Shown here: positions 1 through 64,000 of the stretch, piece by piece
Layout: every line of letters starts with the position of its first letter
Numbering within the stretch: position 1 is the first letter of the stretch
Assembly: GCA_017654855.1 (NCBI GenBank)
Contig: JAFMPO010000001.1
Coordinates: 434,001 to 498,000, forward strand
Origin: Podospora anserina
Taxonomy: Eukaryota
Length of the DNA: 64,000 nucleotides
Direction: 5' to 3'
Position numbers and translations under genes: made by a program
The notes under the pieces: model-generated
Database searches by the model: none
The model's input: the letters and a program-made list of their open reading frames with translations, nothing else
What the model was told of the DNA's origin: nothing

Positions 1-96
1 GGACAGTTGTAAGATGGCCAAAAGAGAGGCTTCTAATTTCTCAACACATCAACCCTTGAACAAGCACATGCTCGCAGCAAACACCTTGTCGATGTC

Positions 97-2170
97 ATGG
101 TTGGCTCTTTACAAGATCTACTTCTGGCTTTTGTCAATGATGCGCAGAGAAATCTGAAGGATGCTTTCGATATTTGGGCTCAGAGCTTACGCGCCCAAGC
201 TCTGGTGACAGTCATTCTTACATCAACATCTCTAGCATGGATCATCTGCCCACCAGTAAGGACTTCAGCATCGCCTTCACAAATAAAATCGCCATGGGTC
301 TCATATGCTCTCGTCAGCACTTCATTATTTCTGCTCAGCCTATCTGGTGGAGCTTGGACGCTCCTGGTCAATCGCTATGTTCCAGAACCGTATCTTGTAA
401 GTCGGGTTAGCCAGCCCCTGATGATTTGGGGTGCTAACGTGTCATAGGACGAGTTCTTCCATATACCCCAAGCACAAGTATACTGCGAAGGGAGATACCG
501 GCAGTGGGATGACAAGATCACTACCCCTCCCGGCCTGTACGGTTTTTACCTATTGCCCCTTTTCCTCATTTCATGCCCGCTAATTCAGGGGTGACTATCA
601 GCTACCTCTTTTCCGTGATATACAACAAGATAACAACGCTCACATGTGAAACCTCGACCTTGCGTTTCCACAATCTCTCGGTTGTTCTAGTAATTGTTGC
701 TGCTGCAGCGCAATGCCGCAATCTGATCGAAAGGAGGCAGGCTGAGCGGGTCGGCAAGGTTGCTTCAACAAACCTGTCCCTATACTCGTTTCACACGGCC
801 ATCAACACCGCCTTGATGCCAGTTGTCTTTTTCTTCTCGGGTCTCTACTACACTGATCCCCTGTCGACCTTGGCGGTGCTTCTCTCTTACCGACACCATC
901 TGCAACGAGTCGGACCGGAGCGACCAGGTCTTCTGAGTGATGTGTGGACTGTCATCCTGGGTGTGGCTGCCCTCTTCATGCGCCAGACCAATGTCTTCTG
1001 GGTTGTCGTCTATATGGGCGGCTTGGAGGCTGTTTACACTCTGCGGTCTGTCAAGCCAGGTGCTCAAGAGTTTCTCACTACACTTCATGACCCGCCACTG
1101 AGCAACTCAGGGCCTGATGGTAAGTTTTCTTGTCAGTACGTTGATGCGGTTATGCATAGGCTGACTTTTTAGACTGGTTCTTTTGTCTCCTCACCATTGC
1201 TGTAACTTCTCTCTGCAACCCGGTCAAGGTCCTGCGCCAGATATGGCCTCACCTTACTATTCTCGGTCTATTCGCTGGCTTTGTAGCCTGGAACGAAGGC
1301 GTTGTCCTTGGTAGGTTCACCTTTGCTTTGTTCTTCTCACGGGCCGCTACTAACGTTGCTTCAGGGGATAAATCTAACCACATCGCAACCATTCACCTCT
1401 CTCAGATGCTCTACATCTGGCCTTTCTTCGCCTTCTTTTCCCTGCCCCTATTCGTCCCTTCCATTCTTGGGTTCATCACACGCCCTCTGCAAACTATCCA
1501 CTCACTCATTCTCCGCCCCAACGCCCTGTTCACCATCCCCTGGGCCTTCCTCACCGCCCTCCTATCCGCAGCAGTAGTCAGGTACAACACCATCATCCAC
1601 CCCTTCACCCTCGCAGACAACAGGCACTACATGTTCTACATCTTCCGGTACACCATCCTCCGCTCCCCGCTCATCCGCCTCCTGCTGGTGATCCCCTACA
1701 CCGTAGCAAGATGGCTCGTATGGGGAAGCCTGTCCACCAGCACCCCATCAACAACCCAGCCCTCAGGGCCAAAACCACGGACTGCTCCTGCCCAGCCAAA
1801 GGCAGCTCCTGAGAGCGATGGGCAATTGACCCTGCTCGACTCCCCCTCTTCAGTCTCAGACATCACCCCCACCACATCAACGGCCATCCTCTGGCTTCTG
1901 ACCACCGCCCTCTCTCTGGTTACCGCCCCGCTAGTTGAACCCAGGTATTTTATTCTGCCCTGGGTATTCTACCGGCTGCTGGTGCCTTCCTGGTCTTTTG
2001 CCTCCGTTGGCATCGGCAAAAGGATCGATCTGCGGCTCGTTCTCGAGACGACCTGGTTTGTGGGTGTCAATGCGGTGACCATGTACCTGTTTCTGTTTAG
2101 GCCCTATGTATGGAAGGATAGTGAGGGGAATGTACTCGATTCGGGGAGATTGCAGAGGTTTATGTGGTAG
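97..2170 (+). CDS. ALG10: Dol-P-Glc:Glc2Man9GlcNAc2-PP-Dol alpha-1,2-glucosyltransferase (DIE2/ALG10 family), 5 exons
   Basis: Spliced product contains [75 protein letters not shown] and ends QRFMW. GT-AG introns at 397-447, 537-601, 1120-1172 and about 1311-1364. Confidence 0.93.
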
Positions 2171-2627
2171 AGGGGGTTGCGGCTATGGGTGTGGGTAGAT
2201 TTGGGGACTGGCGTCAGCAGGTAGTAAACAACACAGGTTAAGCCTCTCTTTGATTGGTGGTAGTGATGCTGAGTGTGAAGAACACAACAACTCCATTGTA
2301 TTTTTCTCCAAAATACTCCCATATGCAGACATCTACCTGCTGTCCTATTCTGCGGGCTTCGTCCTCCCAATATGGCCCATGCTACGCCAACTGTAGTTTC
2401 TTCCCTTTTTTTTTGAGACCTCTTATACCCGAGGCAGTCGCGCCACCCAGTCCTGTTCCTTGTTGGTAATGTAGTTATGTATATGTATAACTTCCCATGA
2501 TTCCGTGACCGCCCATCAATGTTTACCCAATAACCCAATCATACAACCCAACGCCATGTCAATAAAAAAAGAATAATCCCAAAAAAAATGCCAAGTTTCA
2601 ACCTCATGTCATGCTGTTGACTCAACA

Positions 2628-3098
2628 TCACAGGCTTAGCCTGTCCAACGAGAGCCTATCCCCACTCCGGACCCTTCGTACAACACCCAGTTTGAAGAAC
2701 TTTTCTTCCCCTGTGGCGGTTCTTCCACCAATATACAGCTTCTCTGTCCCTAGTGCATCTCGAAACCCTTCACTGCTGCTGTCGCTTCCTCGCCTTCTTC
2801 CTCCCGAGTGCGGAATGGGTATGCCAGCGGTATGGTGATGTCGTGGGGAGTGCAGTGGCAGCTGTCCAATCACCCCTGTTCGGGAGGCAGATGTTGACGT
2901 CGAAGGCGAAGTAGCCTGTGATTGCGCGGCCGTGGCCGAGGCGGATATCGATCGTGGCGTGGCGGTAGACGATGATCCTATTCCTGAGGAAGCCTGAGTG
3001 GTGTGCTTATTTGGTTGTTGTGCTGATAGGGCCGAGGGCGGCTGTTGACGGAATGCGGCAAAGAAGGTGGACAGGAAAAAGGGGCGTTGGGAAGACAT
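2628..3098 (-). CDS. Conserved-looking hypothetical fungal protein (156 aa, low-complexity middle)
   Basis: Single-exon ATG-initiated ORF. The C-terminal LYIGGRTATGEEKFFKLGVVRR...SLDRLSL block resembles a conserved ascomycete hypothetical family (from memory, unverified). Confidence 0.7.
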   Translation of the reverse strand: MSSQRPFFLSTFFAAFRQQPPSALSAQQPNKHTTQASSGIGSSSTATPRSISASATAAQSQATSPSTSTSASRTGVIGQLPLHSPRHHHTAGIPIPHSGGRRRGSDSSSEGFRDALGTEKLYIGGRTATGEEKFFKLGVVRRVRSGDRLSLDRLSL

Positions 3099-6000
3099 GG
3101 TGGTCGGCTATGCGGTGATGGAGAAGGGGGTGAGAAGACCCCTATCACTTGTTTTATCGCAGTCTTGGTGTTTGGTGTTGGCGTAGCTGGAGCGATGATA
3201 ACCTATTCTTTCCTCGCACTCCCGTGTGGATTGATTGTTTTACAGGTCTTCGGTCGAAATATGGGTCCTGATCCTTCTTCTTGATGCTTGGACTCGCGCT
3301 CGGTCGAAGTCTAAATCCGTGCGGCGAGAAAATACCGTCGATGTCCGTCCTGTTGGGCTGTGAAGTTGCCCCTATCGATGACTGGCTTCGAATGTTTGAC
3401 TCGTGGAAATGGCCAGTGGGCGCTCGGTCATGTCGGTACAGGGTGTGTAGGCAAGTCGCTGGACGAAGAACAGATAAATGTAAGGCGACGAATGAGTCGT
3501 AGGGTTCCTGCGCGAAAAAATCGAAAGTCGGTGAAGTGAAGTCGTGGGTGGTGGCACAAGATGTATGAAATCGCAGCCGCTTGTTCCCGTGCGTGGGATG
3601 TCGTTCTGACGTCGAGTCGACGCCCAAAGATGGTGGGCTGTGGCAGGGCTGCCCTTTGCTCGTGTTTCTTGGCGTTTGTTCCGCTTAGCTATTCTCGGCC
3701 ATTCCCGGGACTGGCGGACCAATGGAATGGCTGCCAATGCCGAGCTCAGAATCGTGGGGCAGGCAGTGGGCCTCAACGCGCTATCCACTGTGGGCCTGGC
3801 AATTGACCGCCTGTTGATTGGCTCAGAACGGCTATCCTTTGTGCGGGGGAACCGGGGCACTGACAGCACAACTTCGGGCTTCTTAATTCCAGTGGACTTT
3901 GCAGGTGACAGCTCAGCGAGTTACCTGGTGATCTGGAAAGTAAATGCAGACCATGGGAGGGGTCGGGTGCCCTAAAAATGCAACAACATAAACAATTCTT
4001 GGATATCGTCATGCCCGACTGGTGTGTCGAGCCGGTCGGCCGGCGGAGCTTCATCCTCATCTCCGACGTCCCAACCACCAACGACTCTGAGCTAGACGGG
4101 GGATGAAGCGATATATCAGTCATTTCCAAGAGAGTCCTCTATCTGATTCTCAGCAGTCGATGACCACATTCTGCAGTTACTAAAAGGGCAATCCTGATTC
4201 CACCAACACTACCACCAATCCCAGGCTATCTAAGGGTCTCGGCACCTTGAACCTATGCAGTGTGGCAGCATTGGCAACCAAATTTTAACAAGATGTGTGA
4301 GAAGTGGAGGGCAAGTTGTGGTCTCCCTGAAACTTAAAAGTCAATAACAAACAATTGTCGGTCAAGAATCCATCAAACCCAAGGGCAGCTTGATGCCCAC
4401 GTGCTAGCCCTCGATACCTTGGCCGGTAAGGGCCAAGGCCGATATTGATAATACCTTCCTCTCTATTACTTGATAGCCGAAGTGTCCATTTGACTTGAAC
4501 TCATGTGTTCAACATCAGCATCAACAACGACACATAATATCGGGCATGTTTGTCCCCATTCTCGCTACCTATAATTATCAACCTCTGTCTTCACGCATCT
4601 CTAGTATCTTTGGATAGGCCCTATGTATGACGACTGTGAACAAGACGTTGTATAGAGAGTGAAACCATCTTCGGCCGTACAAGGTCCCCAGACCAGAAGA
4701 TCTTTTCACGATACACCATAATGCTACACACATCTCACAAGCCACATCCTTGAACAGTAATGTGACAACAAGATCACACCAATTGCGGTCATACTAATAA
4801 AACAAGCTTGTACAACCTAGAGCTATGACATCGAGAGCTGCAAAAACTTTCATAAGCACACTCTGGACAGAATAACTGCCACTGTAAGCTAGATAAAATG
4901 TATTATAATTGTTGACTTATACCTTTTGAAAAAAAAATAGGCCTCGAGAAAGAACCAACAACCCTCAAACCATAATCAGAACGCCCATTAACTACCTTCC
5001 AAGGCCTATTACTTACCTGTTGGGGCGTCTTCCAGATACTATTCCGTTGACTTACTTTTGCGGTGCCAAGTATTTTGTCCACAACGTGATAAGGTTACCT
5101 TACCTGATGGGCGAATTTGAAGTAGCCCAGTCATCTCACCCAGACACTTTGAGCAGAGATCATTAGTCCCTGACATTTGTCTAAGTGAATCTCGAAAGCT
5201 GTCTGTATCTCCAACCTGAAAAAGTACCTTGCAACAACATGTAGCCAACAAGTATAGAATGACCTCGCTGGATACTATCTGCCTAGGTCTGTGGATTTTG
5301 CGTGATAGGCCTGGACATGAGAAAACAGCCAAGAAGGTCTAAGAGGTGTCAAGGGATAATTGAACGTTCTGAAACTATGTCCTGGGGCTTGTGTTTGGTG
5401 TTTGGTGTAGCGATGTGTCATTCTGGTCTGGACATGTGATGGTATGACCTACTTAGGGGTCTATTGTGCTTCGTAACTCCCAGATGCGCCCTCTCTGTGT
5501 GTGGTACAATGTAAAGCACTGCCCAGCCCTCGGGCTTTAGTCATCTATTTTCAGACAAGTCAGGTATCGGCCACATCCTGCGACAGTATTCTGTCTGGTC
5601 TTTCTGTGTGGTGTGCGCCAGCATGAGCCTCTCCGTAGACATTCAGGCATCAAGTTGATAGAACACAGGCCAAGGCTACGGTCAACGGTGCCGTGTCGCA
5701 GGGCTGGTTCTGAGCTTCAGGTTGAAACTCTACGACACCAGGCGTCCAGGACCGGAAGCACGAGGCTGCCATGGCCTGAGCAGGCAGGTGGGTAAGGTGA
5801 TGAGATCCATTTTCAGTATAAGAGAGGCCAGCACCGTCCTCCTCATCAGCATTGGAATCTGTCTCTATCATCAACTCAAATATCGATATCAACAATCCAC
5901 TCCTTCACAGGACTTCTGGCAAGTCCAAAAAACATTCTCTTCATTTGATCATCTCACTTTGGGGAAGCACTCCTTTTCAAACAGTCTTGAAATTCAACCT

Positions 6001-6179
6001 CTGGAAGGTTTGTTTGCTTCACGTTCTCTTTTGAATCCTTAATCGGCTTCTGGCAAGCCTCGAACACTCCCTCCAACATCTGTCTTAACGTACCTTACAT
6101 TTCCTCAGCCGTCTCTCTCAGGTTGACCTTCTCGAAGAGCCCCGGTCAAGCAAAATTCAATCTAACAGACCTATTGAAA

Positions 6180-7160
6180 ATGAAGCACACCATTGCCCTC
6201 ATTTCCATTATCGGTCCAGCCAGCGCTGCTCGTCTCCCCAAGCCAACATCCGAAACAGCCATTTCACACAGCAATAAGAACAACAAGATCAGCGCTTCTC
6301 TTGGAAACGTAGCCGGAGGCGTAGCCAGCGGTGGAATTCTCCTCGTTATCGAGCATCTTCTCAACCAGGGCGATGAACAAGAGATCCGGCCAACTGTAAA
6401 CGCTGCGCAAGCCCCTCAAAAGCGAAGTGTACGGCGGAGAATCCGATTCAACCGCAAGCGCCCATCTCGCCGTCTGAATCCTGCCCCAGATTCTCCAAAG
6501 GTTGATAACGCAGCTAAAGTTGACAGGACAGAAAAGGTTGACGACACAGCAGAGGTTGACGACAGAGGCGGAAAGACTGACGGGTTCGCCAAAGAAGTGG
6601 CAAAGGATGTTCTTAGTGATGAGATTGTGAATCGCATCGAGGATGTAGTCGACGTCGTCAAGGGCAAGATTTTTCGGCAGTGATGAGGGTGATGCTGTCG
6701 ACGATGCTCTGGAGGATTCCCCAGTGCAGAAACGAGATCTTCTCTCTCTATCCGCTCTGTGTGAAATTCCTCCAAGACAAGGGGCTCATTCCGGACACGA
6801 CTCTGGAGGACGACAACGATGAAAATGCAGCGGATAAGCTCGACGCACGCAAGAGGAGCTCGGAGATGGCGCCAATCGCAACCTGATTCGGGCGCGGGCT
6901 CCCCGTTTTGGTCGTACTGGTAGACCCTCTCGTGATGGCCAGGTGGTAAGGAGCTGTCTGGGGGCTCTTCTGTCGGCTCTTCCTCGGGAGGTTCTTCCAT
7001 TGGCACTGCCGCTGAAGGCTTTGCTGGTACTGTTGCAGGTGGTGTTGCCACTGGTGGTATACTTCTCGGATTAGAGAAGGCCATCAGCGAGGGAGATCAG
7101 GTCTCGGCAGCGACTGTTCCATTGCCTGCAGAGCCCTCTGACGAAGCGGTTGCGGCATAA
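6180..7160 (+). pseudogene. Secreted repeat-peptide precursor, truncated at 6683 or frameshifted pseudogene
   Basis: Signal-like MKHTIALISIIGPASA start. The motif GNVAGGVASGGILLVIE recurs as GTVAGGVATGGILLGLE in an ATG-less open frame at 6936-7160. The intervening sequence reads as protein-like only with several frame switches, and KR dibasic sites are present. Confidence 0.5.
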
Positions 7161-7462
7161 ACGACACAAGGGGAGCTGGTACCAATCCATAGGTACTTAC
7201 CGGAGCGGAAAACCAGAGGTAAAGGGATGGATATATCATATCAGAGAACACTCGTTTCATTGTTAGACCCTTATTTGATTTTTCAAGACATTCAATTATG
7301 GATAGCAATAGAACCTAGAACACGGCTTGTTGTTTTTATCGAGCAAAATGTAGAATTCCCAACAGGCGACTATGTTTCGCAACTCCCATCCACAAATTCA
7401 CACTTCTTCCACGACTTGCTTCATACATCATCAAACACCCCAAAATATGCCGACAGCCAAAT

Positions 7463-8432
7463 TCAAACCCGTCCCTTCAGCAATCCCGCCAACACCTCCC
7501 TCAACTCCGTCTCCCCCCTCCGAATCTCTCCACCCGGCGTCGGCTCCGGATTCAAAAACAGGATCCCCCCCTCCAAGAAGCTCTGGTTCATCTCCGTATA
7601 CTCCCTCGCAACATGCTCAGAAAACATCTGCCGGTAATAATCCAACAGCCCCTCCTGAGGAATGACTCTCATATCCACCTCTTTCCCCAGCAACTCCTCA
7701 AAGATCTTCTTCACATCATTCGAGCTGTAGCTCTGGCCCTGAAGCTCAAAGATGTAAGGATTGCTCTTGGGGGGGGCAGTAGACAACAGCTCTTGAGCGC
7801 ACGTCTTGCCAATATCCCTCACGGCAATGTGCGGGAAGGGAAAATCGGCCGGGGAGATGGTAGAGTAGAAGAAGGGCTTGTCCGAGAGGAGATTGGGGAG
7901 TTCGGAGGCCCAGTTTTCCATGAACCAGCAGCAGCGGACAAAGACCTTTTGGATGGAGGCGGGCAGGGTGGAGATGGTGGTTTCAGCGGCGTGATTTGCT
8001 TTTAATTCACCCTGGTCACATTTTGCGTTAGCATTCTATGAACGGGAAGGGAAAGGGTAATATTACGGTTCCAGAGGAGTACTGGGCCCCCATTGTGCTC
8101 ATCAGGACGATCTTCTTGATGGTCGAGGACTTGAGGATGGCGGTTTTCAAGTTCTCGGTTTGTCGTTTGGCGTGCTCAAAGACATCGGCGTCGGTATACG
8201 TGTTAGGGGTTGTGTGGAAAAGCAGGTCGCTGGGAGGAAGTTCGAGGGAAGGGTCGTCAATGTCGCCTTGGAGGGCTGTAAATTGGGAGTGGGACAGTAA
8301 ATCTTCCGGGACCTTGGATAAGTCGCGGTATATGCCGTGTATCTTGACTGAGGGATCAGAAAGAGAGAGCAGAGCCCGAATGGTGGCGAGGGAGGTCTTG
8401 CAAGAGGCGGGGATGATGGTAATGGTCGGCAT
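7463..8432 (-). CDS. NmrA-like NAD(P)-binding Rossmann protein, 2 exons
   Basis: N-terminal TITIIPASCKT strand, KKIVLMSTMGAQ, then after one intron (about 8067-8013) GELKANHAAE...VRCCWFMENW and IAVRDIG, typical of NmrA/atypical SDR proteins. Confidence 0.8.
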
Positions 8433-9231
8433 TTTGATTACCTGAACGTCGTTGTTGGTGCTCGTGTTGGTGGGTGGATGGTAAAAGTGCTGCTGTTGTA
8501 GTCCTCGTCGTGGACAGAGCGGATGGACCTCTATTACTACTGATCAATGAGATCCTTATAGATGTGTGGTTCATGAATATTCCACCTTGTCAGCCGTGGC
8601 TTTCCCGATTCGTCAACGCCGACGTCAATGTCGACGTACGCGTGCATTGCCAAGATCTCTTCATCTTTGTCGCTGGTGCCTACCAGATCGCAATCTCGCC
8701 TAAGAATCGTTGCTATTGACGCCTCGCCGGCCTGTAGTCGTCACGGAATGCGATCTTGAAGCCAATCGACTTGATAGTGTTTTGTAATCAACATTTATTC
8801 AGCAGTGTCTAGTAAGCAGACTTGTGTAAGCAGCGTCACAATTAGGGGATGCCAAGCAGCGCCTTCTTTCAGCCCTGAGGCTGCCAGTCCAGACTATGCC
8901 GCCCTTGGTATTCCAAGGCCCAGCCCTGCAACTAGAACCCGTCACCAGAGTCGGTACCACCACGCAAAGCTGGCGTAGGTATCGGTGTCGGAGGCCGCGG
9001 GTTCCAGCATGCGTGACCATACGCGTCCCGACCGCTTCACTGAATCAATGAGGGTTCAGCCTCTGTTCAGAAAACGGGTGATTTCCCCAGCTCCATCCGT
9101 TTTAGCAACCCATGTAGAGTCAAAAAGACCTCCTTTCCTCTTGTTGAACCCATATACACGGAGTGAGTATGTACAGAAACAGTTTGCCCTCGCAGTAATG
9201 TTGAATTTAGTCCCATTTTGATTTCCCTGAA

Positions 9232-10979
9232 TCAATACCGCCAGATAGCATCCGCCATCGCTACCACCTGCGCCATCTCCCTGACATCATGGACCCTCAC
9301 CACGTCCGCTCCTCCCTGAACAGCAGCCGCAACTGTCGCGGCTGTGCCCCATATTCTCTCCTTCGGCGTCGGTACGCCTGTCACCCTCCCAATGAAGCTC
9401 TTCCTGCTGGACCCGACAAGCCACGGCAGACCTTGCAACCCAGGCCAGAACCTGAGCTCATCCAAGTGCCTCAGCACATCGACATTTTGCCAGCCAACCT
9501 TGGCGAAGCCTAACCCAGGGTCAAGCACGATCCTCCACCGTCTAACACCAGCCGTCTCGGCAGCCGCTACCCTCTCCACCAGTTCCTTAGCAATCCCGCC
9601 GATGAGCCCTCCTTCAGAATCAGGGTACTCAGCAAGATTGTTCATCGTCGCCGGTGTCCCCCTCATGTGCATCAGACAGATGGTTGTCCCCAACCTCGCA
9701 ACAGTAGGCAACATCTCCGGGTCCATGCTTCCACCAGAGACATCGTTCACAATATCAGCGCCGGCGGCAACGGCAGCCTCGGCGACAGATGCTCGGTAGG
9801 TGTCCACACTAATGAGCACCGGCCTATCTGAGAAATGAGAGCGGATGAGCTTGATAGCCGGGAGCACTCGGTTGAGCTCTTCCTCTACTGAAACCTCGGG
9901 GCAGTTGGGGGCGGTGGACTGCCCGCCAACGTCAATCATGGTGGCGCCTGCGTCCAAGAAGGATCGTATGTTGGAGATCAAAGTTTGCTCCTCAAGGGAT
10001 GTGTTTTGGCCGCCATCAGAAAAGGAGTCAGGGGTCATGTTGAGGATGCCCATGACGTGTGTTTTCCGGGCTGGATTGAGAGCCATGATGGGGGGGTGGT
10101 GTGCTGACAACGGGGTCATAGTGGTGATAGGAGTAGTAGAAGAAGGTAGGGCATCAAGTAAGTCCCGGGTTAGGGTCCATGGTCGGTCGGGGTCCAGAGG
10201 TTTGTCGGGGATAAGTCTAGGGAACCGTTGTAAGTCAAGGGTTCGTGCCAAGATAAAACGGTCAAAACAGGACTTACTCAGCAAGAGGCTTCAAGACAAA
10301 CTCCCTTTCGGGGATTCCAATGTGAGGAATTGTGAGGCGCTCATGGTTGAACTTGATGTTGTCATAGAGAAGGATATCGAGGTCAATGTTACGCGGGCCC
10401 TTGTCAATGATCTTTTTGCGACCAAGGGAGTTCTCGATATCTTGGAGAGCATCCAGAAGGGCAAGTGGCTCAAGAGTTGTCTCAACCTGAGGTTTTCTTT
10501 TAGTTGCGGCTCTGATTGGTATAACGGGGGTCGGAGACCAGACGTACCTCACAGGCACCATTGACGAATCTATCCTGGTCTAGCACATACATGGGCTCCG
10601 TCTCCCACAGGCTGCTTGTGCGCTTGACCTTGATGCCCCGCGCATCCAGCTCGGCGCAGGCCTTTTCTATCCAGCCAATACGATCCCCCAAGTTGCTTCC
10701 CAGGGCGATATATGCCAGCCGCTTCCGCGCCGGATCTGGGGGAGGTGGGCTAGCCATCTTGGCAGGCAGGTTTATTTCCTTGGGCTTAAAGCTGCGCGGG
10801 AGAGAATATTTTTTGAAGCCGAACGAATCTGTTAGAGACGGTGCTGTCTGGGAAAATTGCCGCTGTCCAATCCTGCTTAGGCGCAGGTTCTGGCAGGAAT
10901 GGCATACATGTCTGGTACTAGGTAAACTTTGTCGGGGTTGTCTCAATGACCCTGCGGCGATACGTGTGAAGCTCTTCAT
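9232..10979 (-). CDS. FOL1: Folic acid synthesis protein, HPPK + DHPS fusion, 3 exons
   Basis: HPPK motifs AYIALGSNLGDR, ETEPMY and GPRNIDLDIL. DHPS motifs MGILNMTPDSFSDGG, ISVDTY, DPGLGFAK, SRKSF and VRVHDV. Confidence 0.95.
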
Positions 10980-11828
10980 ATTCTGCCGCAGTGAAGTCAC
11001 CGACCGAAGTCGAGAAGTGGCTCTGTGAGTTGCTCCAGACCCGACCTTCGGAGTCTCCACCGAAAGAAATGCGGAAAGGGTTAGGGTTGAAGGCGCGGTT
11101 GACCTTATCCGTTTAAGGATTCTCAGCTGTGTCATTGGAACAACAGCCAACAGGCGGATGTGGTGGTGTCTCGGGTTCAACTCCGGGTCATGCACTTGAT
11201 TACCAGCGCGCCGGGCCTGAAGGTTTCCGACGCCCCCTAGATGGAATTCCAGGAGGCGGCGAACAGAGGAACCAGCAAGAGGGACTCGGGAACATCCGAT
11301 GTCATCGAAGGCGAGCCAGACATGTGGGAACCATCACCTGTTGACTGTGACCGTGAAACTCTCCTACGTGCAACCGTCGCCGTTGAAACGTCTGGCCTGG
11401 TCGTTGTTGATCAAGGTTTTTCGAGTGTCAATGTTCGCTATAATAAAATTAACCATGCCTTGGCTTGCCGAGTGACTTGAGAATCACAGTTTCAACGAGG
11501 ACAAACCGAACCGATGCCTCGGTCTGTCTTTGACCTCCGCAGTTCGGTCGCGCAGCCGAGTACCCCAGCGTTCCCATGATCGCCTAATAAAGCTTAGCGT
11601 AGGGGCGCGGGCAACCTCGGCACGGCGGTGATCGTGGCCAAGGCTCCGCGTACCCCGGATTCCAAGATGCGTGTGCCTCCACAGATCCAACTGATTGATA
11701 ACTGGCCTTCTTCCTCGTGCTTCGTCTTGTGTCTTTTTTGTTTTTCAGCAGCGAGATTTTTAACCTTTTTCTTTTTCACCAACACTTATTCTACCATTTC
11801 CCGTTTTGGAGTATTCACATCAGTCATC

Positions 11829-13151
11829 ATGGCCTCTCCTCGTAAGTTCACCTCGAACCTGAATCACCCCGCGCGCACCGGCTCTCCCCTTGGCGCATTC
11901 GAACGACCAACTGGGCGCTAACGTGAGGTTTTCACTTTGTAGAGCAGATCCGCACCGACATCACCGATCTCTTCGGGATCAAGCACCCCATCCTCCTCGC
12001 CGGCATGAACGTCGCCGCTGGCCCCAAGCTGGCGGCGGCTGTCACCAATGCCGGCGGTATGGGTGTCCTCGGTGGTATCAGCTACACCCCCGAGATGCTC
12101 AGGGAGCAGATCGATGAGATCAAGAAGCACCTTAACGACAAGAAGGCTCCCTTCGGTGTCGATCTCCTTCTTCCCCAGGTTGGCGGCAACGCCCGCAAGA
12201 CCAAGTAAGACCATTCCCCAGACGCCGACAGACCATTCATTCCTCTTCTCTTTTGCTGACCCTTTGCGCTTTTCCAGCTACGATTACACCAAGGGCAAGC
12301 TTGACGAGCTGATTGACATCATCATCGAGTCCGGCGCCAAGCTCTTCGTTTCCGCCGTCGGTGTCCCCCCCAAGCACGTCGTCGAGAAGCTCCACAAGAA
12401 CGGCATCCTCTACATGAACATGATCGGCCACCCCAAGCACGTCAAGAAGTGCCTTGACCTCGGTGTCGATATCATCTGCGCTCAGGGTGGCGAGGGTGGC
12501 GGCCACACCGGTGACACCCCCACCACCGTCCTCATCCCCACCGTTGCTCAGCTCGTCAAGGGCCACAAGTCCCCATTGACTGGCAAGCCCGTCCAGGTTG
12601 TTGCCGCCGGTGGTATCTGGAACGGTCAGCTCCTCGCCTCTGCGCTCATGATGGGCGCCAGCGGTGTCTGGGTTGGTACCCGTTTCGTCCTCTCCAAGGA
12701 GGCTGGTGCCCCCAAGGCCCACAAGGAGGCCGTCCGCACCTCGGGCTTCGATGACAACATCCGCACCACCATCTTCACCGGTCGCCCCATGCGTGTCCGC
12801 GCCAACCCCTACATTGTTAACTGGGAGGAGGACCGTGTTTCCGAGTTGAAGCAGTGCCTCGCCAAGGGCAAGATCCCCCACGAGGTCGACCTCGATAAGC
12901 TCATGGCTGGTGAGGTCCCATCGATTGCCGACCTCAAGAAGATCGGCCTCGTTGCTGCCTCCACCCCCGACAACGCCGAGGTTGATGTTGATGACCTTCT
13001 TGACTCCCTCATGCCCCACCTTATGGGCAAGTGCGCCGCCGTTGTCAACGAGGAGAAGTCAGCCAAGGAGATCGTTGACGAGTTTGTCAACGATGCCGTT
13101 GCCGTCATCAAGAGGGGCAACGCCCAGCTCGTCAGCTTGCCCAAGCTATAG
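11829..13151 (+). CDS. Nitronate monooxygenase / 2-nitropropane dioxygenase family flavoprotein, 3 exons
   Basis: HPILLAGMNVAAGPKLAAAVTNAGGMGVLGG, CAQGGEGGGHTG, VAAGGI and GVWVGTRF. Intron 11842-11942 and a second at about 12204-12277; strong codon bias. Confidence 0.92.
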
Positions 13152-14099
13152 AGTGTGGGAGGATATGATGGATTGGCTTTCTTGACTGTACTATAGCGTC
13201 GTTTCTGCACATATAATGACATTTCACGATTTGAATACTCCACGTCTATGTTCACTCAATTGTTTTGGCCTGATTTTTTACGTTCGAAAGTCGATTGCAA
13301 ACTGTTCGCAGAATTCCTTACAGGCTCGGCTTGGAGCTCCACCCACTTCGGACCCCTGCCGAGACCGATCAACCAAAAGCCAATAGAGTCTCGGTCGGGG
13401 GAATGTGGGGCCGGCCGCGATTCTGGGTCGGTGTCCGGCCCACGACCCAACAGCAAAACTCGGCAAGGACAAATGGCGGTTTTGAGAAGTTGGTGGGAAA
13501 CAGGCGGCCATGCACCTCACGAAGCGGCAGCTATGCACTTCTCACAAGCACCACGATTTTCTCATTGGTCAGGCTGTCGTCGACCCCAACTTTGGAGGGC
13601 ACAGGAGGGCACAGCTTTGACCCCGGGTTTACCCACATATGTTTCTTTGTCGATTCTCTCAAACTTACAAAAGTCTCTCTAGCCATGGTAAAGACCCGAC
13701 CACCTTCTAACCCCAACCTCAGGCCACCTGATGGGGTCTTATGCCGGCGTCACACAAGGTGTCTATGGCTGGGGATGGACATTAGATGCTCCCTTTCTTT
13801 TGGCTGGCACCCGTCCCCCCAAGTCCTGTTGTATCCTTTGTTTACAATTCTTGCAGATCATCACCGTCATCGTCTCATACCAAGAGCCTCATATGACCAT
13901 CATGGCCGGCCTCTCAGCCACGACCGCAGCCCGCAGCCCGCATCTGTTTTGTTCCTGCACGTTCCCTGGACCAGAGTGTACCCGCCGTTGGAACTGAGAA
14001 TAGCCAGCTATAGACTACCACTTTGCTTGAACCTGGCGGGCCAGGTGATGCTGACGCTGTATATTAGCTGATCTCATCCTACAGGTTTCAAATCTCTCC

Positions 14100-14137
14100 G
14101 TCTCTCTCTCTCTCTCTCTCTCCTTTTTTTTTTTTTA
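14100..14137. repeat. (TC)n microsatellite followed by a poly-T tract
   Basis: Directly visible upstream of the SUR7-like gene. Confidence 0.85.
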
Positions 14138-14325
14138 CTTCACTATCCGTTGTTGAAGACGTCAACAACTTCCTTTCCTTTCTACCTCTTCGCGTTTCTT
14201 CACAGCCCTAGAGGCTTTACTTTTCATTCCTTTGCACTTCCGTGCCAGTCGTTCCTTGACTTTGCCTTTCAAAAAATCAGGGGCAGGTTCCCGATTTACT
14301 TACGTTCCTTTTCAGTTCAGACAAA

Positions 14326-15732
14326 ATGAGAGGCTTCGGTGCAGGTGGTGATGGTGGGATGGTGGGCATGGTTCTCAAAGTTGCGCCTGTCGTGTGCTCC
14401 TTTTTCGCTTTTGTTTTTTTGGCCGTTGCCTTGTCGGCAGGAAGCTCACCGAATTATATTGAAGGGTTGAGTGTGATTAACGTATGTCAAACTGTACCCC
14501 TATCTCTTCCTTTTTCCCCCCCTGAATAAGGTTACTGACCAAACACCCCCAAGTTCAACATGTCTACCTTTGGCAAAAACCTCATCAAGGCCCCCAACGT
14601 CCAAGAAGCCGCCCAAGGCGGCTGCGACAAAGCCGACAACGCCGTCACGGACGCGGGCAACGCTCTCGGCAACGTAGCCGGTGGTCTCGCCGGTGCTTTC
14701 GGCGGCAAGAAGGCCGAAGAAGACGCCAAAAAGGCCCTCAACGGCGCCTCGGACAAAGTCGGCGACGGCGTCGGCGCAGCCTGCGAAAAGGGTGCTGAAA
14801 TCGCCGACAAGGCCGTCCGGCTCGGCCAGGACCTCGTCGACAAGGCCCTCGGCAGCGTCGCCAAAGCCATCGGCCTCAAGGAGTACTACTCCATCCACAT
14901 CGGCGCCATGTGCGAAGGCATGTACGCGCCCCTCTTCTCCGACCCGGCCGCGGAGCCGAACGTGGAAAAGTGCACCAAAAAGTTCGTCGTCGAGCAGACC
15001 GACCTCTCCAAATCCCTCGACGCCTCCCTCAACGTCGGCCCCTTCAAGTTCAAGCTCAGCGACGTCGGCCTGATCGACACCATCCAGGACGCCCTGGACC
15101 TCATCCCCCGCGCCCTCGCGGCGATGGGCTTCTTCTTCCTCACCTCCGTCGTCTTCCTCGCCCTGGCGTTCCTAGGCTCGACCGCCGCCCTCGCCTCCGC
15201 CTTCGTCCCCGCCCTCGCCGCCCGCGAGACAGCCCTCATCCTGCCGACCCTCGTCTGCCTCGGAATCGGCTGGTTCCTCGCCGGGATCGGCACCCTCGGT
15301 CTCACCGCCGCCGCCGAAAAGATCAAAAACGCCGTCAACGAAGACGGCGCCAAGTTCGGCCTCTCGGCCGCGACCTCTCCAGGCCTCTACTTCCTCATCT
15401 GGGCCGCCGCCGTCCTCTCCACCCTCGGGTTCGCCACGCTCGCCTACGCCTGGTACAAGTCCTGCCACGTCAGCGGCGACCGCTCAGAGACAGACTCCGA
15501 CCTCGACGAGCAAAAGCACGTTGCCAGAGGCCAGTACCCCATCATGCAGGGGAACTACCCGCCTTCTGAGCGGGGGAGCTACTACGGCGCCCAGGACGGA
15601 CAGGACCAGATGCAGCAGGTGGATTTTGGCGGGCAGCCCCAGGGGCAGATGCGCCAGCAGGATGACACGTATCTCGGTCAGCCGGTGAACGACGGGAGGC
15701 CGAGCAAAGAGTATTACCAGCAGCAGCAGTAG
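14326..15732 (+). CDS. SUR7/PalI-family membrane protein, 2 exons
   Basis: N-terminal TM segment, intron at about 14482-14552, extracellular loop GLKEYYSIHIGAMCEG...C, three further TM helices and a Q-rich cytosolic tail. Confidence 0.8.
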
Positions 15733-16458
15733 AGCCCCTCAGAGAGACGGCTGGAGCTGTCTGAGCTCGTCCTTTCGTTATCTATCAACCGTCATTCGCC
15801 ACTATGCATCGTCACCGGAGTTGGGGGAATTTAGGGGGTTTTAAGCATCTAATTTGCACTTTGGCTTGAAGCTGTACAACAACAGGCGTTCAGGGGAGCA
15901 CTTCAGAGATCATCTTCCGTCATCACAGTCGTTATCGTCTACGCACACCTGCCAGTCATTCACTCACCATATAATAAAAATGTAATACCAGTAGAAAATA
16001 CAGAATGTCGTTATTTGCGCGCATCAAGCTCGCTGATACCGGGTGGGTGTGCAACAGATATAATAAAAACGTACTTGTATTACAACCAACACCCGGTCAC
16101 CCGCCATGTCATTTTTGCCAGGAAACCCTAGGATCATAACTACTCATAACAACAAAACAGGGGAACGCATTCGTGGATTCAACGTCCCTCCTCATCCCAA
16201 TAGTCCCCAAAAGAAAACACAACCCGGGAATAACAACAATAGCATATCGAAAACTACTGAGAAAAAAGCAGTCTCGCACAATCCCATGATCCCATTAAAA
16301 GAAAAAGTGGCAGTCTTTGTACCGTCCAGCCATTCCATGCCCCGTCCCGCGCCATAAAAGTTTGCCACAGGTTTGATCGGATTTCTGTTTTTTTGTCACT
16401 CATCTGGCTCAACAAGGCAGAGCAAGCGCGAATGATTGTCGAAGGAAGCCTTGCTCAC

Positions 16459-17783
16459 TTAAGCAGCGATCAAAGGCTCCTCCTCACCGGCCTTGGTAGG
16501 GGGAGCAATAGGCTCCGACTTGATGTCCTCCTTGGGAGCGACGGGGAAGTCAGTCGGCTTGAGCTCGGATTTGTGGCCATTCTCCTGACCAACAGCACCC
16601 TTGATCAAGGACTGAGCCTTGGCGGTGTAGTCGCCCATGTACTGCTTGGTAACCTGGGTGGCTTGCTCGGTGTTCTTCTGGACCAAGGAGCGGATCTGCT
16701 CGGTCTGGTCATTGATAATCTCACCAGCGTGCTGGATCTGGCTGTCGATAAGCTCCTGGTTGGTGGTGTAAATGAGAGGGGCGAAGAAGATGACGGAGGT
16801 GGCGATGAGAGCAAGACCCCAGTACGGAACAACCTTGACCAAGTAGTACGAGATGAAGGCGCCGAGGGCAATCTAGCGGGACGAGTTAGCAAATAGCTCC
16901 GAGTCTACAGCTCCGAGAGCCGAAAATATAAGCTCAATCGCCAAGGGGAACTTACAGCAGCGGAAGCCCAGATGTTCTCAGCGAAAAGGATGCGTTGGGA
17001 CTCGATCACACCAAAGTTGATAAGTTCGTTGACGTCGCCAATAACGGCATCAAGTGTCTCTCGAGGAACAGTGTAGTACTTGCGAGGGCGGAGCTGGGTA
17101 GCAAAGCCATTGTTCAAAATGGCTTTTCCGGCGATCTCGGCGGCAATGGTAACACCGAGGGCCATCCATGTGAGCTTGAGACCCCATCGGAGCACATCCA
17201 GGTATCTAACCGAGAAGATGAACGAGACGATTGTGAGGTAGGCAATTCCAGAGGCGCCTAAGAGCCTTCATCAGTACAGCTTTATATCTCGTTGGTGAGT
17301 CCCACTTGAACGTACGAGGATTCTTCCATGACAACAGCTCCGAGAAGAAGGAGTGGTAATGAGTCAAGGGCTGGCCAGTAGCCGCGGTGTACGAAGGAGC
17401 GCGGCGAGAGTTGGCCAAGTTGGAAAGCTCATCCGTGGTTCTCGCGCCCTCGGCCTTGATGTTCTGAGCTACAGGGCCTGCAAGAAAAGTCGACGTCAGC
17501 ATTTGCATGTGAGGATTAGGTGATGTGCAGCTTATCGTACCGCTGGTAACATTGTTGTAGGTGGCAGCAAGGTCTGCAGCAGCTATCGTCAGTTTAGGTC
17601 ACAGGTGGAGAGGTATCGGCTGTCGTGGAGCTGTGAAATACCGGAGCTCGTGTTAGCTGGGTATCTTTGGGCGGGCTGATTAAGGCAACAGAAGAAAAGG
17701 AAGAGCTTCGTACGAACCTTACTGTTCTTGAGGGCATCCACGCTGGCATTCCCGTTCGCATGTCCGTTCGAAATGTCGGCCAT
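16459..17783 (-). CDS. Reticulon-like ER-shaping protein, 5 exons (323 aa)
   Basis: Exons 17783-17723, 17573-17541, 17477-17316, 17257-16956 and 16872-16459 sum to 972 nt in frame. Motifs GQPLTHYHSFFSELLSWKNPR and LIYTTNQELID, with two long hydrophobic hairpins. Confidence 0.88.
17574..17722 (-). other. Putative [D5,6] spliceosomal twin intron (stwintron)
   Basis: On the transcript strand: GTAAG|GTTCGT...GCTAAC...TTTCACAG|CTCC...ACTGAC...CTGCAG, i.e. two donors, two branch points and two acceptors. Confidence 0.75.
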
Positions 17784-19774
17784 TTTTGATGGATATGATG
17801 TCGTTGGGCGGGGATTATTGGTAGTTTGGCAGCTGTCGAGAGACAAATTCTGGGAGTCGGGAACTGTTGGAGGGGAGCTTTCGACTGGCAGGCGGCGGAG
17901 AAAACCCACAAGTGGTTGTGTGCGCTGAGGAAGTCGGTAGGAGGTGTAGAGTACAACAAAGCTGTTGGTGAGTGGTGTAATTTCTTTGTGGCAGAATGAT
18001 GTCTTTTGGATTGGGGATTCCGGGAGACGATTTGAGGATGGCCAGATGAATTTAGAGGAAGAGGGAAAGCCAAGGTGGAGGAATGACGCGAGTGGGAGGA
18101 GCTTGAGACACCAGGGCTTGCTTCCAAGTTGCTGCCTCTTCGCACACGGTGCACCGACTGATCCGTCCCGATGCTCTCTGATAGCAGACACACTAGAGCT
18201 TGGATATGATAGCATAGAGGGGCACTGCAGGCAGTTTTGGCACAGCTCTGCCCCACCAATTCTTCTTCCCCTTCAAACAGTCGGCGGCACGCAAGCACCA
18301 CCTCAAGATGATGAGATCATTGCCAGCAGCCTCCCTCCAAAAACAGGATAGCCCGCCAGCCTATCAACAACGAGCTTCCCGATCTCCCACATTCGTTCAA
18401 TTTTGCACTGTCGGTATCTTTCTTCAGCTACCTGCGGTCACACAACAGATAATGATATTCCCTCCTGTCTTTGTTCTTTCTTCCTGTATTCCATCTTCCT
18501 CACCACTGCGATAAGCCCCTTGACTAAGAACAATTTTGCATCCAACTCTGGCGTAGCACCCTGACGTGCCTTGGCTCTCTCTCTTATCCCTTGTCCCCTG
18601 TCCCTCTCTTCGGTACGTGTCTCTTGGCCTGCTTGTGCCCTTCGCGTTCTAGCCCATAATGGATTTCACATGCTATTTTTTCCCACTTTGACGCGCCGTT
18701 TCGCCCCGGCAGCATCCTTGACTGCCCCTCAAAAATCCACTCTCTTCTTCTTGCTTCTTCCAGAACGTCCACACACCCCCAGCTCCGATAACCGATGACG
18801 TGGGTGAGAGCACACAAGCACACGACACCACTGACAACACCACACCAACTCAAACGACCCAAAAAATAAAAGAGGGATTTCCAGTGCAGCCAAGCGTCTC
18901 AGCCGGTTGCCTCCATCAACATCAAAACCTGCAACGTAACCTCGCTTTTCTTAAACCTGCTCACGTCAACGGGATCTTCAGCAAGAGAGAAGGGACTTGA
19001 CGCAAGTGAATCAAGTTAGCTTTTCTTGTCTACTGCAGGGACGCTTGTGCATAACCCACTTTGGATGCACAGATCCACCTGTGAATAGCCTCACCACCTC
19101 CTGATATGGTCAAAGTCAACATTTGAGCATAAAGCAGTTTACACCGGAAGGCTTTCTTGAGAAACAAGTGGCCTGTGCATCTTCATCAGTAATTTTATGC
19201 TAGTGGTGCAGCATAGCCATCTACTTTCACGGGAAACAAAGCCCTCAGTTCCTCTTCTAATGCTTTCTGATTTAAGCAGTAGTGGGTACGCTATACACTA
19301 TACTCAGGCTCATATACCTGTCATTCCCATCTCTACTCCCTTGATACCCCACCCTGCATTCACCGACTCCCCTCTGTTTGTGCAAACTCAACATACCACA
19401 ACAGCAACCCACAACCCATAAACTACTGGTATCTCATATTGTTTCAATAAACACAACCTTCTCCGCCTCGCCTGTGGACAGCTATGGTTCTTAACCGCAT
19501 ATATGGCATATGCCCCTCCTGAAATCCACCGAAGCAGTAACACGAAACCATCAAATTATATGTGCCCAAAAGAGAAAACTTGCGCCCAAGCGCCTCCACA
19601 TGAGGCGTAATAGAAGGAAAACCAAAAACACAACATAACCGCCTCCCCATGCCTTCTAGGTCATGGAGACATGCTCATTAGAATAAAGCCCAGCAATAGA
19701 AAATCATCAGCCATGAAACACCACCACTCTCAAAACAGCAAGCCAGCCAGTGTATCACACTCATCTTGGCCAGC

Positions 19775-22700
19775 TCACCTCCTCCAGCCCCAGAAACCGC
19801 CACCGCCCGTAGCATTGGTGGCGGCAGGCGCCGTGGCGGCCTTCTGAGGGGACTCGCCAGGAGCAGGCACAGACGTCGGTCCGGTCGTCCCAGTAAGCCG
19901 ACCAAACATGCCCATAGCTGCTGCCGCTGGCCCCCCACCGTCTGCCGTGCTGTGGTTTCGCTGCAGCGCTGGTGGTGTCTCGCCCGGAGCCAGCCCAAAG
20001 GCCTTCCGGAGCTGCTCCAGCTTCTGCCTCGCCTCCTCGGCTTCCTGTTTGGCGACAGCTTCGGCCGTCTTCGCCGCCGCGAGCTCTAGCAGAAGGGCAT
20101 CACTCTCGCTGGTTGGGATAGGCGGGGGTGGGGGAGGAGCCATGACGTTCAGGGTGGAACCGGCCGAGTCCCGGTTGGACTTCTTCTGCATCGTCATCGA
20201 CGACGCTCGCTTGTTGTAGTTGGGCGGGTGGGATGGGGTGGACCTGCTGCGGCCCAGCTTGAGCTCGCGGAGACCACTTGTACCCGCTGCCGTACCAATC
20301 TGGGGGAACCACTCGGTACTGGTCGCGTTAGAGGCTGGCGTGTCGGACGCCCTGGTCCGCATGCTATGTATCTGCCGCTCGAGGCGCTGCTTCTCCTGGT
20401 GTAAAGTTCGGACATGTGTGTGGCTCTCCCTCAGTTGCTCCTTCAGAGAGGAGACCTCCTGCTCCGCTTCATGAATCTTGCGTTCGTGCTCTCGTGACCT
20501 GGACACCTCGTGGGATAACTGTTCTTTCGCCCGAGCCAGCTCGTCTCGAAGTTGTGATTTGGTCTGCGCCATGGACGACCGTCGGTTGACCACCGAGTCG
20601 CTGAAGCGAAGCTCGACGATATCGAGCAGGTCGGATAGCTCCTCCGAGGTGGGCTTGACTGTCTCGTCACCCTCTTCCGAGGTTGGCTCAGTCGAGGCAT
20701 CTCGAATGGTGTCCTCGCTATCGACACTGGACGACAATGCCGCCGAATCCTCGGCGCCCGCCTTTTTGCGCAGGCCGTCCAGCAACGATCGTACTGCCTT
20801 TCTGTCCTCATCGCGGTCTTCCTTTTCCTTTTGTAGCTGGCTGGCCAACAAGGCATGGTTCCGTTGCAGTTCGCTAAGGGCTGTGAGCAAGTCTTCAATC
20901 TGGCTGTGAAGTTGCTTGTCCTCCTTGCTGTTATTGGCGCCGCTCGAGAAGACGGCGGGCGATGTCTTTTGCGGCGCGCCCGTCACGGTTGAATCGTCAG
21001 CGGAGCTGTCCCGCGAGACGGACGTTGCTTCGGTAGATACGGAGCTGAGGACGCTAGCGGCAGATGAAGTAGTGGACGAGCCAACCTCCATCGAGTTGAG
21101 GGTGGATGCCAGGCTCTGCTTCGACGTGCTTCGCCGAAGCATGCTCAACGGACGCGACACGGCGCCCAGGCCGGGATTGAGCGTGTTGGTAGTGGTGTTA
21201 GCAGTACTGGTGTTGCTGGATGCGGAGGCGGCTGCCGCAAACGTGGCAAATCGCGGTGTTGAAGAGGAAGCCCACAGGCGACCCAGAAAACGGGAGGCTG
21301 CGGTGGTAACATCCGACACCTGTTGCGCTGTTGCATCTGTGGCACGGGGATTGGCGCTTGGGCTAAGGTTAGCTTCTCTGTACCCCTGCTCCAAGGCTGC
21401 CAACCGGGCCTTGGTGACAATTTCAGAGAGCGCAGCAAAATCCTGGACAAACTCGTCGGCGTTGTAGTTGTAGCAGTCCCAGAGCCCGCGCGATAGGAGC
21501 AGATGCATCACGTCCTCGAGCTCGGTGCAGGCCAGGATGCGCGCCTGGTTCTTGCGCATGAGCGACAAGGCGACTCGCATGATGGTCTCTGACGCCCCCT
21601 CGGCAAAGATCACATCGTAGATGCGAAACAGCATGGGCAGGGGGCACGTTACGGCGAAGAAGGAGAGGAACCACTGTGAAACATAGGCGGGTTCGACTTG
21701 CAACTCGTCCAGATGCGTCGACAGAGTGGGCAGATGCTGGCGCAGCAGCTCTCTGAATTGGTAGATGCGGACATGCAGCCCTGACAGATCGGGAACGAAA
21801 CAATGGCGCAGATCGTAGTTCTCCATCAACCTAGTTTTGAGTGCCTTAGTTAGTCCAAATACTCCGGACGAATCGGTACGATTCCTGTTCCCTTACCTGA
21901 CCAGAACACAGAATGCCTGCTTGTCACTCATGTGCATGAGCAAGGGGCCGACCAGAAAGGCGAGCCCTTGGCAGTACCCAATCTTGGTGTCATAGAGACT
22001 GAAGCACTTGAGCACCCGACCGAGCATTCGTTGGCCATCGCCTTCGGGATCCCTAAACATGTCCACACCTGGAAAGCTTCGTCCAAGATCCTTGCTGATG
22101 ACGCCCTCATAGGGGCTAGACTCGCCAGACAACCGTTCGAAAACCTCTTCCAGGGCACTGTCGCGGGCGCCGGCCATGCTCTGCCAGACAACACCCCGCA
22201 GCGGCGGTGGGATGCCCTTCCTGACCTTGTTGGACAACAGAGTCGGCAGGCGAGCAGCCGTTTGCTGAGGGTCTTTGACCAAGGCGAGGTAGAACTCAAG
22301 CTCAGTCATGGGCGTCGGCGGCAACGTCGAATACCGGAGGGCTGGAGGGGTCGGCCCGGTGACCATTTTCCGAAGCTGTGCCATCGAGGGAGGTCTCGGG
22401 TGGCTCTCTCGCAAGTGTTGCTGTCGCTCAATGATCTTGACCTTGATGCTCTTCGGATTGGTTGCGATTCTGTTGTTTTCTTGTTCCAGCCGAGCAAGCA
22501 GCGAGGCGGTGGACTGTAGAAAGAAAGTCTTGTGTTAGCCTCGAAAAAAACAGTGCAAAAAGAAATGTAGCTGTGATGAGACAGTAGGACGGCGTGGGAC
22601 GGTGAGACAGTCCAAAGACACGGGAGAATTTGATCCTCGTTGCTCGGTGCAAGTCGCTCGTTTCCTGGGACTCTTTGTGATTCGGCTTTGCACCTACCGC

Positions 22701-23219
22701 TTGTGCGTTCTGTTTGTTTCTAGCCTCCATATCTTCTGTCGCCTGAAGTTTGTCCCAATCAACCGCGTCGGAGCCAGAACTCGACCTCGAATCATTGGCA
22801 ACATCATCCGAGCGTCCCTCCTCAGCTTCGCCCAGCTCATCTTGCAAGCTGGGTCCCTTCTTCTTGCGAGTATCGGGTTCGAATATCTCCGATTCACTAT
22901 CGTCATCGTCATCGTCCTCCTCGTTCAGTGTTTCGGCCATGGTCTTGCTCGGGGCGTACTCGGCATCATAGCGAGGAGGGATTGTGCTCGGCGGGACGGC
23001 TGTATTCACCGTCAGGGAAGGGGGTTCGGAAAGGCGAACTGTCACGAGCGAGTCGTGGTCTCGTGCCTTTTCCTGCATCTCGAGAGGGATCGGCTCGGAG
23101 GTGGTTCGCTCGTGGCCCGTCTCGTTCGTCGTCGGCGTAGTCGCCATGGCTGGCTTCATAATCTTCCGCGTGCTCGGCAGCCGCTGCTGCTCATCTCTCT
23201 CGATTCGGTCGAGCTCCAT
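19775..23219 (-). CDS. GYP5: Rab GTPase-activating protein with TBC domain and C-terminal coiled coil (Gyp5-like), 3 exons
   Basis: TBC motifs GIPPPLRGVVW, ISKDLGRSFP, IGYCQGLAF and QWFLSFFA. Introns 22697-22514 and about 21896-21830. The start codon is uncertain (23219, 23159 or 23147). Confidence 0.88.
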
Positions 23220-25361
23220 CCCGAAGCCTCGACCCTCCTGATCTCCCACAAGCCGGTGCAATTGTTCCAAGTTCCAAAAGACAGGAAGGAAATATTTGGC
23301 CAATTATCTAGCCCAAAACCGAAAAGAGTCGCTCAATGGTGCTGTCCCTAGTCCGCTCCGAGGAAAAGCGGCTCTTCCCTGTGAATATGCCCCCAAAATT
23401 TCCAGTTGGTGAATGGCCAACAACAAAAAAAAAAAAAGGTACCAACTACCCCCAAGGCCTCGTTTGTTCGTTTCGTATGATTAGGAATTAGCGATTAGGT
23501 TCCTTTTCTCGGCTTTGCCGCCGTCTGGTCTCGGCTGTCCCTGGTTCCTCCCAAAGTTTTTTGTTTGTTCGGCCTTGCTTCTTGTTCCAGAAGAGTTCGG
23601 AGGCGGACGTCGGAGCTTGAATAGGGAAAGAATAGAGACTGAAGGGGGGCACGGTACGGCAGGGATGGCTTTGCAATGGGCGACAAGGCGGGAAGGCGAG
23701 ACCGCGTGAGAAGTGAGAGAGTCGGTCGAGATCTTCAAGACTCCGAATTGGCCTGCTTCTTGGCACGCGACACTGTTGATGGGGCTCTAGCTGTTCTTTG
23801 AAGTTTCATCGAGGGGGCCGACGATGCTGAAACAGTACTGTGCGATCACAAGGTGACCCGCTCCCCACGCCTGCAACACTTGGTAAACACAGCAGCAGCG
23901 GAGCCTAAAGCTTCAGAAGCTTTCGCCAGAGAGGACCGGCACTACAAAGGAGCGACGAGATATGGCGAGTGGAGAGCAGCGATAACGACACGATGTGAGC
24001 TCGAGAGGGAGAGGCAGGAGCAGAGCAGCCGCTCACGATCGAATCGAAATGGGATCAACTGCGAACCGTGGTGGCCCGGCTCAGCTTGGCGAAGAGGCAA
24101 GACCCCGAACCCCTGGATTTCATGGATCAGTGCAAGATGATTGGATGCTTTCTTCTTCCCTGGTCCAGGCGCGCTCTCTCACTGGTCCAATGGGGAAGCG
24201 CGACAGCGGGGCATTATGAATTGGCTGCCATTTCATAAAGGGTGATTCCTCGATTGAGACCTTATCATCACCACTCACCAGTCAGGGGTTTTGTTGTCGT
24301 GCCATAATTGTGCCTCCCTATTGATGTGGCCCAAATTTATTTGGGCAGCACAGTTCTGTTGGAGAAGGGAGCTCCTGCTCCCGAACACAAAAGAAAAAAT
24401 ATCATCCAATGGCTGCCGTTGAGAACCGGTGAGCTACCAAACTGCTACCAATCAGAGTAGGCGGCTGGGAAAGGGAAGCTTTCATCCCGCTCATGCATGC
24501 ATGCTGCAGGCGGACCAACTCGCATCTTTGGCTTCAAGACTCGCGATGTGCCAACTGCAGATTCCACCACTACTCTTCTTCCCCTCCGGCTGTCCCAAGG
24601 TACAGCCAAATATGAACAACGGGTCGCTGAAGGCCGCCGAGTAACAAGCCCAGTGCAGTCAAACGTCCCCGCAACCAAAAATTCGGGTTCCTCTTTGGTG
24701 GCCTTTGTTCATCGGACCTGGCCCTTGACCGCATTTGCCGCACAAGTCAAGAGTGTGGGAGGAGACGTAGTCTTGGGCTCAGACATTGGATGACATGTGT
24801 CATGTTCCCACGTTGCGTGACTGGATCTCGGAGACTATTCACAAGCAATGATGGTCCCAATGAGAGATCGCCGAGGCCTTTAAAAACAAATGTCCAATCT
24901 GGCCCCTCCACAGCAGTGGTCGGCAAGGTTGGCAAAAAATACCACCCATACTATTATATAGATCTATAACAGTCGAGTCATCGAACGCCCCTGCTTCTCA
25001 TTGTCTATAACGTCCTGTCTCATGAATACGCACAGCCTATGATTACAGAAATACACATAACCAACCCACTCCTTTGTCCACTTCGCATTCCACCGTGTTC
25101 AAACTCCGCCAAAAGATCAGTTTTACTCCCATAACACCATTTGCAACTGGCGCTTTACACTATTGATCCAAGACATGATCGCAACAGAAAATAGGGAACA
25201 CATGTGGAGAGGATCCGGACACGCAACCGTGGACACGCTGTCACGCTAATATATACCCCGGCCTGCTCTTTCTTTGACCCATGGTATAACTTTTCGCCTG
25301 GTACACGCCCCCCTCAACACCTATCACATCAAAATCGTACAGCTTTGGTTCCTAGCTCGCG

Positions 25362-27392
25362 TCACTGGCCAGCAGGCTGGGTTTGCAAAAGAGGGCCTGG
25401 GCTGTTGGCCATCTGAGGTGTCCTGTAAGCCGTTGGACCTGGAGCAGGGCTGCTGTGGTTCGAGCCAAATCCTGTAGCTTGGCCTGGGCCATGAGCTTGT
25501 GTTTGGGCTTGAGCCTGTGCTTGCGCTCGAGCATACGCATTAAGTTGCCCGTTGGGGATCGCGCCAGGAGCAGCAGGATTGAAACCCGGCCTCATAGCTG
25601 GTGACGCTTGAGAACCTGGTTGCTCTCTTTTAGGGTCGACACCAGGAAAGAGTGCCTGAAGCTTAGCATAGAGTTGCTTGAGTCCCTCAATTCTCTGAAG
25701 GCGATCGGCGCTTGGATCCAGCGGTCGTTCTAGTACATCGTCTGGAGAAGCCGGGGGTAATTTAAGCTTCAGGGTCGTACTAAGTGGTGGGGCTGTCAAG
25801 AAAGGAGCCGGGAAAACGGCAGTAGCTGGGTTTCTTTGGATGGATGATTGATACTGGAAGTTTACTTGAAGCCTCTTCATGCAGCTGGGCAACAACAGGT
25901 TAGATCAACTCCTTGCGGTCTGTCCAAGGGTAACATACTGGTTGTAGTCTTCCTTCACCAACCGTTCCTGCTCAGCATAATCTACTCCAGCTTCCGGAGC
26001 CGATTGTGCTTCCTTCTTCAATTCGAGCTGGGCGTTGGACAGCTGCATGGATTCGTAGAGCAGTTCCGTATTGATGTCGAAAAGAATCTTGACCCGCTCT
26101 TTGTCCTGCGGGTCTCCACCGGGACTTTGAGGCGTTGACAACCTCGAAGTACCATTTACTTGTTGACCCTGTCCATTAGCGGGAAAGGTTGGCGTTTGAG
26201 GCGTCATGGCTGCTGAGCCAGACTGCTGCTGCTGCGGTTGACCTTGGGGTGGCTGCTGCTGCTGCTGTGCTTGGGACGGCTGCTGTTGCTGCTGCTGTTG
26301 TTGCTGTGGTGTTGGCGGCTGCTGGGGCTGTTGTAACTGCTGGGATGGTGGCTGTGGAGTTTGAGATTGAACTTGAGCCTGAGGCTGGACTTGGGTTTGG
26401 ACTTGTTGTTGTTGTTGCTGTGGTGGGAGAGGCTGGGATGGCTGACTCGATTGTTGAGATGGCGGTTGTCCCTGCTGTCCCTGTGGTGGATTCGTGGGCG
26501 TCTGACTCCGTGAGTTGCTCTGTATCTGCTGAGGAGTACCATATTGAGTTGGCTGGGAAGCCATTGAAGTAGCCGGTGTGTTTTGCGACGGGTTGAAAGG
26601 ACGCTGAGGAGTTGAGGTGGGCATCCCGCCTGCATTCGGGCGGTTTGGATGCATACGCTGCATCATAGGTTGCTGTTGTTGCTGTTGCTGTTGCTGTTGC
26701 TGAAGACCAGCATTCAGCTGATACTGGTTCATCGGCCCGCCCATCATAAAGTTGGCTGGAAGCTGCGGCTGAGGGGCCGCTGAAGAAGGTATTCCAGCCC
26801 CGTACGGCGAGGACGTAAAGGGGGCCTGGTAAGCCACTGTCGCGTTACTGGCGTCAGTCTCCGTGGTGACATGAAGAGTGAATGGTAGGTTGGCAGTGTA
26901 TGAGTGTGGGAGTGACACGGAATGGGCTTCGGATGTCGAGAGGCGTTGCGGCAACTGCCGAGCCATGGCTCTTAGGTCACCACGCGCGAAGGTCTCTGTC
27001 GGGTAGGACAAGGACGACAAGGAAACGGGCAGAGAAGGAAAGTTTGCCAGACTGACGGGTGGCTGGACGTCATACGTAGGAAAGGCATAAAAGGGGGGCT
27101 TACTCTGACCATTGGCACCAATGTGCGGCATGGCGGCATTCTGCATCATTCCTGCAGGACCAGCACCTCCCATCATGGCCGGGTTATTGTGACCTCCAGG
27201 AAACGGGCCGCCCTGACCTTGTTGTATGGGGAATTGTTGTTGCTGTTGTTGCTGCTGCTGCTGTTGCGCGTTATACATCATCTGCTGTTGCTGCTGCTGT
27301 TGTTGTTGTTGCTGCTGTCCCTGGTTTGGTGAAGGCTGCAATTGCGCGCCCTGCGGTGGGGCGCCGTTAAAGCCATACTGAGCTGAGTACAT
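25362..27392 (-). CDS. Glutamine-rich nuclear protein with SS18/SNH-like C-terminal domain, 3 exons
   Basis: Several polyQ tracts. ERVKILFDINTELLYE...CMKRLQVNFQY resembles the SS18 N-terminal homology domain. Introns 27103-26837 and about 25939-25886. Confidence 0.75.
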
Positions 27393-28908
27393 AACTTTCT
27401 ATCAGGCTGAGGAGACTCGAGCCAAGAAACAGGGCAAGGCGACAGAGGAGACTTCCCGAGGGGGGTACGCCAGGGGAAACGTGAGCGGACTGGGCGGCGG
27501 ATGGAACGGCGATAGACGTGTCGTGGACCAGATCAGTGGTTGCGGCTGCCGGTGTGGGGTAGGGCCATCAACATGAACTTCCAACTTTTGGTATCTTTCT
27601 CCGTTAACGACGGACTTGTGACAGCAAGTACCTGGGTCCCCAGTCCACCGAGATGTGTACGGCTGGGATGTGACGGCAGGTATGTCTCTAACGCAAAGCG
27701 CGGAGCCGACCGGGCAGCTCAGTCAGGATGAGATGGTATGTAATAACGAACGCGACCGAGAGCGGATGGGGATTGGGTGGGCAATCCGAGAGCTTCTCTG
27801 CGCGTCTGCCGCTGTGCCCCAACAATACCAAGAGGCAGCACCCAAGCAAAGACCAGCTGGCCAGTGGGGAGGCGCGGAATTGCTACGGGTAGACAGGCTA
27901 TCAAACGTCTGAACCGCCAGACAAAGATGCGATGGACAGGACCGATATGGGATTCCAGGTTGGTCTATGCCCACCTGTGTGTCGCGATCCTTTTTGGGAC
28001 GAGACTGATAGAGAGATCCCTCCTTAACCCCTGAGAGGTGGCACTGGGGGGGACAAGCAACCCGAGATAGGTAACGAGGGAAACCGGGGGATTGGGCAAC
28101 TGTAGGGCCGACGCCAGAAAAAGGGGGGGCGCTGCCCGAAGCACAAAGGTTAAAGTAAAAATAAGTTTATGTAGGGCAAATGGCTGCTAGGAATGGCTGT
28201 TCTTTGCGTATCGGTCGCGCTGGGTGGCAGGCGGGCGTCCTGTGGGCGACGGGTGTTCGGAGAGGGGGAAACCTGAAAGTTTTGCGTGTTGCGAAATCAC
28301 GGGACCCGAACCGCACACGGCAAGGGCCCCAAAAGTGTGGGTCCAGCCTTCAGACGACAGCCACGCTAATCCAGATTCGTCTCTTGTGCGACCCTAAATG
28401 TGGACACTTTCTGCATCCACCAAGACAGTCATCACCGAGAATGGCCCCACACTCCACCAGGACGGATGTACATAACTTGGACTTGAAGGTCGAGGTTGTG
28501 TGATCTGAGCTCGAAAGGCCGCAGATCTGGATGCTAAGAGTACTACTATCTTATGCTTGAGAATAACATATATGGATCATCTGGACGACCCTAATCGCCT
28601 CTCGAGTCTTGTCTTCGTAAGCAGGTGAATGCTGACCAAACAAGAGTTAGGTAGTTGATTTTGGCTTCATTTTAAACGTTCAAGTTGCATTACAAGCCAG
28701 CGAGGTAGGCATCGTGCCTGAGGGTGCTGGTACCCTGTAGCCTGCTGTTCATCGGTCTTGGTGGGTATATAGTGCCCTCTCACACCTCTCTCCTCATTGA
28801 ATTGATCGTTTACAATTGTCATGTTTGATGAACCATTCTCTCCTGATGAGGATCATTGGATATACAAGTATGCATTTGGTGCTCCTCTGCGTTTTGTCCT
28901 TTCGTCCT

Positions 28909-30010
28909 TTATTTCCTTCCATACCGGGTCCCGTACTTGGACTTTCCTGAAACAACATCAAGGAAGTGATCCGCAATGATTTCATCTATACAACAGAATT
29001 AGCACATGTATGACCCTCAAATGGTAGGGGCTCAGCTCACCTGTCTTGGTCGAAGGATGCAATTCATCGTACCACAAGAAACCAGACAGGCCACCGAGAG
29101 CTGTCTGGTCGACACAGTCACCCCCAGTCGACGAGCAATGGCGGTAATAGCCCGTTACGTTGTAGGGAGCGTCCAAGAAGCTCTGTGGTTGGTTGTAAAT
29201 GTCGACCAACAAGCTGTGAACATCGAAGAGGTCAAAAGTTGCCTTTGGCCAACGCGACTTGATGGCCACTTGAAATGGGACGCCGTAGTCAAAGATAGTG
29301 TTGACGTTTGTAGTGTATTGCTTGATCTTTTGGCCGTACTGTGTGACGTTGTAGTTCGTCTTGGTGTTCCAGAACTGGCTGTCTCCAGTCCCACCATTGT
29401 CCGGGTGTGCGTACAGCGGCGAGAGCTCAAGAGGGGCTTCATTCAGCAGAACGAACCGTCGGCCTCCCGTCTTGTAGATGGTATCAAAGACGGACCAGAT
29501 GCAGTCCACGAAGTCGGAAATCGTGGTCCCGGGAGCTTGGGAGTCAGAAAGGAAGGCATCGAAACCGAGGTCGTTGGTTCCGATCCACAGGGCATACACC
29601 GTATTCTCGGGTGTCCGGTTAGGGAAGATGGACTTGAACTTGACATCTGCTGTGAAAGATGGGATCTCATCTTCTAGCACTGAAGGGAATGACCGGCCGA
29701 TGAAAGCAAAATCACGCTCGACGATCTTGTTGGAACATGTCGCGCCGCTGACAGCATAGTCGATGAGCCTGGCACCAGCATCCTGGGCCGCAAACTGAGC
29801 CCATGTGAGACCACCGCTAGCCGTCGTGTTTGACACCGAGTGATACTGGCCCGGGGGAGGTGCTTGCCCGCCATTGTTGATGTAGTAGCCTAGACGGCCG
29901 TTGTCGGTATAACTGTCGCCAAAGGCGACCAGATTATCGAAGGACTTGCGGCCACGGCTGGCGGCCGCAATAGAGACAGAGGCGCCGGCGAGAATGATAG
30001 AAAACCGCAT
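28909..30010 (-). CDS. Secreted GDSL/SGNH hydrolase (acetylesterase-like, CE16-like), 2 exons
   Basis: Signal peptide MRFSIILAGASVSIAAA, block I AFGDSYTD, YAVSGATC, WIGTND and WYDELHPS. The short last exon encodes DEIIADHFLDVVSGKSKYGTRYGRK. Confidence 0.9.
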
Positions 30011-31077
30011 GGCTAGCCGTGGGATGACGTGTGCGCGAGAAGACAAAACAGTAACGCCAATAGAAACATCGACAACGGGGCCATGACAAGCATTTTATGT
30101 GCCCAGCAACCCTTCGCTGGGCAATCTATCGTCCCATTCACCCGGTACAGGGAATACTATTCCGCTGCAGGCTATATTGCTGTCCCACCTACGCGAGGAG
30201 ACGGGGGTGACATCGGCTCGGGATGGGAGGTCCGGGAATGGCGGCCGGGCGACTAGTCCGGACCACCCGCATCGTGATGAGCAAGGGAAACGAGGATTCA
30301 ACACCATTTCTCAGAAGTTCAAAGCGACAAGACCCGAGAATTTGTCAGCTAGCCTATGGGAATGCTGAGTCGGCACGGTGTTGGCCTGGTAACATGACAC
30401 AACTTGCAAGTTGTGACGGGTGAGCTCAGTCTTGGGACTCGATTGAACTGAGGTGGGCGCACAGCAGGAGGGCGAAAAATGTGAAGTGAATTTTTGTTGG
30501 CGCTAGCATCTGAAGCAGTTCTAACAAAGCATAGAAGGCTGGGGTGATGCGTAGAGAATGGGTATGCTGATGGGAAGGCTCTGGGCGGGGGACAAGATCC
30601 CCGACTGCTGCTCATCATGAATTGGCCAATCATTGTCAAGGATTGCACCGGCTGAATGGTAACAACCGAAGACCTGATCAAATATTCATGTGTCGTCTGG
30701 CACTGTTATGGAGAGGAAAATCTGACAACTGGATCGGCAGACTTGCAAGAGTTGTAATCCATTTAATAATGTTTGATTGCAGTAATTCACTTGTTCTCGC
30801 TTTCTGGTATTTGGATGTGAGCGAGACTCATAATTGTGTGAGGGTTGGGGCTAGGGTTAGTTAGGGTGGGAAGAATCAAGGCTGGTGAAGCGATCATCAA
30901 ATTGTTGTTGGAAATGTGACGAAATCAATGATGATCAGGAGATCGATTTATTTCACTCTGGCTCCTATTTCTGTTCCAAAACAGTTGCGTCGTCGTCAGC
31001 TTCAAAAATCACCTCTGTTGGGATGGTTTGTTTGGAGGGCCCGCCTTCCGGAACCGGGGCTGCAAGATATTTCGCCC

Positions 31078-31145
31078 TGACTCCTTGCCGTTAATGACTC
31101 CTCAACCTCACTTGAGCGCAACTCACTCGGAACGCACTATATAAG
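31078..31145 (+). promoter_or_regulatory. Two TGACTC (Gcn4/CPC-1-type) sites plus TATA box upstream of HIS5
   Basis: TGACTC at 31078-31083 and 31095-31100, and TATATAAG at 31138-31145, upstream of an amino-acid biosynthesis gene. Confidence 0.6.
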
Positions 31146-31202
31146 GACATTTGAAGATCAAAACTGTATTTACCTCATCATATTTGGTGATCAACACTCA
31201 AA

Positions 31203-32533
31203 ATGTCGCCCTTCAACTTGGAAACTTGCGCTAGACCAAACATTTTGGCCCTCGAACCTTATCGCTGCGCACGAGAGTGAGATTCACCCCTTGGACTCAT
31301 GAGCGCACTATCACTGACACCCAAAACAACAGCGACTACAAAGATGACGGCACCAACGTCCTTCTCGATGCCAACGAGAACGCCTATGGCCCCCCTCTCC
31401 CTCCGTCCATCACAGGCCTTATTCAGCCCCAATCCGGCCTCGGTCCTGTAATCGACCTCCCCGGCCTCAACCGCTACCCAGACCCTCACCAAGTCCCCCT
31501 CAAGCAGCTCCTCTGCAACCTCCGCCAAACCCACGTCCACACCCAAAAGAAGCTCTCGCCAGCCAACCTCTTCGTCGGCGTCGGCTCTGATGAAGCCATC
31601 GACGCCCTCATCCGCGCCTTCTGCCGCCCAGGTCAGGACAAGATTCTTGTCTGCCCGCCAACCTACGGGATGTACTCCGTCTCGGCCCAAGTAAACGACG
31701 TCTCCCTCGTCAAAATCCCCCTCCTCCCGGGTCCCGACTTCCAACTCGACGTCCCCTCCATCCTCTCCGCCCTCTCCTCCCCCGATGCAAGCACCATCAA
31801 GCTAGCCTACTTCTGCTCCCCGGGTAACCCAACCGGCTCCCTCCTCTCCAAATCCTCCATCGGGTCGATCCTCGCCCACCCAACCTGGAACGGCGTCGTG
31901 GTCGTCGACGAGGCCTACATCGACTTCGCGCCCGACTCGGCCTCCCTCGCCGAATGGGTCGTCGAGTTCCCCAACCTCGTCGTGATGCAGACCCTCTCCA
32001 AGGCGTTCGGGCTGGCGGGTATCCGTCTCGGTGCTGCCTTCACCTCCCCTGAAATTGCCAGGCTTCTCAACGCGCTCAAGGCTCCCTACAACGTCAACAA
32101 CATCACCTCCGCGATCGCAGAGTACGCCCTCTCCCCCGCCGGCCTGGAGGTCATGAGGGCGAACAAGGCTGCTCTGCTGGAGCAGAGGGACAGGTTGCTG
32201 AGGGAGATGCCCACGATCCCCGGGGTGGGCAAGCTCATGGGCGGGACCAAGAGCAACTTTTTGCTGTACGAGATGCTCAACAAGGACGGGCAGCCGGACA
32301 ATGCTGTTGCGCTGGCTGTGTACGAGGGTCTGGCGGAGACCAAGGGCGTGGTTGTCAGATTCAGGGGCAAGGAGCACGGGTGCTTGGGCTGCCTGAGGAT
32401 CACGGTTGGCACCGAGGACGAGGTGACGAGGTTCTTGGAAGCCATCAAGAAGCAGCTTGAGCAGGTCCGGGGGGTGGATGCGCGAAGCGATGAAGAGGAG
32501 AAGGAGAAGGCTGCCAGTGCCGTTGTCGCGTAG
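31203..32533 (+). CDS. HIS5: Histidinol-phosphate aminotransferase, 2 exons
   Basis: LEPYRCARDDY, LDANENAYG, NRYPDP, GVGSDEAID, CSPGNPTG, VDEAYIDF and the PLP lysine in TLSKAFGLAGIRLG. Intron 31277-31332. Confidence 0.96.
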
Positions 32534-32778
32534 GGTTGGACTACTTGAATGTTCCAAACTCGGATTGAACGTCACTGGAAAAAAACACACAAAATGAATC
32601 ACCAGAGACCATCTAGTTTTATGTATCTGCATGTCTGTATGCTTTTCCCCTGCCTAATGCAACAGATTCCAAGATTTCCTCCAGGCCACATGTTTAATGT
32701 GGCCTGCAATGCTCAAAAGGTGAAATGTAAATACAACCAAGAAAGTAAGACACGCCATCACCCAACCACCCCAAAAGT

Positions 32779-34211
32779 CTACCACCACCCCTTCACGGGA
32801 ACAGTCCTCCTTCTCAACGCACCCGAGGTTTGCGTCCCGGCCTTGGTCTGGGAGCCCGCCGCTGAGTCCGATTCAGATGTCGGTGTTGGTGCTGGACCTG
32901 AAGCCGTCTCAGAGTCACCCTTTACGGCATTCTGATCAGCAAACGCCCTCACAGTCTTGATTTCGCCCCCCTTCAACGGTGCTTCCGCGTCCAAAGCCAA
33001 CAAGCCCTGAATCGTCTCCAGCGCGGACATCTCCTGGCCCAAGCCCGGGTTTCCATCAAAGGCACCGGTATACCACTTGTGGCTGCACTGGGTCCCGCTC
33101 GCACCGCCTGTGCAAGTCTTCGCAGCCGCCTCGACCGAAGTATGCCACAACTCTTCGATCGCCGGCTTGATACTCGGAACATACCTCGCGGCCGCATAGA
33201 CAAATCTCGAAAAGTACGCCTTGAAGCTCCTCATGTCCTGGTTGCACTTGTCCACCTGCTCGCACGCGTGCTCGTACATGATGTTGGTGGCGTTCTCAAA
33301 CGGGCTGAAAAAGCTCCTGCTCGCCTCCACCATCCTCTCCGTCCTCTCGGTCCACTTCTTGTCCTGGGTGACGTCGGCCATGACGGCAGCTCCGTAAATG
33401 TAGATGCTGGCAGAGTAAGAGAACGTGACCGGGTTGGTGTCCTTGCAGTCCTTGCTCGCATGGGCGCCGTCGTAGACGTTTCCAAACTTGTCAATCATGC
33501 CGATGGCTTCCGTCCAGTCCCAAACCTTTTCCGCCCAGTCACTGTACGTCTTGTTCCCGGTGGCGCGGGCCAGTCTGGCCGCAATCTGGAAGAAGCCGCC
33601 GTTGCTGACGGTGTTTTTGTAGTCGAGTCCGTTCGGGTTTGAGGCAAAGATCTGCCACAAAAGCCCACCCTGGCAAGCAGTGGTATTCCACCTGCCAGCC
33701 AGCGAGTCGAAAATGTTGGCACCCATATCCAACCACCCGGGAACATTCGGGTCTGGCTGGGGAAAGTTCCTCTCCGCGGCGGCCATGACAGACATTCCCC
33801 AGAATGCTTGATCGTCATTACCTTCTTGGCCGAAGTGAGTGGGGAGCATGTAGTCAAAGTCGGGGCCAACCTGATCCAAGAGTCCCCTTGCGATCAGCTT
33901 GTCGTAACTGTGGTCGCCCGTATAGTGAGAGTAGTCGAGCATGCTGCCCATCAGGGCACCGGCTTGCCACCAGTAGTAAGGCTGAGGAAGGTCAACAAAT
34001 TTCTCAGGGGTGCCCGAGTAGTAAGACATGGCGTTGGCGGCGACGGTTTTGGCAACGCCCTTGATGGAGACTTTCGAGAAGTTAGCACTCCCGTCAGGGC
34101 AACGATCATGCAATACGTACGTGAATCAGAGATGTTGAGCTCTTTCGGCGCAACGGCAGATATGATCACTGCCGGGACCGCTACGGGTCTCACATACTTG
34201 ACAAACCTCAT
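32779..34211 (-). CDS. GH76 alpha-1,6-mannanase (Dfg5/Dcw1 family), 2 exons
   Basis: PYYWWQAG, catalytic GNDDQAFW, GGLLWQI, YKNTVSNG and GLGQEMSALE. One short intron near the 5' end. Confidence 0.93.
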
Positions 34212-36040
34212 GGTGAGTTTGTTGCTGGAGCCTTGTGGTGTTCTTTGAGTAGTTGCGTCTGTCCGAGGACCAGCGGATGATATCGAAAGGAAAGTGGCCG
34301 CACAGCAGATAAAAGCAAAAACCGAAGGCGAGCAAACTCGGCGAAAAGGTAACGTCTTGTTGCTATCGTCTGTGTTGAGAGTGGCGCGGTTGACGATTCA
34401 GCAAAGCACCGTGACAGCGGCAACAGCAAAGTACTCTCGAACGATTCTGTGTGTTTCCCCGGATGACCGAAATTCGTGGACTATTGTACGAAAGTGGTAC
34501 AATAGAAAGTGAACAGAAAATGAATGGAGCAATAGCCTCGCGTTGCGGGCAATTGAAGTGAAAAGAACAATACCAAACGAAGGTTGGTGATCAACACCCA
34601 CACACACTCGGTCGTCAGCAAGCTGTAGACAATATGAAAGGACAAGCTTGGGCTTGGAGAACAGGTGAAAAGGTCCAAACGGCCGGGACCTGTCAACTTT
34701 TAAAAAGAAGATCGGATGCAACAAACCATCTCACCGTTCAAGGTTGCATCCCTGCTGCAAGAAGAAGGAGTGACCCATCACCACGGCCGATCTCCTTCTT
34801 GCGGCGCCGAGCACGGCTTTGGGGGAGGTGTTGTCGTCTCCTGCGAGCCAATAGGGCATCTTGAACCCTGTCTCCCTGTCAATGGCAACCCCCACTGCGG
34901 GTAAGCCTTGCACCCCCTAGAATTATTTTAGCATGTTTCGTTTGCTTCGTGCACCGACTGGTGATTCCAAGACTGTGCACATGGAAGCTTGACCAGGTGC
35001 CGAGGTTTTGAAGGGTCCAGTATGTCTTTCAGAAGCGCGCGCGTTTGTGCGCTTGCTAGGCGAGAGGGCGGCAAGACCCAGGCACAGAGAAGGCTTGTCT
35101 AGGTGATTTCAAATATCAGTTTACGAGAGGGGTTTGCCTGTGGGTAAGTTATGCAAAGGGCACAGCAGAAAATGCTGCCTTCGAGAACCTTGATGCCCAG
35201 GGCACCTCAGCTGTGTTTGTGTGTTCCATTAACAATTATGTGGCAAGTGAAAGTTTGGCACTATCACCTAAAGGTGTACCAGTGTTACGGGCGTCCCCTT
35301 TCACCCTCTCATTGTCAGGAAAGTAGCTGATGGTCGGGAAACACAGGTGAATTGTCTGCCATGGTGGTGTTGAAGATGTTGAACCTGAAGTCGGAGCATT
35401 TTGATGCCAAGCTTACGATGCTCCTGCGGGGCAGCGGGTGATCAGGGGCTTTCAGTTGGACAGGCCGTTGATTGGCTGCCAGCTAACGCCACGTTTCTTA
35501 GGCTGGCGTTTCTCCAAATTCTGAAACACCACCTCCAGTGAAATCCGAACGGCTGGCCAACAGATCAGCGGCGCACGCTGTGGACAAAATAACTGACACT
35601 CCAAAAGTCCTGAACCATACCTCGAAAGTTAAAAGCTATCAGTGTTGATAGTATATTACACGTGCAACCAACTTGCAGTTCCAACCACCCTGTCCACGAC
35701 GTGCCGCGCGACTGGGCGAGTCCTCTCTGAAGCTGACAGGTGCTGCCAAGTGGGTCATTCTCGCCTTGCATCTCCAGCTGAAGAGAGGTTGTTGAGATGG
35801 CTCAGGGTAAATAGAAAGACAGCTCTGTATCGAAGTAGGCGCATAAAAACCCGGAATATTTCCCGTCCCTATATGTTTCTGTACAACCTCGGAACTACAT
35901 GCGACTCGAAAAAAGGGGTATCCGTACTTCTTTGAACCAAAAGTGAAATCGGGAAACAAAAACACCGTGCCGTGTATCTCCACCGGCCCCGATCCATAAC
36001 CGGAGCACATAAAACCATCAAACGCCGTTTCCGCGCCCCT

Positions 36041-36811
36041 TTACATGAATGTCAGAACAAACAAAATAACAGCCCCAGATGAGACGCCCGACAACCAGCT
36101 AGCTCTCACCGGGTCCAGGCTAAAACCGGCGCCCTTGACAGGCGAGTTCGTCAACGATGCTGCTGGTGTCCCGTCAATGTCAATCGTGTTGGGTAACGGA
36201 CCCGGTGTTGTCAAAGTCAACGCGCCCCATGTTACCTCGGGCGTTGTGAAAGTCTCCGTCCACACAGTCTGCGTCGGCCCCGTGATGGTGCCCTCCCAAT
36301 GGTTGGCCCCGAAGGATGACGATCCTGTGCAGGTTGCGGCCGTTGTGCCGTCCAAGTTGCATTCAAGTTCGGCCGTTCTGTCACTCAGTTAGCCACTTTG
36401 ATCTTTCGGATTCAGAAAACCATGGCTCGCAAACGGACAGTGTCCCAGGGGCCACGCCACCGTATTTCAAAGTCCCTGGCCCTTCCGTGAAGACAAAGGG
36501 AAGGTCGCCAGCAATCTGACAACTTGGCGCCTTCTCAGCACAAAAGACCGTGTAGGTTGTTGCGGATTGGTCCTGAACAGTCGATTAATCAAAATGCTCC
36601 ATCTCAACCTGGATTTCTCAATCAAAATACGTACACTGCCAATGATGCTGCCGCGAAGAGCAGCCCAGTGAGCCTCCCCGTAGCCGGGTATGTAAACCGA
36701 TACGGTGGATTGGCCGTGTGCACCAGTGATTGCTCGCGCTATCACAACCGTGGTGCAGATCCAGCAAGAGACTCGTCCTCCCCGGCGCCGTTCCTCTCGC
36801 CGAAATCTCAT
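36041..36811 (-). CDS. Secreted, probably GPI-anchored small cell-surface protein, 3 exons
   Basis: VSVYIPGY...GSIIGS|...ATTYTVFC...C...FTEGP...C...C, then a Thr-rich region and a hydrophobic C-terminus (GAVILFVLTFM). Confidence 0.72.
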
Positions 36812-37881
36812 GATGTTTTGGAGGTGTGGCAGAGCGGTTACGCTTTCGATTTGGCAGCCATCGCAGCAACAGGGATATTCACAGAGAGAAATGGATTTTT
36901 TGGAAGGAAGAGAAGAGATGGGATTGTCACAACTCGATCTAGAACGGCAGGACAGTCATGCCCAGACCTGCGCTGTTTTGTCCGGACGATGGGAATTGCG
37001 TTCTTGGCGTTGGCGGCGCTCTTGGCGAGGGGGGGCTTCGCCAAGACATGCCTCTGAGTTTTTCGTGTCGTCCAGATATAGTCGCCAAGCCGCACATCAC
37101 GATGCTGCTCTTCGGGCGGTGACTTGCTTCTGTTTAAGACGAGCGCATCTGCATTGAAGTCGTGTATCTGTCGTGAACACCACAGGGTTCTGCAAAATCC
37201 ATGGCTTGCTGTAAGTGCGCGAACAGGTGGGTTCCAATGGGCGTTTGGCAGGGGTTACGACAACAGTCGGCTTCAGGCTACGGTAGCTCCGACACCGATC
37301 TGAATCCTAACAACATCAAACGATCACCCGATCATTTTTCCCATGTACCTTTTGGTTCTGGCACTTGTCGATCTGATATACCTCAGGGCAAAGCTGTAAA
37401 CAAGGGTTGATTTTCTTGCCGTCGATCATCACCGCCAAAGCAACTTTGCTGCTGTTTAAAACACGGGATGCGCTGTCAATCAGTTCCCGTACCACATCCA
37501 GAGGCGGGATCGCTTGCTTTTTGCTTTGCTACCTCCTTCTCTTCTGGGACTCCCAACCGCAATTTCTGTAGACCCGATTTGTGGCTCGTCGTCACCAGCC
37601 ATGTTTGAGGGTAGGCATGAAGTCATACAGGGATCATGTGTTGCTGACTGATGGCTTTCCCATTGAGCGGTTTGCCCGAAATCCGAACGATTTAGTACAA
37701 GTAATTTCAGCTTCAGGGAGGGACGCGTTTGGCAGGAATGATACCGAATACGGAGCAAGCTGTCTAAAAGATGTGGATATACGGTCTTAGTATCGTATTT
37801 CTATAGTCCTTCTTCCATCTTTGGTTTTTACGCGTCTTCTTGCTTTGTTTCGCCTGCATCTACTGAATTGAAGTCGTCACC

Positions 37882-38559
37882 ATGGTTCGCGTTACTACTG
37901 CCTTGCTGGCCTCCGCCGGTCTCAGCACCATGGCCTCGGCTCAGGATGTCGGAGCGGCTACCACCTCAGTCACCTCTCTCTTCCTTCCCGGCTTCGACAC
38001 GCAGACCATCTGGGCTTCTGTCATCACTGCCCAGCCCGCGGCGGCAACCTACTCACTCGCATGCCCTCCCGATGCCGATTCCAACGACTGTGGCCTTGGC
38101 ACAGGCTTGACTATTGTCCAGGGGGAAAGCACCTTCTCTATTGACATGCGCGGAGAGTCTGTGTAAGTTCTGTTATGACCCTTCACCCCCTATACCGAAC
38201 CTTTGCTTACATCGACTAGCACACAACAATACGGTTGCAATCTCGTGGGCAAAGAAGCCAAGTGCTCTGGCTCCATCATCAGCCCTGGCGGGACTGCTCT
38301 GTTCCAGCACGTTGCAGGTGACTACCAGAAGGAAATCCAAGCCGTAACAATCACGGCCGGCTTGGAGAAGTTGGATGTTGAGGCTGCCACTACCAGTGCC
38401 TCCGGCACTGGCGCTGTTGAGACAGGCACACAGACCACAACCCAGACAGAGGACGCTGCCGGCTCTACGAGCAGCAGCACAGCTGGTGTCCCCCAGATTA
38501 CCCAGAATGCCATCATGATGGGTGCTGCTCTTGTCGGTGCCGGCGCGATGCTTCTCTAG
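37882..38559 (+). CDS. Secreted GPI-anchored Ser/Thr-rich cell-surface protein, 2 exons
   Basis: Signal peptide, SLFLPGFD...ASVITA...ATYSLACP...DCG...VQG, intron at about 38163-38219, Thr-rich stalk and GPI-like tail AIMMGAALVGAGAMLL. Confidence 0.82.
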
Positions 38560-38819
38560 GGGACTTGCCATGGAAACACAGATCTGTTCGCTGAGACGTT
38601 TGCGATGTCTCTGGTTGTGTAAGAACGAGGATGCATGTAAACATGACCGTCAATAATTAGAATGGCCACCCCGGCCTGCTATGCTATGCTCAAGGACGAA
38701 ACCAACCGCACATGCTCAAGGATGAGAACAACCCCCTATGCTCAGCACCACCTACTGTCCAATCTGATAGGACATTCCATGGTAGACCCCTTTAACGGCA
38801 AACGACGACCTCAGCCTCT

Positions 38820-38923
38820 CTAAAACAACCGGTCCTCCCTCCCGTCCTGCCAACTAGTACAGTTGATACACCTTGCAGCCTGTTTTGTGAACCCCCGTTA
38901 GCCAACAACCTAACAACCTCCCC

Positions 38924-38959
<36 letters not shown>

Positions 38960-39506
38960 TCAAGAGTAGACTCACCTTCTCATTAATATTCTTCCGACAA
39001 TACCTGCACTTAACAGTACGTTTGATGATCGGATCCTTCGAAAAAAACTGATATGTCGCCGCCATCCCATACAAGCTCATCCCCACACCAATAAAATTAA
39101 TCAACCTGTTCAAGAAAAAGCCATAAGCCATCACCACCGCCCCGTCCGCCTGCGCCTGCTTCAAAGTATTATACCCCCCCTCCCCCTTATAATTCGACCC
39201 CCCTTTCAACACGGCAAATTTCTCCTCCAGGTTCTTGTTCAGCGGCAACAACACCGAAATTGGCGGCAGCAAAATATCCGTCACGAGCGAGGTCACAAGG
39301 GCGGTGAACATGGACGCGATGATCAGACCGAACGCGATCTCGAGCACGTTTCCCTGGAAGGCAAAGTCGATGAAGCCGTGCAGGAAGCGATGGGCTTTGG
39401 CCCGCCCACGATCCAAGAGGTCATCGTCCTCGTCTCCGTCGTACGAGGCGCTGCGGCCTGGCGGGGGGGAATCGGTGTACGTTCCTTCTGTGGTGAGGCG
39501 GGGCAT
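38820..39506 (-). CDS. mscL: Fungal MscL-like large-conductance mechanosensitive channel homolog, 2 exons
   Basis: GFIDFAFQGNVLEIAFGLII matches the MscL S1/TM1 pattern ([20 protein letters not shown]). Also LVTDILLPPI and YGFFLNRLINF. Intron 38975-38880. Confidence 0.87.
38925..38955. repeat. 31-nt homopolymer (poly-A on +) inside the MscL-like intron
   Basis: Directly visible. Confidence 0.9.
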
Positions 39507-40009
39507 CGTGGATCTTTGGACCGTATATATATGTATATGCCGAGAAATGCAGGTTTTGGGAAAAATGAGGACTGTTGTTGAAAGTATCGTGAAGTGAGAC
39601 AAGACGTTGGGTGTGAAACCCAAACGGGGGCCGCTCCTTCGACGTCACTGTTTCCTGATTGGGGCCACATAAGGGAGGTGCGGGGAGCAGAATCTTGGCA
39701 ACTTCTGCCCCTCAAGATTGATGTTGATACGCTTTGCTTGACGATACACTACCACACACTTCATGACTGCGATCATGCGTTCAACCAAATGCCATGTTGC
39801 TATTACACATACACACCACAGTAGACCGACAATTTGCCACAAATAACAAGAGAAAGCTGCCACCCCGAAACGTCCCACATTTCCCAGCTTCACATAACTT
39901 GTGCTTAACCCGGTGCAACTCTGACTCCCATATAAACTGTGAACCATGTGATCCCCATTATGAACAAGAAAGCTAGGAACTCGAGCATTTCTCCCCGCTA
40001 TCCTCAAAT

Positions 40010-43000
40010 CTAATCGCTCATGTCGAAATCATCGCTTTCGTCATCCCCACCACCGCCACCTATCGAGTCATCCTCATCGCTGTCAATCACAATCGGCTTC
40101 TTCTTCACGGCTGCGGCACGACCAGGCCTGGCCTTGGGCCTGGCTGCGGGAGGACTATCTGGGGCATCTTCCATAGCCTCATCGCCCTCATCGTCGCTCA
40201 AGCCTTTTTGAGCTTTGGCCTTCTTAGCAGCATACGCCTTCGCAGCTGGTGAGAGATGTGGTGCCTTGGGCTTAGCAGCGGCTGTTTTGGCGGTCTTGGT
40301 AACAGCGGCCTTGGCCTTGGGAGCAGTTGCCTCATCCTTGTCCTTAGTGCTCTTGCTGCCGGCAGGACGTCCACGCTTCTTGGCCGGTGCTGGAACGACA
40401 CTGAGAGGGGCCTTTGCCTTGGATGCTGCCTTGGGAGCAGGTTTGGCAGCGGGAACGTCGTCGTCTGATAGGAAATCATCCAAGTTATCCTCCTTGGTCT
40501 TCAGGGGGGATGACCTGGCGAGCGCCTCGTAATTGGTGTCGTCGTGGTCGTCCAAGTCGAGACTGGGCTTGGATGGCTTGGACTTCATCTTGGGGAGAAC
40601 TGAAGTATCCCCACCTCCAGAATGGGACATGGCAAACAGACTAAGCCTGCCACCGCTGCTGCTCGAAGCTGGAGCTCCTATGCCCTTGACCATAGCACCG
40701 ACATCACCGAGCTTCAAGCTGTCGTCACTATCCGAATCATCGCTGAGCTTATACATCGGCTTGGCCTTGGCTGCGGCTGCACGCTTGGCTGGTGGTTTCG
40801 CCTCAAAGTCGTCTTCAGAGTCATCATCACTGAGCTTGTAGGATGGCTTTGCTTTGGCCGCGGCCGCGCGCTTGACGGGCGGCTTCTCCTCCACTTCCTC
40901 GTCCGATTCGTTGTCGCTGAGCTTGTATGACGGCTTCGCCTTGGCTGCTGCTGCTGCCACGCGCTTGACGGGCGGCTTCTCGGCCACGGCCTCCTCGGGT
41001 TCTGAAGCCATATCCACATCTTCATCTACTGAAGGTTTACCCAAATCCATAAAGTCCTCGTCCGAGTCATCCGATACCACATACTTGGACTTCGCAGCAG
41101 CCGCGCGCTTGGTACGACCGTTGGTTGCTGTGGGAGCCTCCGACTCTTCCTTCACTTTAGTGTTGATGGGCATTGCCTTCTTACCCAAGAGGGCAAAATC
41201 GTCATCAGATATCCCACCGCCCGCTTCAACATCTGGCAAGGTTTTGTCAGCGACAGGCTTCGGCTTGGACTTTGCCTGAAACGCCTCGGCAAACCGCTGC
41301 TGGGTTTTCTCCGTCTTGATAGGCACAGGAGCAGCCTTGACGGCCTTGGCCCTAGATTTCTTCTCTGGCTCATAGGCGTCATCATCCTTCCGACGGCGGC
41401 CTCCTCCCTTCCCTACACCGAGCTTGTCCGACTTGCGGCGACCCATTCTGCGAATGCCGGTGGCGATCTCATCGTCCAGCTTCAGCTGCGTTTCCCACTC
41501 CTCTTGGAAAGCATCCAAATCCTTGACCCAAAGGTCCTTCTCGCTCAGAGCCTGCAGTTCATCATGCTCCGCCTTCTTGGCCGCAATCTGGTTTTTGAGT
41601 CTCTCAAGACGCTCGCTGGTGAAAGACCAGACAGGCATCGAAAGCAGGTAGTCGTAGTCACGAGCGCCTCCAGCGGTGTCGTCATCTTCGGCCTCTTCAG
41701 CAGCCATTTCCTCGTCAGGCGACTTGACCTTCTTATCCTCCTTGGGAGGGAATGCCTCATAGTCGCGGTCACGAAGCTCCTGCACCAAGACAGCCTTCTT
41801 CTTTCGGTTGACCACCATCTTGTTGTCGATGATTTCCGTGATGAAACGGTACTGGTTCTTGAGCTTCCGGTAATCGGCGTGGTACACCTTGAGCCAATGC
41901 TTCTTGCGCTCTGTGTACATCTTCAGGCGGTAGTGGTAGTATTCCTCCATGATCTCCTCCACATTGTCGTATTTTCTGATCTTGCCCTGAGTGTCAAAGG
42001 CCACCAAGTTGGTTGTGGAGACGGTAGTGGTAAGCTTGAACTTCTCCAACAGACCCTCCCTGAGGGCTGCCTCTCGGTGCTTCTCGTCCATGTCAATGAT
42101 GAAATGGACCGTCTTGTGGTCGTTGAACTCCTTGTAATCCTTGATGAAGGTCGGTGTCTTGTCGTTCTGGATGATGTCCTCAAGCTTAGCCTTGAAGTCA
42201 TCAGTCCACATGCGGATTGGCAATTCAGTAACGTGGATCTCGTTTGGGTTCTGCTCATCTTGCCTGATAATACCGTTGAAACGCCACTTGTTGGGCGCTT
42301 CCTGCTCCGGAGTTCCTTTCCAACCACGCCACCATGGTGCCATGGGGACGAAGGGCTTCTCCTCGGTATCGTCAGGGTCAAACCTTCCCATCCGGCGCCT
42401 CAGATTCTCCACTATGTGCATGGGGTGGTAGTTGGGAATCGAAGTACTCCAGCCGGTACCAATACCGTCGGCACCATTGACCAAGACCATTGGTAGGATC
42501 GGAGCATACACCTTGGGCTCGATCATGTTGCCGTCGTCGAACTGGTACTCGAGATTGGGCTCGTCAAGCTTGGAGAAGACCTTGCGCGCAAACGGGGACA
42601 GTCTCGTGTGAATGTAACGAGCGCTGGCAGAATCTTTTCCACCAGAGAGTCGGGAACCAAAGTTGCCGCTAGGTTCTAGGCAGTTGACGTTGTTCGAGCC
42701 GACAAAGGTCTGAGCTAGACCAATGATTGTCTGCTGCAGAGATTGTTCACCGTGATGGTAGGCGGCTTGCTCGGAAATATAACCGGCAAGTTCCACAACC
42801 TTCTGGTCGTTGACAAGATTGCGCTTGAAGGCAGAGTAAATGACCTTGCGCTGACCAGGCTTGAAGCCGTCGATCATGGACGGGATCGATCGGATGTTGT
42901 CAGCCATACTGAACAGAATGAATTCGTTCTGGAGGAACTGGGAGTAACTGATTCTCTGAGCCGTAGAGTCGAGGAAGGTTCCCGGAACAAAGTTGCCCAA

Positions 43001-45503
43001 CCATTCTTTGCGAGCATCGGCCTTCTTTTTGCTGAAGATCATGTCAAGCATCTGAGACTCCTCTGGCTTGAGTGTCTCGAATTCTTTGAGATGGCGATCC
43101 AGATCAGTGAAGTAGACTTGGGCGTCTTCGTTCGAAGAACTACCCAACCCCTTCAAGTACTTGTACTTCCACTTCCGGAGTTCATTCTTGTTGTTCTCTT
43201 TCCACGTCTCATACTCGACGAGGTTGAAGAACGACTTGGGACGCAGAGGCTTCTTTGGGTTTGTGCCTTGCCACACCTTGACGACAGGGGTGATGAACTG
43301 CTGGAAGAAGTTGGGGATGCGCAGCAGCGAAGGAAACTGAACCTCAAGGAAGTTGATGAGCAAGCCCTTGATATGACTGCCGTCCAAATCCTGATCGGCC
43401 ATGATCATCAAATGGCCGTATCGGAGACCCCTGGTATCGGTGTACACTTGCTTGTGCTTCAGACCCAGGAACTTTTTGATGTTTTCGATTTCCTTATTCT
43501 TCATGATCTGCTCGGTCGATGCGTCACGCACGTTCAGCATCTTTCCACGAAGAGGGAACACGCCGATGCGATCCGGATCCAGGACAGCGCGACCAGCAAC
43601 GGCCAATGCTCTGGCAGAGTCACCTTCCGTCAAGATCAGGGTACACTCGTGGCCACGCTTGGTGCCCGCCAAGTTGGCGTCGACAAGCTTCTCGTTGCTC
43701 ACACGAGCACGCTTGTTGCCGTCCGATTTTGCCAGCATCTTATCCGCTTTCCTTTCAGCAAACTCCATGATGTTGGCGATGACTTCAGACTTTTGGACCT
43801 TTTTGAGAAAGGCATCACTCAGGATACACTTGCTACCAAAGGCACTAACTTTGGTCGTCAGTTGCTCCTTGGTCTGGGAGGTGAAGGCAGGGTTGTCGAC
43901 CAAACAGTTGATGAAGATGAAGATGTAGTTGCGGAAGTTGGCCGGCTTGAGACCATGGCCCTTCTTCTTCTTGTTGAGCTCCTTCAGAAGGGCTTCGGTG
44001 ATTTGATCGGCAATGTAGTTGACGTGTGTACCACCCGACGTTGTGGCGATATTGTTGACGAAGGACACTTGTTGGAACGAACCATCTGACACAGTGAACC
44101 CCACCTGCCACGTTCTGCCCTTGTCCCTGACCTCCTCATACTCTACATTCGCAGCAGTAGGTTTCTCGCCTTCGGGAACAACGTCACCCCGCTCGGCAGC
44201 GATTGATTTGGCGTATAGCTGGCAATAGCCCTTGAACTTGGCGATCTTGAGTTGCTCCCCGTTCAGCCAGACTTTGACGCTGGCCATGGTGCCTGCCATG
44301 TCGTACACACGGCGGTACATGAGGGCTTCCAAGTCGTCATCAATGCCGTTCTCCATGCCAAATCTCTTGTAGTCCGGAAGGAAGGTCACTCTGACGAAGT
44401 CGTTGGTCTTGTTGGCTGTGATTTTGGGCTTTTCCATCTTGGACATGTTGTCGGTCCAGGTCTGCTTGTATCGCTTGCCGTTGACGCTATCCTGGCACTC
44501 CAGAGTGAACTTCAAACTGAAGATATTGGTAAGCTTCGCACCGTAACCGTTGCGACCACCGACCGTCTTCTTCTCATCATCGTCGTAGTTCGAACCGGTG
44601 AGAAGGTGACCAAAGATAAGCTCGGGGATATAGCAGCCCTCCTTCTGATGCATCTCAACCGGGATTCCCTTGCCGTTGTTCTCGACTGAAATCTCACCCG
44701 TCTCGCTATCGATGGTCACCTTGAGAAAGGTCATGGAGGCATCGCGCTGGCTGTTGTCCGCGGCGTTGACAAGGATTTCGTCAAAGATCTTGTAGAGACC
44801 AGGAACAAAGGATACAACACGATTCTCCATCAACTTTTCCGTCTTGTTGAAAACCCACATCTTTTGGTCGGTGCGTTCAACGGACCCGATATAGGTATCG
44901 GGGCGCTTGATGATGTGCTCGAGCTGCGTGAGCTTCTGGTATGTTTCGGTGGCGGATTTGGAGGACTTGGAGGCAGCTGCCAGGGCTGGCTCATCGTCGA
45001 TCAGCATGCTGTCGTTCTCGATCTCAGCCAGTGGCTTGCCACTGGACTTCTTCGCCGGTGCCTTCTTCTGCTTCTTAGCCATCGGAGGAGTGCTGGAGAG
45101 AGGCCTATCGTCATCGCTATCATCGCTATCCGGCTTCGTTCTCTTCTTGGGCGCCGCCTTCGCCTTGCCGACCGTGAGCTTGGTTTGGACCATCTTGGCA
45201 GCTTTCGCGGCAGGCGCTTTCTTCGGCGCAGCCTTAGCTTTTGTTTTCTGTAGCAGATGTTGTTAGCTTTGCTGTTGCTTGCGCTTGTATTGGTAGAATA
45301 GCTCAGTATTCAGAGTTGCTGCTTCAACTGAGCGATCCTCTGCTGCCGCCGAGTTACCGCTGGGTAACCAGACTAGATGCAGTCTGCAAAACCAGTTCAA
45401 AGACGAAGGGAAGGGCACCAGGAAACATACGTACCACTTCTGGTGAGTATCCGTCAGACTCGCTCTGGGCAGTGTCAAAGACGGACTCCACGTCTGAATC
45501 CAT
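40010..45503 (-). CDS. TOP2: DNA topoisomerase II, 2 exons
   Basis: HIIKRPDTYIGS, GGRNGYGAKL, LTEGDSA, PLRGK, IMADQDLDGSHIKGL, YHHGE and catalytic SARY. Exon 1 is 45503-45435 and the intron is 45434-45248. Confidence 0.98.
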
Positions 45504-48500
45504 GTTGGCGATGACCTGGGAGGCGCGTTCCTCAAGTCGCGCGTCGCAAAGTCTTTAGCGCAACGTGAAAAGGGGCGGCAGAGGGAGAGCAAAGGCTTTG
45601 TTCTTTGGTACATGCAAAATTCGAAGGTGGAAAAGGGTCGAAATAAGACGAAGTCTCGACACCACACGACGCAACAATGGCGAAAAAAAGAGATTCCGCG
45701 AGAGGCCTCGATCAAATCGCCCAGCGTTTGTCGTCGAGTCGAAGGGAGTAGGCAAAATGAGAAGGAATGGAGGGGTCGCGTCACAAGACAGAGTTAAGAG
45801 GGATTGTTGTGGCGAGTGTAGCCGGCCGCAGGTAAACAAAGTCGTCGTTGTGCGTGGTCTCAGTGGTGGGTGTACTGCGAGCCTGCTGTGCGTTGTGTTC
45901 AATATTTCGTAGGGCGAGTTTTCCTCGACTAGGGTCTTCAATGCCGTGTCCAGGCACCATACGCGAACGAGACGCGACTTCCTGCTGAAAGTGGGGTCGG
46001 GGCTTGTGGTGCCTCAGGCCTGGCAAAACAAGAATCAGTAGCCCCACTTCTGCCAAGTTTTAGGAGCACCCAAGTGTCTGGCAGGTGGTAGATGACAAGA
46101 GGCAACGGAGCCTTCCATCTAGTGACTAGCCAATCATTTTACACAATTCCTTTCACCCATCTAGGCACAAACCACGGGCAACCGAAGAACGAACGACATT
46201 CCATTTTTCAGTTCGACACTTCCTGGCATGATTCATCTTCCCGAGCTGGCCCTAGTGACCCAAAGGGCCTCAATGGAAGGAACTGCCAGAAGGCCCCAAA
46301 AGATGGATAGCCAGATGACCCTACCGTGGAGGCACCAACGAAAATTTGTGACTTCAGCGTCGACACATGATGCAGATGAATTTCCAGGTTCCCACCCACC
46401 TCACCTCAGTGGTCCCAGCTTCCGAGTTGTTTGCTCAGATTTGCAGTTCTTTGGCGAAATCCGGAATCGTACACGTCTCTTTTCTCCGCCTGATTCACTG
46501 CCAGTTCCTTGCTCGTCCACACAGACTGGTCCGACTGGTCCGACTTCCAGCTGCGACAAGCGAGTAGCGGTACGACCACCACCGGCATCCCGTTTTTGTG
46601 TGCTCTCTTGCAAAGCCCATGCTCCAAGGGACTCAAGAATTCAAGGCTACCCATCGGCTCTTTTCTACATATTGGATGGGTATCCCACCCCGCACAAAAA
46701 TATCGAGTCTCGAGACGCTGGTTACATGTTGTATAGTTCAGTGCGCCCCTAGCCACGTTTGGTGAATTGTACTCGCCGCCGCCCATGCTAATTTAGATTG
46801 CTGTGGCCCAGCCTGGCAGTCCCCAGCCTGCCCAAAACCATTGCTAGCAATTGTTTGGATCGGGTCTCGAGAATGAACCCCACGGCAGCTACATGCTTTC
46901 CGCTTCGGTATGCCGGCGTCCGGTCGCCTCCATATCGCATCTGTTCCAGGACCAATCCGATCTAGGACTGCGGGCCCTGGCTTCTTCTATGGGGGACGAG
47001 GCTGTGGAGTTGTCTGTACCTCCTCGCAGACAGTCCTTTTCGATGTGGATCGAGACTCTCTACGCGTGACGAATGGGATGCTGTCGCGGCTCTGGATACC
47101 AGCAATGCTGTGGCACCTTGCGTCTGCTTGCAACATCCGGCGGATACAGGCTTCTCTTCCAATGCCCCGACGTGCTGCGTACAGCCGTGACAGTGACAGC
47201 TGGAGCTGTCTTACAACGGCGTGTAAAGGCTTTTGGAAGGGCACCCTTCTCGCTCGGTAACACGTCTAAGACCTCAACAGTATTTTACACATCTGAACTG
47301 TGATGCTCCCGGCTGGCAGACTGGCAGTCGGGGTCTCCTTGGACTGGACTGGGCATCAGTCTGCTTGTCCCTGATATCTCCCCAATGATGGTACTGTCTT
47401 CGAGTGGCTATGAACGCCAAGTTTGGCAGGGGGTGTCTCGAATACACTAACACCAGATTATGGGGGGCTCTGGTCGTCACTTGAACCGGTAGATTGTCTC
47501 GGCATATCCGGTCAATCTTTCAGTCTTGCAAACCGGCCTAGGTTGCTCTTAAATTGGGGGCGGGCCTTTCCACCACCCTCTGCCGGCGCGGCATTGCGAG
47601 AACTGTGATCGGCGAGGTCTGCTATGACTGCTGCGATAGGTTCACTTCTCCTGTCCGCCGGCGACTTCACTGGGCCTTCTTCGGGCTCTGTGCATCCGTT
47701 TGAGGCACCATACTGTCTGTGTTGGGCAGAACACTGTTGTGTATTGGCTCAGCGGGTGCTCACAGAAGTCGTCGCCGCGGGCTTTGAGCATGCCTAAGCG
47801 GCCGAGAGTCGAGGGCTCCATGTAGCCCTAAACATACGACAAGAAGCTGTCGCCTGAGTTTGGGCGAAATGGGGCCGCCCGATCTTCGTCAATGCCGAAG
47901 CAGGGTATACAGCACAGAGCTGGCCAGAGGATTGCACCTCTTTCTGGTTCTGCTCACTATCTGTCGCCAGCCTTTGCGCCACATCTTTTTTGAACTTCAT
48001 CACTTCGCTGGCTGACTTTGACTCGTCCAGTTGACAGTATGTCAAATTTGGGCCGGCTCGCTCTCCCTTCCCTGTCCTAGCCACCTGAAGGGCGATAACA
48101 GAAGAAAATATTTTTGTTGAGAGGAAGGATGCCTGATCGCCAACGTGGACAGCAGGTCAGCAAAACACCTGTACTTCTTTCGGACACTTTTTCGGTGCAA
48201 ACTTGTACAAGGTCAAGCTCGTGGGTTGGCAAGGCACAGTGCATTTGACAGATGCTCTTTTCCGCTGTATTGCGGCGAATCTCGGCGGAGAATATTGCGG
48301 AAAAGGATTTGCTCCTGTCTTTCTCTCGGGCTTCTCGAAGAGGCATGGAATATCACGGAATCGAGTTGCAATATGGCCATTTCGATTGGGAAAGTTATGG
48401 GTGCCTGGCAGCCCCTCTTGGTTCCTGGGCTGGGATGACTTCAAAGCAATCAATTTGACAGGCAATACGGTCGTCGGGGCGTCCCTCTAAAACAAGTCAT

Positions 48501-49737
48501 CTGACGGCCAATTATTACGCATCAGCAGCAAGAGATCCAAATGCTGACGGGCTCTTCATCCCCTGAAACGAGCTATCAAAACACGTCCTAGCGACAGAGG
48601 TAAAGCGGCCACGTGTGTCGAGTCAGTTAATCACTTGGGATTGCGGTGCTAGATGAGACGACGATGATGCTCCCTATTTTCTCTTTGTTACACGCTCACA
48701 TCGACGGAGTAGCCAAATAAGCCAACAATCTCAGCGGCAACCCTTCTGCAGCCATCCGACAGTCTCCCTCCTGCCCAGGGCTTCTCGAACAAGGCCTGTC
48801 CCTGCGAGAAGTTCATGGACCGCACTTGCCTCCCCAAACCTCTTTGTTCTGCCTTTGGCGGAACATGTAGACAACTTCCGGGGGCCTTTTGGTGTTGATA
48901 TCCACTTGAGGCACAAACACCTCTGGGATGTGTTGTGTTAGCTTCACTCGACTCCAATCTTTCTCGCAGAGTGTCTGGAACCGCAAAAGTTTACGAGGGC
49001 TAATACCGAAAACCTTGTTCTTGGAAAGTGTGGCTATCTTACGGCTCTCTCAACAGTGTGTTCCCACAATCCTGCCGCATATCTGGACCTATGATCTCGT
49101 GCCGAACATAGCCCGACAGGAGACACAGTCACCAAAACCATAGTGGCACCCCAATCCAGCCGGTCTGCCTCGCCGTCTGGCTCTGGATGTTCCAGCTATT
49201 TCTCAGCGTGCTGCCATCGTTTGAACCATCATTCATCGGGCTATCGACCGCCTTTTCCCCGTCATTTCTCACATTTGGGCTCTTGCTCAGGTGAGCAAAG
49301 AGCGGTGGGAAGACCAAACAAACCCCTACTCGCCAGGAAGTCGAATCCCTGGATGCCCCGGACAAAGGAATCACATCGAGAACGCTGCGCGGACGAAATC
49401 TGTCTCTCGCGGCTGCATGACACTGCGTGCCGGTGGTCAAGAAAAGAAAGGCAACACCCGAGCTCCTTGTTGCTGTGTGCGAGCCTCAAGGGGTATTTAC
49501 AGGCTTCCCAGCTTGCGAGGGTGCTCAGCGTGAGCTTTGTTGTTTGTAGCCTGAAAGGGAATGGGTTTCCAACATCAAGTCTCTCTCAGCCACAGACGCA
49601 AGCACTGTCTGACTTGGTGATTGTGTCCCCTCCAGTCGCTAGGCCTGCCACCCTTATTACCCCTCCCATCTCTCTCCCCAAGAGTTGCAGTGGTAGCGAG
49701 CGAGGCACGCGAGACATCTCCACAACATATCACCGCC

Positions 49738-51833
49738 ATGGTATCAGTAGCCTCTCTTCTTAACCCGGAGCCTCCTCGGGCTCCGTTGCCAAGTTCTCGA
49801 CCCAGTCAATTCGCTTCACCTTCAGCTCGTCCAGCTGTCGCCTTTACATCAGGACCATCACCCGACAGGCCGGGGACCAGGACAGCAAACATGCAAGACG
49901 ATCCCAGACCAGCTCGACATGCAGTCAGAGGCATGGTCAACTATCCACCGTTCGAGGACCTGGATGCAACCTCGCTCCACGAGGTCCACAGGTTCCATGT
50001 GTCAGATCTGCGGGAGATTCAGAGCAACTGCCGCCGGATTCCTTACCACAGCCAAAAGAAAGACTTCTATCAGAAGACCGGGCGAGAAAGCTTCGAAGGT
50101 AAACCAACAAGAAGTCCGGACTGCATCGCGGGATACCTGTACTGACTTTGACAGTTTTCGAGTACTCTTTTAGACTTCCCAGGGACAGTCGCCTTCGATC
50201 AGACAACACTTACACCGTCATGTGGGATTACAATGTTGGCCTCGTGCGCATGACTCCATTCTTCAAGTGTCTTGAATACGGGAAGGTTTGTTTGTTCCGG
50301 TGCTCGGTCCTGGATGAGGAGGGAAATTTGCTGATTACATTAGACTACTCCTGCGAAAATGCTCAACCAGAACCCAGGGCTCAAGGACATTACGCACAGC
50401 ATCACTGGGGGATCTATTATCGCCCAAGGTATGCTATGCACGAGAGATTACCTACGATAGATATGCTAATGCATGTCGCAGGCTACTGGATGCCATACTC
50501 CTGTGCCAAGGCTGTCTGTGCAACATTCTGTTACCAGATTGCAGGTGCCTTGATTCCCCTATTCGGCCCAAGTTTCCCCTCGGAGTGCATTCGGGAAGGT
50601 ATGCCTGGCTACAAACACATGGTCATCGATCCCGACATCATTGCCAAAGCTAGGCTGGAGGCAAGGCGACTGCTACATCTTCCAACACCACGCAGTGGCC
50701 CTCTACTCAGTCCACGCATGTCTCGCAGCGTCAGTCCTCGACCATGTCCACGACCGCCCCGGCTGGCCGCCGAGCCCTACAGCAACCGGATAGACTACGA
50801 TCGACCGATGCCTTTGAGTCCGCATAGTAACGCAGACCACGAATTCTATGCTGGATCGCCTGATATCTACAGTCGTAATACACCCACCGAATTCATGCCC
50901 GGCGGATATGGGACTGGTATCCGTCCACCACCAATGAACACTCCAACAAGATGGACTCCAGTAAACCTTCCACGGCCGTATCCATCGTATCGCTCTGATC
51001 CATCTACTGAACGGGAGCAGCGTCGCCCGCAGCATCAACACTATCACTATCCGCAACCGTGGACAAGGAACAACATTGAAGACAAGTCCTACGGATCTCG
51101 AGCCAATCCATGGCTCTCGGCAGTTCCACGTATTCCATCACTATACCCTCAACACGCCGTACGGTCCCCCACCATTCAAAATACTACTGCACGACCATAC
51201 GAGCGTCCCGCGCATACGTTACCACCCATTCGAAGTCTCTATCAAAGCCTTGGTGCGAATAAACGGACATTTGATCAGATCGAGCGGCCTACAAGCAGTC
51301 ACTCCACGCCCGCAACTGACCAAAGGCCGGATATTAGTCCTTACCCCAAACTCCGTGGTCTTCCTCCCGCCTCGCGATCCCTAAGCCCGAGTATGCAATC
51401 GGTTAGGCCGGCTTCGGAGGAGGATGCTGCGCTAACACTGATGCGACTTTGCGAAAAAACGAGCAAGCAGGAGGAGAAACAGGAGCGAGAGCAGAGACAA
51501 GATGATGCCATTCCGGAGAGTTCAGGTGTGGGACCAAAAGGCGAGAGCAATACTATTTCCAGCAGTCTGGTAACGACTATCGGCAGTCCTACGTGCAGCA
51601 GCGGCGGCCAGACAAGGGTATGGAGCGAGGATGCTGATTTGAAGATGGAGCACGCCAGCACACCGTCATCTCCACATGCTGGTGACGCCAATGTGACTTC
51701 CACACCCAATTCACTGGCCACCAGGTCCGTGTCCTCCTCCTCTGACGCCGACGACGAAGACAATGATGATTGCAACGACGATGTAAGTCCCAGGCGCAGG
51801 GGAGGGTCAAAGAGGAGGAGGGTTCTGAGCTGA
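49738..51833 (+). CDS. XBP1: APSES/KilA-N transcription factor, Xbp1-like, 4 exons
   Basis: Spliced domain YTVMWDYNVGLVRMTPFFKC...[55 protein letters not shown] start and a disordered C-terminus. Confidence 0.85.
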
Positions 51834-52355
51834 TGTGATGAAACTTGGCTGCTGCTCTCGATGTTCATTTTACGCTACACTGCCAGTATTCCTGGGGTTT
51901 TGCTCAAGTCATTATCCACTTCATTCTCATCTTCCACATGTCACTACTTCATTTTTACCTAAATAGCCAACACCACCTGCCACGTGGGTGGGATTTGGGG
52001 AGCCAGGTCTCGGGCTGGTTTTGTCGAGTATGGATTTCATGGTATGAGCAAAAGGTTGAGGGAAATTTCTGGTGTTTCGAGGCAATGGGACAAGAAAAGA
52101 AAAAGGAGGCGCTTCGGTTTGGGGGTTTTTTATCCACGAGGCGGTTGGCGAGCATTGATATTGGAATGTTACTGCTTGTTCTTTGCATATTTTACCTGAG
52201 TTCATGGCTATGCTTATCGGTCTTTTCTTGTTTTCTTTCCTTCGTTTTCATAATTCTTGAATATTTGGCATTGCTGCTGGGGAAGTTTTTTGGGTGAGGA
52301 ACAGAAAACGAAAAGCTAGACGCCGCCGGGCAAACACGAAGAGGACTTTGGCCCG

Positions 52356-52434
52356 GTGTGTATGTGTGTGTGTATGTGTGTGTGTGTATGTGTGTGTGTG
52401 TATGTGTGTGTGTGTGTGTATGTGTGTGTGTGTG
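52356..52434. repeat. Imperfect (TG)n microsatellite
   Basis: About 80 nt of TG repeats interrupted by TA units. Confidence 0.95.
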
Positions 52435-54175
52435 GGTGGGTGCTTCTTTTGACAATACCAATTAGATGGGGTTATCTAGCGAGTAGCGAAAGCAAACATA
52501 CAAACAATCGATCGGTTCTCTTTCTCTGGCAGGTGACAAACATCAGGTAGAACGAATATTGCTTTTTGGACATTCAATTCAACCACCCTCCTAGGTCTGC
52601 AAATAGTCACCGTCATAACAAGCTATCAGGCTGTGCTGGAGGCTCAATGAGCAGGAACAAGGAAAATCTTGAACGACATTCCATGACGTGCATGACCTGA
52701 CATGAGGCGCGTAGGTGTTTAACTGCGGTGGAACACCTGTTTGGAAACCCATCACATAGGTACCTTACCTTGACTCTTCTCATCGGGCCGGGCCGGGGGA
52801 GGGTAAAACCCAGAAGAACGATATCCAATGAAGTTCGGCACACAGAACGAATGATGGAACTTTGTGTTTCTGATGCGATGCTGATGAGTCACTGCAAAGG
52901 GGTTGGAGTTACATTTTGAACTTGGTTACAGTTGTTAAGAATGGAAGTGAATGGTTGGGGGGACGTGGGGTGAGATGGGGAGATGAGTTGATTAATCGGT
53001 TGTACAGATGTGAGATGCAGGTGCTGGGGTCTCACGACAGGATCTTGTAGGGTTATGCAGAGTTTAGTGTCTTGTACAAGTAGAAATAGGAAGTGATAGA
53101 GAAGAATGGAGGTGAGTGTCTACTTACCTCTGAAAATGTTGAGGGTACGAGCAGTTTGTCTTTTCAAGCTCTAAGCTCCTGCCTCAAGCTCTAAGTAAGG
53201 AAACTGCACAAGTTCTTCGTCCAGTTTTCTTGTCCGTTGTTCGACAGAGCCCACGCCCTCTCAAATTTCGGGTTGAAAACTGCCTGGCAGGGCAGCCAAT
53301 GATTTGAAGAGATTATTTTTGACTCTTTTAGCCCTATAACAGTTTGTGAGATACGATTCTAGAAGTTTTGGGGTTTACTGGCAAGTTTTGTGCGGTGGTG
53401 TTGGAAGCCGTGGCATGTCAACACGAACTGGAAAAGGGGCGTTGCCAAGGTAACTTGCTCAAGTCCGGCATCGCTCCACTTTCATGATATTGCCATCAAA
53501 CCGCCGAACATAGACAATTTGTGCATTGGAAAAATGAGGAATTCATGTGGTAGAAGAAGCCTTCAGTTTTTTCCATCCTTACAATTGTCATCAGTGTATC
53601 TGATGGAAGCTTCATCGTGTGTTAGTGGCGCCGCCCCATGCGTCATCTTGAACTACCTTATTTTTAACAACTGGGGTATGGCATGGGAACACTATCGTCG
53701 AGAGCTGTGATTGCTTTAACAGGATTGCTATTTATTGGAATATCACTGCGACATGGCGAGTATCGCGGCACTGTTCGGCAGAAATACTCACCCCAGGCCT
53801 CAACTGGTGCGTTGACCGGATTTTGCGTCTCCATACTCCCAACGCCTCTTCTGTGTGAGGCACCAATTGTCCGTTTCGAAACCTTAAGCAAGCTCCCACC
53901 GTTTGGTATAATATCTCTGGTTGGGACAAAAACCTTTAATCCTGAGCTTCCGTTGTCGCATCCTGCCTTGTGGAACGGACCTCTTGCATCGAATCCACGA
54001 CATCAAAGCCCTCTCCTCCCACACCTTCAATAAGTCACACGGAATTGGCGCGTGTACTCAAATAGACAACAATTACCACCGAGAATTCTTTGACCGTTAG
54101 CTGCGTCCGCAGCCACGCAGCCTTATCGGAGCTTCCGCAGCTCCACCAACACTAAAGGCAGCTGCAACACCCAAC

Positions 54176-54613
54176 ATGTGCGAAATCCAAGAACGCCACG
54201 ACAAGCGATGTGGCCATCTCGTCGAGATGTCCTATGAGTCCTGTAAGTTTCTTCGCAAAAAACATTGCCTCCGTATCGCTCATCACTAATCTCCGTCTTC
54301 TACCCTCACAGGCGAAGATGCATGCGGCAACTGGGAGGTCTTCAACTGGCACACACACCTCGTTCGCTGCGGGATGCCCCGGTGCGTGGAGCTCCGCAGG
54401 CAAATGAGGAGGTTCCAGAGAACACAGCGACGGATGGCGATCAATCAGTTTTCTTCCTCGCCCAGGGCTCAAGAGTTGCGATCTGATGACACGAAGATGG
54501 AGGATAAGGAGGAGCCCCAAGTCGAGCATAAAGAAAAAAGTATGCCAACGCCAAAATCCGCGACTGCGACCGAGAACCAGGAGAAGAGGAGGGACTTTTG
54601 GGGTGTTATATAA
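54176..54613 (+). CDS. Small Cys/His-rich hypothetical protein (122 aa), 2 exons
   Basis: ATG at 54176, intron 54243-54311 (GTAAGT...ACTAAT...CAG), exons 67+302 nt in frame: MCEIQERHDKRCGHLVEMSYESCEDACGNWEVFNWHTHLVRCGMPRC... Confidence 0.65.
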
Positions 54614-54963
54614 GAACCGTTTCTCTTGGTTTTCTTGACGTTTTTTGTGTTTTGTTGTTCTCTTCTGTGTGGAAACAGATGCTTATTAGTTCTTAGTTCA
54701 CGCAGATGTACGAGCATGGAACTTCGAGAAGATGAACATCGACTAGTACAACATCAGTTTGTAGCATGAAATGGCTTGGAAACGAGGGTTTTGTCATGAA
54801 CACTGACGTGTAGTTGATTGAACTGGTGTAGGTGAATAGTTACAGATGGGCGTGCCCGAGAGTCTTCAGTTAGTGGCATAATGATATTGAGCATTGCCTT
54901 TCTTTTTGGGCACATAACCCTCAACTACAGCCTCCTTTTGATGTCACGATCAGTGGGTATCAC

Positions 54964-56328
54964 CTACTTCCTCCCAAGCTTCTTCTCCTTCCAGTCCTTC
55001 ACCCAGCCCTCTGCCTTCCCCTTGGGCACCACGAAAATCTTGAGTAGATCATCCACAATCTCCACGTTGCCACTGCTCAACACTTTGAGCAGTGATACTT
55101 TCTTGCCCACCTTTGCCAACCCTCCACTGACTGTCTCAACGTAGCACTCGACATTGTTCGCCGTGTATTTGTTTTCTCTGTCCCATGGCAGAGGGAACAC
55201 ATACCCAAAATGCTGCTCCAAGCTCTCTGTCTCGTTAAACGCCTTGATGAAATCGCTCTCATAGTCGGCAGGATACAGCAGCATCGTCGGCACCGAAAGG
55301 GAACTCTGGGGATCCAGCGGGTCGGGAACAAGCTGGACATGCGCGTCCTCCATGTCAGGCGGCTTCCCGGTCGACCTCGTCTTGATGTTTCTAGCCTCCA
55401 GTGCTGCTTTCAACAGCACCTCCTTTCTCCTGGCATCAGCCGCCCTTTTCTCCTCGGCCTTCTTGTGCGCCGTCACTGTCTCGTTCTTGGCGATGATCTC
55501 CTTGGCCAGCTGCTGCAGCGCCGCGTTCGAAGAGTCAATCTCTAACCCCCTCGCGCAAGCATCATCCGACTCGACGATCTTGTTCACCGCCAACAGCGCC
55601 TTTGCAGACCGGTAAAAGGCCTTGACGTTCTTCGGATTCAGCCTCAGCGCAGCCGCGCAGTCCAACGTGCAAGACCGGTAGTTCTTCAGCTCCAAATGAC
55701 AAGCCGCCCGGTTGACGTACAACTGCTCCAACAGCGTCCTCTCCTTTTGCGTTTCTTCGGGGTCATCCTCCACCTCTTCATACTCCTCTTTTGTCGCTGT
55801 CTTCTCATCCTCCTTGACAACCCCCGACCCATCATTCCCCGCCAACCTCTTCTTCTCCCTCTCCTCAAAAGCCTTCTGCTCCTCCTCGCTCCTCATCGCC
55901 ACCTCCTGCTGCTTCTGAACCTTTTTCTTGATCCCCTTACTCCGTCTAAACTCCTCCGCCTGCAAGATCTGGACTCCCTTCCCGTAAAACTCCTTCGCAT
56001 CAGCCCACTTCTTAGCCTTGAAGCACTCATTCCCCTGCTCCTTGAAGTTGAGGCCGTTTTCCAAAGGCGTGCCGTCATAGGCAAGAGACTGCAAAGCGGC
56101 AAGCTCCTCGTTCTCTTCAGCGTCGTCCAGCTCGGTCATGAACAGCGGGTGTTTGTTCAAGTCGGCGATCGTCTCCTCGAGCGTCATGCCTGTGTTGACC
56201 TTGTAACCGGCTGGCAGGCCGGGGAACATGGTGGAGAGGTCGGCTCCTGCCGGGGGAGGGGCAGGGCCGATTGGGACATTGTTGTCATCCAGCTTGAGGT
56301 CTCTGGTGTCGTTGGCGAGATTATCCAT
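54964..56328 (-). CDS. CNS1: Hsp70/Hsp90 co-chaperone Cns1/TTC4-like TPR protein
   Basis: LNKHPLFMTELD, LAALQSLAYDG, NFKEQGNECFK, LYVNRAACHLELKNYRSC and a C-terminal domain with SDFIKAFNE. Confidence 0.92.
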   Translation of the reverse strand: MDNLANDTRDLKLDDNNVPIGPAPPPAGADLSTMFPGLPAGYKVNTGMTLEETIADLNKHPLFMTELDDAEENEELAALQSLAYDGTPLENGLNFKEQGNECFKAKKWADAKEFYGKGVQILQAEEFRRSKGIKKKVQKQQEVAMRSEEEQKAFEEREKKRLAGNDGSGVVKEDEKTATKEEYEEVEDDPEETQKERTLLEQLYVNRAACHLELKNYRSCTLDCAAALRLNPKNVKAFYRSAKALLAVNKIVESDDACARGLEIDSSNAALQQLAKEIIAKNETVTAHKKAEEKRAADARRKEVLLKAALEARNIKTRSTGKPPDMEDAHVQLVPDPLDPQSSLSVPTMLLYPADYESDFIKAFNETESLEQHFGYVFPLPWDRENKYTANNVECYVETVSGGLAKVGKKVSLLKVLSSGNVEIVDDLLKIFVVPKGKAEGWVKDWKEKKLGRK

Positions 56329-57013
56329 TTGGGGCGGTTTTTCCTTTTTTGGATTTTTTTTGGAGATGACTAAGTGAGAGACTTGAAACTGAGCTATTTG
56401 CGACCCAGTGAAAAAAACAGCCAGTCCCGCTAAAACGGGTATGTTGGGTTGGCCGTCGACAGATAACCGTAGACAAAAGTCGTAAGCTATACAGAGAAAT
56501 GTACAAATAAGCGAGCCGTTTGTAGAGAAATTTTTGAGGGACGTATTTCTTCTCTTGCCCAACGCGAGATCGGTTTGTTTCTTCCCGCTCTGGTGGAGTG
56601 GCAATAGTGAGGTTGGAAAAATTAATAACCTTAGGGTTAGGGTTCGTCTCGAGCGGGGAAGCTCCTTGAACCATCGTCAACCCTGACACAACCCTGACCA
56701 AGGCACAAGCAAGCAGAGTGTCAAGTTCGAGAACAGAATAACAGAAATCTACATTCGTGACCCATATCTACAGTTCCATCTATGGTATAATCCCAATGCT
56801 CACCATATTATGCCAGTCGTCGGATATCATAACCGTTGTGAGCGCAGCGCTGTGACGAACAGAAAACAAGAAAGAACCCAAACGCCTCGCCTCGCTTCTA
56901 TAAATCCCGACCCTTTTCTATCCCACCGCCCATCCATATCACTATCCCCCTGAAAAATATCCCCCATTATAACCACCCTCAATTACTTTAGCATCAAAAG
57001 CTTCGCCCACCAC

Positions 57014-58643
57014 CTAGGGTTCAAACCGTTCCTCCTCCTCAGTTTTCCGGGCCGGATACCTCTTTACAGAGAAGCACTGCACCGCACCAAAAACAGCCAC
57101 AAGGGCACTCCCCCACCAGGCAAGCGCTGTGCAATCCACCCTCTTCCCCATGGCATAAAGATACCCAGCAACGGGTGGTGCGATCATGCGGCAGGCGGCA
57201 CCAGCACTTGCCGCAAGACCGTTGACCTTGCCCAGCACTGACGGGCTGGGTGTGGCCTCCTTGATTAAGATAAGAAGTAAGGGGTACAGAATAATCGACA
57301 AGAAGTTCCGGACTCCGAGGCAGAAGTAAACGGCTGGGTAGAGGAGCTGATCGGGGACGTAAAGAAGGCCGGGAACAATCATGTATGCGATCGGGTGGAG
57401 AACCGTCACAATGATGAAGAGCCTATGCACACCTATCCGCTCGGCCAGTGGCGGAAAGATGACGGCTTGAACGACCAACGCGATGATGCCTTGAACTGCA
57501 AGAATCATGCCGACAGCCTGGAGAGAGAGGCCCAGGCCGCCGGGGGAGTAGAGCGGGTTGACCGTGCCAAACAAGGCGTGAATAGGAACTCGGTCGTCCT
57601 CGAAGAAGATGGGCATAAGGTGATCGTAGGTCATGGAATGGTAGGTGAAGATAGAGAGGGAGACGACGACAGCCATAATTCTCTTGGAGAATATATTGGT
57701 GTTCTGCTTCTCGATGTCTTTTGGCTCCTTGATATCTCGATCCCGCATGGTGCCATAGTTTTCGTCTCGCATGTCAACAGCCGGGCGCTTGATGGCGTCT
57801 GACGTCTCGATCAGGGGGGTATTCTCGGAGAGGAACGTGTGGTCGGGGAGGGAGATGCGCGGCTGCATGTCGGGATGTGTCTCTTCCAGCAAGAAGTAGC
57901 CCATCGTGATGCTGACAAGAAGAAGCGCAGCACAAATAAGATTCGGTAGGAGGTAAGGGAAGCGCTGGAAGAGAGAGCCCGTGGGAAATAGGTGGGGGTA
58001 CGACTCGTGGGGGTCTGCAAACAAACCCCCTATCATGGGTCCAATGATCGTACCGACACTCCAAACAAACGGCACTGTTACTAGTTAGCCCAGCAAAATT
58101 CGAAACAAGAAAGCTTGCGAAATAACGTACTGATAGAGTATGCCTTCGGCTCGTGCTCAGGCTTTGTCACCAGCTCGCCAACCATGGTCTGGATGACGGC
58201 AATATTGCCGTTCAAAAGCCCACCGATGACTCGCCCAGCCAAGGCGATCCAAATGTTGTAAGCAAAGCCCACCATGATCATGCTAAACATGGTTCCCACG
58301 CATCCCAGTAACAACACGGGCTTTCGCCCAATGCGGTCCGAGAGCCCTCCCCAATACATACCCATCAAGGCCTCCGCAAGAGCGAAGGACGAGATGAGGA
58401 GGCCAGCATAGAATGAAGCATCTTCTTCATTTCCAATCTGATACCGTTTGATCAAGGCCCAAGCATAAGGGAAAATCGAGGTGAGCGCAATTGGCTCGGC
58501 AAGGCGGACAATTGCTACAGAAAAAGGTTAGATATTCGAAAGCCCCATCTCAAAACGTGGCGGAAAATGAACCCACCGAGAATGAACAGCTGAAAAGCAG
58601 GGAACTTCTCCGGGTCGCGGCGACTCGGTGTCTTCAGTGTCAT
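57014..58643 (-). CDS. Major facilitator superfamily transporter, 3 exons
   Basis: RLAEPIALTSIFPY, MFS motif A WGGLSDRIGRKPVLL, GLLNGN, many TM helices and LGKVNGLA. Confidence 0.92.
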
Positions 58644-60868
58644 CGTGTGCTGGTGAAGCTTGCAATTTCACAAAGCCAAGGAGACAAGAAAAGAGAGGTT
58701 GTCAAGCCGAGAGATTAAGAATGATAGTTGCGTGCAAGGACCCCTGTAAACTAGGGTAAACTTCGTGTCGGAGAACAAGAAGGTAGAAGAGAGACTACAG
58801 AGAGAGAAAAAGTGGCAAACCTCAACAGCGAGCATGAGAGTGGTAATATATCAGTGGGAGCAACTCTAGCCCACTCACTGTCTTCTGAAAGCTGTTGACA
58901 TGGCAAGAAACCAAGAGCGGGAAAAAATTATGGACCCTTTGGCGCATTGATACGTCTGGGACCAGGCGTCGAACATTCCATGATGGCTGTAGTGTTCCAG
59001 ACACACGGTCCGGCTACTATCAGTTGATAGCTAATATCCTACCTTGCCGCGTCTTCCCTGGGGGGTGAATATCGAAGATCACCTTTCTGCAAGCGGCAGT
59101 GACAGGGCCAAGACCGTAGAAAAACGAACGCGGAAGCTCTTCCGGTGCATGTTGCGTGCTTCACCCAGCCATCGGAGAAAATGAGCAAGGTAAAGACACG
59201 GAACGAGCCAAAAGAGGTTGCGCAGGAAAATATCGATTGAGAATGGTCGGTAGCTCGGACCGTGGGTGAAGAAGGCAAACTGAGCAAGCTTGTGAACCCT
59301 GTGCTGATCTGCTGGGATGGACAAAGGTGAGCCGAAAGCTGTCTCCACAACCGTTGGTTGGCCCTAGCGTCGAACATGCTGGTGCTGTTGAGCTCTGGCC
59401 AATCAGAAGCTTTCAGCTACTGTGGGGAACCCTTCCACTGCAGCACTGCAGCGGCGGCAGGCCACCGCAAGGAAACTCGCTCCGATATCAAAGTCTTTGT
59501 GCGCTTGAATCCTGCAAAAATCTCGATTTCTGTGAATCATGGAAATCCTCGCATTGGTTGGCAGCCAGCAGCATCACACACACCATGGCTTCTTGGGCTT
59601 GCTCTCTTGTCAGAAATCAGTTCGCTGCAGTGATAAACCGATGGGCATCCATTACCTAGGTGCTCGTCGAGAGAGACACGGCCCGTCGTCCGTTTCCTTA
59701 TCAGTTGGTGATCTGATAACGTTCTTATCTCGGTCTATCTCGCTCGGCCACGCACGACAATCCAAATTCTCTCACAACAGCCTGATTACTACATTGCATA
59801 CAGCCAGTCAGTCCATGTTACGAATACTCTTCCTTTGGGTCATCTCGATGATGATCTATTATCGGCCGCAACTCGGCAGCTTCGACGGCGCCAAGGTTGA
59901 CAGCGGGAAGCGGTGACTCGGTCAAATGTTTGTTTGGCCTCCTTAACGCCGCTTAGAAGAATGCGACAACGCCATCCGGCCTTTTTTTCGTCCCAATCTT
60001 GTGGGTGTCATCCACCACCCGTTGAAGCAACCTAAGCGTGCCCCGACACCGGGCTACTGTTTCGGTGGCCGTGCTGTCAGGACAGTTGTCGGTGAGCAAC
60101 TATGAACCCCTGAGGATTGGCACAAGCTACACAAGCAAGCGGCTTCCGACTGCAGTGCTGTGACGCTGCAAGACAACCCTTCGTATGACGATTTCTCGCC
60201 CAGGCGCAATGGCGAGCCAGAGCCTTATCGGCCTGCATCTCCTCGCAAGCCGGATGAACCCTAGCTCTCTGCCTGCTAGCCCGTCACCTCTCCTGCAGGT
60301 CACATCGACTCGCATTGTCTCCTAAGCCTTTGCATATGCCATATGCCGGCTTGCATCCACTGGGCTCAACTCGGCCAGATCCTTCGACTCACTCATCGTG
60401 AACATTATGAGGACGTACAGACTGTCCTACTTGGTACGCAGGAAGTCACGAACTAACAACTGGACATATGGAAGAGACGTCACACCAATGTCCCCCAGAT
60501 AAGATACAGACAACACCGCAACACCTTGCTTCTGAACTTGCAGAAATGGCAAGCAAGAGCTTTCATTTCCGAGTAGATACTGATCTATCATGACGGAAAC
60601 CTGCATCAAGCTTGCTTCGCTTGAGCTACATGCCGAGATAAGGAGGGCCGCTGTAACCTCTGATCGTAGTGTACCCATCGGTGCCCAAGCACCGGACTCA
60701 CGAAGCTACCGGCCTCGTCTGCTCCTTGTACCCGAGCAGCACAAGCTGAGACTGACTGCCGGGTATGGCCAGGGCAAGTCTAGCTAGGTTTCATCCCGTG
60801 TGTCAACATAGGAGCCCGTTATAAGCCTCCCGTTCTCCCATGCTCCTACCTGGCAGGCTAGTAGAGCA

Positions 60869-62468
60869 TCAGGATTCTCGGTACTTCCAAGGCATTGAGA
60901 TGTCGGCAGCCTCTGGCTCAGGTGGAAGGAGCCCGAGATGCTCTAAGCCATGAAAGACTCGACTGATGACGTCGTCGGAAAAAACTTCGTCAGCGTAGGC
61001 CGGAACGCGGAAAAATGTCGCCGGAGGTCTTCTCCATTTACAGCACTTTTCTCCCTCTTCAAAGTCACTGATCGCAGCAGAAGCATGCAAACCTTCGTCG
61101 GCTATCCTTTGGTCGAGTTCGGTGCGTCTAATACAGGCTTTCTGAAGCGTCGACGGCCGAACAAGACCCTTTGCGGACCGCGTTTGCCAGCTGCGGCTGT
61201 TAAAAAGAGCGGCGATGCTAATGACATAACAGTACTTAGTATCTCCTCTCTTGACCATGTCATCGGATATGAAACTCACTAGTCCACGCGTATGGAGTAA
61301 TGAGCCCTGTACCGCGGCCTCTTCGTATGATAGTCCCAGTTCAAGCACTGGCACCATGCGATACCGTCTTGAAATGTTGGGTTGAAATGCCACCCAGGAG
61401 TCCAGTTGACTAACACCGGCGTCCAACCTCCAAAAATTGACGCGATCAAACTGTCGCCCAGTTCCATTTCTAGATCCCCCCCGTAGAACGGCTCGTATAA
61501 ACGTCTGTTCATAGCCCGGAAGTCCTGCCAGTAAATGACATGGGCAAGTCTGCTTCTTCGTCAGCACGTATTCACTGGATCTGGGCTCTCCCTCCGGCCC
61601 GACTCACTCATGAAGCATGGTAACAGCAGCCATAAACGCCGTCCTGCAGTATTCCTCCCGACCTCGTCCCCCCATCACCCTCAGGTCATACAACCTCCTC
61701 GCGAACGGCCTCATGAGAAGCACCGTCAGAGTCCTCCCCTTTTCCCCTCTCAACTTGGCTAGCTTGTCATACTCAATGATCAAGTCAGGCAAGTCGATCT
61801 TGTGCTTTTCCCCAGGAGTGTGAGGATACCGGGGTGTATATCCATACGCCCGTTTGGTGTGTACAATGCTGTCATCTAAACTCCATCTAACCCGGCTGGT
61901 GAGCTCCTCGCTCCGAAGCTTCTCGGCAGCAAGCTGACACCAGTACTGGCGCATTGCAGGTGTGGCCCAACGGGCTTTGTGATGGCGGACAATGACCAAG
62001 GGGGTTTTGTCTTGGTCCTTTTGCCGGTCGTTTTCGACAAAGGGGCGCAGATAGCCGGCGTAGGAAGGGGAGAATATATCCTCTATGAAGAAGTCTGAGA
62101 ACCAGGGCAAGGCCTCACGCTCGAGGATGCGGCTGGCGAGTAGCAGGGGTTGGTGGAGTTCCGGGATGAGGACCTCATCGGAGGGGCCATCGTCGCTGGG
62201 TGTTGATGGTGCTGGGATCCAGTTGCTGAGGATGGGATGGACTTCGCCAGTGAGGTCACACGGGGAGGTGATGTTTGTTCCTTTGACGAGTCAGCACTTT
62301 TAAGCTCGAGGGCAACGAGAGGCAACGCAAATTCTCACGAATGGCACCGCACAGTTCCAACTCGGTTTCGTCCCAGTCTTTGCCTTCGCCGTGGTTAGCT
62401 GGCCCCTCGTCGGAGCCATAATCTTCTTGAATGGCCTCATCAGGCGGTTGGTAGTATATATGTGACAT
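60869..62468 (-). CDS. Hypothetical HExxH (zincin-like) protein, 4 exons, 473 aa
   Basis: Introns 62338-62281, 61607-61550 and 61279-61218 all have GTGAG donors, CTRA branch motifs and AG acceptors. The joined exons (1422 nt) are in frame and give VTMLHELAHVIY...EPFYGGDLEMELG. Confidence 0.75.
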
Positions 62469-62803
62469 TGCAGTGGTGATTGCTAGACATCTTGGTGATC
62501 GGCAGGGGGCCTGTCAGCTGTAGATTTGATGTTTTACAAGACGGGCGGAAGTCATCAAGGTTCTTTGTTGTCTCGGATAGCCCAAATCCAAGTGGAATGT
62601 GAGGTGCGGTCAAACAATGCCGTGCGCATCTCTAACCGTTGGCTCACCAAGCGAGCAATGGTGGCGTTGATCCCTCCTTGTTCTGAAAACGGAATCTCCG
62701 TCTCTAGTAATTTCTTGATTATCTTCACCACACCAAGAATGCCATTGTCTAGGTAGGTATTACTCGATATTTTTGACTTTTCTCTCCAAACATCCACCAC
62801 GAC

Positions 62804-63783
62804 CTAATGCTCGTACTCCATCTCCTTGCCCTTCATCAGCGCCCAAAACTCCTCCACAATCTTCTTCTGCTCCTCCTCCCCACCTTGCCTAACAGCAATA
62901 TACTTCCTGTCATCCACCGCCGGATCCCACACCCCCGGGTTCCCGCCCGCCATCCTACCGCCCGCTTCCTCAAGAATACACCACCCAGCCGCCACATCCC
63001 AAGCATAACACCCCCCTTCCCAGTAAACATCCATCACCCCCGCCGCCGTATAGCAAATGTTCAGCGCCGCGCTCCCCATACTCCTCACCGCACCAGCCAT
63101 CGCACCGCCCGTCGCCTTGGAAGCCGTCAGCTCCTTGTACACCTCCAGCTTCAAGTCAAAGTTATGCCCGTCCCTCTGACTCCCGAACTCAATCCCCACC
63201 AACGCCGTCTCCAAACTCCCCAGCTTCCTCCCAGGCCTCAACGGCAATTGCTGCGGCTTCCCCTGCCCCTGACCAGGTGCCAAAGAAAAGTTGTCCACCA
63301 TGAACGCACCCTGTCCCTTGATCGCAGAGAACAAGACATCAGAGAAGGGGTTGTACACCACGCCCACCTGGGGCTTCCTGCCCAGGGTGAACCCCAGCGA
63401 GATGCAAGCAAGCGGGAAACCGTGGATGAAGTTTTGGGTCCCGTCGATCGGGTCACAGATGAAGGTGGGCGCGTCGGTGACCTTGGTTACCCCCTTGACA
63501 TAGGACTCCTCGCCGACGAAGGAGAAGGTGGGGTATTCCTTTGTGAGGATCGAGTTGACGAGGTCCTCGATGCGCTTGTCTGTTTCTGTGACTACGTCGA
63601 CGGCTGAGACGACGGGGTCAGTAAACGGTGAATAGTGCTGTAAGTTGACAGAGGCTGAATACCGTTCATCTTCTCGTCTGTCTCGAGTTCCTTGCCGGTG
63701 GCATTGCGCATGATCTCGCCTGCCTGGCGGGCGATGGCAATGAGGGAGTCATGGATGGCAACGAGGTTGATGCTGTCTGCCAT
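62804..63783 (-). CDS. Inositol monophosphatase family protein, 2 exons
   Basis: VDVVTETD, FVGEES, TFICDPIDGTQNFIHG, RSMGSAALN and YAWDVAAG signature motifs. Confidence 0.93.
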
Positions 63784-64000
63784 TTTGAAGGTGTTTGCAC
63801 TTGGACTCACTAAAGAGAACGAGCTTTGTATAGGTTGAGTAAGTGCCCCTATTTGTGTGCTGAGACCCAAGTGACCCCTGGAGTTGTAATGTGAGGTGAG
63901 GTTGCGGGGGTGGGGAAGCTTCCCCAACATCAATGTCAGGGGCTCCACTCGAGGTTTGGCCGCTCAAGTCGATAAAAAGGCGGAATGGTCACTCGTCAAT

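Follow-up and report, generated by a model that had tools for sequence, protein, structure and literature searches.

The window analysed here is a stretch of 64,000 nucleotides of Podospora anserina DNA. Its minus strand carries, at 16459-17783, a gene of five exons, and translation of the five-exon model gives a protein of 323 amino acids. The Pfam Reticulon domain (PF02453) is matched by exons 4 and 5, in each case above the curated cut-off. When exon 4 was used as the query in a protein search, 233 proteins among 433 candidates were recovered at E <= 0.001, and the closest named ones are reticulon-like proteins of Sordariales, from Triangularia verruculosa (94% identity), Cercophora samala (94%) and Apiosordaria backusii (91%). 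The family to which the closest named proteins belong is the Podosporaceae. Upstream of the reticulon gene, on the same strand, there is a large open reading frame (19775-21892), which is a RabGAP-TBC gene. The exons, introns and splice signals of the reticulon gene are listed in Table 1.

Table 1. Coding exons, intervening sequences and splice signals of the reticulon gene, in window coordinates. A slash marks a splice boundary within a sequence and a splice joint between two coordinates.
Feature	Coordinates	Strand	Length (nt)	Description and evidence
Exon 1, coding part	17723-17783	minus	61	ATG at 17783-17781; ends in phase 1; sequence, translation and joint in RNA-like contigs
First intervening sequence, [D5,6] stwintron by its anatomy	17574-17722	minus	149	Phase 1; net removal in RNA-like contigs
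External donor bases 1-5	17718-17722	minus		GTAAG; sequence; GTRAG invariant at this place in 12 of 12 relatives
Internal intron	17631-17717	minus	87	Donor GTTCGT 17717-17712; branch GCTAAC 17657-17652 (A 17653); CAG 17633-17631
External intron, 3' part	17574-17630	minus	57	Branch ACTGAC 17593-17588 (A 17589); CAG 17576-17574
Second candidate internal acceptor	17620-17622	minus		CAG/C; from an enumeration of 3' splice sites; if used, the internal intron would measure 98 nt and the external one 51 nt
Exon 2	17541-17573	minus	33	Phase 1 on both sides; N-LAATYNNVTS-G across the junctions; contigs of 4 of 4 runs
Intron 2	17478-17540	minus	63	GTACGA, branch element GCTGAC 17500-17495, CAG ending at 17478; joint in 4 of 4 runs; exon 2 skipping would employ its 3' splice site (17478)
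Exon 3	17316-17477	minus	162	Translation and contig joints
Intron 3	17258-17315	minus	58	Contig joint; position termed Sordariomycetes-specific in PMC6616335
Exon 4	16956-17257	minus	302	N-terminal part of the Reticulon domain; PF02453 E 1.1e-13, 51.8 bits, cut-off 31.8
Intron 4	16873-16955	minus	83	GTAAGT..GCTAAC..TAG; joint in 4 of 4 runs
Exon 5, coding part	16459-16872	minus		Stop codon TAA, 16461-16459; last part of the Reticulon domain and C-terminal extension; PF02453 E 5e-09, 36.7 bits

The assignment of this gene as the orthologue of rtnA is supported by its intron pattern as well as by its domain. The rtnA gene of Aspergillus nidulans (AN5404) has as its first intervening sequence, in phase 1, a [D5,6] stwintron (Kavalecz et al., 2019, Sci Rep 9:9940, PMC6616335). 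According to the same paper, rtnA of Sordariomycetes has no introns at the A. nidulans positions 3-5 and carries an intron peculiar to the class, which is placed 14 nt downstream of position 4. The window gene has the four intervening sequences of this Sordariomycetes gene model. L020 and L021, two more distant loci in which the extra introns are present, served as stand-ins for A. nidulans, and comparison by eye places intron 3 of the window 14 nt (TGGAAGAATCCTCG) downstream of the matching intron in these two loci.

Splicing of the gene was followed in sequencing runs. Of the words sampled, 17 runs contained about two thirds, a proportion equal to that of exons in the stretch, and these runs are guessed to be RNA; a further six contained all of the words and are presumably DNA. 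Splice joints were read from assembled Logan contigs of four RNA-like runs from four studies, in which rare forms are dropped by the assembly. The joints 17723/17573 (149 nt), 17541/17477 (63 nt), 17316/17257 (58 nt) and 16956/16872 (83 nt) occur in the contigs of all four runs, and the ends of the 149-nt gap are GT and AG on the minus strand. The contigs thus establish the gene model and show that the net loss covers precisely 17574-17722 and that exon 2 is retained.

Taken on their own, these joints are compatible with a plain 149-nt intron, excised in one step from the donor GTAAGG (17722) with 17589 as the branch site and 17574 as the acceptor, any internal signals being relics or rarely used. 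The contigs display the net 149-nt removal only, and one-step excision from GTAAGG, possibly for some fraction of the transcripts, would yield an identical mature mRNA. The first five bases of the donor, GTAAG, are a perfect consensus, and fungal introns may well reach 149 nt, those longer than 160 nt being termed rare (PMC6616335).

The sequence inside the 149 nt has a more elaborate organisation. A complete U2-type intron begins directly after donor base 5 (GTAAG is followed at once by GTTCGT), which is what defines the [D5,6] type. In this internal intron 54 nt separate the donor element from the branch element GCTAAC, a further 18 nt separate the latter from CAG, and the length is within the limit applied (at least 42 nt). 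The 57-nt remainder, 17630-17574, is without a donor of its own; once the internal intron has been excised, C17630 becomes donor base 6. Removal of the internal intron therefore leaves a donor GTAAG/C, which fits the canonical GTRWGH, and an external intron of 62 nt, in which 11 nt separate ACTGAC from CAG. For the second candidate acceptor of Table 1, which ends at 17620, no use was seen in the data examined.

This nesting had been proposed in an earlier note on the same DNA, and a reading of the minus strand confirms every one of the coordinates given there. Translation likewise agrees with its claims that the first step alone leaves an in-frame stop and that the 33-nt exon 2, flanked by phase-1 introns, can be skipped in frame. 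The product of the first step only reads ...LKNSKLHDSRYLSTCDLN, then stop, and the product lacking exon 2 reads ...LKN-S-PVAQ... in frame. The geometry for skipping is also present, in that 33 nt is a multiple of 3, both flanks are in phase 1, and the base that follows the external acceptor is A, so that GTAAG/A can be formed.

Short and degenerate splice motifs could turn up inside a long intron by chance, and the arrangement was therefore considered from this side as well. The published strict motif is GTRWGGTRWGH(25,120)DYTRAY(4,24)HAGH(25,120)DYTRAY(4,24)HAG (PMC6616335), and it has no match on either strand of the 64-kb window, because of the T and C found at positions 3 and 4 of the internal donor GTTCGT. 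The motif serves as a search heuristic and is not the definition of a [D5,6] stwintron; since GTTCGT is the sole misfit, and is conserved in relatives, the failure was not taken as a disproof. Once GTNNGH is allowed as the internal donor, a search of both strands of the window yields a single match, the first intron of rtnA. In 200 dinucleotide shuffles of the window the relaxed motif occurs on average 0.28 times, with at least one match in 23.5% of them, and the match alone is for this reason weak evidence. When only the inner 124 bases of the intron were shuffled, the outer donor and the 3' end being held fixed, a full nested fit arose in 110 of 200,000 trials. We exclude chance on three grounds: this conditional figure, the fact that the match falls exactly on an intron verified by RNA in the only gene for which the device has been published, and the recurrence of the design in 12 of 12 relatives. 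A chance likeness is hardly credible on this basis, and the conservation in relatives described below effectively refutes it.

Relatives were collected by a metagenome scan with exon 4 as the query, which gave 21 loci of 44-82% identity. Five of these (L002, L003, L012, L014 and L019) end short of the exon-1 boundary and four (L010, L013, L015 and L016) lack introns and resemble cDNA; neither group is among the 12 relatives counted. L006 and L007 were taken as one lineage, being near-identical over the compared stretch, with one 3-nt difference in intron 2. The double donor GTRAG/GTNNGT is present at the exon-1 boundary in every one of the 12 genomic relatives whose sequence extends that far. 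The full nested motif is found in 11 of the 12, L018 being without a consensus external branch element. The earlier note had suggested an alignment of related introns as a check on the double donor and on the two pairs of branch and acceptor, and these signals are indeed conserved.

An alignment of nine sequences has 23 invariant intron columns, of which 22 fall within five splice elements. These are the double donor together with, for the internal intron, the branch element (GCTRAC) and the bases leading up to the acceptor and, for the external intron, the branch element and the acceptor; the remaining sequence of the first intron, outside these elements, is not conserved. GTTCGT is the internal donor also of L006, L007, L009, L011 and L017. 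It furthermore serves intron 4 of L005 and L006 as donor, which indicates that these fungi accept this donor form. Exon 2 has a length of 33 nt in seven of the nine aligned loci and of 54 nt in L009 and L011, and its peptide is conserved among the annotated orthologues. Two other possible causes of conservation were tried and rejected. An intronic non-coding RNA is not indicated by Rfam, which yields a single match at chance level elsewhere (E 0.98), and a special RNA structure is not indicated by the fold of the 149 nt, the stability of which is not above that of shuffled sequences (z = +1.05).

This pattern of conservation bears on the plain 149-nt intron, which leaves unexplained why a second donor, an internal branch and an internal 3' region should be conserved in 12 of 12 relatives amid divergent sequence. 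A second difficulty is found in the donor from which such an intron would have to be excised. The published donor consensus is GTRWGH, and G at position +6 is outside it (PMC6616335). Base 6 of the composite donor is nonetheless G in all nine aligned loci; in introns 2-4 of these loci, which have canonical donors, G at this position is avoided (1 of 26 donors, a count that leaves out intron 4 of L017, a partial match). In addition, splicing intermediates have been cloned from two other Sordariomycetes (PMC6616335). We consider one-step excision to be unlikely as the main route.

On the basis of these observations, we think it likely that the 149-nt sequence is the conserved Pezizomycotina [D5,6] stwintron of rtnA, removed by two consecutive U2 reactions. 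In the first of these, 17717-17631 would be excised by means of the donor GTTCGT, the branch A17653 in GCTAAC and the CAG ending at 17631. This would join GTAAG (17722-17718) to C17630 and thereby create a usable donor, GTAAGC. In the second, the 62-nt external intron would be excised through A17589 in ACTGAC and the CAG ending at 17574, and exon 1 would be joined to exon 2. Since the intermediate is untranslatable, having an in-frame stop, only the two-step product would encode the protein. Exon 2 is normally included.

We infer this order of the two reactions in P. anserina from the orthologous published cases of rtnA, which were verified by experiment. The joint expected of the intermediate, 17718/17630, is present in none of six contig records, and contigs drop rare forms.

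It is also possible that the nested signals act mainly as decoys or regulators, such that unproductive transcripts with premature stops tune the expression of rtnA and no two-step route is obligatory. The pairings concerned would be those of GTAAGG with the acceptor at 17631, or of the internal donor with the acceptor at 17574. Both of these unproductive products are possible by sequence, with in-frame stops or frameshifts in both, and donors that overlap must compete. The corresponding dead-end joints occur in none of six contig records, which counts weakly against such a role as contigs drop rare forms. The published intermediates match productive two-step splicing (PMC6616335), and the base at position 6 of the rebuilt donor is other than G in at least one parse for every relative, which would be expected if the second step matters. 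We regard a predominantly regulatory role of this kind as very unlikely.

The two-step reading also provides a route by which exon 2 may be skipped. In a route of the type found in Neurospora crassa, the internal donor would be paired with the external acceptor at 17574, giving GTAAG/A at the start of exon 2. A second reaction would then pair this GTAAG/A with the 3' splice site of intron 2 at 17478, so that 17723 would be joined to 17477, in frame. Skipping of exon 2 in P. anserina is thus possible in principle. The secondary intermediate joint of this route, 17718/17573, is in none of the four contig sets, and the joint of exon 1 to exon 3, 17723/17477, is in none of the contigs of the four runs, in both cases contigs that report the major form only. 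Exon 2 is likewise kept in all four of the cDNA-like contigs of relatives (L010, L013, L015 and L016), which again represent only the predominant form.

The stretch before the internal acceptor contains a further point of variation. All eight of the aligned Sordariomycete relatives have NAG directly before a conserved TGT(T/C)(T/C)C, and six of the eight have CAG exactly 10 nt past this proximal NAG. Use of the proximal AG would rebuild the ideal donor GTRAG/T in the relatives. In the window GG replaces the proximal AG (CCGG/TATTTCACAG), and because the proximal AG is absent P. anserina would be confined to the distal CAG and so to the weaker GTAAG/C. These two internal acceptors could form a conserved switch that sets the strength of the rebuilt donor, with P. 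anserina as a natural variant in which the internal 3' splice site has shifted; we put this forward as a rather doubtful suggestion. If it were true, the tandem acceptor would also set the balance between exon 2 inclusion, skipping and dead-end products, and the isoform ratios of rtnA in P. anserina might be altered. We found no mention of this point in the passages of PMC6616335 consulted.

The nesting has consequences for annotation. The earlier note had expected standard gene finders to call a single 149-nt intron here, and this holds in part. Among 16 annotated orthologue models, chosen from 120 listed, seven carry the exon 1-2-3 product and so fit the expectation; the other nine are annotated otherwise. 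Three of these translate 'SK' and the external intron, two are without exon 2, three start downstream of exon 1 and one retains intron 2. The three models that translate 'SK' and the external intron indicate that gene finders can recognise the internal intron as an intron of its own. As the N-termini of nine of the 16 orthologues differ from the RNA-supported model, recognition of the nested intron helps gene models of rtnA. The practical value of the present case therefore lies in annotation. It adds little new biology, being one more case in a gene and a fungal class for which a stwintron has been published and verified experimentally. It is worth adding that nested-intron devices can be recognised from raw sequence alone, as was done here.

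A [D5,6] stwintron is already known in rtnA and in Sordariomycetes. From the mining of 754 orthologues, it was found in the rtnA gene of almost all Pezizomycotina and was termed the most ancient stwintron described (PMC6616335). Intermediates have been verified in A. nidulans, A. niger, Botrytis cinerea, Trichoderma reesei, N. crassa and Helminthosporium solani (PMC6616335). The stwintron is tied to skipping of the next exon in A. niger and in N. crassa (PMC6616335), and the A. niger case corresponds to the link between a donor-disrupted stwintron and exon skipping in an Aspergillus reticulon-like gene that the earlier note had given as background. Its proposal that the P. anserina device is orthologous is upheld in that a Reticulon-domain gene has the device at the same place and with the same intron pattern as published rtnA of Sordariomycetes; the two-step order would follow by analogy. 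A literature search for stwintrons in Podospora gave only reviews among its matches, none of them specific to rtnA so far as the retrieved portions of these sources go.

The P. anserina gene shares with published rtnA the PF02453 domain and a first, phase-1 intervening sequence located in the N-terminal extension, upstream of PF02453. It shares also the nesting between donor bases 5 and 6, and the presence next to it of a small exon, in phase 1 on both sides, and of a canonical intron. There are differences of detail. The rebuilt donor is GTAAG/C in P. anserina and GUAAG/U in A. nidulans, and the internal and external introns are of 87 and 62 nt in the former compared to 75 and 76 nt in the latter. 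The internal donor GTTCGT of P. anserina is outside the GTRWGH search consensus of the published rtnA motif. Furthermore, the intermediate is verified in the six species named above, whereas the P. anserina stwintron is known from its anatomy and from net-spliced contigs.

The closest likeness in respect of exon skipping is to N. crassa, in which exon II of rtnA is 33 nt long and is absent from 3 of 13 ESTs, and in which reads from the SRA contain the intermediate (PMC6616335). Skipping there proceeds from the internal donor and the external acceptor to GUAAG/A and then to the 3' splice site of intron 2 (PMC6616335). P. anserina has the same 33-nt exon II, the same A after the external acceptor and a downstream canonical intron 2, which together allow an in-frame skip. 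The skip is seen in 3 of 13 ESTs in N. crassa as against none of four contig sets in P. anserina, contigs being uninformative on minor forms.

The finding for Pezizomycotina rtnA has been restated in a paper on Lipomyces, in which [D4,5], [D6,7] and [D7,8] nested introns are described in a reticulon-like gene (PMC7138796). The Lipomyces nested introns differ from the present one in their parallel origin, in the intron position that they occupy in the orthologous gene, in their nesting points and in the taxa concerned (PMC7138796). The P. anserina arrangement also has features in common with other donor-disrupted stwintrons, namely a U2 intron that interrupts the donor of a second, external U2 intron and, as we would expect here, consecutive standard splicing. 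Among these, [D1,2] donor-disrupted stwintrons have reportedly been described in Hypoxylaceae; they have another nesting point and occur in other taxa than the [D5,6] stwintron considered here.

The internal acceptor of the rtnA stwintron was examined in alignment A1, which contains the window's copy and eight relatives. All eight relatives have an NAG directly before a conserved TGT(T/C)(T/C)C stretch (columns about 113-129), and in six of these eight a CAG follows exactly 10 nt after this proximal NAG, forming a tandem internal acceptor. The window reads CCGG/TATTTCACAG at 17631-17646 (minus strand), and therefore the proximal AG of the internal acceptor is missing there.

The second exon has a length of 54 nt in two of the metagenome loci matching rtnA exon 4, L009 (2457-2762) and L011 (1738-1851). 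In L009, reading by eye identifies repeated coding units GVTPQLQNAYN..AKSVTNG and two near-identical GTATGCTTATC introns, and it looks as if the module of exon 2 and intron 2 has been tandemly duplicated in this sequence.

Public annotations of the orthologues conflict at the N-terminus, as seen in the 16 models inspected (see table). The absence of exon 2 from the Corynascus and Thermothelomyces models could be a real loss of the exon, or could be a model that skips it. The neighbouring genes are also listed. A database protein from Phyllachora maydis (P0082, 1472 aa) combines RabGAP-TBC and Reticulon domains, and could be a fused gene model spanning conserved neighbours. The open frame matching PF03060 looks like an ordinary gene in the neighbourhood of rtnA.

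Open frames near rtnA in the window, and N-terminal features of annotated orthologue models
Feature	Window position	Strand	Models	Remark
RabGAP-TBC ORF	19775-21892	minus (same as rtnA)		upstream of rtnA
Nitronate monooxygenase (PF03060) match	12009-13151	plus		open frame
External intron translated ('SK...')			P0004, P0013, P0016	3 models
Exon 2 absent			P0012, P0039	2 models; Corynascus and Thermothelomyces
Start downstream of exon 1			P0017, P0020, P0032	3 models
Intron 2 retained			P0002	1 model

Four metagenome contigs (L010, L013, L015 and L016) are without any intron of rtnA and look like assembled transcripts, which implies that the metagenome collection also includes cDNA-like records. 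In the RNA-like sequencing run X13, one assembled contig stops at window position 17933 with a loose end of 13 letters, and other contigs reach past 17950. We take this loose end to be the beginning of a common sequencing adapter, and the contig end is thus probably technical, not a transcript start.

The distant relative L018 (44% identity) contains two GTGAG/GT double donors, at 181 and 388, which belong to its first and second intervening sequences. For the latter position, the published work (PMC6616335) describes a second [D5,6] stwintron in Dothideomycetes, Xylonomycetes and Lecanoromycetes.
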